Source of the DNA: Octopus sinensis
Taxonomy: Eukaryota
Assembly: GCF_006345805.1 (NCBI RefSeq)
Contig: NC_043015.1
Coordinates: 29,822,001 to 29,886,000 of the forward strand
Length of the DNA: 64,000 nt
Direction: 5' to 3'
Part shown: positions 1-64,000 of the stretch, one piece after another
How positions within the stretch are numbered: position 1 is the stretch's first letter
Layout: each line of letters starts with the position of its first letter
Program-made: the position numbers and the translations under genes
Notes under the pieces: generated by a model
What the model saw: only the letters and a program-made list of their open reading frames with translations
What the model was told of the DNA's origin: nothing
Databases searched by the model: none

Positions 1-597
1 GGAAAAAAAAAACAACTCTGAAAATCACTTACCTCCCCACCCCAAATACAATAATGACAAAAGTATGATAAACTTACCATTATCAAAATGGTGAAGATAT
101 GTGAACTTTCCACAAATTCGTTAATAGCAACAGGTACCGTAGAAATATCTACTTTCAAGTGTTCTAGTAATTGGTTGTCATTCGAGTTATTCTAATATCT
201 GTTCACTTCTGATCTGATATCCTTACACAACTGCTTCAGTAATAAGTTCACAGATGTACTTATATCTATTCACTGGTGTTCTGGGAATATGTTAAAAACA
301 GGTGTTGTTCTGCGATCAAAGGGTTTCCACAGATTTTTGTTCAGTCGTTCTGTCTGTTCAGAGATGTTCTACCAATAATTAGTGTCTGTTTACATCTGTC
401 CTAGTAAACACATTCATAGGTGTTTGCTAGTGTTAACAGGTGGGCGAGTGAGAAAGAGCCTGTAAAATACAATAATATAAAGATCTGAAAATAGAGACAA
501 CCAAAACGAGGAGATTATAAAAACAGAAACAATCCCTATAATTATAAATGTGTGGGGTACAATTAAAGAAAAAAATCCAGGTAAATATATATACAAA

Positions 598-638
<41 letters not shown>

Positions 639-639
639 C

Positions 640-957
640 TGGCTTCCGTACCCATGGCACGTAAAAGGGCACCACTCGAGTATGATCGTTACCAACGTCG
701 CCTCACTGGCACGTGTAAATAGATTCGAGCAAGGTCATTGCCAGTACTGCCTGATTGGCCCCCGTGCCAGTGGCACGTAAAAAGCACCCACTACACTCTC
801 GGAGTGGTTCGCGTTATGAAGGGCATCCAGCTGTAGAAACTCTGCCAGATCAAGATTGGAGCCTGGTGCAGCCATCTGGTTCGCCAGCCCTCAGTCAAAA
901 TCTTCCAACCCATGCTAGCATGGAAAGCGGACATTAAACGACGATGATGATGATGAT
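640..957 (+). mobile_element. Family C element (RTE-type 3' end with (GAT)n tail)
   Basis: ggcacgtaaaaagcacccactacactctcggagtggtt...gaagggcatccagctgtagaaac...ccaacccatgctagcatggaaagcggacattaaacgacgatgatgat. Confidence 0.85.
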
Positions 958-1371
958 ATATATATACACACAACATACAGAGAACTTGTGCTATTAGGCA
1001 TTGCATACAAATAGACACAATATAGCATGTGTGTATGTGTGTGTGTGTGTGTGCATATGGGTGCAAATATTGATATTCCATAAAGTCACTTGTCACCAGT
1101 TGAGTGATATAAGAAGATATATTTGCATGCTTTATTTATATTTATTCAGCACTTTCAATGACCTTTGGGATAAAAAGAAAAAAATACATCCACTTTTCCA
1201 TGCTTCCATGGGTCAGTATTCAACCCCAGTATTCAACTGATATCTATTTTATCGACCCTGAAAGTATGAAAAGTAAAGTCGACCTTGGCAGGATTTGAAC
1301 TCGGAATGTAAAGACAGACAAAATGCCACTCAGCATTTTGACCAGCGTGTTAATAAGTCAGCCAGCAGGCC

Positions 1372-1490
1372 TACTACTACTACTACTACCATCACCACCA
1401 CAACTACAACTACTACTACTAATAATAATAATAATAATAATGATAATAATAATGATAATAATAATAATGATAATAATAATAATAATGATG

Positions 1491-1532
<42 letters not shown>

Positions 1533-1594
1533 TGATGATAATGATAATAATAATAATGATAATAATGATGATAATAATAATAATAATAATGATG

Positions 1595-1634
<40 letters not shown>

Positions 1635-1698
1635 CAATGATAATAATAATAATATAATAATAATAATAATGATAATAATAATAATAATAATAATAATC
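1372..1698. repeat. (ACT)n/(AAT)n/(GAT) trinucleotide microsatellite
   Basis: Directly visible. Confidence 0.95.
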
Positions 1699-2236
1699 TA
1701 ATGATATTTTATTACATTTTTGACTAAAATACTTCAGCTTCCATTAGAGTGAATAAAGTTCAAGGCAGCCTTGTATAATTTCAGTTAATGCCACCATCAA
1801 CTGCTAACAAGAAGAAAAGTGAACAAAAAAATTAAAAAAATTTTTTTTTTTAATTCTTTGAAATTAAGCTTGGTTTTCAATCTCTTTTCTTTATGACTTT
1901 TCCACACATTCATTTTTTAATTAACAAAGAACAAGGCGTTCTTTACGAGTTTGGAAGTGTTGGTTCTATGTCTAATTACCATGGCAGCTGGTTAGTGTGG
2001 TATTGTGAGAGAGAATTATAGTGAAGAGCTTTATTTGTAACCAGTAATTGCACAGTGCTGCCGCCAACTGTTGAAAACAATCATGAATGGTAGACTCGGT
2101 AGAGCAACCAACGAAATGCACAACAGGTATTTTATCTTATTTTATCTTTTACTTATTCCAATCATTGGACTATGTCAATGCTTGGTCACTGCCTTGAAGT
2201 GTTTAATTGAACACTGGCAACAATCACGCTCGTATA

Positions 2237-2281
<45 letters not shown>

Positions 2282-2282
<1 letters not shown>

Positions 2283-2710
2283 CATATCATGTATCATATG
2301 AAGAAAGGCTGAAGATGCTTGACCTTTATTCTCTCGAAAAACAACGACACCGTAGTGATCTCATTCTCGCTCACAACATCATAAGCAGAAAGTGTAACCT
2401 CTCAAAAGAGCTGTTCTTCACTCCTGCTCCGGAGCGTGGGCTGCGGGGTCACTCCGAAAAGCTCTATCTATGACGATTTCATCTCAATCAAAGGAGAGGG
2501 GTTTTCTCCGTCCAGGTTGCGGATCCATGGAATAAGCTGCCGGACAAGATAGTGAAGATGCCGACGACCGCACGGTTCAAAGTCTCTCTTGACCAGAAAT
2601 GGCTTGAAGTCTTTGTATGACCACCCTCCCTGTACATAACTCCATGTCCCCCTACATGGCCTTGTTTTTGCTTTTTGAGCCAATAAAAATTGAATTGAAT
2701 TGAATTGAAT
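2282..2710 (+). mobile_element. CR1-type LINE 3' fragment
   Basis: SYEERLKMLDLYSLEKQRHRSDLI...RGLRGHSEKL...PWNKLP...FKVSLD, followed by a (GAATT)n tail. Confidence 0.85.
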
Positions 2711-3970
2711 ATCATCATCACCATTTAACGTCTGTTGTCCAGGCTGGCATGGGGTGGATAGTTTGACCAGAGCTGGAAAGCTGGAGAGCTGCACCAACTC
2801 CAGTCTGATTTGGCATGGTTTCTATGACTGGATGCCCTTCTTAATACTAACCACTCTACAGAGGGTGCTGGGTGCTTTTATGTGGCACTGCATAGACATT
2901 CTTACCTGGCACTGCATGGGTGCTTATACATGGCGCCACACAGGCACTTTTACAAGACATGAAACAGGCACTTTTTTGTGACACTGCAGAGTGCTTTTAT
3001 GTGACACTGCACAGGCACTTTTTTGTACCACTGCAGAGTGTTTTTCATGTGGAACCAGCCCAGGACTCTAGCAGGTCAATCCTCATCACCAAGGAGACTG
3101 GTCTTAACACTTCTGCTGCAGAGTACGGATCTTCTTAAGTACAGCTTAAGTGAAACTAAAGCAGCTAACTCTGCATTTGATGTTAATTAGAAATGTTGCT
3201 TTTATGTATATACTTGTATTAAAATCATTTTCTCTTACGAAATCCTTTTTAAGTACAGCTTATTATTTACTGCACATATTAAAGATTGCTTACATCATTG
3301 CAGCCTTTCTATCTAATCTAATCTGTGAAGTCAAAACTACAATAAGGTAAGCAATGCAACTACAAGCATCAGGTGGTATAGAGTTGGAGACTATGAACTA
3401 TTTGGTTCACTGAAAGCAGTTGATAAGTTTTGTTATGCTGGTGACACAAATCATTATCATCATCATCATCATCATCATCATCGTTTAACGTCCGCTTTCC
3501 ATGCTAGCACGGGTTGGACGGTTCGACCAGGGTCTGGGAAGCCAGGAGGGTGCGCCAGGCTCCAGTCTGATCTGGCAGTGTTTCTACAGCTGGATGCCCT
3601 TCCTAACGCCAACCGTGAGTGTAGTGGGTGCTTTTTACATGCCACCGGCACAGGTGCCAGGGGAGTCTGGCAGCGGCCACGATCGGTTGGTGCTTTTTAC
3701 GCGCCACCGGCACAGAAGCCAGTCGAAACAGAAAATTACGATAACACTGGCCACCCACCTCACAGTCATAACAAATCATCTACCACCCTTATGATATCAA
3801 TGTAAGATGGGAAATAGTTGTAACCAAGCCATAACCATCACTTGGCTGCTATTTTTAGCACATCAAGTGACTACATAGAGGCTCCTTCATTGGCTTATAT
3901 TGTGTAGTGTAGTGTTATAGTGTGATATTATGTAATGATGTGTTGTATACAGTTGTCTAGTACAGCATTA

Positions 3971-4240
3971 CTCTCTTTTACTTGTTTCAGTCTTTTGACT
4001 GTGGCCATGCTGGAGCACCGCCTTTAGTCGAGCAAATCGACCCCGGGACTTATTCTTTGTAAGCCCAGTACTTATTCTATCGGTCTCTTTCAGTTTCCGT
4101 CTACCAAATCCACTCACAAGGCTTTGGTCGGCCCGAGATTATAGTAGAAGACACTTGCCCAAGGTGCCACGCAGTGGGACTGAACCCGGAACCATGTGGT
4201 TGGTAAGCAAGCTACTTACCACACAGCCACTCCTGCGCCT
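3971..4240 (-). mobile_element. Family B SINE, internally deleted
   Basis: Same head and tail as 6612-7032 without the middle. Confidence 0.85.
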
Positions 4241-4563
4241 CTACCTAAATGATTTTCCTTTCTTCATAACTTTCTGAAAAATGCACATTTTTGCAATGAA
4301 ATTTTGCAGAAATACGTTTTCAAGGTTGTAGATTATGATTAAGCTGACAAAATTTAAAGAAACGAAAATCGTATGAGAAGTTTCAAATCATTCTCCTCTC
4401 CCCGCTCCCGCACACACACACTCCTTCAATTTGTAATCATTACTTTCTGTAACGTTAGCATTTTCTTTTTTCTTTCTATTTCATATGATTGAAATATCAA
4501 CATTATGTAATCTACACTCTCTAAAACGTTTTTTGCAAAAATGCCATTTGATGCATTTTTAAA

Positions 4564-4968
4564 GGATCTTTTTGGTTTGAACGGCAGTTTTTTCTAGCGG
4601 TGTCATATGAAATTGTCACCCATAATTATGACCCTAGTATCGACTATTGCATTTCAATCTGTTTTAGGGTTAGGGTTAGGGGTAGGGGGAAGGGTATCTT
4701 TTTTTCTTCACAAATGTAAATAAACCCAACCTGTTTCTTAAACGAGGGACATATTCATACAGCACAGAATGTTTTCAGCTCAATAGACGTCATTGATTGG
4801 TTGAAATTGAAGAAAAAATAACAAATATCTTACAAATTATAGAATTTTCTCAATAAAGCCAAGAGAAAAAGATGTTTTATAAACACATTCTACCAGTATA
4901 CGAAGTTTAAAAGTGTTTAGTTACGTGGAAATTATTTTTAAAAACTACCGTTCAAACCGAAAAGATCC
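4564..4968. mobile_element. MITE with about 28-bp terminal inverted repeats
   Basis: ggatctttttggtttgaacggcagtttt ... aaaactaccgttcaaaccgaaaagatcc; a second copy lies at 8966-9351. Confidence 0.85.
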
Positions 4969-5189
4969 CTCAATGCTTATTTAAAAGAAATAGCACTCTA
5001 CATTTCAAATTGTAATGCATAGATTTTTTTTTTTTCTTTTTTTGTTATTTAAACTTTTTAGTCAAGAGGAAAGATAGCACTCGTGATAGTTATAGGACCC
5101 CCGAGACTAGTATGAGGGAGGGAAAGAAGGAAGAAAGAACGAAATTATCCCCAAATCAAGGGCCTGGCCCGAATGCTTGCAACAGAGTG

Positions 5190-5266
5190 GAGTTCGAAAA
5201 GGGCAAAAGCTCGCTCGATCTCGATTTTCAGTACGAATAGGGACTGCGAAAGCGTGGTCCATCGAT
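5190..5266 (+). rRNA. Isolated 28S rRNA fragment (pseudogenic)
   Basis: gggcaaaagctcgctcgatctcgattttcagtacgaatagggactgcgaaagcgtggtccatcgat resembles the recalled conserved LSU segment GGGCAAAAGCTCGCTTGATCTTGATTTTCAGTACGAATAC...GAAAGCG. Flanks are not rDNA. Confidence 0.75.
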
Positions 5267-6611
5267 GTTAAATCGAATGACGTGTGCATGAATGAATGGA
5301 TGGATGGATGGACGGATGGCTAGCTAGAAAAGCAGAGAGACAGAAAGGTACTTGTTTATGTATATTCCTCTACAGAGTTATGGTACGTGTTATGGTGTTA
5401 GGGAAGATAAATATGTGCTTCGGAAAGAACTGGATAAATATGAAAGATATACATTTCATATGCGTATGTACATTGCATCAGTGTGTAAGCAAAACCATGT
5501 GGTTTAATTACGGGGTCCATTTACCCAGTGAGGCTGTGTGTAAATTCAAACGTCCGTATGCGAACATTTTATCCATATAAGTCCTCACCGACTTCTTAGC
5601 AAATGTCGCCTTCAACAGGGCACGAAAATGAAAGTAAATATATGAAAAATTCGTTACGCAAATTGCCGAAGATTTCGACCATCAACGAAACATCGCCATA
5701 GATTAAATATTAAGGATAGATGGACGAATATAGGGATGTAGACAGACAAGTTCAAAGCACGATGGAACTGATGATAGGTTTGTGTAGTCAAAAGGTACAC
5801 AGTGAAATTAGTGGTTTTCCTTTTTCTCATCACAGAGTACCGACTTATCCAAACTCACGAATTTCACTGATAGGCAGATAGATAGATGGACGAATAGACA
5901 TAAACAGACAAATAAATATATGCTTCGAAAGACAGAGAGAGTGGGGAAGAGAGTACAGTTAAATTAACATGAAATCGGACAAATAATTGCAATACATAGA
6001 ATATTTCAGTGGACAGTACCTTAAAAATTATAAACGGAATTATTCTGTTTATCAGTAATTGGGAATGAGAGCGCACTGTCAATCAGAAACGGTTCCTTAA
6101 TTGGCTTCGATTCATAATTAGCTAATTACGACAATACTGCACTCTGCTCCACTGCCACAGAGAAAATATGGCAAAAAAAAGAAATGATTTTAGAAAAATG
6201 ATACACACGTGCTTTTTGTTAATAAGGCGTGAAATTTAGAAGACAGAATACTCCTGCTTCGTCGTCGCCATCTCTACGTGACTTAATACGCAGATTTTGA
6301 TGACGAAGAAAGCAAATTAGAAAGAAGAGAAATTAGATGTGAGAGAAAGAGAGAAGGGAATAGAGAGAAAAGTGGAGATAAAGATAAGAGAGAGTAAAGA
6401 AGAAAAAAAAAGGTGTAGGTGTTTTAGTGTTACGTTATAACCATCACGCCCACCATGGGCTTTATTTTAGTGGTTGATTTAGTTAACAATAGTTATTATA
6501 TAAGAGTGAAAGTACTCGAAATAACGTGACGGAGTGAGGCGATTGCGACAAACAGGGGAGACAATTCTGGGCATGTTTCTCTCTTCACCGCATTGGTATT
6601 TCTTATTGGAT

Positions 6612-6824
6612 CTCTTTTACTCTTTTACTTGTTTCAGTCATTTTGACCGCGGCCATGCTGGAGCACCGCCTTTTTTGTCGAGCAAATCGACCCCGGGACT
6701 AATTCTTTGTAAGCCCAGTACTTATTCTATCGGTTCTCTTTCGCCGAACCGCTAAGTAACGGGGACGTAAACACACCAGCATCGGATGTCAAGCAATGCT
6801 AGGAGGACAAACACAGACACACAA

Positions 6825-6861
<37 letters not shown>

Positions 6862-7032
6862 CATATATACGACAGGCTTCTTTCAGTTTCCGTCTACCAA
6901 ATCCACTCACAATGCATTGGTCGGCCCGGGGCTATAGTAGAAGACACTTGCCCAAGATGCCACGCAGTGGGACTAAACCCGGAACCATGTGGTTGGTTAG
7001 CAAGCTACTTACCACACAGCCACTCCTGCGCC
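6612..7032 (-). mobile_element. tRNA-derived CORE-type SINE (family B; OR2-like), full length
   Basis: Minus-strand head ggcgcaggagtggctgtgtggtaag...gggtttagtccc (A/B boxes), CORE-like cttgggcaagtgtctt, internal microsatellite, and tail ggcggtgctccagcatggccgc...gactgaaacaagtaaaagag. Confidence 0.85.
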
Positions 7033-7575
7033 TAATATTCTGTATTAAAAAATGATTTTTTTCACCCATAGAGCTAACATCTCTCAGTAATTAATCTTCG
7101 TGATTACTTTCTCTAAATATGCCAGTTTTCCACACCAATTCGAGTTGCATTACGGTAATTCAAATTAGTAATTCCTGTATTACTACTTCCGGAAGGACAA
7201 TGAAAGCCACATAGCTGAGGAGGTCAAATAAAACCGAAACACGTGGAGTTGTCTTCTGTCTGTATGGAAATGAATAAGACAATAACAGTCATTGCACTAA
7301 TGTCCTCTGCTCCTCAGTTCATTAGTATTTCTATTTATCGTGAAGTATGTTTGCCTCCTATTCCACTGCTGGTTTTCATTAAGTTTTCAGAGTAATGAAC
7401 TTCAGTTTGTCGTGTGTGCTTACGTCAGTAGTTAACACATTCAATTATTCAGTTGTGTGTGTGTGTGTGTATGTATATATATATATATATATTATATATA
7501 TATATATATATAATATATATATATGTGTGTGGTGTTGTGTGTGTGTGTGTTGTGTGTGTGTGTGTGTGTGTGTGT

Positions 7576-7609
<34 letters not shown>

Positions 7610-7614
<5 letters not shown>

Positions 7615-7780
7615 ATCCAAACAAGAAAACAAAAACCAAAAAACAACAACGCAAGGACGTGGAACAAAAAAGTATTATTGGACGCTCAGGAAAGAAGGGA
7701 CGAAGGAGGGTTTGACGTTTCGAGCGGAGCTCTTCGTCAGAAACATAGGAGAAGGAAAGATCCCGAGAAGGGAAGACAAG

Positions 7781-7783
<3 letters not shown>
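7610..7783 (-). mobile_element. Short PLE-type non-autonomous element carrying the hammerhead, inserted in (TA)n
   Basis: About 170 bp of unique sequence flanked by (TA)n on both sides; related to 44341-44528 (shared tattantnnacrctcaggaa segment followed by a hammerhead). Confidence 0.6.
7710..7744 (-). ncRNA. Minimal type I hammerhead ribozyme motif
   Basis: Minus strand: gttt CTGACGA a gagc-tcc-gctc GAAAC GTC aaac. Stem I gttt/aaac, intact core, stem II, palindromic AC/GT stem III, GUC triplet. Confidence 0.8.
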
Positions 7784-7816
<33 letters not shown>

Positions 7817-8965
7817 AGACAGGAGTTCTCTACATAGAATGCACTTCAAATTGCTCAAGATTTGAACTTGAGCCGGCAGGTGAGTAAATGTAATAACAAG
7901 CATGTCAGGTAAGTCAATTTACACAGGGAACGACCGGGGAATCCCATATATATATATATATATATATATCATTATCATCATTTAACGTCCGTTTTCCATG
8001 CTGGCATGAGTTGGACAGCTTGACAGGAGCTGGTAAACCAGAGAGCTACTCCAGGCTCCATTGTGTACTTCAGCGTGGTTTCTACGGCTGGATGCCCTCC
8101 CTAACACCAAGTACTTTACCGAGAGTCTCCACAGTTTGTTACCTGCATTATTTCTTTCTCCAACAGGAATCTCGCCTTTGTTGGGAATCTCTTGACATTT
8201 GGTAGTTTGTCTTCGTCTGTTGATGGTTTGTGATTGCTTAATTATTTATCAGAGATTTGATGATTAATATAGAACTAGGAGTTATCGTATGGCTGAATGT
8301 ATGATATTGTCGTCATAGAATTATGGGTGACTACAAACGGGATATCTATATTTGTATTTTTGTTTTCAACCGCATTGTGAGTATTTCTCCGTAAAGCAGA
8401 AATCAAAATTTCTTTTTCTTTGGTTATGGCATGATTTATTAGCTTTCGGGGGGTAATTCTGCTTTTTTGAAGGAATAATATATTTAGTTCTATCAATCAC
8501 TTTTCTCGTCTATTTGTGTATATAACTATCGAGCATGTATGTCTTGCCATATCGAATGGTATGTACCTTTTTTGTGTGGGAAGGATCGCAAAATCCAAAA
8601 CCCAGAATATTGATATGTGTCCGCGTCCCCGTAGTAGAGATCGGTTGTAAATTTCTTATTTTCTTTCATTTTTTAAATATTCACAAACAGGAGTTCCTTT
8701 TCATTCATTTCTATAATGAATTGGATCGATTCATGAATGCTGCTTATTGATTTAAAGAATCTCGCAAGGTCCTCCTTACATTTGTTTCCACAGTATTTTA
8801 GGCGACATCAGTCTAATTGTTACCCAATGATATTTCAGCTGCGATCATTCGTTCGTACAATTTCGAATAGAGTTTTCCATTACTTCCCACCGAAACACGG
8901 GTCGAGAGAGGTACTTCAACGTACAGACTAACGGGTTGGAAAGAATCACTTCGTCTACAATGCAC

Positions 8966-9351
8966 TTTTTCTAGCGGTGTCATATGAAATTGTCACCCAT
9001 AATTATGACCCTAGTATCGATCTATTGCATTTCAATCTGTTTTAGGGTTAGAGGTGGGGAGAAGGGTATCTTTTTTTCTTCAGAAATGTAAATAAACCCA
9101 ATCTGTTTCTTAAACGAGGGACATTTTCATACAGCACAGAATGTTTTCCGCTCAATAGACGTCATTGATTGGTTGAAATTGCAGAAATTGAAGAAAAAAG
9201 ATAACAAATATCTTAGAAACCATAGAATTTTCTCAATAAAGCCAAGAGAAAAAGATGTTTTATAAACACATTCTACCAGTATACGAAGTTTAAAAGTGTT
9301 TAGTTACGTGGAAATTATTTTTAAAAACTGCCGTTCAAACCGAAAAGATCC
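8966..9351. mobile_element. Second copy of the 4564-4968 MITE, left TIR missing
   Basis: Near-identical internal sequence and right TIR. Confidence 0.82.
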
Positions 9352-10019
9352 GGATATAGCCGTTTGAAAAACAAAAATCGCTGAAATAAGTACAAGACAG
9401 AGTACTGCAGACGTCGATAAAATCGTTTTAAATAATCTGAGGACGTTACTCCAGCACGGTTGCCATCTAATTAATAAACCCAGAAAAAATTAAATTAAAA
9501 TAAATGAAGAGATAATTAATGAAGGATTTCACCAAGGTGTTCAGCATGAAGTAAATATTAGATATGGTAAAGATTCTTTAAAGACAGAAAAGGGAAGCAA
9601 GCCCAACTACATCGGCCCAGTTACTATGAATGTTACAAGTGACCTTAACGCCACTTTAGGCAAGATGTTGAGCATATCAAGCAATATAGCATTTGTTTAT
9701 GTGTGAGTGTGTGTTTAATGAAGAAGTTGGCAGAGAAAGAATGAGTGAGAGAGAGAGAGAGAGTGAGTGAGAGAGAGAATGAAGAATTTTTACTTGGGGA
9801 AGCGAAAGCACAGCACAGATACAACATGCTCAAATCCCTCATCAGTTGTCGACCGAATGTCACTACAGTTTCCACACCTTCACCCTCCTCCTACACACAC
9901 ATACGCTCGTTATGTACGTACGTACGTATGCGCGTACGTACGTACATAGTACTACATATGTACGTACGTACATAGTACTACATATGTACGTACGTACATA
10001 CGTACGCATGAATGTATAC

Positions 10020-11356
10020 GAGACAAAGAGAAAGATAGAGCGTGAGTGAGAGAGAGAGAGAGAGAAACAGACAGACTAAGAAAGGTAAATAAACACTGCA
10101 AAAGACAGAAGCTTGCGGACAGGAAAAAAAAGCCGAAGAGGGAATGGAGAAGGTAAAAGAAAATGAAGTTATATAAAGAGTAAGAAAAATAGAAGAGAAG
10201 AAGAGAAGAAAGAAAAAGTAAAGAGAAAGAAAGAAGTAAGGAGAAAACTGGAAGAAGATGACGTGTAGAGAAAAGAAGTTGAGAAAGAGAGAGAGAGAGA
10301 GTAGTTAGTGATAGAAAGGGAGCGCGTGAGAGGGAAAGGAAGAACGAGTAAGAGGAAGAAAAAGGGAATGAGCAGGTGAAAATCCAATTAGGATGATCGT
10401 AGTGGGAGAAAATTTAGAGAAACATAAATTACGAGAGAGAGAGAGGAAGGATAGATAAAGAGTGAGTGAGAATGAGAGAGAAAGAGTAGGCAGAGAAAAG
10501 AGATACGAAGAGAGGAAGGGAGAGAAAAAAGAAATTGGCAGCGGGTGATTAGAGGATACAGGTGTAGTTGGTAGAGTGAAAGAAAGAGTGAATGTTGTGT
10601 GTGTGTGTGTGTGTGTGTTGTGGTCAAGGAAACACAAATAAAGGTGTGACGAAGTAAACAGAGGGAGAAAGAAAAGAGCAAGAGTGACGAGTAGAGAGAG
10701 AGGGAGAGAGAGAGAGAGCTAAAATAGTGGAGAGGAAGATGAGTGGGAATAAGCAAGGAGAGAGGGAGGTACTCAACGGTCCAGAGAAAAAAAATTGGAT
10801 AGAAAGGGTACTGAGGCAAAAGATTAGATAAAGGAAAGGTGAGAGTAGTTAAATGAGGCGAGTAGAGAGAAAAGGTAAAAGATATTCCATTGAAGAGAGA
10901 GAGAGAGAGTGAGAGAGTGAGGGAGGAATGGGAAAAAGAAAGAGTAAAAGAAAGACGACAGAGATGAGGTTCGAATAGTGAGAGAGTGAGTTAGAGGACA
11001 AATGAAAGATACGGAGAAAGCGAAGGATCGAAAACCTGGAATGGCAGAAGAGATGCTAGAGGTCGAGTGAAGAAGAAGAAGAAGAAGAGAAGAAGAGAAG
11101 AAGAAGAAGAAGAAGAATTGGAAGAAGAAGAAGAAGAAGAAGAAGAAGAAGAAGAATGGGGAGAAGAAGAAGAAGAAAGAGGAGAAGAAGAAGAAGAAAG
11201 AGAAGAAGAAGAAGAAAAGGAGAAGAAGAAGAAGAAAGAGGAGAAGAAGAAGAAGAAGAAAGAGGAGAAGAAGAAGAGAGCGAGAGAGAGATAGAAGAGG
11301 GGGAGCTAGCAGGTGAGGAGGATGAGTAGTTACAGGATAGGAAAGCAGTCGAGAGT

Positions 11357-11387
<31 letters not shown>

Positions 11388-11642
11388 AGGGGAAGAGAGA
11401 GTAGTTAATGAAGAAAACGGAAAAAGAGAGTGGGAAAGGTGGAGAACCGGGAAGTTAGAGACGGAAATCTTGGAGCTGTGGAGTGAGGAAAGTGGAGAGA
11501 ATGGAGAAGCAGAGAGAAGTGAGAGTTGACAGAGCAACAGCCAAAGAGTGTGAGCAATAAACAGAGCTAGAGGAATGGAGTGTAAGGGGGAATGAGGAGG
11601 GAATGAGGGAGAGGTAGAGAAAAGCAGAGTTGGAGAAAATGA

Positions 11643-11675
<33 letters not shown>

Positions 11676-12140
11676 GGTGAGAAATAGAAATGTAATGAGA
11701 GAGGTGAGTGCTGAAGAGGGATAGAGTGAGAGAGGATGAGCGAGAGATAGAAAGTGAAAAGTAGAAAGATACAGAGAGAGGAGAGCAACGTAGAGAGAGA
11801 GAGAGCAGATGAATGAACGATAGAGGAAGAAGGTGAAAAACAGAAACAGAGAGAGGGGAGTAACGAGGAGATACAGAGTCAGGAAGGATGAGAGACAGAG
11901 AGAGAGAGAGAGAAAGAGAAAGACGGTGAAAAGTAGAAAGACTCAAAGAAAGGAGAGCACCGAAGAATGACAGACTAAGAGAGGATGAGGGGGAGATAGA
12001 GAAAGATAGTGAGAATTAGAAAGATACTGAAAGAGAAGAGAGTTGAAGAAGGACAGAGTCAGAGTGGGTGAGTGGAGACACGGAAGAAAGAAAGGAAGGA
12101 CGGGAAAAAGTGGGGGCAAAAAAATAGAAGAACGAGGAAA
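10020..12140 (+). repeat. About 2.1-kb purine-rich low-complexity tract with (GAA)n core (about 11069-11277) and many (GA)n runs
   Basis: Strong purine strand bias is directly visible. Confidence 0.9.
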
Positions 12141-12331
12141 GCTGTCACCCGCCACCTTTGGTAGACCAAATATTTTGTTGGTGGGAGAGTTTTGGTTGAA
12201 GGTATCAGATGGGATTTACTGGTTTCTGCTGTATACATAACACGCATATTTATACATACAGTCCTACAGCAGACAGACGTATGTATGTATATATATTACA
12301 TACAGTTGAACTATTATAGCTAAACGCTTAC

Positions 12332-12350
12332 TGGGAAGCCAGAATCCCAT
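12332..12350 (-). CDS. Possible short first coding exon (MGFWLP + phase-1 intron) of a divergent gene
   Basis: Minus strand reads gacgagATGGGATTCTGGCTTCCCA|GTAAGC: good Kozak context and donor. It lies at the end of a unique, repeat-poor stretch (about 12.3-13.3 kb), head-to-head with AMMECR1. No homology recognised. Confidence 0.25.
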
Positions 12351-14152
12351 CTCGTCATACGGCCTTAACAGCTTGAGGTCGGGTTAGCCAGAGAACTGGA
12401 AGAAGGGCAAACCACTGGACAAACAGGATGTGACAAGCGAAGCCAGAGAAAGAAGGAAGGACGAGAGAACGAAAATGCAAAATAGATGATAACATCTGGA
12501 GAAATGCCACCATTGATATCATCATAATAATTGGTGTGGTTACTATTAATAATAATAATAATATTGGATCTTTTTTAAGTAACATCGCATCTAATGTTGG
12601 AATCATTGGTGGTAGAAGATCTCGGAAGCAAATTTACCATTCCTGACAGTCTCCCAGACTCCCATCCTGACCATCACCACTCACTCACTCTCTCTTTCTC
12701 CCATCTCGCGTCTGTCATTCTATTTCCTTAACAGACCCCGTAAATTAAGAGAGTAGAGAGTAAGGATTACAAATGAGCCAAACAAGTGTTGGATTGCTGC
12801 TGCATTACTGTAAAGATGTTTCCTAGTTCCACTGATTTACCATTGCAAGAATCGTCCGTGACGCCGTTGGTGGTGGTAGCGACGGCGGCGGCTGCGGAGA
12901 AAGAGTCGGTGGTGTTGTTGATGGTATTGTACAAGACATGAAAGGTAGACGAAGACGGAGAAGGGGATCATGACATTGATGACGACCAAGTTGATGATGA
13001 TGATGGTTGAAGGAACTACTGCCAGATACCAAGTGTGCGAAGAGTTTATTTGACGACGACCAGTGGTAGTAAGTAGAGAAGTCAGTCGGTCGACATTAAC
13101 CGTTACCTGATGGATGTGGTAACCGCTGACTTATTAATAATGTTAATATTAATATAACAGAAAAGCCATGTCAGGTGTAAACATGGTCTTCTTACAACAG
13201 TTGTGTCATTGGACTTAAAACATACACACATTACACATACACGCACACACACCATACACTGATAGTCAAATACTGACACATAGACACACACAAATCATCT
13301 TCACCAGATTTATGTGTAGTGGTGGAATATATTACGGTCAGACCATTTAAACTTTTTGTTCTTAGACTTGTTTATTGTTGGTGTTTTGTTGAAGCTGCTG
13401 CTGCTGCTACTGTATTATTGTTGCTGTTGTAGTTGTTTACAATGTGAAGTAGGTGGCTGTAAATTAATTCACTTAAATAGCCTTTTCTGTCCTGAAGACG
13501 TTGCTTGTTTTTTTAAAAGAAAGACCTTCACGTACTTCAGAGACATAAATACATTTTAAGAAAAAAAAAAGAAAAGAAAAAAGATCAGCACATACAAATA
13601 AATAAACAATCATCCACCCCTGCCAAGTCAGCTTGCAAAAGGATTTACACAACACGCAACATCACACCACAAGAATCAAAGAGAAAGTAATCGGATGAAT
13701 AGCTGCTTTTTTTCTTTCTTTTTTTCCCCCTCTACAAAAAAAAAAAACAAAAAAACAACAACAACAAAAAACCAACAAACAAAACACAAAAACAAATACA
13801 GCAGCAGCTTCTTATCTATCTATCTCTCTCTTATTTATCCTATCGACACGGATGATGATAATAATAAGAATGATACTGATAATGATACGTTAAAGAAAAA
13901 ATTGTAAAGCTTTTGGTTATTTTCTTTTTTTTTTTTAAAGAAAAAAAAACCCCTACAAAGTGATATTTCAATATCACTGATATTTAATCTAATCGAGATA
14001 TTTAAAAAAAAAAATTTATTTTTTCTCAATGTTTTAAAAAGAAAAGAAAGACTTTTTCCCCCTTCTCTCTCGTTCTAAAAGATTGTTGGTTTTATTGAAG
14101 TTTACTACACACCACTGTCCTCTGCTACTATTTGACTTTTGACTATATATAT

Positions 14153-14187
<35 letters not shown>

Positions 14188-14529
14188 CCTATATATATAT
14201 ATCTATATATATGAACTAATTTGTCTGTTCTTGGACAAAGACAAAAAGAAAAAGGAAAAGGTGTGTGTAGTGGTGGATTTCAGGCAAGTAGTGAACGTGT
14301 GATTGTAAATTAATACCTGTGGGGTAAATAACAGTGAATTTGTTAAAAAAATTTGTTTTGTTTATTTTTGTGTGGTGTCAAAGAAGAAGAAGAGAGAAGA
14401 ATAGAGAAGCAGAGAAACAGAGAGGAGAAGAGAAGAGAGGAAGAAAGTCTCTGGCAGCAGAAAAACGGATAAACGGCAACTAACGGCATGGCGAGACTCA
14501 GCGAGACTTGGCGTGACTCCACCGGAGTC

Positions 14530-14541
14530 AAGATGGCGGCC
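14530..14541 (+). promoter_or_regulatory. YY1-like motif (AAGATGGCGGC) overlapping the start codon
   Basis: The sequence aagatggcggcc matches the YY1 consensus often found over the ATG of housekeeping genes; local CpG content is raised. Binding is not shown. Confidence 0.45.
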
Positions 14542-14744
14542 AGCTGTTGCGGGGTGAAGAAACAAAAGCTGAATAACTCTATGCCGGCTATTTGCTGCAA
14601 CGGATCGGCCGTTCATCCGAATCATTACAAAAATGGATACACAGTAGCCAGTGCAGATATGTGCTATTTTTGTTTTGATGTGCTGCACAGCCATTTATAC
14701 AATTATGATCCGCCCAAAAGCCCGTCTTTCACCAACGACCCTTA
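14533..14744 (+). CDS. AMMECR1: AMMECR1-family protein, first coding exon (gene continues past a phase-2 intron)
   Basis: Translates to MAASCCGVKKQKLNN...MCYFCFDVLHSHLYNYDPPKSPSFTNDP, matching the recalled AMMECR1 N-terminus (MAAGCCGVKKQKL) and domain start (MCCFCFDVLYCHL...PRFTNEPY). Strong Kozak AAGATGG. The exon ends CCT TA|GTAAGT, a consensus donor at 14745, so the TAG in the ORF track is a split Tyr codon plus intron. An in-frame upstream ATG lies at 14488. Confidence 0.93.
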
Positions 14745-15524
14745 GTAAGTATGAAAACCCCTTCGAGACATAATTTTTTTTTTTTTTTTTTTAAGGGAGA
14801 GGTGGGCACTCGGAAGGAATTAAGGAATTTCTTTCTTTCTCCCCCTATTTTTTTCAGATTTAAAAAAAAAATTCTTTCTCTTTTTAATATTTATATTTAT
14901 ATGCCTCTATATATGTAATCTTACTTTCGAAACAGAAAAAATCCCCCCAAAAATAAACAAGGTTTTTTTTTTTAAAAAAATTCCTTTTTACCAAACATAT
15001 TTTAATATCCAATAATTTCTCGCTCAAACTTGAGTTATCGTATTTATTTTTATTTAATATTGTTGCTATTAAGCTTTATTCTTTGTTGGAAAGTCGACTT
15101 CGACTTTCGTCCCTTCGGGGCGAGGGGGGCAATAAAAATAAGTAATGTTCAAAGTGCTGGAGGTGGTTTATTTATCTGTTATTATTATACTCCATCTCCT
15201 CAAAATATTGCTTCAAAATATGCTTCTAATTGCATCAAAAAACCCTATTAGTTATTATTACTACCAGTTCGAATCTCACTGAAAGTCGATTCACCCCCTG
15301 TTTTTATTTATCATTCCCCCTTGCTGTCTATACGAAAAATTATATTTGAAGTACCATTAAGAATCTAAGGGAGCTATTTAATTGAATCTATATGGCCTTG
15401 TGCCCAAATTTCGACATCATTATTATTATTATTATTATAACCGCTTCTAAATGGGAGCATTTGCACAAAACTTTAAGCTTTGCTCCTTTCAACTTCTGAA
15501 GTTGAAATTACTTGCTGTGCTGCA

Positions 15525-15685
15525 GGAATTCCGCCGAGGTCGACTTTGCCTTTCATCCTTTCGGGGTCGATAAATTAAGTACCAGTTACGAACTGGGGGG
15601 GTCGATGTAATCGACTTAATACCTATGTCTGTCCTTGTTTGTTCCCTCTGTATTTTTTAGCCCCTTGTGGGTAATAAAGAAATAG
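15525..15685 (+). mobile_element. Family A SINE, 5'-truncated
   Basis: aattccgccgaggtcgactttgcctttcatcc...gtaataaagaaatagg. Older relatives lie at about 1215-1370 (-) and 59850-60750 (+). Confidence 0.8.
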
Positions 15686-16669
15686 GGAATGAATGGACCC
15701 TTTCGCTCCTCATTCCGCACAAGTTTTAATTAAACTAGTAAATACACCACTATCGATTCAATTAATTAATTATTTACAACCTCTTTCTCTCTCTCTCTCT
15801 TCTATATCCGGTCATCCAGCTGTGGAGAGAAAAATTAATCTTGAGACTTAAATGAAAAAAAACTTTAAAAATCAATTAAAAATAATAATAATAATAATAG
15901 GAAAATGCCCACATTATTGTGATTGCTGTTTCGGATCATGTTTAAAGAAAAAGTTAGCCAAGTTTAATATAAATCTATACATATACCTATATATGTACAT
16001 ATATACATATATATGTACATATAATTGTATATATATATATATATGTGTGTGTGTGTATATGTATATATATGTGTGTATGTATGTATATTTGTATATATAT
16101 ACATACATACACACACACATATATATACATATACACACACACACACACACATGTGTGTGTATATGTATATATATATGTGTGTGTGTATGTATGTATATAT
16201 ATACAAATATACATATACATACATATATGTACATATATATATATATGTGTGTGTATATGTATCTGTAAATAATATTTAAAGATCCTATACGCTTTCTTCA
16301 ACAGTATGTGAGTGTATATAATAACACAGTATGGTTCTTTGTCCAACAAGTCAAAAACAAGTTGTTTATTGTTTCTTACGTCCCTTTGTATTCATTGTAA
16401 GTTCAAATACCGCCCGGAACGACCACGACCACTTCTCTCGCTTTTTTCCCCATTATTTTGTTAAAGGTCGATAAAATAAAAAAGGTGGCCCTTCTGTGAA
16501 ATAGCAGGGAGAGGGGGCCGGAGCGCAACATGGTTGGGGGTCGGTTCAGTTGGCTTCCATTATTTTTTTTTTTTTTCCTGAAATTTGTGGGTTGGGGCTT
16601 CTATTAGAAATAGCATTACTATTTCTCTGATGTGTATTATCTATATATATATATCTTATGTGTGTGGAT

Positions 16670-17013
16670 ATAGGGCAAGTGTGTATATATATATATATCT
16701 TAGACGAATATATATATATATATATCCTAGGCGAGTGTGTGTGTGTATATATATATATCCTAGACGAGTGTGTGTATATATATATATATATAAAATATTA
16801 TTTGAGACAAAAACCACTATTTGCAAAACAAACAAGGAAAGACTTAATCAATACATAAAATTTATAAATTTATGTATTGATTAAGTCTTTCCTTGTTTGT
16901 TTTGCAAAATAGTGGTTGTCTCAAATAATATTTTATAATATTTTACTATAAATTGGATTTAATCCTAAATCTGATTTTTTTTCCCTGTAAATTTGGATAT
17001 ATTCCCTAATATT

Positions 17014-17085
<72 letters not shown>

Positions 17086-17100
17086 TAGGCGAGTGTGTGT

Positions 17101-17133
<33 letters not shown>

Positions 17134-17580
17134 TAGGCGAGTGTGTGTGTGTGTATATATTATATATATATATCCTAGGCGAGTGTGTGGTGTTTATATT
17201 CCTAGGCGAGTGTGTATATATATATATATATATAATCCTAGGCGAGTGTGTGTGTGTATATATATATATCCTAGGCGAGTGTATATATATATATCTTAGA
17301 CGAGTGTGTGTATATGTATATATATATATCTTAGACGAGTGTGTATATATATATAATATATATTATATCCAAAGCTAGTGTATATATATGACCTAGGCGA
17401 GTGTGTGTATGTGTATATATATATATATATATATATCTTAGGCGAGTGTCTTTATACATATTTTAGGCACGTATATATATATAATGGCGAATGTGTGTGT
17501 ATATATACATATTTTGGACGAGTGTGTGTGTATATATATATATCTTTAGTATGTGTATATATATATCTTGGGTGAGTTTG
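16670..17580. repeat. Compound minisatellite: core tc(c/t)tag(g/a)cgagtgt separated by variable (TG)n(TA)n
   Basis: More than a dozen core copies, decaying toward the right end. Confidence 0.85.
16789..17018 (+). mobile_element. AT-rich long-hairpin element (about 150-bp inverted repeat plus tail) inside a TA-rich minisatellite
   Basis: tataaaatattatttgagacaa...cttaatcaatacataaa / tttatgtattgattaag...ttgtctcaaataatattttata. Same palindrome + tail + (TA)n architecture as the hammerhead family but different sequence. Confidence 0.65.
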
Positions 17581-18159
17581 TATTTATCTTTTTTGTGCTA
17601 GTGTTTGTTTGTGTGTGTATTGTGTGTCTACACACACACATAAATACATAAATAGGGGAAAAAACTAGGCTAATTTTTCTGGAAGTCAAATAAATAAGCC
17701 TTCCATTAAATACCCCGATCTCTTTTTTTTTTTCTTTTCTTTTAACGCAACGAAACCTTGGGTTCCATTAGTCCTAGATACATACATTCAATATACATAC
17801 ATATATGCAAGCCAAGAAAAGTAACTAAAGTGGGCCGATGGCATCGTGAATTCAGATAATTAAGTTAAAGGATGTTGTCGAAGGAAATGCTTTTCGCGAG
17901 AGATTCTTGATTAATTGGAGAAAAATAAAGCTTATATTGCCCTGAATAAAATACGAGGTGGCCCTGGCTGGAATGCCTTCGATTATAGATCATTGTATTG
18001 TATATATGCAAGTGTGTCTATAGATATAAGTATATTTATATTTTTATTTCTGTGTCTATATAGGTGTGTATGTGTCTGTGGGTATATATTTATATATATT
18101 GTATATATGGCGGTGCTCCAGCATGGCCACAGCTCATAAGCTGAAACTAGAATCAATCA

Positions 18160-18199
<40 letters not shown>

Positions 18200-18315
18200 T
18201 GTATATATGCAAGTGTGTCTATAGATATAAGTATATTTATATTTTTATTTGTGTGTATGTGTCTGTGGGTATATATATATATATATGCATGCATGTCTGT
18301 ACATATGTCTTTGTG

Positions 18316-18355
<40 letters not shown>

Positions 18356-19139
18356 CGTGTGTGTGTATGTGATAATTGAGTGTATGTATGTATGTGTGTA
18401 TGTATGTGATCATCGAGATTTCTATCGGTTAAACACCCAGCTATCCAGCTATCTACCTACCTATCTACAATTTCCTATCATTCTCTCTGTCTGTTCCAAC
18501 GTCTGAAGATTTTAATTTATTTTCGCTTTATTCAGAGTTAATTTAAATAATTATCGATGTTTGATGCTGTTTCTATCTGCTTTTATTATTTTTTCCCAAC
18601 TTTTTCCTATCTTTTTTCCATTGTCCCACTTCTGATAGAACGTCTGTTGGACTGTGTTCTATAAATATTTATACCTTGCTCTTCTAGTGAGTGTGTGTGT
18701 ATTAAGATTCTGTTGCAATCCTACATGTATGTATATTACGCTATAAGCTCCCCTTCTTGTGGTTGTCGGGTACACGCGCGCACACACACACACAAAGTGG
18801 ACAGAGAAAGCAGCTTCTCAGTTAAAATTCCAAATCGGGGTATTTATACGGGTGTGTGTGTGTGTGTTTTAAGTTGTATATGTATGTCTGTTTATACCCG
18901 AATATGAATGTTTGCGGTCATGTGTAAACACACATATGTGTATGATTGTATTTATGTATATATTTGTAGGTCTATGTATATTTTTACGTGTATATATAGT
19001 TGTATTTGTGTGTGTATTTATACATTCATGTATGTATGTGTATATATAATCATCTTTTAACGTCGTCCTTCCACGCTGGCACGGTTTGGAGAGTTTGACA
19101 GGGACTGGCCAAGCAGGAGCCTGCATTATATATTGATAT

Positions 19140-19155
19140 ATGTATATCTACGTGG

Positions 19156-19195
<40 letters not shown>

Positions 19196-20078
19196 AAATA
19201 TATTCATGTATATATGTTTATATATTAGATATATATTGATGTATATATGGATGTCTATATGTATATATATTTTTTTTTTGTGTATATGTACATATATGTT
19301 GATGTATATGTGTATATATGCAACTGTATGTATATGTATACATGTGTGTGTGTATATACATGTGTGTGTGTGTATATACATGTGTGTGTGTGTGTATACA
19401 TGTGTGTGTGTGTGTATACATGTGTGTGTGTGTGTATACATGTGTGTGTGTGTGTATACATGTGTGTGTGTGTATACATGTGTGTGTGTATACATGTGTG
19501 TGTGTGTGTATACATGTGTGTGTGTGTATACATGTGTGTGTATATACATGTGTGTGTGTATATACATGTGTGTGTGTATATACGTGTGTGTGTATATACG
19601 TGTGTGTGTATATACGTCTGTGTGTGTGTATATATACGTGTGTGTGTGTGTATATATACGTGTGTGTGTGTATATATACGTGTGTGTGTGTCTATATGCG
19701 TGTGTGTGTGTATATACGTTTGTGTGTATATACGTGTGTGTATGTATATATACGTGTGTGTGTGTATATATACGTGTGTGTGTGTGTATATACGTGTGTG
19801 TGTGTGTATATACGTGTGTGTGTGTGTATATACGTGTGTGTGTGTGTATATACGTGTGTGTGTGTGTATATACGTGTGTGTGTATATACGTGTGTATATA
19901 TGTATATATACGTGTGTATATATGTATATATGCGTGTGTGTATATATGCATGTGTATATACACACGTATATACACACACACACACGTATATATACACACA
20001 CATGTATATATACATGTGTATATATGCGTGTGTCTGTGTGTGTATATATGTGTATGTATATATATGTGAATGTATATA

Positions 20079-20111
<33 letters not shown>

Positions 20112-20284
20112 GTGAATGTATATATGTGTATGTGTATGTATATATATGTGAATGTATATATGTGTATGTGTATATATGTGTATGTATATATATGTGTATG
20201 TATATATATGTGTATGTATATATATGTGTATGTATATATATGTGTATGTATATATATGTGTATGTATATATATGTGAATGTATA

Positions 20285-20317
<33 letters not shown>

Positions 20318-20950
20318 GTGTATGTATATATATGTGTATGTATATATGTGAATGTATATATGTGTATGTATATATGTGTATGTATATATGTGTATGTATA
20401 ATATGTGAATGTATATATATATATGTATGTGTATATATGTGTGTGTATATATATATATATATATATGTATGTGTATATATATGTATGTTTGTATGTATAT
20501 ATGTGTATATATGTTTGTATGTATATGTGTATATATATATGTATATATATATGTGTATATATATGTGTGTGTGTATATATATATATGTCTATGTATATTT
20601 GTATTTATATGTATGTGTATATATATGTGTATTTTTGTACATATGTATATGTGTATATATGTGCGTGTATATGTGTATATATATATATATGTATATGTGT
20701 ATATATATGCGTGTATATGTGTATATATATATATATGTATATGTGTATATATATGCGTGTATATGTATATATATGTGTCTGTATATGCGTATATATATGT
20801 ATATATATGCGTGTGTGTATATATGTGTGTATATGCGTGTGTATATATGTGTGTATATGCGTGTGTATATATATATATGTGTGTATATGCGTGTGTATAT
20901 ATATATATGTGTGTATATGCGTGTATACATGTTATATATATATATATATC
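19140..20950. repeat. Long compound (TG)/(TA) microsatellite field
   Basis: tatacatgtgtg / tatacgtgtgtg / tatatgtg units; source of many spurious ORFs. Confidence 0.95.
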
Positions 20951-22435
20951 AGAGCGGAGGCTAAGAACTACAGACCTATCTCCTTGACCTCACACATCAG
21001 CAAGGTCATGGAACGAATAGTCAGAAGGAAACTAATCGCCTTCCTTGAAGAAAATGTCTTGCTGCCCGACACCCAACATGGTTTCCAACCAGGAAGAGGC
21101 TGCCTAACTCAGCTCTTACAACACTATGACTGGGTGCTGAAACGACTGCTCAACCACTCAACTGTGGAAGTGATATATCTCGACTTTGTAAAGGCCTTTG
21201 ATAAAGCCGATCATGGAATGATATGTCACAAATTGCGTGATCTTGGCATAGTTGGAAAATTGGGAGAATGGCTTCATGACTTTCTGAAGGATAGAAGTCA
21301 GGTGGTAGTAGCCAATGGGGCCACCTCCAATGACATGCAAATAGTGAGCGGTGTTCTGCAAGGCACTGTTTTGGGATCACTGCTGTTCATAATGGCCCTC
21401 TCAGACATGCTCTCAGCCACTCAGAGAGCCACGATCACAAGTTATGCAGATGATACAAAAGTTTCACAGGTGAACCCTGAAGACACTATGCACCTGCAAT
21501 GTGAGCTGGACAAAATATACAAGTGGGCTGAAAAGAATAGCATGCAGTTCAATGCTAAAAAGTTTCAAGCTTTGTGCTATCAGCATGCAAAACTAAATGC
21601 AATACCCAATAAATACACTGAACCTGGAGGGATTGCAATCCCAGAGGCACAATCAGTGCGAGACCTAGGTATTTACATGAGTAATAATGCAACCTTTTAT
21701 GGGCATGTTGCTAAATTGGCAATGAAATGTAGGCGGCTGACCGGATGGATTCTTAGAGCTTTTAGAACAAGAGACCAGGAAACCATGATGGTCCTCTGGG
21801 GACACTTGTCCTAAGCCACTTTGACTATTGCTCTCAGCTATGGTCACTAACCAGTGTCAAATTAATCTCAAAACTTGAGGCAATCCAACGAAGCTACACG
21901 AAGAAGATAGCCTCTGTGCAGCATATAAGCTATTGGGAAAGACTCAAGAGATTAAGACTCTATTCCTTAGAATGTAGGCGAGAAAGATATGCCATAATAT
22001 ATATCTGGAAGATCCTGGAAGGACTTGTCCCAAACTTTGGCATTGAGAGTTACACAAATACTAGAACTGGGCGCCACTGCATAGTGCCAAGGACTCCAAA
22101 TTTGCCATCAAGATGTAGGACAAGATACTGCAATAGCCTGAGCTTCAGAGGTCCACAGCTCTTCAATATCCTCCCAAAGGACCTGAAAGACCTGCATGGA
22201 GTGAATGCAGATGTCTTCAAAATAAAGCTGGACCTCTTCCTGTCAGGTGTCCCAGATGAACCAACTTCACAGCAGGAGGTGCAGATGAGGGCAGCTGCAT
22301 CAAACTCTCTTATGCACCAAATGGCAATTGCTAAAAAGCATTCGTGAAGTAAAATTATGTAGCGACACCGAATGGCGGTGCCCCAGCATGCCCACAGCTC
22401 GTGAGCTGAAACTAGATGAAATGAAAAAAAAAATG
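20951..22435 (+). mobile_element. 5'-truncated non-LTR retrotransposon (CR1/L2 group): RT domain, C-terminus and 3' tail
   Basis: [47 protein letters not shown] (21443-21454), ERLKRLRLYSLECRRERY. One frameshift near 21800, stop at 22347, short 3' UTR with stem-loop and A-rich end. Inserted in a TA microsatellite. Confidence 0.93.
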
Positions 22436-22488
22436 AAATATGTATATATATATACATAAATATGCATATATATATATATATATATATA

Positions 22489-24108
22489 CATCATCATCGT
22501 TTAACGTGCGTTTTCCATGCTAGCATGGGTTGGAAGGTTCGATCAAGTAGAATATTTGGGCTGGATATGTCCGGTTTAAATTCTAAAAGGTTAACTGGCA
22601 TCTATTTCTCTGTGAAATTGTAACCTAACCACATCCTGTCCTCTCAAAGGAAAGTGTCACAATAAAGCATTGGTATACTGAGCACAAGTGTTTTCACCTG
22701 ATGATACGGAAAGGAACTTTATCAGTCGCACTGCCAGTCTGTTTAAAAGTCGATACGTGCCACACCTACTCTACTTCCGGCTTCATGGATTGAGGCAAAC
22801 CAAGTTATTGGCTAAATAAACAAATTTAAAGATAGAATATCATGATACAAAGCTTTATGTATTAACTGTGATGTATAAATTGATAGAAAGACAATATATA
22901 CACACACACACAAATGGCTGCACTGTAATATTGTCTGAATCATGAGAAATCAACTGTTCATCAGGAAAAATATGTTTATCTGAATATGTGTGTGCGTTTT
23001 GTCCACCGTTTACATATATTTGTGTGTGTGTGTGTGTGTATGTATTTGAACTCTGCACTACTGGAACGAATACTGTGCAGTATTCTATCCAGCTCTCTGC
23101 CAGTTTTGCCAATTTATTTTAATATGTATTCACTTACTCTCTCTCTCTCTCTCTCTCTCCCACCTTTATCTATTCTATTCATATGCTCACCATATAAAGC
23201 TTCTGCTGCTATGTACTACACACACACACACACACGCAGTCTCATATATATATACATATATATATATATATAATATATTATATATATATATTATATATAT
23301 ATATATATACATCATCATCGTTTAACGTGCGTTTTCCATGCTAGCATGGGTTGGAAGGTTCGATCAAGTAGAATATTTGGGCTGGATATGTCCGGTTTAA
23401 ATTCTAAAAGGTTAACTGGCATCTATTTCTCTGTGAAATTGTAACCTAACCACATCCTGTCCTCTCAAAGGAAAGTGTCACAATAAAGCATTGGTATACT
23501 GAGCACAAGTGTTTTCACCTGATGATACGGAAAGGAACTTTAATCAGTCGCACTGCCAGTCTGTTTAAAAGTCGATACGTGCCACACCTACTCTACTTCC
23601 GGCTTCATGGATTGAGGCAAACCAAGTTATTGGCTAAATAAACAAATTTAAAGATAGAATATCATGATACAAAGCTTTATGTATAAACTGTGATGTATAA
23701 ATTGATAGAAAGACAATATATACACACACACACAAATGGCTGCACTGTAATATTGTCTGAATCATGAGAAATCAACTGTTCATCAGGAAAAATACGTTTA
23801 TCTGAATATGTGTGTGCGTTTTGTCCACCGTTTACATATATTTGTGTGTGTGTGTGTGTGTGTATGTATTTGAACTCTGCACTACTGGAACGAATACTGT
23901 GCAGTATTCTATCCAGCTCTCTGCCAGTTTTGCCAATTTATTTTAATATGTATTCACTTACTCTCTCTCTCTCTCTCTCTCTCCCACCTTTATCTATTCT
24001 ATTCATATGCTCACCATATAAAGCTTCTGCTGCTATGTACTACACACACACACACACACGCAGTCTCATATATATATACATATATATATATATATAATAT
24101 ATTATATA

Positions 24109-24143
<35 letters not shown>
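22489..24143. repeat. Near-identical tandem duplication of about 820 bp
   Basis: Units start at about 22489 and 23310 (catcatcatcgtttaacgtgcg) and differ only at a few sites and in microsatellite lengths. Confidence 0.92.
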
Positions 24144-24147
<4 letters not shown>

Positions 24148-24834
24148 TACAGATTTCTATCGCTGATATAAACAAAGAGTTCTCTGCTAAATTACTAGGG
24201 TGTATAGTATAGTATAATATATATATGCAAGCAATGGTGAGTGAGAGATTGTGGTGGTGGTGGTGGTGGAAAATGAGGAGGATTAAGCAGATTGTAGCGG
24301 AGATAAATGTATGTGAGGAAGGATCTGGGAGAGGGTAGGTGGGAGGCCTAAAATACAGTGTATTCCCTACAAAGCTGTGAATCATGTCTTTTAAATGGGA
24401 CAAGAAACTCCAAGCAGCTTTGTTGCTAGGTGCACTGGCTCACTTCGTACACAAACTTCAGTCGGCTGTGTGTCATGCGATGGATGCGTTTGCAAAAGCA
24501 AAAGCAGGCTCCACGTTGATGGTTTCTGTGTAGGTATGCCTGGGAGATGTGTTTGGGTAGCTCTTTGTGTTTTGTATGGACTTGTAGCTAATAATATATT
24601 ATGTCTGTATATGTGTTCATGTACTGTGCATTTGTATGTAGTTACATGTATGTATATGATATAGCCATATGTATATGTGTGTGTGTATGTATTTATGTGT
24701 GTGTGTGTATATATGTGTGTGTGTGTATATATATATATATGTGTGTGTATATATGTATGTGTGTCTGTATATAGGTGTGTGTGTGTGTGTATAGGTGTGT
24801 GTGTATATATGTGTGTGTGTGTGTGTGTTATATA

Positions 24835-24867
<33 letters not shown>

Positions 24868-25038
24868 ATGTATATATATATATGTGTGTGTATATATGTA
24901 TGTGTGTCTGTATATAGGTGTGTGTGTGTGTGTGTGTATAGGTGTGTGTGTGTGTGTGTGTATAGGTGTGTGTGTATATATGTGTGTGTGTGTTGTATAT
25001 ATATGTGTGTGTATATATATGTATATGTGTGTGTCCGT

Positions 25039-25073
<35 letters not shown>

Positions 25074-25721
25074 ATATATATATATATACGGACACACACA
25101 TATACAAGAAGTAAAAAGGATTAACAAACCCAGGCAGATGTGTGTGTGTGTATCTCATTTATGATTCGTTTCAGTCATTGGACTGTGGGCATTTTGGGGG
25201 TACCGCTTTGAAGAGTTTAACTAAACAAATCGACCCCAGTATTTTTCCTTTTTTTTTTTCTTTTTTTTTTTTTCTTACATATATATATATTATATATATA
25301 TTAAAATAATAGTTATCGCCATACTAATATGGCATTCTTATAAAAATAAGAAAAAAGCTGTCCGCTTATTAGCTCCATGAGGCCATCGCCTTAAGTTAGC
25401 TATTTGATACACAAACTGTATCCATATAACCTTCGAACAATATATATATTAAATCTGATACTTATTCTATCAGAATCTTTTTGCCAAACTGCTAGGTTAC
25501 AGGGACCTAAACAAACCAGCACTGATTGCCAAGTGGTAGGGGTGGTCACACATACATAAAAAATGTATGGTAGGCTTGTTTCAGTTTCCATCTACCAAAT
25601 CCTCTCAAAAAGGCTTTGGACATCCTGGAGCTACAGAAGAAGATACTTGCTAAAGGTGTGATGCAACTGGAACTGAACCTAGTACTATGTTGTTGGGAAG
25701 CAAACTTCTTATCACACATCC

Positions 25722-25756
<35 letters not shown>

Positions 25757-25790
25757 TGTGTCTGCCTATATATTATATATATATATATAT

Positions 25791-26187
25791 ACTCTTACTC
25801 TTTTACTTGTTTCAGTCATTTGACTGCGGCCATGCTGGAGCACCGCCTTTAGTCGAGCAACTCGACCCCGGGACTTATTCTTTGTAAGCTCAGTACTTAT
25901 TCTATCGGTCTCTTTTGCCGAACCGCTAAGTGACGGGGACATAAAGACACCAGCATCGGTTGTCAAGCAATGCTAGGGGGACAAACACACACACACAAAC
26001 GTACACGCACATATATATATATATACATATATATGATGGGCTTCTTTCAGTTTCCGTCTACCAAATCCACTCACAAGGCATTGGTCGGCCCGGGGCTATA
26101 GCAGAAGACACTTGCCCAAGATGCCACACAGTGGGACTGAACCTGCAACCATGTGGTTGGTTAGCAAGCTACTTACCACACAGCCAC
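25791..26187 (-). mobile_element. Family B SINE
   Basis: Near-identical to 6612-7032. Older copies lie at about 25165-25720, 42650-42950, 45075-45200, 45770-45955, 50535-50862, 51190-51532, 55910-56450 (+) and 62560-62700. Confidence 0.85.
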
Positions 26188-28581
26188 TATCTTTTTTTTA
26201 AAGTGAGAATTTACAAAAAAACAAAAGACGAAGATGGGTGTATAAACAACAAACAGATGTATATGTGTGTGTGTGTGTGTGTATCATCATCGTTTAACGT
26301 CCGTTTTCCATGCTAGCATGGGTTGGACGGTCTGATCTGGCAGTGTTTCTACAGCTGGATGCCCTTCCTAATGCTAACCACTCCGTGAGTGTAGTGGGTG
26401 CTTTATATATATACACATGCATCTGTATCTATGTTTTTGTATATGTATGTATGTGTACACACACACACACAATTATATTATAGCTTGTCCATCAAACTTC
26501 AGGATGGTTCCACAGCTTGCTGGGTTGGAGTGCAATGAAATTAAAAAGCAGAAGGTTTATAGGTTCTACTGTGACCAATAAAACCTTCTCTGGCCGAGAA
26601 GTTATTTATCTCTGACCACCCACTGTGTTCATTTAAACCAGATTGTTAGAACATGACTTACAACCTTCTCTTTTGACCTCTTATACAATAATTTCATGCC
26701 ATTTGAATCTGTCTATACAGATTGATCTTATGGTGTTTCAGTGCTTTGTTCCAGCAGGCCAACATTATGCACGCAAGCATAGGTGAAAATCTTGTTTGGC
26801 AAGGGTTGTCAATGAATCACTATGGTACACTTTGTCAAGAGCTTCATCAGATCAACAAAGATCATATATACAAGACCCCATTCTGCCCCAATCAGTTTTC
26901 CTGGACCTGTTTTACTACAAAGATCATGATACAGGTGCCCCCTTTCACAGCAGGTGCCGCACTGGAGATTGTTTGTGGTAAGATAATGAGCTGATTCCGA
27001 AGTGTTATTGGAAAAAATTTTGCTGGCAATTCCCCAAGAGGATATTCCCCTACGATGGTGTCTCATTGACTATTTGTTACTCTCGTTTTTGTGCAGGCAA
27101 ATGATTGTAACACATTTGAATTCTTTAGAAACAAAACCTGCTGGCTATTTTAGGAAAATTGCTGGGTTATTAAAAAAATTTTTTATGAGTATTTCACCAC
27201 TTATATATACATTTCTGCATGAATTGAGTTTCTGCACCTGGTGTTCTGTCAAAGGACAATGACCTTATTAGCTTCACTAGGTTCAAAAATCATATCTATA
27301 TATAGACACACACACACACACAATCTATTTAAATGAATACATGCTAAGCTTGTGGCTGTATGAGCTTACTATAATTACATTTACAAGCATTTGTACACAG
27401 TTTTATGTAATAGTTTATGTTTATGAATATACAAAAAAATATATGTTGGTCCTGTATGTGTGTGTGTGTGTGTGTGTGTGTGATATATATATATATAATG
27501 CACTTCAAAATATTGCAGAGAACATAATCTGTATATACAGATAATAAAATTAATCTTATCAGGCTCATTCTATATAATCAGGTATGTTTAGATGTTTGAC
27601 TGTACTACATATTTTAATGAGCTCAAGATATCAAGTACCATTTGGATATTGACATCCATATATCAATAAATCATATATATTGAAAGATTTAATACACACA
27701 CACATACACACACACACAGCAGTATATATATTTATTAACAAATATATATATATATATATCCACTGTGCAACATAGGTATTGAGCATCCATTTGAATTATG
27801 GTTTTCCCAGTCCTATACGTTGTTATTCGTAAGATAGATAAGTAGATAGCTATCACACATATACATGAAAGTGTTTACAGTGCTTGTATATGCAAAAGCT
27901 ATGTACAAACTCATATAATACATCATCATCATCATCATTTAACGTCTGCTTTCCATGCTAGCATGGGTTGGACGGTTCAACTGGGGTCTGGGAAGCCAGA
28001 AGACTGCACCAGGCTCCAGTCGGATCTGGCAGTGTTTCTACGGCTGGATGCCCTTCCTAATGCCAACCACTCCGTGAGTGCAGTGGTGCTTTTTACGTGC
28101 CACCTGCACAGGTGCCAGACGAGGCTGGCAAACGGCCACCATCAGTTGGTGCTTTTTACGTGCCACCGGCACGGGGGCCAGACGAGGCTGGCAACGGCCA
28201 CAATCGGATGGTGCCACGAAAAGTAATCCATGTCCATATTTTGGTGTACTTGGATGTGTACATGCTTCTGTACACATTTGTGTGTGAATGTGTGCATGCA
28301 TATACATGCATCTGTCTGAATGTGTGCACAGACATATGTTTAATTCATCTGTGTGAATTTCAAGTGTCAAGCTTCTTCACTGTAACAGCAAACCTTTGCA
28401 TGTGTGCAGCTGCAAGGGTTATAGATGCAGTAGCTAAGTATCAGTCATGAAATGTCACCACTGTTTGTTATTTAAAGCAGCTGACCAATGCAGTGCATAT
28501 TGGCTTGCAAATCAATGCACCCCAACATGAAAATTGCATCTGCTGGTATCTCGCTTTCTTATGGGTCCCCATCATGCTTAA

Positions 28582-28803
28582 CCCTTTTTATTACTGTATT
28601 TATTTTAAGATGCTCTGTGTTTCTTTCAATTATTTTAAATATTACAAAGAATTTAGTAAAATAACTTAAGTTATCATTCAGCTAGTGTTAGGAACATAAA
28701 TTGTGACTAAGGTTTGGTGGAAGATTTTTATTCAGAACTTATGAAACCAAGACATTTGTACTCGGAACCAGAGCTGGTTTCAGCCGGGTTAGTAACGAAA
28801 GGG
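28582..28803. mobile_element. piggyBac-type MITE (family 1)
   Basis: TTAA|CCCTTT...AAAGGG|TTAA; other copies at 40996-41216 and 52349-53074. Confidence 0.85.
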
Positions 28804-30124
28804 TTAATGGTGAGATGCTGGAAGTGTTTGATCAATTCAAATGCCCTTTTACTACCTTCATTGCCACAAACCAGAATAAAAATGAGAAATGTCAGTATCA
28901 ACAGTGTACATGATGCTCTCTGTTGTCTTCAAGACCAGCTTTGTGTAGGTCAGAAATAAATGTGGCCACAAAAACTGACGCCTGCCAGGTGCTCACCCAC
29001 TCCATCCTGCTATGGATGAGAATGTGATTAATAAGAGTATTGGACTCCTGCAAACTAGAAGGAGTTTACCATGTTTGCTTTCACAGAATCCTCCCATGTT
29101 TGTGTTTTGATTTCTCTGTCAAATTCTGAAGTTTGTTGTCGCTGTCTGGTTGAGTTTTTCCGAAACTGCCGCTAAGAATTGGTTTGGCCGCACATTGTTG
29201 TTTACCAAGCAACCTCATCCATGATGCAGTCACGTCAGAGTCCTTCTCAGGATGGCATGGTTACGGACAGTCGATAATGGGTTTAAGGCTGGTTCTCAAA
29301 TCAACATCTGGCTTATGCATATATGGTGTCTACCATGGGGATCATGATTGGCTGACAATGTCTTATCGGACATCAATAATTATCGTGTGTGATCAGCTTC
29401 TGTTTGTGATACTGCATGAATTCACTGATTTGAACCAGCTTAAATTCATTCTAGATGAACCTTGACACAAATAAATAAGTACCATGCATACCTCACCATA
29501 TCAAGAAGATGATCCTGCTGTTCAGCCTGAACATCTATTGGCACTCCACAATCCTGTGACAGGTTGATTGGACCCCAAATCAATCCCAGATTGAATTAGT
29601 CTTCAAATCAATCCTGGTAAAACAAAATTATGATCAGAGACGTTTTACTTATAACCATCCTTTTTTTTATTCAAACACAGTGCATCTATGACTACATTAT
29701 CTGAAATGTACTAACCTGTTAAGGTAGTGTTTTTTTTTCTTTTCACTGGTTTTAGAGATTCCCATGACTGTTACCATCTAATTCTCTTATTATGAATTTG
29801 AATTTTGAGCTTGAGTCTTAGTGAGTCCTTCATTAGCTGATTACATACCCATGAACACTACCCCTATGAATGCATTGCAGTTACTCTCTTCAAAGAGTTT
29901 GGTGATCCTGACTTCTGACTTTCTAGGTTTTCTCCGCTCATCATCAGTGTAAGAAACACCATTGATTCAGTTGAGCTCTTCCACTGCCTCCTCACAATCC
30001 ACCCTGCTGCAGTCCCATGACTTCACTGTATCTCTGGCAGGGTGGCTGAACGGGTGCGATGCCTTGCCAAGGGGCAGCCCATAGCTGTGCAGGGCATGCA
30101 TCATTCCATAAAGAACTTTCGAAT

Positions 30125-30481
30125 ATATTCGCATACCATGAGCGTGATCATTGCCAGAGCGGCTATCTGGCACGTAAAAGACACCATTCGAGTGTGATCG
30201 TTACCAGCATCGCCTTACTGGCACCTGTGCCGTTGGCATGTGTAAAAGATTCGAGCGAGATCGTTGCCAGTACCACCTGACTGGCTCCGTGCCGGTGGCA
30301 CGTAAAAGCACCCACTACACACACTCGGAGTGGTTGGCGTTAGGAAGGGCATCCAGCTGTAGAAACTCTGCCAGATGAGATTGAAGCCTGGTGCAGCCAT
30401 CTGGTTCGCCAGCCCTCAGTCAAAATCGTCCAACCCATGCTAGCATGGAAAGCGGACGTTAAACGATGATGATGATGATGA
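30125..30481 (+). mobile_element. Family C element
   Basis: Near-identical to 640-957. Confidence 0.85.
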
Positions 30482-30571
30482 CTGGCAAGGTAGAGTGAAA
30501 TTTGATGTATTTTTACATCGATTGGCACATACATTCATGTCTTTATACACACATTAACACAAACATTTATA

Positions 30572-30604
<33 letters not shown>

Positions 30605-30836
30605 CTTTATTTAAAGCAGCAGAAAATTCAACAAAACCTGTTACTCTTAGTTTCCTGTTGCCATTCGTCGGACAGTTTTTTCTAGCAAAAACTGTCCGAC
30701 AAACAGCAACGGGAAACTCAGAGTAACAGGTTTTGTTGAATTTTCTGCTGCTTTAAATAAAGCATATTACTCTACCACTAGTATTTGAGTACTCTTTTTT
30801 TTCCACCTTGTTACACATTTTTGTGTTTACGCCGGT
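30605..30836 (+). mobile_element. Long-hairpin element (about 158-bp inverted repeat plus tail) with variant hammerhead motifs on both arms
   Basis: Inverted repeat 30605-30762 centred near 30684. Each arm reads ctgt CCGACRA..GAAACTMAGAGTA acag. Tail gcatattactctacc...gtttac; flanked by (TA)n. Confidence 0.75.
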
Positions 30837-31787
30837 GTATATATATATATTCTACACACATGCATATAAATGAACAGCTTTTTGTGTGTATATTTCTAGT
30901 GTATTTATTAGATATTGTTGTTGTGAATTGAGTAGTTGCTTCGCAAGTCATTTTGTTTATAATCGCAACTGAGGGGTGGTGGTGGTAATGATGATGATGA
31001 AGGTTGCGGCGGTGGTCTTAATATTATATTCCCTCTGCATTATGCTCCTACCAGGTTTATCCCTCTCACGGCTACTGCTATCAGCTTCTCAGCCTCCCCC
31101 CCCCCATCAACAGCCGCAGCTCTACAGATGAAAGGTGGGGGAGTGCATCTGTTGTATATCTGTAGATGACCTAGTTCGGTTTGTCTACCTGTCTGTCTGT
31201 TAGAGGCAGAGAGAGAGCGAGAGAGAGAGAAGGGTGTGTATAGTGGTGGAATGGTGAGATTTGTGGAGGCAGGATAAGAAGGCAGTGGTAGTCGGGGTGG
31301 GGGATTTGCAGCTAGAGGGGACTGACCTGGTGGTAGTGATGGTGGTGGTGGTTGTAGTACTTGTGCAGCTAAAGGGGATCTGTTAATATGTTAATTATAC
31401 AGTGGCATAGACTAAAAACTATTGGTACTTCACTACTACAACAGCATACCCCACCCTCGCTACCACCGCCGCCACTACCATTCTACCCCCCCCCCCCCCA
31501 CTCATCTTTTTTTTTCATCTGCCAGAATGTATCTTCTAGCTTTTTATACACCATCTGAGACCCCCACCCCCATCTTCTTTCTAACACCACCCTCACCTCC
31601 ACCCCCTGCAACCTCTGCGCCCCTCCCCCCTCTCGCAAATATCATGACACTTCTGCCTTCTTTCTACTTTCTTTGTTCTCCAGCATCTACAAGAAACAAT
31701 TACACACACACGCAGACATACACGTATGCCTGTGTGTATGCATAAATATATATATACACACACACATATATATATACACACACACAC

Positions 31788-31826
<39 letters not shown>

Positions 31827-31839
31827 CACACACACACAC

Positions 31840-31878
<39 letters not shown>

Positions 31879-32487
31879 CACGTACACACACTCACACACA
31901 CATATATATATATATACACACACACATATATATGAGCATCAGAAGCAGGCAGATGCTTTCACATACATATATCTGTACACACACACACACATAAACACAC
32001 ATTCTTTCGATGAATACCCTTATATTTTTACCTTTGTCTCTCGTTTAAATTGATTGTGTGTGTGTTTGCATAGGAAAATTCTTAAAATAATGACCGAGTG
32101 GACCAGAAGTCTGAGTTCTCGATACTAGTTAAAGATGACTGTAAAGCAATTTATATTGTACGGATTATGAAGTTTTAAGCGAAGAAACCCCACTTTTGAC
32201 TATTTCTACAGCTCTTCTGGATATATGTGTGTATACAATGTGTACACACACGTACATGCGTGTAGATGTACAAATAGAGTGCATGTGTGTTTTTGAGAAT
32301 AATTATTTCTGTGTATATATATATATATAGAGAGAGAGAGGAATTATATAAACATATGTAGGAATTATATAAACATATATAATCATGTAGCAACATCAAA
32401 TGGCGGTGCCCCAGCATGGCCACAGCTCGTGAGCTGAAACTAGATAAAATAAAAATAAAATAAAATATGTGTTTGTGTGTGTATGTA

Positions 32488-32524
<37 letters not shown>

Positions 32525-32643
32525 GTATGTATGTATATGTATGTATGTATATGTATGTTTGTATGTATGTATATGTATGTATGTATATGTATATATGTAT
32601 ATGTATGTATGTATATGTATGTATGTATATGTATATATATATG

Positions 32644-32674
<31 letters not shown>

Positions 32675-32682
32675 GTATATGT

Positions 32683-32857
32683 ACTTTATTTAAAATCAGC
32701 AGAAATTTAACAAAAGCTGTTACTCGGAAATGTGGAACTCCGAGTAACAGCTTTTGTTAAATTTCTGCTGATTTTTAAATAAGGCATATTACTCTACCTC
32801 TGGTATGTGAGTACTCTTTTTTTCTCCACCTTGTTACACATTTATGTTTACTCCAGT
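32683..32857 (+). mobile_element. Long-hairpin element with larger central deletion
   Basis: Same outer arms and tail as 33201-33403, but the hammerhead cores are deleted. Confidence 0.7.
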
Positions 32858-33096
32858 ATATATATTATATATATATATATATACACATACACACACGTGT
32901 GTGTCTGTGTGTCCATATGTGTGCATGTACGCATACGTATCGGTAGTACAGATGTCCTTAATACTATTGCTAAAGTATCTGCAAATCTAAAAGAAGTACT
33001 CAGCATGGTCGATGGTATAGCACAAACATACACAAACATATATACATCTGCATTAACATATATATAAATATATATATATATATGTATGTATGTATG

Positions 33097-33127
<31 letters not shown>

Positions 33128-33200
33128 ATGTTTGTATGTATATGTATGTTTGTATGTATGTATATGTATGTATGTATATATATGTATGTATGTATATGTA

Positions 33201-33403
33201 CTTATTTAAAATCAGCAGAAATTAACAAAAGCTGTTACTCGGAGTTTCACGTTCCCGTTCGTCGGACGAACGGAAATGTGGAACTCCGAGTAACAGCTTT
33301 TGTTAAATTTCTGCTGATTTTTAAATAAGGCATATTACTCTACCTCTGGTATGTGAGTACTCTTTTTTTCTCCACCTTGTTACACATTTATGTTTACTCC
33401 AGT
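33201..33403 (+). mobile_element. Long-hairpin hammerhead element with collapsed centre
   Basis: Minus-arm motif about 33232-33268: gt CCGACGA acg-ggaa-cgt GAAACTCCGAGTA acag; same tail as 30605-30836. Confidence 0.72.
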
Positions 33404-33974
33404 GTATATATATATATATCTACACATACACACACGTGTGTGTCTGTGTGTGCATCTACGCATACGTATCGGTAGTACAGATGTCCTTAATACTATTGCT
33501 GAAGTATCTGCAAATCTAAAAGAAGTACTCAGCATGGTCGATGGTATAGCACAAACATACACAAACATATATACATCTGCATTAACATATATATAAATAT
33601 ATATATATATATGTGTGTGTGTGCTAGAATTCTCTTATGTTTTGGCCTTCCTCTTCACACTTTTACATCTTCTGCTCATACTACCATGTAGCCCCCCCCC
33701 TCCCACCCCCTATACTATAACAATAATAGTAGGGAACAGTCTCAGAGAGATTTGACTATTGCGAGGCTCCCCCTCTTCCTTCCTTACTACATTATTTATA
33801 GAATGATATTTCAGCTACCTTCAGCCTGCTGAGCACACACACACACACAGAGGCATACATTATCCAGTTTAGTACATACATACTCGAGGATGTTAACCTT
33901 ATGGTGGTTCGTGCACGTTAATTCATGCATATTGTATGTGCATATATACATATATATACATGTATCTCTTATTA

Positions 33975-34030
33975 TAATATATAAATAAATGTAAATATAT
34001 ATACATATATGTATATATAAATGAATGTAA

Positions 34031-34061
<31 letters not shown>

Positions 34062-34573
34062 AATAAATGTAAATATATATATAGATGTATATATAAATAA
34101 ATGTAAATATATATATATATGTATGTATAAATAAATGTAAATATATATATATAATATATGTATTGTATATATAAATAAATGTAAATATATATATATATAT
34201 GTATGTATATATAAATAAATGTAAATATATATATATATGTATGTATATATAAATAAATGTAAATATATATATATATGTATGTATATATAAATAAATGTAA
34301 ATATATATATATATGTATGTATATATAAATAAATGTAAATATATATATATAGATATGTATGTATATATAAATAAATGTAAATATATATTATATATATATG
34401 TATGTATATATAAATAATGTATAAATTATATATATATATATATGTATATATAATAAATGTAAATATATATATGTATGTATGTATATATAAATAAATGTTA
34501 AAATATATATATATGTATGTATATAAATAAATGTAAATATATAATATGTATGTATATATAAATAAATGTAAAT

Positions 34574-34604
<31 letters not shown>

Positions 34605-34610
34605 AATAAA

Positions 34611-34643
<33 letters not shown>

Positions 34644-34650
34644 ATAAATT
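33975..34650. repeat. AT-rich minisatellite (ataaataaatgtaaatatata.. unit, about 35-45 bp)
   Basis: Repeated core with variable TA spacers. Confidence 0.88.
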
Positions 34651-35030
34651 ATATATACTAATACATACATATATACACATGTATGTATACCCCGATGATG
34701 TGTGTTTATAGTGGTACAAATTTACTTTTGATATGTCTGCGGATACTCTTATCACATCACCAGCTGTGTATGTGTATATACACACACACACACACACTCA
34801 CGCGCATACATTCACCTACATTATCAAATATATAACGTATGGATACCCACATATTTTGCTCACTGAATGCATGTAGATTTACATTCAAATACCCAATCAC
34901 ATGTATAATACACACACACAAACAATTCATTGGCCCCCCCCCCCCCCGGAAATATATAAACATATGCTATTTTGCATCCGTTGTGTACATACAGAATTAT
35001 GCTCACATCATTGGATGTACGTTTGTGTAT

Positions 35031-35081
<51 letters not shown>

Positions 35082-35919
35082 GCATGTGTGTGTATATACA
35101 TATATGTATATCTCTATATACATAGTCACTCGAATACATCACTAGCTATATATATATATATATAGTGTGTGTGTGTGCATGTATGTGTATATACATATAT
35201 GTATGTCTCGATATATATAGACACTCGAATACATCACTATATGTATATGTGTGTGTGTATATATAATATATATATATATACACACATGAGCACAGTCACT
35301 AAGCTGGTAAGGGTAGTGATACTGGTGCATGTGGTGCGTGTATTCATGAATGTATACATTACTAGATGTTTTATGCACTTCTTCATGCATAATGCATACA
35401 ATTTTATATACTCATACATAACTAAATGTGTAACATTTTCATAATCTACACGTGTATACACACACTCTCTCATGTATACACATAAAAAGTATCTATTGTC
35501 TATAATTTTTGTACACTCCTCCCAAGCACACCCATATGATTGATTGATTCTAGTTTCAGCTTATGAGCTGTGGCCATGCTGGGGCACCGTCATTTATATG
35601 TATTATATATATATATATGTATAATTAGTTTAGTGATTTATGTTATTGTAAGCTACTTAAGGTAGCTAGTTGGTCAAGTTTGGCCAGCTGACCTCTCAGT
35701 TTGGTCATGTACCTCATGAATACACATTTGTATGCATGTGCATGCATGCACATACACATGTGCACACATGATTGTTGTTGCTTCGACCCCCCCCTTTTTT
35801 TTTTTGCTACTCTTAGAAAAAGAAGGGTTCTACACATAAACATATTTCCCCTCCTTCTCTTTGCCCCATCGCACTTAAATCGTAATCTATTTTCACACTT
35901 ACACTATTTGGTGAAGTAG

Positions 35920-36245
35920 CAATAGTGCTAGTCAGCTGCATATTCAATCAGGTAGTACAGGGAGGCATCACACCTAATAACTGCCTTAGCAAGCATAATC
36001 ATCGACTAACTGTTACAAGGGCGAAGGAGATGCTCTTAGAAAGCAGCAATTACAGAGGTATCAAGGTGATGGGCCAGATCATGAAGGTAACAGAGTTGGA
36101 TGCACAAACTGATTAGAAAGTGAATTAGCTTAGAGGAGATGCAGTTTGTGTCTGTGCCAGGACGAGTACCACTAATGTTCCCTTCTCTAGTGAGACAATT
36201 TACAGGAAAAGTTTTAGCTAAGACTTAACCGCTGTACTTATGTAC
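35920..36245 (+). mobile_element. Decayed RTE-clade reverse transcriptase fragment
   Basis: SNYRGIKVMGQIMKVTE ... ISLEEMQFVSVPG ... QEKFLAK across frameshifts. Confidence 0.75.
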
Positions 36246-38018
36246 TTATGCTGTTAGTAAGGCGAGGCCTGTAAGTGAATTCACTTGTGCTGGTGGCATG
36301 TGAAATATTCAAGCGAGAACGTCGTCAGTGCCGCTGGACTAGCTCCTGTGCAGGTAGCATGTAAAAAGCACCATTTGGGCGTGGTCGCTGCTAGTACCGG
36401 TTGCACGTAAAAGCACCCACTACACTCTGGGAGTGGTTGGCGTTAAGAAGGGCATCCAGCTGTAGAAACTCTGCCAGATCAGATTGGAGCCTGGTTTGAC
36501 AGACCTCAGTCAAATTGTCCAACCCATGCTAGCGTGGAAAGCCGATGTTAAATGAGGATGATAGATTTTTGTCAGTACTGAGTTCTTAGTCCCCTTTTGT
36601 TTGTTATAGTTCTCCAGGGCATTAGAGAGGAACTGGCTTCTCTCATCTCCCAGCATAAAACCATCTCCTGCTCAATTGTTGCCTTTTGTTCATCAATGCT
36701 GAGTTTCCAGTTCCCTTTTTTTTTTTTATAGTTTTCAAGGGCATTAGAAATGAAACTGCCCCTTCTCTAATACTTTAACGCCCCCAATCTCCTAACATAA
36801 AAGCCACTGCCCTCTCTACTGTAGCCCCACTCAGTGAATAGAGGTCTTAGTCATGCAAAGTTTATGATGGCCGCACAAGTTTTGGTGCCACAAAGACAGG
36901 GTGGGGGAAAAGCACCCCTTACATGCTGTAAAGTGGTTGGCATTAAGAAGGGACATCCAGCCTAAGAAGCAGTGCCAAAGTAGATATTGGAGCATGATGC
37001 AGTCCTTGGACCTGTTGGGTTTTGTCGAGTCATCCAACCCATGCCAGCATAGAACATGGGCATTAAATGATGGTGGTGATGATGATGATGGCTGTCTGTA
37101 AGAATTCCTGTATGCCATGGCCTGGTGTTCGTAGCTGTATCTGTCAAAGATTTACAGAATTTCCAAATATGGAAGCAAAGTCTAGAGTTGAGAGGCTTCA
37201 TTGTGAATCTAGCAACATCAAACATTTTAGTTTACAAGGGAAGTACAACCCATCCTTTGGACATCCAAAATGTGGTTATGCAGAAAAGGAGTACCTAGAA
37301 ATGCCCTAAGGTGTACCCACATGAGAATAGTGGGGTCAGTAGTAGACTAACGGAGAAGGAAGAGTTCACATGTAGCAGATATGGAGGAGTTAACAGTAAA
37401 AGTACTAGTGAAATAATATTTGAATGCTTACACTGCTTTGTAGTTCTTTGGTGATCTGATTAACTGTGGAGATATCTGAAACCATAGTAAGTAGAATAAA
37501 AACATTGCGGAAAAACTTCAAATTATTAATTTTATTGACATCAATGGAATCGGTTCTTTGTGTCACAGACAGATTGCATGATGCTTGTGTGTGTGTTGAC
37601 CTCTTCGTCAGTTCCATCCCCTTTTTTGTCCATACTGGCATGGGTTGAACAGTTCCAACTTAAACACATGAGCCACAGAGCTCCACTGTCTGCTTTGACG
37701 TGATTTCTACTGCTGGGTACCCTTCCTGATGCCAACGATAATGCTGGTGCCATGAAAAAAAAAGCACTGGTGAAGTCAAGAGAAGAACCTTCATCTAAGT
37801 GAGACATAAGTATTGGGGGAGATAAGTGTTGTACACTCCTACAACACCATTTTCTTTACATGCTATAAAGGCTGAAGGAAATCTGCCTTCAACTCAGGGT
37901 AGGCAGTTGGTGACCTTTATGTCGTAAAACACAAAAAGTAAGCAAAACACAGGCGTGCGACTGAGTAATTACTGACAGCACATGCCTGGTATATATGTGT
38001 GTGTATATATATATATAT

Positions 38019-38303
38019 CACCATGACCAACCAGGCTATCAGATGTTGCTACACATTGCTGGTCACAATGTGCTTTGCATTGTTTTAGCCTTCAAATGAT
38101 GCCACCCCGCTGGCTAAGCGAGCAGGCCAACAGAAGAAAGAGTGAGAGAAAGTTGCAGTGAAAGAGTACAGCAGGGATCGCAACCACCCCCTGGTGGAGC
38201 CTCGTGGAGCTTTAGGTGTTTTCGCTCAATAAACACTCACAACGCCCGGTCTGGGAATCGAAACCGCGAGTCCGCTGCCCTAACCACTGGGCCATTGCGC
38301 CTC

Positions 38304-38307
<4 letters not shown>
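38019..38307 (-). mobile_element. tRNA-derived SINE (third family; OR1-like)
   Basis: Minus-strand head ggaggcgcaatggcccagtggttagggcagcggactcgcggtttcgattcccagacc with A and B boxes; inserted in (TA)n. Confidence 0.78.
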
Positions 38308-38338
<31 letters not shown>

Positions 38339-39169
38339 TCTTCTAAATGTTTTGCGTTCTTGTCCCAGTATATATATTATATATACATATATATATAAAA
38401 TGCATGTGTACACAAACACATACCTATATATATGCATGCACACACACTCACAACTATGGATGTAGTTATGAATCTCTTTATTGCTCTTTTAAGATTTATT
38501 TCACTTAATAGATAGTGTCTGTTTGGACATTGAATTATCTCCTACAGCCTACATTTTACAAATCTGCCAAATATTTCCATATTGGGTTTTTCTTTTTAAT
38601 TTTATTTATCAAGTAGGATGATGTGAAAGTCGCTTTTGTCAATAAAGTAAAATACAGCATTTTCATTTTATGGCTATTGACCAAAAAGGTTTGCTAGAAG
38701 CCTGTAGAAGCTAATCAGCTGATGGACATTATTTTGCCTGCAACTTGGACAGGTTTCTTGGTGAGGTTTCAGTGAAACGCCATCATTACACGTTTATTCA
38801 TCTGTATCTAATTCATTTATTCGCTTAACCTTTCTAAGTCCAGAGCAACTGGCAGAAAAGCATAGTTACACACTCCTGGCAGACCTGCGTTTTGACTAGT
38901 TTTCTCTGGCTGCAGTGGTGGTGGTAGGTGTTTGCTGCCTACACACTATTGTTTTTTAATAGGTTAGCCTTTGGACAACTAATCTTGCAGTTAGAAACAT
39001 AAGAGCTGTAGTGGTACTGGTGATGGTATGATGGCAAAAGTGGGAAAATTTCAATTGGCTGAATGGCAGTGTGCTAGCAGAATTGTTAGCATGCCGATCA
39101 AATTACTTAGCAGAATTTCATCTAAGCTGATAGGACCCTACACTCTTCAAGTAGGTGGCCCTGTTTGAT

Positions 39170-40248
39170 TTGTACTAAAGGTGTAAACAGGAACTCCATA
39201 CGGTGTACTCAGTGCAAGCTATGGATACTCAAGTGATGCACTGGATTAATTAATTGCAAGGTTATCAGAGAAGATAGTTTCTGTGTGTGGAAGATGCACA
39301 GGCTCCATAAAAACTTCAGAGACTCAGGAAATTGATTCTCTCAAATGCCCTGTTGCTCATTAGAGGTAGTAGATAATTTTGCTACCTAGGGGACCAAATT
39401 AGTAGAGGAGGATGCACGGAAAGTGTGATAGCTAGAATAAGAATAGGATGGAAGAAATTTAGAGAGTTGTTGCCTCCGTTGGCCATGAAAGGTCTCTCTC
39501 TCAGAGGACAAGTAAAGGTTAAGGAAGGAATGAGGCTAGTATGCTCCGCTCGATGTGTCATGTAAGCGTACATGTTTGACAGAGTACCAGTGGTGTTCTC
39601 TGTCTACCGGAGAGAGGAGTTAGGCGTAAGAGGAATTGGGCGCTGAGTGCAAGAGAGAAGTTTATGCTGGTTTGGTCATGTGATGCGGGTGGATGCTGAC
39701 AGCTCCTTAAAGAAGTGTTGATCTCTCAAAGTGGGTGGAACATATGGGAGTGGGAAACCTTAGAAGACCTGGGATGAAGCAGTAAACGTCGACCTCAGGA
39801 AGGTGAACCTTTCAGGCAAGATGACAAAGGACCAAGACACCTTGGCACCTGGCTGTACTCAAGAAGGCCTATACCCCACAGCGAAAGTGTTAAGACTGAT
39901 CCTTCTGGTAGTGTAAAGCGCTTGTGGCAGTGACATGTTAAAGCACCCGTGTGGTACCACATAAAAGCACCCGCGTGGTACCACGTAAAAGCACCCGCGT
40001 GGTACCACGTAAAAGCACCCGCGTGGTACCACGTAAAAGCACCTGCGTGGGACCACGTAAAAGCACACAGCTGGTGCCATGTAAAGTGCCCAACACACTC
40101 TGTAAAGTGGTTGGCATTAGAAAGGGCATCCAGTTGTAGAAACCCTATCAAATTAGACTAGGGTCTGGTGCAGCTCCCCAGATTGCCAGCTCTGGTCACA
40201 CCATCAAACCTATGCCAGCATGGACAACATCTTAAATGATGATGATGA
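39170..40248 (+). mobile_element. Decayed RTE-clade LINE 3' portion (Cys-rich finger, post-RT region, 3' UTR with 24-bp tandem repeats, (GAT)n tail)
   Basis: Broken reading frames give GVNRNSIRCTQCKLW...CGRC, YLGDQISRGGCTESVIARIRIGWKKFRELLP and LCWFGHVMR...GKP*KTWDEAV. The 3' UTR carries about five gtggtaccacgtaaaagcacccgc units and ends gatgatgatg. Confidence 0.85.
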
Positions 40249-40387
40249 CTATTAATTATGATAGTAGTATTCCATCTACAAAATTCACCCAGAAGGCATA
40301 GGTCTATAGTAGAAGACACTTGCCCAGGACTGTATGTTTACATTATTTACATTTGACGGATATTTGTCCTCATCTTGTTTGTTGTTA

Positions 40388-40431
40388 ACACAACATTTCG
40401 GCTGATTTACCCTCCAGACTTCATCAGGTGT
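40388..40431 (-). ncRNA. Minimal type I hammerhead motif (partly decayed)
   Basis: Minus strand: acac CTGATGA a gtctg-gagggtaaat-cagcc GAAATGTT gtgt. Confidence 0.65.
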
Positions 40432-40709
40432 CTTGGGGAAATTTCGAACCTGGATTCTCATTCCTAAGGTATTTTACGATATTATTATTATTATTATTAT
40501 TCAGGTCACTGTCTGGAATCGAACTTGGAATCTTGGGGTTAGTAGCCCACGCTCTTAACCACTACAACATATGCCCGAGGGCATATGGCATAGTGGTTAA
40601 TGGCTCTGATAGCTGTGGGGAGAGTGCTTTAGGATTGAAAAGAGGGTGGACAGACTGCTATTTTTAACATACCTCAGGAATAAGAACTCGGGTTCAAAAT
40701 TTCCCCAAG

Positions 40710-40753
40710 ACACCTGATGAAGGTTGGAGGGTATATTAGCTGAAATGTTGTGT
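40710..40753 (+). ncRNA. Minimal type I hammerhead motif (partly decayed)
   Basis: acac CTGATGA a ggttg-gagggtatat-tagct GAAATGTT gtgt; stem I acac/gtgt. Confidence 0.65.
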
Positions 40754-40995
40754 TAAGGGAGTTAAGTTGTAGGGTGTTGTGGTTAGTTAAACCATTCTCT
40801 CACCATTGGGTGAATAATCTTGTTTGGAATTATCTGCATTTATTAGACTTACAATTAGCCCTGTTTAAGTCTCTTTTTCAACCAAGATACAATGATTTAG
40901 TGAATGACCTACCTTTATAGCATTGTTTCTGAAGCAGTCATTGGACCAATAGATCTGGGTCTAAACAACTTGTTGAATGTATTGGCCTAATTTAA

Positions 40996-41216
40996 CCCTT
41001 TCGTTACCAACCCAGCCAAAACCGGTTCTGACTCTGTTGTACAAATGTCTTGTTTTCATAAGTTTTGCATTAAAATCTTCCACCAAACCTTAGTCGCAAT
41101 TTGTATACCTAACACTAGCTGAATGATAACTAAGTTATTTTATTAAATTCTTTGTTATATTTAAAATAATTGGAAGAAACACAGAGCATCTCAAAATAAA
41201 TACAGTAACGAAAGGG
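40996..41216. mobile_element. piggyBac-type MITE (family 1), opposite orientation
   Basis: TTAA|CCCTTTCGTTAC...GTAACGAAAGGG|TTAA with a perfect 12-bp TIR. Confidence 0.88.
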
Positions 41217-41937
41217 TTAAAAGAAATTCCCTATCATCTTTATGGTGGGGGTCAGTGTCTTTCAAATCCTAAATCTTATGGACAAAATGCTCTGTTATAA
41301 AGACAGAATGTCTACGGCTACAGATATCTACAGAATCCTTTGTTTGATTGGTCAATCTTAGTGCAGAGTTGAGCAGACCTAACCAACACCACTCTCTTGT
41401 TTATAAAGACATTTAAATCAAAGATAAAACAGGATTAAAGTATTTCTGGAACTGTTTGAATTAAATTGGATTTCTGTCTTGTAAAGCTTGGCAGTTGGTT
41501 GGAAAATTAGAATTTCTTCTGTTGATATGTTTTAGAAATCTCTTAATACATACTTTTCTTTAAGCCAATTACTAGTGTTAAAGACTCTTCAAGTCGGTTA
41601 CTAATGTTAATTTACCTTACTAACTCTACTTTGCTTCAAACTATGTTACTGGTATTGACACAACTTTCCTTCATACCAGTTACTAGTGTTTTTTTTTTTT
41701 TTATCACAGACTTTTATTCCAGCCGGTAGCAAATGTTCATGTATATTCTTCAATTTAACTCCTGTTAACATAGACTTCAAATCAGAGTCATTGAGTTTTT
41801 TTTTTTATTTTTTTTTTTATTTTATTGTTACCTCTCTTGCTAATTAATTATTAAGCTCATTTTCTCAGCCTGTAAACACCTCTGCTTCAAATTAAGCCAG
41901 GAAATTAAATGTACCAGATCATTAACACTGGCTATTG

Positions 41938-41976
<39 letters not shown>

Positions 41977-42213
41977 ATGTAGTACGTGTGTGTGTGCATT
42001 CCTTGTATTTCCAATTAGAGTATGAATCAAAAGAAAATCTTTGTAGAGTTGAGTGAGTAACCAGTTGCTATTGAAGAATTAGTTGAAACGTGTGTGGCTG
42101 CCTATCTATCCATGTTTAAACTAATTTGCTGACTGTAATGATGGCCTACTTTTTGTTTCAGGTTCTTTTTATAAAGATTCTATTTAGATTAAAATAAAAA
42201 GCCATTTCTTTAA

Positions 42214-42436
42214 CCCTTTAAGCATTCAGATTACTCTGTCAAATGTAAAGCCTGTTTAATCACATTGTTTTAACTTAATTGTACAGCATCTTGTAACTCT
42301 GAGATTTTGATGACGTCCCTGTTTAATTTTTAGAATGACTTTGTAGGGTAGGTGTGAGAGGTCAGAGCTGGCTGGTTTGAGCATATAACAGGAAGACAAT
42401 TTTGGCCTGGTATGGCCCGGTTTAAACACTAAAGGG
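42214..42436. mobile_element. piggyBac-type MITE (family 2)
   Basis: TTAA|CCCTTTA...TAAAGGG|TTAA. Partial copies lie at about 22548-22594, 23368-23414, 46905-47752 (split) and 57905-58049. Confidence 0.78.
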
Positions 42437-43246
42437 TTAAACTAACTGCCATCCTCAAACCAAGACAAGTTGTCCTATTGCGGTTGACAATGTCATGATC
42501 ATCTCTTTCCTAATCATCATCGTTTTTGTCGTCTGTTTTCATTCCGTTATTTATCATCATCATGCCCCCACCCCCCATCTTTTTGTTTCAACAATCCGTT
42601 TGTCTATATTGACAGTAAATTTGAGTAAATGTAATGTATGACTAACTTTCTTTTATTGTTTTTAACCATTGCAATGTGGCCATGCTGGAGTGAATTACTA
42701 AGTTTAATTTCTAGTGTAAAGGGATGTAACTTCAATTCCTAATAACCACAAGATATATTTTTGTTCAGTTTTACACTGACACACACACATACGTGATGAT
42801 CTTCCACACAGTTCCTGTCTATGCCTTCAAAATTTCACACAAGGCATTGGCTAACTCAAGACAATGATAGAAGACACTTGGCGGAAGTTTTGTACAGCGA
42901 AACTGAACCCAAAACCATGAAGTTATGAAACAACTTCTTAGCCACACTGCCACGTAAACATTTAAAATGCAGATCCAATGTTCCTTTTACATCTATATGA
43001 CCTTTCTCCCCTTTACTTTAACTGTACATCTGTACATGAATATGTGTGTGACCTCCCCCTTACAGAAACTGGACATCTATGTGACACTCCCCTTTACCCT
43101 AACTGTACATCTGTATGACCTCACTTCTGTTACAGTAACTGTATATCTGTGCGATCCCTCCCTTTATTCTAACTGAACATCTGCGAGGCCTCCCTCTTTA
43201 TTTTGAAATTCTTACTACATGGATATATTGGTTATATATATATATA

Positions 43247-43598
43247 TCGCCTTACTGGCACTTATGCCCCATGCTAGTAGGGTGCTAAGAGCACCATCCG
43301 AGCGTGATCGTTGCCAGAGTGGCTAACTGGCTTCCATACCAGTGGCATGCCGTTGGCATGTGTAAAAAGATTCGAGCGAGGTTGTTGCCAGTACCGCCTG
43401 ACTGGCCCCCATGCCGGTGGCACGTAAAAGCACCCACTTCACTCTCGGAGTGGTTGGCGTTAGGAAGGGCATCCAGCTGTAGAAACTCTGCCAGATCAAG
43501 ATTGGAGCCTGGTGCAGCCATCTGGTTCGCCAGCCCTCAGTCAAACCGTCCAACCCATGCTAGCATGGAAAGCGGACATTAAACGATGATGATGATGA
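43247..43598 (+). mobile_element. Family C element
   Basis: Near-identical to 640-957. Further copies lie at about 2710-3140(-), 3455-3725(-), 7970-8125(-), 27920-28215(-), 36270-36562(+), 36890-37090(+), 50095-50222(-), 56075-56332(+), 62760-63081(+) and 63890-64000(-). Confidence 0.85.
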
Positions 43599-44340
43599 TA
43601 TATATATATATATATTCCACCACAACTTCACATCCTACTCTAACTAATATCTGTTTCAACCTCATTTCCAGCAAGTTAGTTGATTGTGGCCATGCAGTGT
43701 CATTATGTACAGAATCATTAATTCACTGACAGAAAGGCTTCTTGTGGTCATAAAAGACATTAGTGTTACATTGTTAAAACTCAATAGTTTATAGGTTTAG
43801 TTAATAGTAATGCAACTGGTCTACTGAGTTATAGTCATGTGTCTAGTAAACATTGTTTAGTTTCACTGTAAAAATAAAGCCCTGTAGTTAATTAAACCAG
43901 CGGGCTGTAGTTTTCACAATGAAGCTAAATGTATGTTAATTAAACATATGGAATATAATTTTTTATATTCATTCAAAACCATGGCACTCTAGTCATTACT
44001 GCTCACTTGGTTTATTTAGCTTAACGACAAATTCTGTGAACCATTTCTCAGTTTTCAATCTAGATGAAAAGTTGAGATGGTCATGAGTGAGATGTCTTTT
44101 GGCACAGGTTTGGGAGGGGTTTCTTTCAACTAATGATACTGGTAGATCATTGGGTGTGTGTGTGTCTGTCTGTAAGGAATTCCTAAGAAGTCTGGAACCA
44201 GTAGATGTAGAATATTAGCTGGCTTTCTGTTCCCAATAATATTGTATCTAATCATAAGCCTATTTTAAAAGTTGGTATCATATGTATGTATGTATGTATG
44301 TTTGTGTGTGTGTGTGTGTATATATATATATACATACATA

Positions 44341-44528
44341 TAGGGAGAGTTTACGAAAAAAACAAAAGACGAAGACGGGTGGTGTACAAAACAAACAGAT
44401 GTATTAGTATAACACTCAGGAATAGAAAAAGTCTTTTACAATTTGAGCCTACGCTCTTCTACAGAAAGGGACACAGAAAAACAAGGAGAGAAAAAAATGT
44501 GTATAGTGGCTAACGATCAATCATGGCG
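44341..44528 (-). mobile_element. PLE-type short element with degenerate hammerhead (44433-44468)
   Basis: Minus strand: cttt CTGTAGA a gagc-gtag-gctc AAATTGTA aaag. Stems I and II are preserved, the core is mutated. A related fragment lies at about 26200-26262. Confidence 0.55.
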
Positions 44529-44817
44529 ACTATATACATACACACACATATACACACCCATTCATTTTACATCTGTTTTTTCATATGAGCATGGGTTTGA
44601 TGAATACATATTATTGAAGCATTGTTTTACAGCTGATAACAAAATACCTGTTTTTCAAGTAAAAGAGGTTTTCATTCAACTTGTCTTTGAAAGCGTAGAG
44701 CTCCTGGACAATTATTTGACTGGAGGATATTAAACATCATTGTCCGCAGTTCAGCTCAGAATATAAACATTAACACAGATGCATGCAGGTGACTACATGA
44801 CAGGCAGGCTCTGTATT

Positions 44818-45047
44818 GGCGAGCTGGCAGAAACGTTAGCACGCTGGGCGAAATGCTTGGCAGTATTTCATCTGCCGCTACGTTCTGAGTTCAAATTACG
44901 CCGTGGTCAACTTTGCCTTTCATCCTTTCGGGGTCGATAAATTAAGTACCAGTTACGCACTGGGGGTTGATGTAATCGACTTAATCCCTTTGTCTGTCCT
45001 TGTTTGTCCCCTCTATGTTTAGCCCCTTGTGGGCAATAAAGAAATAA
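44818..45047 (+). mobile_element. Family A SINE
   Basis: Full-length copy flanked by an aggctctgtat direct repeat. Confidence 0.88.
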
Positions 45048-47049
45048 GGCTCTGTATATTTTCCTATTTATGAAATTCACTCACAAGGCACTTGTCATCC
45101 CGGGGCTACAGTAGCTGACAGTGGCCATGGCCCAAGAGGTCATGTCATGGGACTGAACCTGAGACCATGTGGTTGTGAAGCAAACTTCTTAGTCACACAT
45201 ACTCTCTCTTCATCTCACTTTCCCCTCCATTCCTCTCTCTTCCCCTTTCCCTCTCTTCCTTTCCCCCTCCTTCCTACCTCCCTCTCATACAACCCCCCCC
45301 CACGCACACATACACCTGATGAGCTTTATTTTATTGAGAATGGCATACAAGCATCTAATTTTCAGAATGCAGCACTCATTGGATTAGCGTGTGTATTTCG
45401 TAGAAGTGGCTGAGTATTCCTGACACGTGCTCCCCTTATGTGATTCTGAAATAGAATTACCATTACATGGCATCATGAAGCTGGACCATTAAATTTCAGG
45501 ATCCCTCTGCAAGGCTGCTACTCAGTTGATATCTCCTTAATTACACTGACAGGGTTTGGATTAATCTGATGCTACAGCAGTAAGACATTCCATCCACCCC
45601 AATAACATCTTTTATCTGAGTGGGTTGGAATTCAGGATCTCATGTCTGTGAACTAAACTTCTTTACCATTGTGCATGCCTGAGAGAGGGAGAGGGCAAAG
45701 GTGAGAGAAAAACTTACTGCTCGTACCATTCTACCTTATTGATGAAAATGTTTCACAATGTGTGGCCATAGGAATGATATAAAATATACATACATACGAC
45801 TTCTTTCAATTTCCATCAACCAAATACACTCACAAGGCTTTGGTTGGCCTAGGGCTATAATAGAAGATACTTGCCCAAGGTACTGTGCAGTGGGACTGAA
45901 CTTTAGACCCACATGGTCAGGAAGCAAGCTACTTAACCACACAGTCATACCTGTGTCCATTTGCAATTCTTTTTTTTAAAAATCTCTTTGTTTCTATAAA
46001 AAAAAAATTATGGAAAAGCAAAATACAAAAATTTAATTAAAATATAAAAGCCAAAATAGAAAAATTTAAGAATCTCTCTAAGAATTTTTCTATAAAAAGT
46101 CTCAGTTAGTCAGTGTGCTTTAAATAACTTTGGTATGGATGTGGTGCCATTATCTAATCTTCGTCCCTTTTTTGGTGTGTGCTTTATCGTGGCTTCTGTC
46201 TTCTTCACGATCAAATCTCCTATTGTTATCTGTCTCAGCACACGCTCATACTTGTATACATTATTTATTAATAAATCACTAAATTCTTAGGATGGTGCTC
46301 TAGCATGGCCACGACTTAATGGCTGAAACTAGTTAGAAAGAGAGAGAGAAAAAAAAAGAACAAAGTCCTATTCTTTTCAGCTTTCAGAATTTGTAATAAA
46401 AATAATTTTTTAGTTTAGGCACAAAGCCTACAGTTTTGAGGGGAGGGGCAACTCAGTATCATTAACCTCAGTACTTGATTGGTACTTTATTTTATTGACC
46501 CTGCAAAGATGAAAGACCTTGTCGATCAGTTCTGTATCTCCCTGTATAGGAACTGTTGTTAGTTGAGGCTCCAGGTCAGCTCTGACTGAGCAGAACAATG
46601 ACCAAAGGTGTTCCAACCATGACTATTCTGCCTTTCTCTATTGTACAGTGTATCTTTTGGTACTTATTGAGGCCATCATTTAGCACAATTGCTCTCAACC
46701 AGGGTCCATATAAGATTTTTGGAGGTTCATGGAAGCAAAATAGTAAAAATAAGTACCCACTGTAGTATTTTAAGGGTTCGTGAAAATATTTCCTTTTAGA
46801 TGTATTTATTGCAAGAAACGGTAAGATTTCTATCTCTAATGTTTTACATAGTTCAACCTTCATAAGTTGATGTGTGAACAGCAAAATAGGGAGCTAATTT
46901 CTAACCCTTTTATTTATTCACACTGATTTCAATTAATCTTGCATTATTTTGTAGCTTTGATATTTCAATGATGTGATTGTTTAAATTTTACAATGGCATT
47001 GTAGGGTAGCTGTGACAAGCTGGACATGGCCAGTTTAAACATAAAATAA

Positions 47050-47708
47050 GGTGGCGAGCTGGCAGAAACGTTAGCACACCAGGCGAAATGCATAGCCATA
47101 TTTCATCTGCCATTACGTTCTGAGTTCAAATTCCGCTGAGATCCACTTTGCCTTTCATCCTTTCGGGGTCTATAAATTAAGTACCAGTTACTCACTGGGG
47201 TTGATGTAATCGACTTAATCCTTTTGTCTGTCCTTGTTTGTTCCTTCTATGTTTAGCCCCTTGTGGGTAGTAAAGAAAGGAGAAATGTTAGCATGCCGGG
47301 CAAAATGCTTAGTGGTATTTCGTCTGTCGCTACATTCTGAGTCCAAATTCCGCTGAGGTCAACTTTGCCTTTCATTTTTTTTGGGTCAATTAAATAAGTA
47401 CTAGTTAAGCACTGGGGTCGATATAATTGACTTAATCCGTTTGTCTGTCCTTGTTTGTCCTCTCTGTGTTTAGCCCCTTGTAGGCAGTAAAGAAATAGGT
47501 ATTTCATCTGTCTTCACATTCTGAGTTCAGATTCCACCGAAGTCGACTTTGCTTTTCATCCTTCCGGGGTCTATGAAATAAGTACCAGTTACGCACTGGG
47601 GTCGATATAATCGACTTAATCCATTTGTTTGTCCTCTCTGTGTTTAACCCCGTGTGGGTAGTAAAGAAATAGGTATTTCGTCTGTCTTCACATTCTGAGT
47701 TCAGATTC
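47050..47708 (+). mobile_element. Family A SINE tandem array (three units plus a partial one)
   Basis: Repeated units ending gtaaagaaa; later units restart at ggtatttc. Confidence 0.85.
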
Positions 47709-48265
47709 TGATTATTGGGGGTGGATGTGGCCAGTTTAAATACTAAAAGGTTACCCATCGAACAGCTATGAAGGTCCATCAGAATGAAATAGTAATCAAA
47801 GGGTCCATAGGCAGAAAATGGTTGAGACCAACTGATTTAGCAGGTGCATGACCAAAGATCTAAACATCTAAGCTGTGGCCGTCCTGTCTTTAATTTTATG
47901 TTTCAGGTGTAAGTGTACCTTGGGCTACATTATTTAATTGGTCCATTTATTGGAACGTGGTTGATGATGATTTTGTTATTCCTTCTAAATTTGAATGTGA
48001 TCTTCTCTAAACAAAGGCAATTGTAATGCTTTTATGGAATCAATCTTTGAAAGGTAAGGTTGGGGAGGATGGGGTAGTAGTGAAGATGATGCCAGTGGTT
48101 ATGTGATGGTGGTGGGGAATAATGATAGCGGGGGTGGTGGTTAAGATGACATTGGTTAGGTGGTGGTGGTGGAGGTGGTGCTGGTGGCATCAAAGAAGAC
48201 TAGGATAGCAGCAGCAGTGATATTCAATGAGGAGTTTATTGACGATAGTAACAATAAAGAGGAAG

Positions 48266-48329
<64 letters not shown>

Positions 48330-48331
<2 letters not shown>

Positions 48332-48563
48332 GGAGTAAACACATAAATGTGAAACAAGGTGGAAAAAGAGTACTCAAATACCAGGGGTAGAGTAATATGC
48401 TTTATATAAAAGCAGCAGAAAATTCAACAAAACCCGTTACTCTGAGTTTCACGTTCCCGTTCGTTGGACAGTTTTTGCTAGAAAAAACTGTCCGACGAAC
48501 AGGAACGTGAAACTCGGAGTAACAGGTTTTGTTGAATTTTCTGCTGCTTTTAAATAAAGCATA
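48330..48563 (-). mobile_element. Long-hairpin hammerhead element, same family, opposite orientation
   Basis: Inverted repeat about 48396-48564. Plus-arm motif 48488-48525 reads ctgt CCGACGA acaggaacgt GAAACTCGGAGTA acag; the mirror motif is at 48434-48471. Confidence 0.78.
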
Positions 48564-49372
48564 TATATATATGTTAGCAGAGGTGGTTGTTGCTATTGTT
48601 TAACCCCGGGTCAGCTCTGATTGAGCTGACCCTCATTGATCAAAAGGCCTTCCAGCCATGAACATCATCATAATCATCATTTAATGTTCACCTTCTTTGC
48701 TTGGAAGAGTTGGACCGTTTGACAGGATCCAACAAGTTGGGAGGACTGCATCAAGCCCCAGTTACCGTTTTGGCATGGTTTCTACAGCTGGATGCTCTGG
48801 AGCTCTGGCTGCTATTTCTAGCAGGATGAATGACCATGTAGCGGATTCTTTGTTGGTACATATGGAAATGATGTTATTGGTGGCAGTAATGGATAATTTT
48901 TTTTCATTTTAACCTTTCGGTTTTTTTTTCCTCATTTCAGTATTTTTTAATTTTTATTTTACTAATTTTTTTTTTTATTTGATGTTTATTTTATTCTTCA
49001 CACGTAACAACCATATATATACGTTGGGGGTTGAGTGGTGGGTGGTGTGTACCATCATCTCAGTTGTCAGCCAGATCAGATGGCAGGTGGGGGTTTCTCC
49101 TCTGCCCCCTCAAGTCTATTTCCTCTTGGTTGTGTTTCCATCCTGGTGATACTCAGCAGATTTAATTTTGGTGGCTTCTTTCTTCTTGTTCATCACTTGT
49201 AGCAGCTCCGGCTTTCTGCTTTTATCTCCCGTATTGATTAGTCATTTGATAATAATTTGATATGTAATGTTTGGTGGTGGTGGTGGTGGTGGCCGCCATG
49301 TAGTGGTAGTGTTGGCAGTGCTATCGGTAGCAGTGGTACTGGAAGAGAAATTGGAAATGTCAGAGAATGATT

Positions 49373-49410
<38 letters not shown>

Positions 49411-49678
49411 TGAAGAGAGAGCATGTGTGAGTGGATGGGGGAGAGAAATAGTGAGTGATAGAAAGAGAAGAAAATTAGAGATTGTGATGCTGATGATAAA
49501 CGGGGAGGAAAAGTGGTTGGAGAAGAGAAGCGAAGAATAAAGATAAAAGAAATGGACAACATTAAAACATAATGAGAAAATGAAGGACAAACTAGAAATA
49601 TAGCATTTGAAGATTATATCAGAGACCCTGTTTACTTGAAAAAGGAAATATATGTGTCAATAGAGAGAAGCATGATTC

Positions 49679-49905
49679 TATGTTGACTGTCCTACAACAT
49701 TGTATAGGTCAGTATGTTGACTGTCCTGTAACATTGTATTGGTCAGTATGTTGACTGTCCTGTAACATTGTATTGGTCAGTATGTTGACTGTCCTGTAAC
49801 ATTGTATTGGTCAGTATGTTGACTGTCCTGTAACCTCACACAGGTCAGTATGTTGACTGTCCTGTAACCTCACACAGGTCAGTATGTTGACTGTCCTGTA
49901 ACATT
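49679..49905. repeat. 34-bp minisatellite, about 6.7 copies
   Basis: Unit tatgttgactgtcctgtaacattgtattggtcag; two adjacent units carry the variant ctcacaca. Confidence 0.92.
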
Positions 49906-51532
49906 ACATGCCATGTTTTATATCTTCAAAACTTCAATATCTCTTTTTGTTGCTTCTCCAGGTCGAATGGACGTCCAAGTGTCTCTTGTATTACCCCAGT
50001 ATGTCTTTTGTCGCTACTACAAAGAACCCCTTGCACAATATGTATAATAAACATTTTGTATTTTGAGCTATTTCATCAGTTTTCATCATTATCATCATCA
50101 TCATCCTCATCGTTTAACGTCCGTTTTCCATGCTAGCATGGGTTGGACGATTTTGACTGAGGGCTGGCGAACCAGATGGCTGCACCAGGCTCCAATCTTG
50201 ATTTGGCAGAGTTTCTACAGCTTTCAATTGTTGGATTGTGGTCATGTTGGAACACTGCCTTGAAGGGTTTAGTCAAACAAACCAACACACAACCCTTGGT
50301 CACTTTTGCTGAAGTGCTAAGTTACAGGGATAAAACAAACCAACTTAGTTCATCAAACAGTAGAGGGGGACAAAAACACATACACACAGGGGCAAAATGT
50401 TTACTCCTTGTTTTTGTTCTTTTGTGGCCTGAACTGATGGGGTTGCCTTCACCCTTCCACCTCGGCATCCTCCACTTGAATTACCATCAGTCTATCAGTC
50501 TATCCACACTTTGGGTATTAGTTTTTTTTTGTTTTTATTTTACTTGTTTCAGTCATTTGACTGCAGCCATGCTGGAGCACCACCTTAAAGGGTTTTAATC
50601 GAAGAAATCAACCCCAGGACTTATCCTTTGTAAGCCTAGTACTTATTTTATCAGTCTCTTTTGCTGAACCGCTAAGTTACGGGGACATAAACACACCAGC
50701 ATCGATTGTCAGGCGATGGCAGGGAGAAACACACACACAACAGGTTTCTTTCAGTTTCCATCTACCAAATCCACTCACAAGACTTTGGTTGGCCCAAGGC
50801 TATAGTAGGGACTGAATCCAGAACCATGTTATTGGGAATCAATCTTCTTACCACACAGCCACATCTATTAATATCTATTTCTCTTTATCTGTATTAAAAA
50901 CTCGTTATCCATGACACAGGTTGTTATTCCCTACCTGTAAAAGCTATTGTAGAAGAATTTTTCCTATAACCTATGAGCCTTTTCTTTTTTTTTTTCCAAA
51001 ACTTTCAAGCCAAGTAATTGCTTCAATAAAAAAAGCTGAAGCTAAACCCCCAAACTCTGTCTGCTTCCCCCAATACCTTATGCAATTTCGGTATTCAAAA
51101 TCTTGTTTTTACTGTCAGTTCTATTCTTTTATCCTTTTTATCCTTTCATTTCTGCTCTTTCCCCTCTTTACCATTCTTTATATGTTCCTTGTCTTTCACT
51201 TGTTTCAGCCATTGGACTGTGACCATGCCAGAGTACTGCCATGACAGGCCTAATCAAACAAATCAGCCCCAGTACTTATGCTATTTTAAAGTCTAGTACT
51301 TATAACTTTCGGTTTATTTTACCAAGCCACTAAGTTACTGGGATGTAAACAAACCTACACTGGTTGTTAAGCAGTGTGGGGGTGGGGCAGACAAACGCAC
51401 ACACATGCACTTGACAGGCGTCTATACTGTTTCCATCTACACAATGTACTCGTAGGACATTGGTCAGCCAGTGGCCATAGTAGAAGACACTTGCCCAAGG
51501 TGCCATGCAGTGGGACTGAACCCAAAACCATG

Positions 51533-51563
<31 letters not shown>

Positions 51564-51926
51564 CCTCTTTCCTGTTTGTCTATATCTTTTTGTCTTTCCT
51601 ATCTCTCTCTCATTGCACTCTCTCTCTCTCTTCCTCCTCTCTGCATTCTCTCATCAAATTTCTACCCATTTCACTGTTGAAATCTTTCTTTTACTCTTCC
51701 ATTCTTCACACACACACACACACACACATACATAGACACGCACCCACTCGCACACACGTACATGCATACATCATTACACTTTAAGCCAGTCTAATCCATT
51801 GTTTAACAGTTTCCTGCAAACCTTCACAATTACTGCAAGCTAATCTCATCTGTAATGGAGCACCCAATCCAAAACCACCATACCATTCTTCATTTAATCA
51901 ATATATTGAACTTGAGTGCATGTGCT

Positions 51927-51957
<31 letters not shown>

Positions 51958-52348
51958 CCATTGCCATCATCATCATCATCATCATCATCATCACTGGCTT
52001 CTCTTGGTGTTAAGAATTTGATTCCATTGAATTTATCTCTGTATTCTATGATGATTGTATTAGCCTATTTTTAACCTAAAAGAACCCTAGCAATAAGAAC
52101 GTGCAAACTGAAGAACAGCCAAGCCGGGGGAGTCCCTTTCTGCCTATTTCCTTCCGTTATGTCTCCTTTGTTAGATGTCAGAAATCATCATTTCCAAAGT
52201 GTTGCAAGTGACAGACGGATAATAGAGTGTCAAATGAAATGCTTTGCTGTATTTGGTCTGGATTGATCTTTTTGCGTTCCAAGTTCAAATCCCATCAGGG
52301 CTAACTTTGCCTTTCATATTTTCCTAGGTCCAGAACTGCAGTTAGTAA

Positions 52349-53074
52349 CCCTTTCGTTACTGTATTTATTTTGAGATGCTCTGTGTTTCTTTCAATTATC
52401 TCTCTCTATATAAATGGCAGTTTGTCTGTCTGTGTGTCTGTCAGGTTGTACCCTCACCCTGACCACGGCTTTCAACCGATTCTGATGAAACTTGACACAC
52501 ACATAGCCCAATGTCATAATTCAAAACTAACGCAGCGAAAATTTTGAAAAGTTCCCCCAGTTCTGAAAAAAATTGATAAATTCGACATGGGGTCGAGAAT
52601 CTAAGCTTTTTATTTGCAACACATTTTCTGTTGTAGTTTTCGCAACTTGCAATCGATTCTGACCAAACTCATGGTGAAGCTTAAGGTTACCCTAAGAAAC
52701 TTAATTCTGACGTTAGTTTTCCATGCAATACCTTACCATCAGAAAAAATCGATAAAATCATGCCATTTTGGGAAATCGTGTTCAAATTCAAGATGACATA
52801 TTTTCGACAATATCTTTCACAAATTGGCAGGAATTTTTTTTTAATTCACAGCGAGCATCATGTCTGCTCCAGGGGCTCTTACATACCCGGGCTATGCTGC
52901 TAGTTTTAAATATAACAAAGAATTTAGTAAAATAACTTAGTTATCTTTAAGCTAGTATTAGGATTATAAATTGCGACTAAGTTTTGGTGGTATATTTTGA
53001 TGCAAAATTTATGAAAACAAGACATTTGTACTACAGAGCCAAAGCCGGTTTTGGCCGGGTTGGTAACGAAAGGG
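52349..53074. mobile_element. piggyBac-type MITE (family 1) split by a Helitron-like insertion
   Basis: The two halves rejoin as ttcaatta|ttttaaatat, as in the intact 28582-28803 copy. Confidence 0.82.
52399..52903 (+). mobile_element. Non-autonomous Helitron-like element
   Basis: 5' TC and 3' CTAG termini; inserted between A and T of the host MITE with no TSD. The 5' end is shared with 55238-55614. Confidence 0.8.
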
Positions 53075-53852
53075 TTAGACTGCCTGCCTGTAGCAAAGCT
53101 AAAAGTGAGTGAGGGTCTGCCCTAAGCAATGCTTTTATAGGGAAAGCATTTTCAGGTCTGCTGTATAAATCTGGAGATTGGCGGTGAGGGAACAAGCCCA
53201 AGAGATGTTCTGGGTGGCATATACTGTGGCTACACCACCATGCCTACTCTACTCAACCCTCATAAAAGCGGATGAGTGGTGTTTGGGTATCTTTGTTAGA
53301 AATCTTGGCTATCTATTTGTGACATTTTTTATGTGGGGTTTGGCCATTATGTTCGTTGGTTGGTTGGGAATGGATGTTTTAATTACTTTTAGCACCTCAT
53401 TAATTCATACCTCTATCTGTTTATTATAGTTTCCAATGGTGCTGTGTAAGACTAACTGAGATTTTAAATTTAAAATCTGGCAAGATTAGGCAGCTCAGAC
53501 AGCCATCAGTGTGTCTATGAACATTGCCTGGCTCTCACTCACCAAATAGGAGGCTGTGACATTTTTCATGTGAACAACAACCAGATCCCGTAAGGATTGG
53601 GTTCTTAAAAGATCGAATGTGTTATGCATTTGCCAACTTTATTATTATTTGCTGTTGTCTATTCTTTATGTGTGTGTGTGTTTCTTTTGCTTTTGTTTTT
53701 TAATGAATAAACATAAAAATAGGTGAACAATGTAGTCATAGTAAGAAAGTAGTATTGTAAGTAACTCCTAAATACACAGACTACAGTGAGAATGAGTAAG
53801 TATATCTCTCTCTCTCTCTCTCTCTCTCTCCATATTGTGCTTGTGCTTTTGA

Positions 53853-54265
53853 AGGCAGCGAGCTGGCAGAAACATTAGCACGCCGGGCAAAATGCTTAGC
53901 GGTATTTCGTCTGCCGCTACGTTCTGAGTTCAAATTCCGCCGAGGTCGACTTTGCTTTTCATCCTATCGGGGTCGATAAATTAAGTACTAGTTACGCACT
54001 GGGGTCGATGTAATCGACTTAATCTCCTTGTCTGTCCTCTCTGTGTTTAGCCCCTTATGGGTAATAAAGAAATAGGTATTTCGTCTGCCGCTATGTTCTG
54101 GGTTCAAATTCCGCCGAGGTCGACTTTGCCTTTCATCCTTTCGGGATAGATTACAATAAGTACCAGTTTTGCACGTGGGGGGGGGGGCGATGTAATTGAC
54201 TTATTCTCTTTGTCTATCCTTGTTTGTCCACTCTATGTTTAGCCCCTTGTGGGCAGTAAAGAAAT
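53853..54265 (+). mobile_element. Family A SINE tandem dimer with 16-bp TSD
   Basis: atattgtgcttgtgct flanks both sides; the junction is aagaaata|ggtatttcgtc. Confidence 0.87.
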
Positions 54266-54387
54266 ATATTGTGCTTGTGCTATGATAAAAAGCACCCAGT
54301 ACACTTTACAAAGTGGTTCATGCCAAAGCAGACATTGGAGCTCAGTACAGTCCTCTGGCTTGTCAGTTCCTGTTCCACCATCTAACC

Positions 54388-54859
54388 CAGGGTTTCTCAA
54401 CCATTTTCTGTCTCTGGACCCCTTTCATTACTATTTTATTCTTGCGGACCCCCATAACCAGTCGATGCTTAAAAACTATTCTTTTGTGTCTGGGGAGAGT
54501 CATTTTCTTTTGTGCCTTATAATTTAACATACCGGTAAAATTTCCACTTATTTCTTATTTTTATTTTCCTAAAATTTTCGTTGCATCTTGCAACCTTTTC
54601 AATAGTCTTGACTATATAGCTTAAAAACTAGTTTAACAGAAACCTCTTTCAAAATTCCTGTTTTGTTTTTCACACATTGACTTGTGTAGGTTGTACTATG
54701 TAAAATGTCAGAGAAAGAAACCTAGCTGTTTCTTGCAATACCTACACCTGAAGCAAAATTTTTTCAGGGGGGGTCTTTAGAATATTATTGTGGGTCCCCA
54801 GTTTATTTTGTTGTGTGGACTCCCAAAAATCTTATATGGATCTTGGTTGAGAACCATTG
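54388..54859. mobile_element. hAT-type MITE
   Basis: cagggtttctcaacca...tggttgagaaccattg with an 8-bp TSD atctaacc/atctaaca. A related, nested copy lies at about 46686-47833. Confidence 0.8.
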
Positions 54860-55237
54860 ATCTAACACATGGCAACAGAGGAAAAGGAACAATTATGCAC
54901 ATATGTACATACATTTATAATAGTTTTGTATTCTGTGATTCTAAAACACAAGCCTGACTAATTCCTAAGTAATTATGTGTAACCTGTTATAATTTTTAAT
55001 TTTTTAGTGTCCAGTAGTTGATTCAAGTAGATTTACAAGAAATCGGTTTTATGAAATTCTTGTGGGATATCTGTCTCTTTGACATCAGTTTTAGAACTAT
55101 ACACCATTGTCTCTTAAGTCCAATTTTCATGCCAGCTTGGGTTGGATGAATATGCTGTAGCATTGTTTTACTAGCAGATGACCTTCCTGTCTTTAACCCA
55201 AACCCATTTCCCAAAAAAGGAATTTTTTTATATTCCA

Positions 55238-55614
55238 CTAGCACTATGACCCAGCAACGCCGGGTCACAGTGCTAGTGCATGCATATACAGCTGTTTGCG
55301 TGCACACATACACGCAAGTGCTGTCCGAATCTCCGACCAATCACATACAGCTAGATGGCATTCAATTGGCGTATCAAGTTTCGGGCGTTTTGATTGGGTT
55401 TTGGATAGAAAATTCAAAAAAATGTCACTTCTATTGATTTTTTTAATGGCTTTGCGGGGTGATTGGGGAAATGTAAAGATGTGCACGACCACCCTTGGAC
55501 GGTTTTGAATGACCATAGAAAGTGCCAGCCCCCTCTAACTGAAAAATTGTGGATTTGTATAAAGGATACACACGCACACAGACAGACATTTTGCCATTTA
55601 TATATATATAGAGA
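55238..55614 (-). mobile_element. Non-autonomous Helitron-like element
   Basis: Minus strand A|TCTCTATATA..AAATGGCAAAATGTCTGTCTGTG ... subterminal hairpin ... CTAG|T. Confidence 0.72.
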
Positions 55615-55875
55615 TTCCATTCGTTTTCAAAAGTGCTGAGCTTACAGGATGATTGCTATGACTCAAACGCTGACAATTCTGTGACACATCTGAAGCCATA
55701 TTAACTTGATTCCGAAGATGCGGTGACTCAAACTAGGCTTCTTCTCCTCAAGACAAACTGGATAACAGTAAAAACTACTCGGGCGCACACGCCTGCACAA
55801 ACATATATTACAATTTATCTATATAGCCACACTGTAAAAAGGACTCTTTACTTTGGGTCAGTAAACCTATGAATA

Positions 55876-55913
<38 letters not shown>

Positions 55914-57044
55914 GCAAGTATGTCTATGTGGTAAGTTTACTTCACCTCAAATGGTTCCAGGTTCAACCCCACTGTGTAGCACTTTCGGCAATTATCTTCT
56001 ACTATCACCTTTGACTGACCAAATCCATGGAAATAGATTTGATAGACAGAAACTGAAAGAAACCTGATGTGTGTCCATGCCGGTGGCACGTTAAAAGCAC
56101 CAACCGATCGTGGCCGCTGCCAGACTCCCCTGGCACCTGTGCCGGTGGCACGTAAAAAGCACCCACTACACTCACAGAGTGGTTGGCGTTAGGAAGGGCA
56201 TCCAGCTGTAGAAACACTGCCAGATCAGACTGGAGCCTGGTGCAGCCTCCTGGCTTCCCAGACCTCGATCGAACCATCTAACCCATGCTAGCATGGAAAA
56301 CGGACGTTAAACGATGATGATGATGATGATGATATGTGAGTGTGTGTGAGTGTCTGTGTCTTGGCAACCAATGTTGGTGTGTTTACATCCCTGTAGCTTA
56401 GTAGTTCAGTAAAGAGACCAATAGCATGGCTGCAGTGAAATGACTGAAAGAAATAAACAAATATATGTATGTGTATAAATAGAATGTATGTATTACATAT
56501 AATATGTACTTCCACCCACACATGTAGCTTTTGAGTTGGGGAGAATGTTGCCTTAATCATTATTATTGCTGTTTTTATTCCTTCAAATAATATTAATGAA
56601 CATTTGAAGTATTTCTATTTTTAATTATGAATCACGAAGATGGTGTGGATGAGAGAGCTTTAATTAGTTTTGTGCTACATTTCTTCTACTGTTTATGCTA
56701 ATTACTTCTTCACTGTGCTTCCATAAGAGAAACTTTTTTTTTTTAAATAATTAATACTAATTCATTATGAATCATTGTATGTCATTGATTGATCTTAATT
56801 ATTTTTTATGTAAATTTAAAAAAAAGATATTTTACTATGTTTTATAATCTTGTAATTCTAATTGATCTTATCCATTTAATTAGTCAGAAAAGACTTGCCT
56901 TTAAAATAAGCTTTGCTACTACTTATTACTACTACTACTGCTACTGCTGCTACCAGCACCATCTCTCTTATCAGTGATAATCATTTTCATTATTGATATT
57001 ACCATTTCTGTCATCATTTCATCTCCATCATCATTATCAACATC

Positions 57045-57582
57045 ATACCTATTTCTTTACTACCCACAAGGGGCTAAACATAGAGAGGACAAACAAGGAC
57101 AGACATAGGTATTAAGTCGATTACATCGACCTCAGTGTGTAACTGGTACTTATTTAATCGACCCCGAAAGGATGAAAGGCAAAGTCGACCCCAGTGCATA
57201 ACTCGTACTTATTTAATCGAATCCGAAAGGATGAAAGGCAAAGTCGACCCCAGTGCATAACTCGTACTTATTTAATCGACCCCAAAAGGATGAAAGGCAA
57301 AGTCGACCTCAGCGGAATTTGAACTCAGAACGTAATGGCAGTTGAAATACCTATTTCTTTACTACCCACAAGGGGCTAAACATAGAGGGGACAAACAAGG
57401 ACAGACATAGGTATTAAGTCGATTACATCGACTCCAGTGCATAACTGGTACTTATTTAATCGACCCTGAAAGGATGAAAGGCAAAGTCGACCTCGGCGGA
57501 ATTTGAACTCACAACATAACGGCAGACAAACTGCCGCTAAGCATTTTGCCTGGTTTGCTAGCGCTTGTTCCAGATCGCCACC
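57045..57582 (-). mobile_element. Family A SINE tandem dimer with internal triplication
   Basis: Reverse-complement of family A. An about 59-bp segment (gtcgacc..cagtgcataactcgtacttatttaatcga..gaaaggatgaaaggcaaa) occurs three times. Flanked by a cattatcaacatcatacc repeat. Confidence 0.85.
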
Positions 57583-58064
57583 TTCATTATCAACATCATA
57601 CCATTGGTTTTCTTATATGGGATGGACTGATGTGTATTATGTTATCTCCCCTTCTCGCTCCCTCTCCAATTCTGTGTCATCATATCTGTGAGCACAAAGT
57701 TCCACCCAACATCCTGAGGTCAGAGAACAGAGGTGAACATGGGGGAAAAAGCACAGTGGGCCACTTCCTATGTATTCGTTCTGCTGTTTCAGTTACCCTC
57801 TTTAGACGAAATGAGGATTTATTAAATCTCCTGCTTTGAAGAATCATAATATAATTAATATGGGCCAGAACTGCAAGTGATTCTGGGGAAATTTTTACCT
57901 GCTTTTGGTTCAAATCAGCCAGATCTGGTCTATCACATCTACCCTACAATGTCATTCTAAAAATAAGCAGTCGCATCATTGAAATATCAAAGATGCATGA
58001 TTAATTCAAGACAATAATTAAATAAGCAATCTGAATGCTGAAAGGTTAAGTAAACATTGAATTC

Positions 58065-58123
<59 letters not shown>

Positions 58124-59443
58124 TCTCTCATTTAAAACTTATCAATGAAATACTGATTTCATTTCACCAGGCATGGAGGAATTCCAACCGTGTTTCATGG
58201 TTTGCTACCTCAACAGCTCCTTGATAGGATCCAGTTAGCTCAAGACATCATCAGGAGGAACCACATCCAGTTTCGGCCCCTACTCCTCTAGTGTTTTTGA
58301 CGTGCCCCCCGCCCCACTTCAGAAGCATCTTCAGCTCTGGTGTTGAGTGCATTTTTTCTTTCTCCTTTTTTCCTTTTGTTCTTTGGTTTCTTTGGATACA
58401 GTGTCAAGGAGGGGGTCAGCGGGTGACTGACCATCCTGCCAAATTTCCCTTTAAATACTCACTGGTAGGCTCCAGCAGCCAGCACTAGCTAACTGTCACA
58501 TGACACTATCTGAGCTTCAACTGACCAATGGAGGGGAAAGGTGCGTAGTTTTGGTCCACGCCCTCTCTAAACCTGCTTTGCAAACCTATTCAACCCTCTT
58601 GTGTACATATCTACAAATGAAGGGACCTATCTGTTTGTTGAATGACTGTTATTACTTCACATGAACAAATGGCAAAGGTTCATCCAGGTCAAAGTTGAAT
58701 GTAAAGCAGTGAATCACATTCACCCCAACACACTTTGAACAGTATGGTGTTTTATTTGCTTTTAGATGATTTTTTTTTTGTCTTTGAGGGTGTGGTTTAC
58801 CACATTATCTAACCCCCAGCATTGTTAGTCATGTGAGATGGCTCATGGTTAGGAAATAAATCTATACATTTCAACAACTCCCCACACATGTGCACACTCC
58901 AGTAAAGATGATTCTCTTTTCTCTGTTTGGTTGCAGGACAGATTAAAATAGTTTGGGGAGAATATTTCAGAGATTAAATATCTCTGTGCAGTTTTGCAGG
59001 GTTTGTAATTTAAATGTAGCTTTTGGTGCCCATTGTGAAGTGTTTGTTTATGAGGTGGCAGCCATGGATGGGAGGGGTCTGAAACTGACTTAAATAACAT
59101 ACTGTGGTTGCAAAAAAAAAAAAAAAAAGTCAGTCACCAAAAGGGGAAGATCAGTTTTGGAAATAGAATAGTTTTTGCTGTTGTTGTTGAACTCTTCCCT
59201 ACCCCATTCCCTCCCACCTTAAGTGAGCAGCCTTACCATATATAGTGTTCCAGCTTTGACTATCTTTTTTTCTTTTTTTTTTTTTTTCATGTTGGTGAGA
59301 TTAATTGATTGTGTTTGTGTTAAGTCAAGAACTGGATCTGTTGTCTGATACCAGGAGCCACATACATTTCATCAACTTTGTTCACACTACCGCAAGCTGA
59401 TATAACTATTGTTACACACACAAACACACCTGTGTGTGTGTGT

Positions 59444-59487
<44 letters not shown>

Positions 59488-60485
59488 ATGCACACACACA
59501 CACACAGTCATTCATTAGTTTGTTCAGTTTTACATCTGTTTTTCCATTCATGCATGGGTTAGATTCAGAAGTTCTCAATGCGGGGCATTACCATCTCTAA
59601 GGGGGCATTAGGCTTTAGGGAGCTGTAAGTGGTGCAGTGAAGTTAGCAATTAGCATACTAAATTTCACCTATAGTAGTAATTACATTATACATGTTAAAA
59701 TTAGTGATTATTATTAAAATAAAATGAGATAGTGGGTTTTACCCATATTTTACTCTGTGTCAATAAAGTAAGTACCAATAAAGTACTGGGGGGAGGGGGT
59801 CAATTCTTCCCTCCCTCAAATTACTGGTCTTATACCAAAATTAGAAAAGTTGGCAAGCTGGCAGAATCATGACTATGTCAAACAAAAGTGCTTAGCAACA
59901 TTTCGTCCGTCTTTATATCCTGAGTTCAAATTCCACCAAGGTCAACTTTGCCTTTCATATGTTTGGGGGTCAATAAAATAAGTACCAGTTGAGAACTATG
60001 GGCAATGTAATCAACTGGTTCCCCTTCCCCAAAATTTCAGGCCTTGTGCCTATAGTAGAAAGTATTGCCTGGCAAATGCTTAGTGGTATTTCGCCTGCCT
60101 TTATATCCGAAGTTCAAATTATGCTGAGGTTGACTTTGGCTTTCATCCATTCGGGATCAGTAAAACAAGTACCAGTTGGACACTGGGGTTGATATAATCA
60201 AATAATCCCCTCTCCCCAAATTCAGGCCTTGTGCCTTTAGTGAAAAGGATTATTATTATTATTATTATTATAGCAGTTGTGCATTGACAGAATCATTAGG
60301 GTAAGTTTTGGAAAAAATGCTTTGTAAGATTTACATTCCAAGTTCAAATCCCACTGATGTTGATATTGCCTTTCATGCTTTCAGGGGTCAATAAACTGTC
60401 AAGTACTAGTGTCAAAGTACTTGACTAATACCCTCCACTCAGACATGGCTAATCTAGTGCCTAAATCCAAACATCATCATTAAAG

Positions 60486-60538
<53 letters not shown>

Positions 60539-61382
60539 GGTGGTGAGCCAGCAGAATCATTAGCATGATGGGCAAAATGCTTAGGGGCATTTCGTCCATC
60601 TTTATGTTCTGACTTCAAATTCCATCAAGGTCACCTTTGCCTTTTGTGCTTTTGGGGGTTGATAAAATAAGTACCAGTTGAGAACTGGCATTGATCTAAT
60701 CAACGTAGACTCTCCTTTGAACTTGCTGGTCTTGTGCCAAAATTTGAAACCATTGTTGTTATTATTATTATTATATTATTATTATTATTATTATGACTAT
60801 ATTTGCCATCAACCTCCATTTCTATCATCCTCATCTTCATCCTCATCATCCCTACCATCATCATCAATAATATATGTCAATGAAACTATTTACTTAGGTT
60901 TCACTTTTTATTTATTTTTTTTGTTTGTTTACACAGGGGAAACTAAATTTAGTTTTAGATGGAAAATAAGGATGACAGGAAGGTGCCAAGTGTCATTATT
61001 AATAGAGTTTGTTTTTTAAGGAGTACATACATAGTAAAGGTCAACAGTAACCTTAGAAGTTGTCAGAGATGGCAAATGTCAATGGTTTATCTTTATGGGG
61101 CTTAGAGGAGGTAAGAACTTCCAAAAATAAATAAATAACCCCCCTTCCACTTCGGTACTTAATAGAAAGAGGCATTTGACCCAGTATTAAGCAAGTTAAT
61201 TAAAACGAAAAAAATACAAGTTTTACCCATATTTGAGTGTATTTTGTTGTTTCTAGCATGTAAAAGAAACTGTGGTGCTCTGCTGTGGGGTGGGGGTCCC
61301 CCCCCCTCTCTGGCAATACTTTTATGAGGATAGTACGTTTTGGTTTCCTATATAAGTCGGTATAGGGTTGTATTGGCCTGGA

Positions 61383-61614
61383 TGGTGGCGAGCTGGCAGA
61401 AACGTTAGCATGCCTGGCGAAATGCTTAGTGGTATTTCGTCTGCCGCTACATTCTGAGTTCAAATTCCGCCGAGGTCGACTTTGCCTTTCATCCTTTCGG
61501 GGTCGATAAATTAAGTACTAGTAGTGCACTGGGGTCGATGTAATCGACTTAATCCGTTTGTCTGTCCTTGTTTGTCCTCTCTGTGTTCAGCCCCTTGTGG
61601 ATAGTAAAGAAATA
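61383..61614 (+). mobile_element. tRNA-derived SINE (family A), full length with 24-bp target-site duplication
   Basis: ggcgagctggcagaaacgttagc...gagttcaaattcc (A/B boxes) and central gcctttcatcctttcggggtcgataaa (resembles the recalled MetaSINE-type domain). Direct repeat ggtatagggttgtattggcctgga at 61359-61382 and 61615-61638. Confidence 0.9.
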
Positions 61615-62494
61615 GGTATAGGGTTGTATTGGCCTGGAGGAAGGAAAAACAATCAAGGGCTCTTCTGGGTGGTTCACTCAATCTACATGACTGTTACTAT
61701 AGACCTATGCATGTGAATTGTGTTTCTCTATATTTGCTGGCAACATTTTCAATGAATATCTACATCTCTCTAGACCCTCCAACAGAAATGTAGCGAGGGC
61801 TGGAATAAGACTACTTTCAAGCAAGGGACTGTGTGTGTCCTGTCAGAACTCAAGAGGGAAGATATTTTGTTTTTCTCTAGGAGTTGGGGACAGCAAATAA
61901 TCTTGGGGTGGACTGCAATCCCTCCTGCCAAGATCACTGTACCCCACTCTTATAAGCTTTATCTCTAGTTATTAGAATTGCCAAAACATTTGGACTTATT
62001 TTTATTGTTTTTGTGTAATTGGTTTATTTTTCTCACATAACCTTCAGTTTTCCCACCATATAATGTAAATAACTTTCTAAATCAAAGGCAATTTTTTTTC
62101 TTTCTCTTTTTTACACGGTGGGAAAGACCGCAAAATAGATTTTACTTTATAATCATTGATAAAAACAATTTCGACCTTCTTGGCTCTGCTAGTGTGTGAG
62201 ATAAAGGTACAGAAACTGAATGAAGCTAATATGCATGGGAACAGTGGGTGAGTTCAAATCCCACCAAAGTCAGTTTTGCTCTTCATTCTTTTAGGGTCAA
62301 TAAAAAAAGAAAACCCATTTGAGACAGTAGGTTGGCAGAACTGTAAGGACGTTGGCCCAGATACTTTGCAATGGTATTTGGTCTGGTTCTTTGCACTCTG
62401 AGTTTAAATTTGGTCATAGGAAATCTGTTTCAATAGACTCTGTCTGACCCATCCAAGCATGGAAAAGTAGACATTGAAATAAATGATGACACAC

Positions 62495-62561
<67 letters not shown>

Positions 62562-63229
62562 GGCTTTTTTTTCAGTTTCCATCTACCAAATACACTCACA
62601 TGACTTTGGTTAGCTTGGGGCTATAGCAGGAGGCCCAAGGTGCCTGCCTTGCAGTGAGACTGAACCTGGAGCCATGTAATGGAAGCAAGCTTCTTACCAC
62701 TCAACTATATATATATATATATATATATATCTATATATATAGATAAAAAATCGATGGAAATTGTAGTTGTGATGCCAGTGGCACGTAAAAAGATCCATCT
62801 GAACGTGGCTGTTGCCAGCGGCGCCACGACTGGTCTCCGTGCCGGTGGCACGTAAAAAGCACCAACCAATCATGGCTGTTACCAGCCTCGCCTGGCACCT
62901 GTGCTGGTGGCATGTAAAAAGCACCCACTACACTCACGGGGTGGTTGGCGTTAGGAAGGGCATCCAGCCATAGAAACACTGCCAGATCAGACTGGAGCCT
63001 AGTGCAGCCTTCTGGCTTCCCAGACCCCAATTGAACCGTCCAACCCATGCTAGCATGGAGAACGGACGTTAAACGATGATGATATATGTATATAAACAGA
63101 CATTGGTTATAGTTTTTTTAAACTTCCAATTAATAATAGAGCATTCACAGTAATTAAATAGTTTAGTGGGTTCATTTAATGTGAGCAGAATGAAAAAGAA
63201 AAGAGAGGAAACACAGACTTTTGTATGTC

Positions 63230-63850
63230 ACATGAACAACCAAACAAAAAAATTCTGTCCCTCTGAAGCAGTGAAGCACCCTCAATGTGCTCTACTGGAT
63301 GACAATCACAGGGTGCAAGATGGGTGAGGTAGCTTTTCAAACCTACATTCCCAATGACATCTCTGACACTGAAGCCATGTAAACTGGTGTATTGTTATGA
63401 AGAAGTGGGACACATGCACTCAACATTCCACATGCTTTGTCTTGGTTCAGTCTCACTGATGACATGGCAAACAGGCATAATAGGCAGCTGTGGTTGTTCC
63501 CCTGTGCGATATATGTAGTCAATTAACAGCGCAACTTGGGAGTTATAGAAGGTTGTACACATCAGCTTGCTTGCACTGAGTTGAACTTTGAATTTCTTTG
63601 GTATCAGAGAGTCCTTGTGCTTCTACTAGCTGGATTGTCCTTTTGTATTGGGGGTTATACTGATGGATCTACATCCCATTTCTGGTTATTATTGCCAGTT
63701 GAACAGATCTCCGGTTCCATGCTTGAGATGGTGCTTTTTCTCTCGCATACTGATTGCAATCTGCTGTCTTTTATTTCCAGAGTCAGCATTCTTGGCTCTC
63801 CCAATTTGCAAACACTTTTGACAGGCTCAAATATTCATAAATGATTTAAT
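63230..63850 (-). pseudogene. Decayed mariner/Tc1 transposase
   Basis: Minus strand across frameshifts: LSKVFANW-PRMLT (WVPR-like), IHQYNP, TKGQS..KHKDSLIPKKFKVQLSASKLMCTTF, LLIDY, PLLHNNTPVY (HDNAP-like), EKLPHP. Confidence 0.72.
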
Positions 63851-64000
63851 TATTCATTTGTCAGTCTCCCTTTATGAGACACTCAACATCGTCGTCATCA
63901 TCATCATCATTTAACATCCATTTCCCATGCTAGCATGGGTTGGACGGTCTTGACTGAAGGCTGGCGAACCAGGAGGCTGCATCAGGCTCCAGTCTTGATC

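Follow-up and report, generated by a model that had tools for sequence, protein, structure and literature searches.

What is a repeat that starts like a tRNA, carries a ribozyme motif and faces its own mirror image doing in the genome of an octopus? The question is raised by the window analysed here, a 64,000-nucleotide stretch of Octopus sinensis DNA, in which the initial annotation had seen a tRNA-headed SINE terminating in a hammerhead ribozyme, arranged as an inverted head-to-head dimer and proposed to depend on a Penelope element (PLE). It had also placed the host among the cephalopods, correctly. The answer that emerges is only partly the same. The unit is almost certainly the pseudo-LTR (pLTR) of an autonomous Penelope/Poseidon element, and we read the feature in the window as a decayed inverted pair of pLTR pieces, the head being probably an internal Pol III promoter.

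The window copy is a dead fragment, whose parts are collected in Table 1. The Pol III-type head, the (AAT)n spacer and the acac-CTGATGA-stem II-GAAAY-gtgt motif of the initial annotation are all present on the minus strand, the tRNA register being counted from the +1 of the head. The two promoter elements are those that we take to be A and B boxes from the box consensus, and the A box reads TGTTGTAGTGG in this copy and TGGCGTAGTGG in the family majority. The main-arm hammerhead runs from ACAC-CTGATGA (40431-40421) through stem II to GAAATGTT-GTGT, ending at 40388; its C15.2 has become T, and the cut is predicted after 40392. The arm terminates at the first RT-start site, without a tail. As for the second copy, said to point the other way, an inverted piece does exist, made of 92 nt of body matching at 87% and having neither head nor tail; it is no full copy, since what lies between the arms is a 22-nt fold-back of the head and 64 nt of foreign DNA, for which no significant match was found elsewhere in the window or among the loci fetched. 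In the window copy no target duplication was seen. Rfam reports no tRNA and no hammerhead there, nothing relevant at the locus, and simple-repeat miRNA noise only over the whole window, and ARAGORN finds no tRNA at the locus. The flanking repeat fragment resembles what is presumably the octopus OR2 SINE. Other repeats of the window include one with a 24-bp tandem array at 39910-40101, which we presume to resemble the octopus OK SINE, and a 231-bp MITE-like element with perfect 17-bp terminal inverted repeats at 40991-41221.

Table 1. Parts of the inverted pLTR pair and its flank, in window positions
Feature	Position	Strand	Evidence
Main arm: solo pLTR of Penelope/Poseidon element, unit positions 1 to ~244	40333..40580	-	94% to family majority; family matches
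tRNA-derived head, +1 at 40576	40502..40576	-	Family head against genomic tRNAs, z up to 7.6; copy L014 against RF00005, 20.6 bits
Putative A box, decayed in window copy	40559..40569	-	Sequence; family majority; column conservation
Putative B box GTTCGATTC	40516..40524	-	Sequence; family column conservation
(AAT)n tract, variable in length, frequent site of truncation	40480..40501	-	Sequence; family copies
First 42 codons of RT-endonuclease ORF	40336..40461	-	Open frame; equivalent frame leads into RT in L176 and L167; aligns with P0012
Minimal type I hammerhead motif within ORF start	40388..40432	-	Motif; family majority; fold test; architecture compared with PMC4209133 (part covered)
22-nt head fold-back at GCCC-NN-GGGC palindrome	40579..40600	+	Inverted repeat I6; the junction is found again in other copies and in loose read ends
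64 nt unrelated to element, separating the arms	40601..40664		No element match
Second, inverted arm: unit positions 106-196, decayed hammerhead (CTGATGA at 40714)	40665..40756	+	Inverted repeat; motif; fold
Flanking fragment of another, unrelated repeat	40270..40329		More window copies at 4095, 6888 and 26052

A DNA search of the genome yields 3,990 candidate copies, of which 40 were scored, self excluded; these span nearly the full query at 89-94% identity, so that head and hammerhead are indeed linked in other copies, as the initial annotation had expected. The CTGATGA/GAAAC core is likewise found in the family majority, which reads GAAACGTT. The unit does not end at the hammerhead as had been thought: family copies pass it to two fixed ends 32 nt apart, 53 and 85 nt farther on, and autonomous copies continue into an ORF. 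The 20-mer at the outer end occurs exactly 4,208 times, which at 5-7% divergence would correspond to roughly 10,000-20,000 insertions. Non-CpG divergence from the family majority is ~5% and would put the age of the family at ~14 My at the rate quoted in the part of PMC13282606 covered here, both values coming from samples biased toward well-kept copies. The closest named protein matches bear octopus labels. The family looks extinct.

The source element was located upstream of two copies (L005 and L030), where homologous DNA codes for a PLE C-terminus. The head lies ~40 nt past the ORF stop in 29/30 loci chosen on endonuclease DNA alone (25/26 minus the seed and three duplicates), and the pLTR end stands directly before the ORF continuation in 26/30 loci chosen on the DNA just behind the tail, a set that includes duplicates (L150-153, L157/162). 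The ~2.6-kb unit, nearly whole in L138, is thus ordered as head, (AAT)n, ATG, hammerhead, two fixed ends, RT, putative GIY-YIG-type domain, 40-nt 3′ UTR and next head, and units are arranged as partial tandems (L164, L170, L174). What had passed for the body of a SINE is the start of the ORF, in frame into RT. An ATG 34 nt ahead of the hammerhead core opens the frame, which in natural copies runs into RT over 391 aa (L176) and about 390-401 aa (L167), and which is 49% identical to an 847-aa protein (P0012), hammerhead-coding codons included. In the family majority, a single ORF of ~818 aa encodes a PLE-type RT; the domain matches RVT_1 (E 1.2e-9) and the protein has 153 homologues at E<=1e-20. 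No intact ORF was found among 60 matches examined, every copy being broken, and the 51-aa peptide, searched as protein against the genome, retrieved only short frames, of at most 213 aa. PF01541 (GIY-YIG) gives no match on L127. The C-terminus of L127 does align with the part of P0098 that is PF01541-positive (E 5e-17 overall) and also with the C-terminus of an Anolis protein (P0051), likewise without a Pfam GIY-YIG match; the Anolis protein is 40% identical to the element in RT and 32% in the C-terminal part. In a midpoint-rooted tree built without named reference elements, P0004-P0012 are the neighbours of the element (100/99), which lies with the Anolis protein in an open group (91/92); two other PLE families of the genome fall elsewhere.

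Searching the genome with Pfam for GIY-YIG (147 matches) brought up three PLE families that were considered as the source and rejected, having other pLTRs; they serve as controls below. They are represented by L081-L089 and L091-L092, and two of them have open frames of 775-883 aa. A hammerhead-like motif in the L081/L082/L089 type has a TTGATAA core and resembles the U3-A8 covariation described in the part of PMC4209133 covered.

How the element inserts can be read from 80 regions around the first 82 tail matches listed (two merged, one, the ORF-linked L149, skipped), from which four duplicates were removed to leave 76 insertions. The frequency of inverted dimers, which the initial annotation had proposed to measure, comes to 44 of these 76 tail-picked insertions, each with an inverted arm upstream; among the 44, 30 arms end at 237-255 without the 32-nt tail and one ends with it. 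Flanks share at least 8 nt in 17 of 24 testable insertions, versus 0.7% of 552 mismatched pairs, and target duplications measure ~8-13 bp. The suggestion of a PLE-type inverted-end geometry is thereby borne out, with inverted arms, a tail on one end and target duplications. The base after the tail is A in 63/76 insertions, followed by T in 40/76, which reflects either an ATT-like target preference as in the anole element PAc, or a templated sequence longer by one or two bases; the latter is possible because the ORF continues with ATT. Standard PLE traits include inverted arms, a 32-nt tail on one side, target duplications and a minimal hammerhead; published examples show, in the parts covered, an inverted pLTR, a 31-bp tail, a 9-bp duplication, palindromic junctions and foreign DNA between solo pLTRs (PMC3846280, PMC8557442). 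All but the head and a deficit of T4 runs is standard Penelope biology.

In the family majority, the A and B boxes are perfect and in exact tRNA register (TGGCGTAGTGG at positions 12-22 and GTTCGATTC at 57-65, the register starting from G5). Against genomic tRNAs the head reaches alignment z values of up to 7.6 (5.6 for Ser), with like scores for the Arg, Ala and Ser tRNAs among those fetched; copy L014 gives 20.6 bits against RF00005 (E 0.055), under the cut-off. Where, then, do insertions begin? Among the 76 5′ ends, 24 lie at -15 to +12 around tRNA +1, with 3 at -45 to -16, 9 farther upstream, 11 at 13-40, none at 41-75, 12 within the AAT tract and 17 farther downstream. Exact 20-mer counts are 863 immediately upstream of the head versus 4,938 inside it, the latter inflated by the inverted arms. 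This 5′-end peak could stem from a hairpin or a Pol II start. The A/B-box scan of 53 metagenome relatives, which are 25-54% identical and not sisters, found none with boxes and nine with a minimal hammerhead. About 20 nt upstream of the head (3′ UTR, e.g. L110:1800-1825) resemble a decayed inverted copy of its start, as if the head had been captured via a fold-back event. Judged indirectly, by its boxes, the 5′-end peak and the T4 deficit described below, the pLTR head would with fair probability work as a Pol III promoter. The O. vulgaris annotation (PMC13282606 and its supplement) gives, in the parts covered, family counts and no comparable description. The literature covered, as distinct from repeat databases, in which the family may be deposited, describes no PLE with a tRNA head or a Pol III promoter; nor did it yield an autonomous element whose pLTR has A/B boxes in tRNA register, insertions starting at tRNA +1 or a T4-free 2.6-kb PLE unit.

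The T4 runs that end Pol III transcripts are absent from the sense strand of both L138 and the 2.6-kb majority unit. Given this lack and the tRNA-like head, the element likely used Pol III, as would be uncommon for a retrotransposon that codes for protein. Decayed copies contain 17 in 61.8 kb (0.28/kb) and 20 in 39.5 kb (0.51/kb). As controls, three ORFs from other PLEs of the genome (20-23% T) contain 21 in 5.6 kb, and six related metagenome ORFs, those with a long enough frame among the 53 loci, contain 37 in 9.7 kb. Other PLE ORFs thus average ~3.8 T4/kb, and the rate of the element is 7-14-fold below that of the nine controls; some short controls are also T4-poor (L091, 1 in 873 nt; L294, 1 in 1,251 nt). 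Against internal nulls the deficit is modest, with P 0.007 (mononucleotide) and 0.043 (dinucleotide), 0.017 with control codon usage and 0.062 with own codon usage, this last null having been run without 30 codons; among T3 runs, T4 accounts for 0/13 versus 21/70 (P 0.032). The deficit amounts to a single evolutionary observation, because all copies stem from few masters. Low Phe was considered as a sign of T avoidance and rejected, being common to relatives (2.2-3.3%).

The hammerhead is, as the initial annotation had it, of PLE type. The family majority and the natural copy L054 have the minimal type I build, a CUGAUGA / GAAAC-GUH core with a stem I of 4-5 bp, a long stem II, an extra base before stem II and a palindromic 15.2-16.2. 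Both window hammerheads carry GAAAT, which is CpG decay, and neither folds into a hammerhead shape (z -0.44 and 0.05), which L054 does (z -1.68). The build is that of the minimal, dimer-type PLE hammerheads in the part of PMC4209133 covered, for which monomers were not cleaved and dimers were weakly so. In RNA-seq, no read ends at the cut site in two runs, and standard RNA-seq might miss such ends. These two raw runs, under a related species label, were mapped together with two contig sets on L174. Reads fall on both strands, most are diverged from L174, and 67-72% continue into unlike sequence, as expected of copies within host transcripts. In the runs, starts accumulate neither at the head nor where the hammerhead would cut, and an intron ending at TTAG before the ATG has no such splice joint among those listed; the head-palindrome fold-back is visible as loose ends in both runs and in one contig set. 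The RNA data neither favour nor exclude a Pol III transcript.

How might such an element work? Pol III would initiate a few bases upstream of tRNA +1 and so fix the RNA's 5′ end; without a T4 terminator, it could traverse the ORF into the next pLTR. The RT-endonuclease would then begin reverse transcription internally, at the two sites bounding the tail, as in anole PAc, where two internal RT starts bound the tail (PMC11167929, part covered). A start within the RNA's first pLTR, or on the transcript of a solo pLTR, would give SINE-like copies of ~245/275 nt, and a start in the second pLTR would give ORF-containing, 5′-truncated copies. Folding of the cDNA back into head-to-head arms would be made possible by the palindrome that the RNA carries at its 5′ end. 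The hammerhead, cutting 70 nt behind the ATG and only as a dimer or with protein help, would part the ORF from its start codon. In this tentative reading, to which we give a probability of about one in three, the full protein-coding element (2.6-2.9 kb) is transcribed end to end by Pol III from a captured tRNA promoter, with its ORF purged of T4; internal RT starts in the first pLTR would make the element its own SINE, the same RNA having given rise to perhaps 10,000 short copies or more, and the hammerhead within the ORF could decide whether the RNA acts as message or as template. One objection is that an uncapped RNA is poorly translated. Another is that Pol III processivity is held to restrict such elements to about 1.3 kb (PMC10886601, part covered).

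A more conventional account is possible, if doubtful: an ordinary PLE would have captured the head of a tRNA-SINE once, as a passenger, and would be transcribed by Pol II from its pLTR like Drosophila Penelope, the 5′-end peak being a Pol II start or a hairpin and the T4 lack a clade trait or chance. Every structural hallmark fits published PLEs (PMC3846280 and PMC8557442, parts covered), the own-codon null gives P 0.062 with Phe low in relatives, the cloverleaf has decayed and the RNA runs show no discrete RNA start. Against a passenger head speak the perfect boxes of the family majority in exact tRNA register, the clustering of 5′ ends at tRNA +1 and the T4 rate 7-14-fold below the nine control ORFs.

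Could the short copies instead be an independent Penelope-dependent SINE lineage, mobilised in trans from masters of their own? They are far commoner, 67/76 falling short of the ORF within the ~900 nt fetched, and because head, promoter boxes and RT-start sites are all present, they could be transcribed and copied alone. What makes a separate lineage improbable is that the head belongs to the autonomous element, where it is present in 29/30 ORF-linked loci rather than absent as a SINE head should be, and that 118 solo and 52 ORF-linked copies have the same majority base at every column listed, share minor variants at 68, 158, 227 and 243, are similarly diverged (4.6% and 5.6%) and show no diagnostic substitution that would mark non-autonomous masters. 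Columns with P <0.01 are mostly due to gaps in the linked set; solo copies were partly chosen for pLTR likeness, so a small solo subfamily could escape detection. The unit is not an independent SINE but a PLE terminal repeat. The initial annotation was right about the PLE link and mistaken in seeing a SINE with a borrowed tail, as the pLTR of the autonomous PLE, against which it had proposed to test the 3′ 150 bp, covers the entire unit, head included. That a tRNA-SINE and a PLE fragment became nested by chance at the locus would suit the irregular second arm with its 64 foreign nt; this has next to no probability and is refuted by head and body being collinear family-wide.

The closest known systems, as described in the parts of the papers covered, are PAc of Anolis (PMC11167929) and Pen2a of Adineta (PMC3846280). 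They share the single ~820-840-aa ORF with RT and, as a putative domain in the octopus element, a C-terminal endonuclease, a pLTR that includes the ORF start with the hammerhead in it, a 30-40-nt tail on one end, an adjacent inverted pLTR, a ~9-bp target duplication, a palindromic inverted junction and foreign DNA between solo pLTRs. The Adineta pLTR is described as having TATA/Inr-like motifs of Pol II type (PMC3846280), whereas that of the octopus has a tRNA-derived head with A/B boxes, and its unit has no T4. Schistosoma Sm-alpha and Sj-alpha (PMC6765202) likewise combine, in a short repeat, a Pol III-type promoter and a type I hammerhead; they are non-coding, often tandem, and their promoter lies 3′ in the cleaved monomer, whereas the octopus repeat provides an autonomous element with its terminal repeat and the start of its ORF. 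TRIMp3 elements (Cassandra, Helenus, Ajax; PMC10886601) have a small-RNA-derived Pol III promoter in the terminal repeat as well, but they are non-autonomous LTR elements of at most ~1.3 kb, whose autonomous partners must, it is argued there, use Pol II, and the octopus head sits in an autonomous element. Animal non-LTR retrozymes (bioRxiv 10.64898/2026.07.22.740005, PMC7229834) are also short, pLTR-derived, hammerhead-bearing non-autonomous copies; they form head-to-tail tandem arrays and circular RNAs, as opposed to the dispersed head-to-head pairs of the octopus, and "Polymerase III" has no occurrence in the part of PMC7229834 covered. In the literature covered, partly in excerpt, all the elements known to have Pol III promoters with hammerheads or in terminal repeats are non-coding.

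A working division (PMC10886601, part covered) assigns Pol II to autonomous retrotransposons and Pol III to SINEs; it would be broken by an autonomous element, if real, that pairs a tRNA promoter with an ORF free of terminators. Translation and retrotransposition of a multi-kilobase Pol III RNA could then be tested, and so could the origin of SINE-like families in cis from an element's own terminal repeat. On the plain reading, solo pLTRs may account for some of the octopus "tRNA-SINE" annotation, and the fold-back arms and sharp 5′ end bear on the origin of PLE inverted ends.

Traces of this and other elements turned up elsewhere. P0001 and P0003, a cysteine-rich receptor-like/WD40 pair of predicted octopus proteins, start with the element's N-terminal peptide, which reflects either exonisation of the exon holding the pLTR's ATG or an artefact of annotation. 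At L064:2615, L093:4661 and L083:6515 lie type I hammerhead motifs whose stem III is palindromic (GAAACTCGAGT) and which likely come from other repeats. The window itself holds, at 7710-7744 on the minus strand, a second, unrelated minimal hammerhead (GTTT-CTGACGA-A-GAGC..GCTC-GAAACGTC-AAAC) with core and stems intact, which probably belongs to another PLE pLTR family because a near-identical motif lies in the L133 flank.

What the first reader, a model, noticed from the sequence alone, without database searches (positions are those of the whole stretch)
48330..48563. Family of long-hairpin elements with back-to-back variant hammerhead ribozymes (CCGACGA core)
Seen: four copies (30605, 32683, 33201, 48330) of an inverted repeat plus a fixed tail, always in (TA)n. 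The inverted repeat is about 160 bp in the two intact copies. Each arm folds on paper as a type I hammerhead: stem I ctgt/acag, core CCGACGA, stem II acg-GGAA-cgt (or cg-GCAA-cg, both GNRA loops), GAA, self-complementary stem III ACTC-n-GAGT, cleavage triplet GUA. Position U4 of the canonical CUGANGA is C in every arm, so this is a family trait rather than decay. Established: Penelope-like elements carry minimal hammerheads with palindromic stem III that work as dimers, and often have inverted ends. Inference: a non-autonomous PLE- or retrozyme-like family with a non-canonical catalytic core, presenting a ribozyme whichever strand is transcribed.
Basis: partly seen in the sequence, partly recalled or inferred. 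Interest (0 to 1): 0.85.

Follow-up and report, generated by a model that had tools for sequence, protein, structure and literature searches.

The report
Penelope retrotransposon stubs with U4C hammerheads
These hairpins are short two-armed stubs of a Penelope-like retrotransposon; its older subfamilies carry a hammerhead ribozyme motif with a rare U-to-C core change that likely stayed functional in the parent elements, but in the stubs the motif is predicted to be locked in double-stranded RNA.

Summary
The hairpins are real but are not a separate ribozyme family. Each is the 3' end of a Hydra-like Penelope-like element (PLE): a tailed copy joined to a tail-less inverted copy, inserted in (TA)n. 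Full-length parents with pLTR-ORF-pLTR and intact 711-aa ORFs exist in the same genome, 92% identical to the window copies over the last 155 nt. Inverted arms run from under 100 bp to 2.8 kb. The window's junction, at a CTAG quasi-palindrome, recurs in five subfamilies, so it is a truncation hotspot. U4C is a true trait of the older subfamilies (only 91 of 1490 exact matches have U4), including ORF-bearing copies. The youngest, intact-ORF subfamily has canonical U4 (97 of the first 100 of 2499). An ORF tree shows one U4/C4 switch; branch lengths suggest C4 is older and U4 a reversion. Across subfamilies the core and stems stay fixed while free positions drift, which suggests the C4 hammerhead was under selection. 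'A ribozyme whichever strand is transcribed' fails: the hairpin beats the hammerhead fold by about 60-70 kcal/mol on both strands. Cleavage is untested.

The parts
48330..48563 (.). Short PLE insertion (subfamily CCGACGA / GGAA loop): tailed 3' end on the - strand joined to a tail-less inverted 3' end on the + strand, in (TA)n
   Evidence: 92% identical over 156 nt to the 3' end of full-length copy L139
48330..48399 (-). 70-nt 'tail' between the inner and outer fixed 3' ends (inferred two reverse-transcription start sites)
   Evidence: in full-length copies L139/L140 the sequence after the tail runs on into the ORF leader
48434..48471 (-). Hammerhead motif of the tailed arm; C4, with a G5A decay mutation
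48472..48487 (.). Junction of the two arms at the T5-G-CTAG-A6 quasi-palindrome (CTAG at 48478-48481); recurrent truncation hotspot
48488..48525 (+). Hammerhead motif of the tail-less arm; core CCGACGA intact, stem II broken (A.C); predicted cut after 48521
30605..30835 (.). Second independent stub (subfamily CCGACGA / GCAA loop / CGG); tail on the right; same CTAG junction
30638..30675 (-). Hammerhead motif, core CCGACGA intact, changes in stems II and III
30692..30729 (+). Hammerhead motif with G8A decay mutation
33201..33402 (.). Older, more diverged stub (about 83% to L139) with collapsed centre; one core (C3 at 33265, - strand) lacking its 5' stem I strand
32684..32856 (.). Tandem-duplicate of the 33201 stub with a larger central deletion; no hammerhead core

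Best explanation
The hairpins are 3' ends of an autonomous Hydra-like Penelope element, each made of a tailed arm and a tail-less inverted arm in (TA)n, and were likely produced when reverse transcription primed from both nicked target strands stalled early and the two cDNAs annealed. Shown: identity with the parent's 3' end, two fixed 3' ends 70 nt apart, one tail per insertion, variable junctions. Inferred, by analogy with the anole PLE PAc: the RT/GIY-YIG protein nicks both strands of (TA)n; one cDNA starts at the outer site (with tail) and the other at the inner site (without); both read through the uncut hammerhead; where they stop about 15 nt upstream of it, they pair across CTAG with two G.A mismatches and are filled in. 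The two strands of that heteroduplex would give exactly the two centre forms seen (T5-G-CTAG-A6 and T6-CTAG-C-A5). The hammerhead belongs to the parent's pLTR, where it would act as a slow, dimeric or protein-assisted self-cleaver between tandem pLTRs. Older parents carried U4C; the youngest has U4, probably a CpG-type reversion. In the stubs the motif is a passenger, predicted to be locked in an ~80-bp duplex on either strand.
For: Tail-anchored search led to long copies running into an ORF end. L139 is inverted copy + 5' pLTR + ORF + 3' pLTR + tail + (TA)n; inverted arms of 0.98-2.8 kb in L138-L142. Intact 711-aa ORFs in L191, L202, with 1075 homologs at E<=1e-30 and RWK, YRDD, YTG..FKxR, CxxC, CRH motifs. 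ORF-bearing C4 copies: L173-L176 and 14 of the 28 loci with a readable core, including L260 with an open frame over residues 118-711. 96 of 100 short hairpins have exactly one tail; arms agree in subfamily in 63 of 69 typed pairs; the CTAG junction occurs in five subfamilies. In the canonical-U4 listing, 5 of 20 divergent pairs have the window's spacing (46-47 bp) and the rest range from 41 to 4024 bp (hand count). Inner end: 126 of 268 arms stop at it and 122 continue into the tail. Folding penalty 62.5-69.2 kcal/mol for whole stubs, against 2.7-8.6 in long-copy context. PAc primes both strands, starts RT at two sites that define the tail, and does not need hammerhead cleavage for insertion (PMC11167929). 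Inverted 5'-truncated copies and tails are standard PLE features (PMC8557442).
Against: The dual-priming step is inferred; no intermediate was observed. Samples were picked by BLAST or exact patterns, so junction frequencies and ages are biased. 2 of 100 hairpins have two tails and 2 have none; 6 of 69 pairs have arms of different subfamilies. The outgroup was too distant to root the tree (branch 1.73), so C4-before-U4 rests on terminal branch lengths (means 0.031, 0.016, 0.009, 0.004). Pfam, PDB sequence and profile searches did not recognise the ORF as RT or GIY-YIG; that rests on motifs, on homolog annotations (PF26215, PF28514, one PF01541) and on by-eye match to the published Hydra alignment. 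ViennaRNA does not score tertiary contacts or protein help.
Confidence: 0.85

Rival explanations
1. The ~235-bp hairpin is itself a non-autonomous element (retrozyme- or SINE-like) copied from hairpin templates by the PLE protein, with a working ribozyme on either strand.
For: Many copies share the same length and junction (30 of 30 loci, aligned; these were picked for likeness to the query). A stub transcript would carry both RT start sites.
Against: The same junction appears in five subfamilies, including the canonical-U4 one, with both arms switching together. Junctions and arm lengths vary continuously up to kilobases. Hammerhead fold disfavoured by 58-69 kcal/mol even co-transcriptionally. 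Arms are antisense, not tandem; retrozymes are defined as tandem repeats with a hammerhead in each unit (10.64898/2026.07.22.740005).
Confidence: 0.06
2. Each hairpin arises by fold-back of a single cDNA on the CTAG quasi-palindrome (self-primed second strand), not from two primed cDNAs.
For: Junctions sit at short palindromes (CTAG, GAATTC, GATATC, TTTAAA). Arms agree in subfamily in 63 of 69 pairs and some share private variants (e.g. L095).
Against: Fold-back should copy on through the tail, yet the second arm stops at one fixed inner site. It gives only one centre orientation, while both occur. 6 of 69 pairs have arms of different subfamilies, L025 at two diagnostic sites.
Confidence: 0.2
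3. U4C inactivated the ribozyme; the parents transposed without cleavage and the motif was conserved only as an RT-binding or 3'-end signal, with the return to U4 a neutral CpG transition.
For: U4C lowers activity considerably in vitro (PMC3088659). PAc hammerhead mutants insert normally in vitro (PMC11167929). The non-ribozyme stretch and tail next to the motif are at least as conserved (91-99%) as the motif (87-92%) between old and young copies. Stem II also lost its first pair (A-U to A.G to A.A).
Against: Only 5 of 38 positions differ between subfamilies and three are the free ones (N7, GNRA N, loop 3; chance about 0.001 before allowing for CpG). Of 8 CpG positions only C4 and C7 changed between subfamilies, while G5A, G8A and stem II CpG changes are common in individual copies (6-17 of 273 each). 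A 10.1/11.1 mismatch is normal in Hydra hammerheads (U.U in 14 of 26 rows). A viroid U4C variant still cleaves.
Confidence: 0.4

Closest known systems
Hydra clade of C-terminal EN+ Penelope-like elements (Craig et al. 2021, PMC8557442; read: passages, section 11, supplement tables S1/S2 and alignment excerpts)
   Same: Single ORF of ~710 aa with RWK, DKT, no CCHH, CxxC and CxH around E and N; (TA)n targeting; inverted 5'-truncated copies (noted there for Penelope-13_HM). The Hydra-2_aMil hammerhead has the same stems: ctgt/acag, actc-g-gagt, cleavage after GUA.
   Different: All 26 Hydra hammerhead rows listed have CTGA; here older subfamilies have CCGA. Stem II is only 2-3 bp plus a GNRA loop. 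The second Cys of the CxCX5C linker is Phe (Cys in 58 of 58 homologs). Unit is 3.35 kb because of a ~1 kb 3' UTR. ORF start and hammerhead differ from Hydra-1_Obim, so this is another family.
PAc, Poseidon-clade PLE of Anolis (PMC11167929; read: main text parts 1-2)
   Same: Two RT start sites near the ORF start that define an optional tail; AT-rich target; both strands primed; hammerhead upstream of the start sites and copied uncut.
   Different: Different clade; tail here is 70 nt rather than 30-40; here the genome preserves thousands of minimal two-armed products.
U4C (CCGA) hammerhead variants of peach latent mosaic viroid and the citrus viroid-like RNA CtaHVd-LR1 (PMC3088659, PMC9608096; read: passages and one section; the 1998 primary paper was not available)
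   Same: Same core substitution.
   Different: There it is a rare sequence variant in an RNA replicon with canonical helices; here it is fixed in retrotransposon subfamilies with at least about 1400 exact genomic matches, in a minimal, dimer-type fold.
Minimal PLE hammerheads and the U3-A8 core variant of Schistosoma (Cervera and de la Pena 2014, PMC4209133; read: parts 1-2, supplement passages)
   Same: Type I, palindromic helix III, low activity expected; paired motifs on opposite strands 100-700 bp apart were already noted there.
   Different: The core change reported there is U3-A8, not U4C.
Animal non-LTR retrozymes (10.64898/2026.07.22.740005; read: part 1)
   Same: Non-coding, PLE-derived, type I hammerhead.
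   Different: Retrozymes are head-to-tail tandem units; these are single head-to-head stubs.

Membership tests
EN+ Penelope-like element | pLTR-ORF-pLTR partial tandem with tail and optional inverted 5'-truncated copy | tested here: met
   L139, L140, L191, L200
EN+ Penelope-like element | ORF with RT and C-terminal GIY-YIG endonuclease | tested here: met
   Motifs FD..DFYP, G.YDG, YRDD, YTG..FKxR; homolog annotations PF26215, PF01541. No direct Pfam or PDB hit.
EN+ Penelope-like element | Hammerhead motif in the pLTR | tested here: met
Hydra clade | RWK and DKT motifs | tested here: met
   RWK at 37; DKT in L202, L137, L260 (EKT in L191)
Hydra clade | No CCHH; CxxC and CxH beside the conserved E and N | tested here: met
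   C667-x-x-C670, C695-R-H697
Hydra clade | CxCX5C linker | tested here: not met
   Second Cys is Phe (564) in U4 and C4 copies; Cys in 58 of 58 homologs. Hence filed as Hydra-like.
Hydra clade | Insertion into (TA)n | tested here: met
Hydra clade | Generally under 3 kb | tested here: not met
   Unit 3349 bp
Hydra clade | Placement inside the clade in an RT tree with the published families | not tested
   Only a by-eye match to the published alignment
Type I hammerhead ribozyme | Core C3 U4 G5 A6 N7 G8 A9, G12 A13 A14 | tested here: not met
   U4 is C in the window's subfamilies; all other core positions are met; met in full by the youngest subfamily
Type I hammerhead ribozyme | Stems I-III and NUH cleavage triplet | tested here: met
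   Pairs kept in about 242-266 of 273 arms per position except 10.1/11.1; applies to single arms, not to the whole stub
Type I hammerhead ribozyme | Covariation in stems | tested here: inconclusive
   Stems nearly invariant within the family; they covary across Hydra families in the published table
Type I hammerhead ribozyme | Self-cleavage | not testable with these tools
   No raw RNA reads available
Non-LTR retrozyme | Head-to-tail tandem units each with a hammerhead | tested here: not met
   Head-to-head single insertions
Non-LTR retrozyme | Circular RNA | not testable with these tools
   -
MITE / foldback DNA transposon | Symmetric terminal inverted repeats and fixed structure | tested here: not met
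   96 of 100 hairpins have asymmetric ends; arms are pieces of an RT-encoding element

The most novel reading that the evidence does not exclude
This PLE lineage ran for most of its history on a catalytically active, attenuated U4C hammerhead kept by selection, then reverted to U4 as stem II lost its first pair: a natural tuning series of a retrotransposon ribozyme preserved in thousands of datable copies. The mixed-subfamily hairpins record a dimeric RNP that primes both target strands from two different RNA molecules.
Probability: 0.3. Interest if true: 0.62.

Novelty: new variant of a known kind. Interest (0 to 1): 0.4.

Why it matters
The role of hammerheads in PLEs is an open question. 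This family offers matched natural alleles (C4 with a 3-bp stem II, C4 with A.G, U4 with A.A) from elements that each amplified, so cleavage rate can be set directly against transposition success. U4C as a fixed retrotransposon trait was not found in the papers searched (the Lunse 2017 paper could not be read), and CUGANGA-based screens would miss such families. The stubs are also a large genomic record of PLE integration (two fixed RT starts, one tail per insertion, heteroduplex junction forms) that fits the single in vitro study. The element class and the inverted layout are already known, which caps the interest.

Tried and rejected
Rfam scan of 30000-49000: no hammerhead family at E<=10, only miRNA-type hairpin hits below gathering score. 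GIY-YIG (PF01541) search for the parent returned Neptune-like PLEs with unrelated ends; 3 of its 30 loci held our element only as a bystander. Pattern search for a non-hairpin upstream returned other junction forms, not the parent. Pfam, PDB sequence and profile searches did not recognise the ORF; BLASTP against a Neptune-like ORF gave only E=7e-5. No structure model was obtained. Rooting with another Hydra-like family (L269) failed: branch too long (4 of 57 rows dropped as repeats of the same or an identical place). Expression and cleavage: no RNA holder listed on record, only assembled contigs, so no RNA ends could be read; this is no evidence either way. Earlier findings: nothing by sequence, place or words. 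Lunse 2017 and Ambros & Flores 1998 are not held; one supplement of PMC4209133 was not searchable, and bioRxiv supplements were not seen; any of these may list U4C PLE motifs. MITE/foldback and retrozyme readings rejected (see membership).

Full report
Observation. The four copies exist. Two are intact: a ~165-bp inverted repeat plus a 70-nt tail in (TA)n (48330-48563, 30605-30835). The other two (32684, 33201) are one older insertion inside a local ~518-bp tandem duplication, with collapsed centres; 32684 has no hammerhead core. Position 4 is C in 5 of 5 surviving cores, but every arm has some defect (G5A, G8A, broken stem II or III, missing stem I). The family is large: 3639 first-look candidates and 6427 matches to a 22-nt tail motif with at most one mismatch, against 0 for the reversed control.

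What it is. A search anchored on the tail alone (67 matches, 30 fetched) returned copies whose upstream side is not a hairpin but a ~1 kb UTR leading into an ORF end. L139 shows the whole layout: 2.8-kb inverted truncated copy, 5' pLTR, ORF, 3' pLTR, tail, (TA)n. In the 5' pLTR the tail runs on into the ORF leader. Intact 711-aa ORFs are in L191 and L202. The window copies match the last ~155 nt of L139 at 92%. The protein has 1075 homologs at E<=1e-30 and the motifs that Craig et al. 2021 (PMC8557442) give for the Hydra clade: RWK, DKT, CxxC, CxH, no CCHH. It departs in two ways: Phe for the second Cys of the CxCX5C linker (Cys in 58 of 58 homologs) and a 3.35-kb unit. Pfam and PDB searches did not recognise it directly. 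The published Hydra-2_aMil hammerhead has the same stems I and III and cleavage triplet. I file it as a Hydra-like EN+ PLE.

Why hairpins. Of 100 short divergent pairs in my loci, 96 carry exactly one tail, 2 two, 2 none. The 3' ends are two fixed sites: of 268 arms read at the inner site, 122 continue into the tail, 126 end there on (TA)n, 20 are other; public contigs show loose (TA)n ends at the same two places. Arm length is not fixed: 0.98-2.8 kb in L138-L142. Among the first 100 canonical-core matches, 20 divergent pairs are spaced 41-4024 bp, 5 of them at the window's 46-47 bp (hand count). The CTAG junction occurs in five subfamilies, and the arms agree in subfamily in 63 of 69 typed pairs. 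So the window's form is a hotspot made again and again, not one replicating hairpin. PAc primes both target strands and starts RT at two sites that define the tail (PMC11167929). Applying this (inference): one cDNA starts at the outer site, one at the inner; both copy the uncut hammerhead; when they stop just past ...GCTAGAA they can pair across CTAG with two G.A mismatches. The two strands of that duplex read T5-G-CTAG-A6 and T6-CTAG-C-A5, and both forms, plus the repaired palindrome, occur relative to the tail. Six pairs have arms of different subfamilies, one (L025) at two diagnostic sites, which would fit two RNA templates; recurrent mutation or gene conversion could explain some. Single-cDNA fold-back remains a rival.

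Is the stub a ribozyme? On either strand the antisense arm is made first. Forcing the hammerhead fold costs 62.5-69.2 kcal/mol in the whole stubs and 58.5 in the shortest transcript that contains it; in long-copy context the cost is 2.7-8.6. Cofolding two isolated arms gives the intermolecular stem III expected of dimer-type PLE hammerheads, but a stub holds only one sense arm per strand. The stubs are therefore predicted to be dsRNA hairpins, not bidirectional ribozymes. Whether they feed siRNA or editing pathways was not tested.

The U4C core. With 11.1 = G or T (older subfamilies) there are 1490 exact 35-mer matches, of which 91 have U4; 96 of the first 100 listed have C4. That 6% fits CpG decay from C4 parents. 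With 11.1 = A there are 2499 matches, and 97 of the first 100 have U4. All 30 loci found with the young ORF have U4 (query bias applies). C4 also sits on ORF-bearing copies: L173-L176 and 14 of 28 readable loci found with an older ORF end, one with an open frame over residues 118-711. A tree of ORF 3' ends (53 rows) is a ladder with one C4/U4 change on a 99/98 branch. The outgroup could not root it. Mean terminal branches fall from 0.031 (window-type CCGACGA/GGAA, 3 rows) to 0.016 (other C4, 11), 0.009 and 0.004 (U4; 9 and 30), which suggests C4 is older and U4 a reversion; intermediates exist (L159, L246). The T>C change at position 4 is in contigs of 4 of 4 public runs, under three organism codes.

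Was the C4 motif under selection? Among 273 arms (a selected, not random, sample) five of 38 positions differ between subfamilies: N4, N7, the N of the GNRA loop, loop 3 and 11.1. Three are the free positions. Of eight CpG positions only C4 and C7 changed between subfamilies, although G5A (11), G8A (6) and stem II CpG changes (8-17 each) are common in single copies. The UTR upstream is about 80% identical between old and young copies, the motif 87-92%. Against this, the stretch and tail beside the motif are as conserved or more (91-99%), stem II lost its first pair, there is no within-family covariation to test, and PAc does not need cleavage to insert in vitro. I put function of the C4 ribozyme in the parents at a little better than even.

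Against what is known. U4C is reported as a rare viroid variant that lowers activity in vitro yet supports infection (PMC3088659; PMC9608096). All 26 Hydra hammerhead rows in Craig's table have CTGA; the core variant described for PLEs is U3-A8 (PMC4209133). My searches found no PLE family with fixed U4C, but the Lunse 2017 paper and repeat databases could not be checked.

Verdict. Real feature; known kind of element and known insertion geometry; new family with a non-canonical hammerhead core fixed in its older subfamilies. Interest 0.4.

Noticed in passing
L191:559-2691 residue 564; also L137, L174, L260: The linker zinc-finger Cys that is invariant in 58 of 58 homologs is Phe in both U4 and C4 subfamilies, yet (TA)n targeting is kept.
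   Followed up: partly
L061-L070 (e.g. L063:174-3874, L064): Young Neptune-like PLE families with intact ~780-aa RT/GIY-YIG ORFs; the L063 family has a separate upstream 479-aa open frame overlapping the RT ORF start.
   Followed up: no
L064 (- strand, about 2735) and L034: A Neptune-like family hammerhead reads CCGAAGA in L064 but CTGAAGA in L034; only these copies seen, so a second U4C case is not established.
   Followed up: partly
L063, L065-L069 downstream of the ORF (e.g. L063:4852): Recurrent hammerhead-like string with TTGATAA (U3-A8 type core); stems I and III not worked out.
   Followed up: no
L176:6598-7500 and L269:3-692: A second Hydra-like family with the canonical CxCX5C linker, inserted next to a C4 copy; no hammerhead found in the 1.3 kb after its ORF.
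   Followed up: partly
window 7215-7255 (+): Single decayed hammerhead-like motif (CTGAGGA...GAAAC) unrelated to this family; no second copy in the loci held.
   Followed up: partly
window 15527, 44894, 47129, 47346, 47530, 53933, 54107, 59930, 60117, 60619, 61463: Eleven copies of a SINE-like repeat (family D19); recalled as a cephalopod SINE, not checked.
   Followed up: no
L139:3760-3774 and all pLTRs: The junction hotspot follows a pyrimidine-rich TTCTAG that resembles a 3' splice site just upstream of stem I, where the Drosophila virilis Penelope intron is reported to end (PMC4209133); no splicing evidence here.
   Followed up: no
L019, L022: Stubs with a tail on both arms (perfect ~300-bp palindromes): both cDNAs would have started at the outer site.
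   Followed up: partly
L113, L145:221-290, loose ends: More diverged relatives of the terminus also carry CCGA, hinting that C4 goes back further than the subfamilies typed here.
   Followed up: partly
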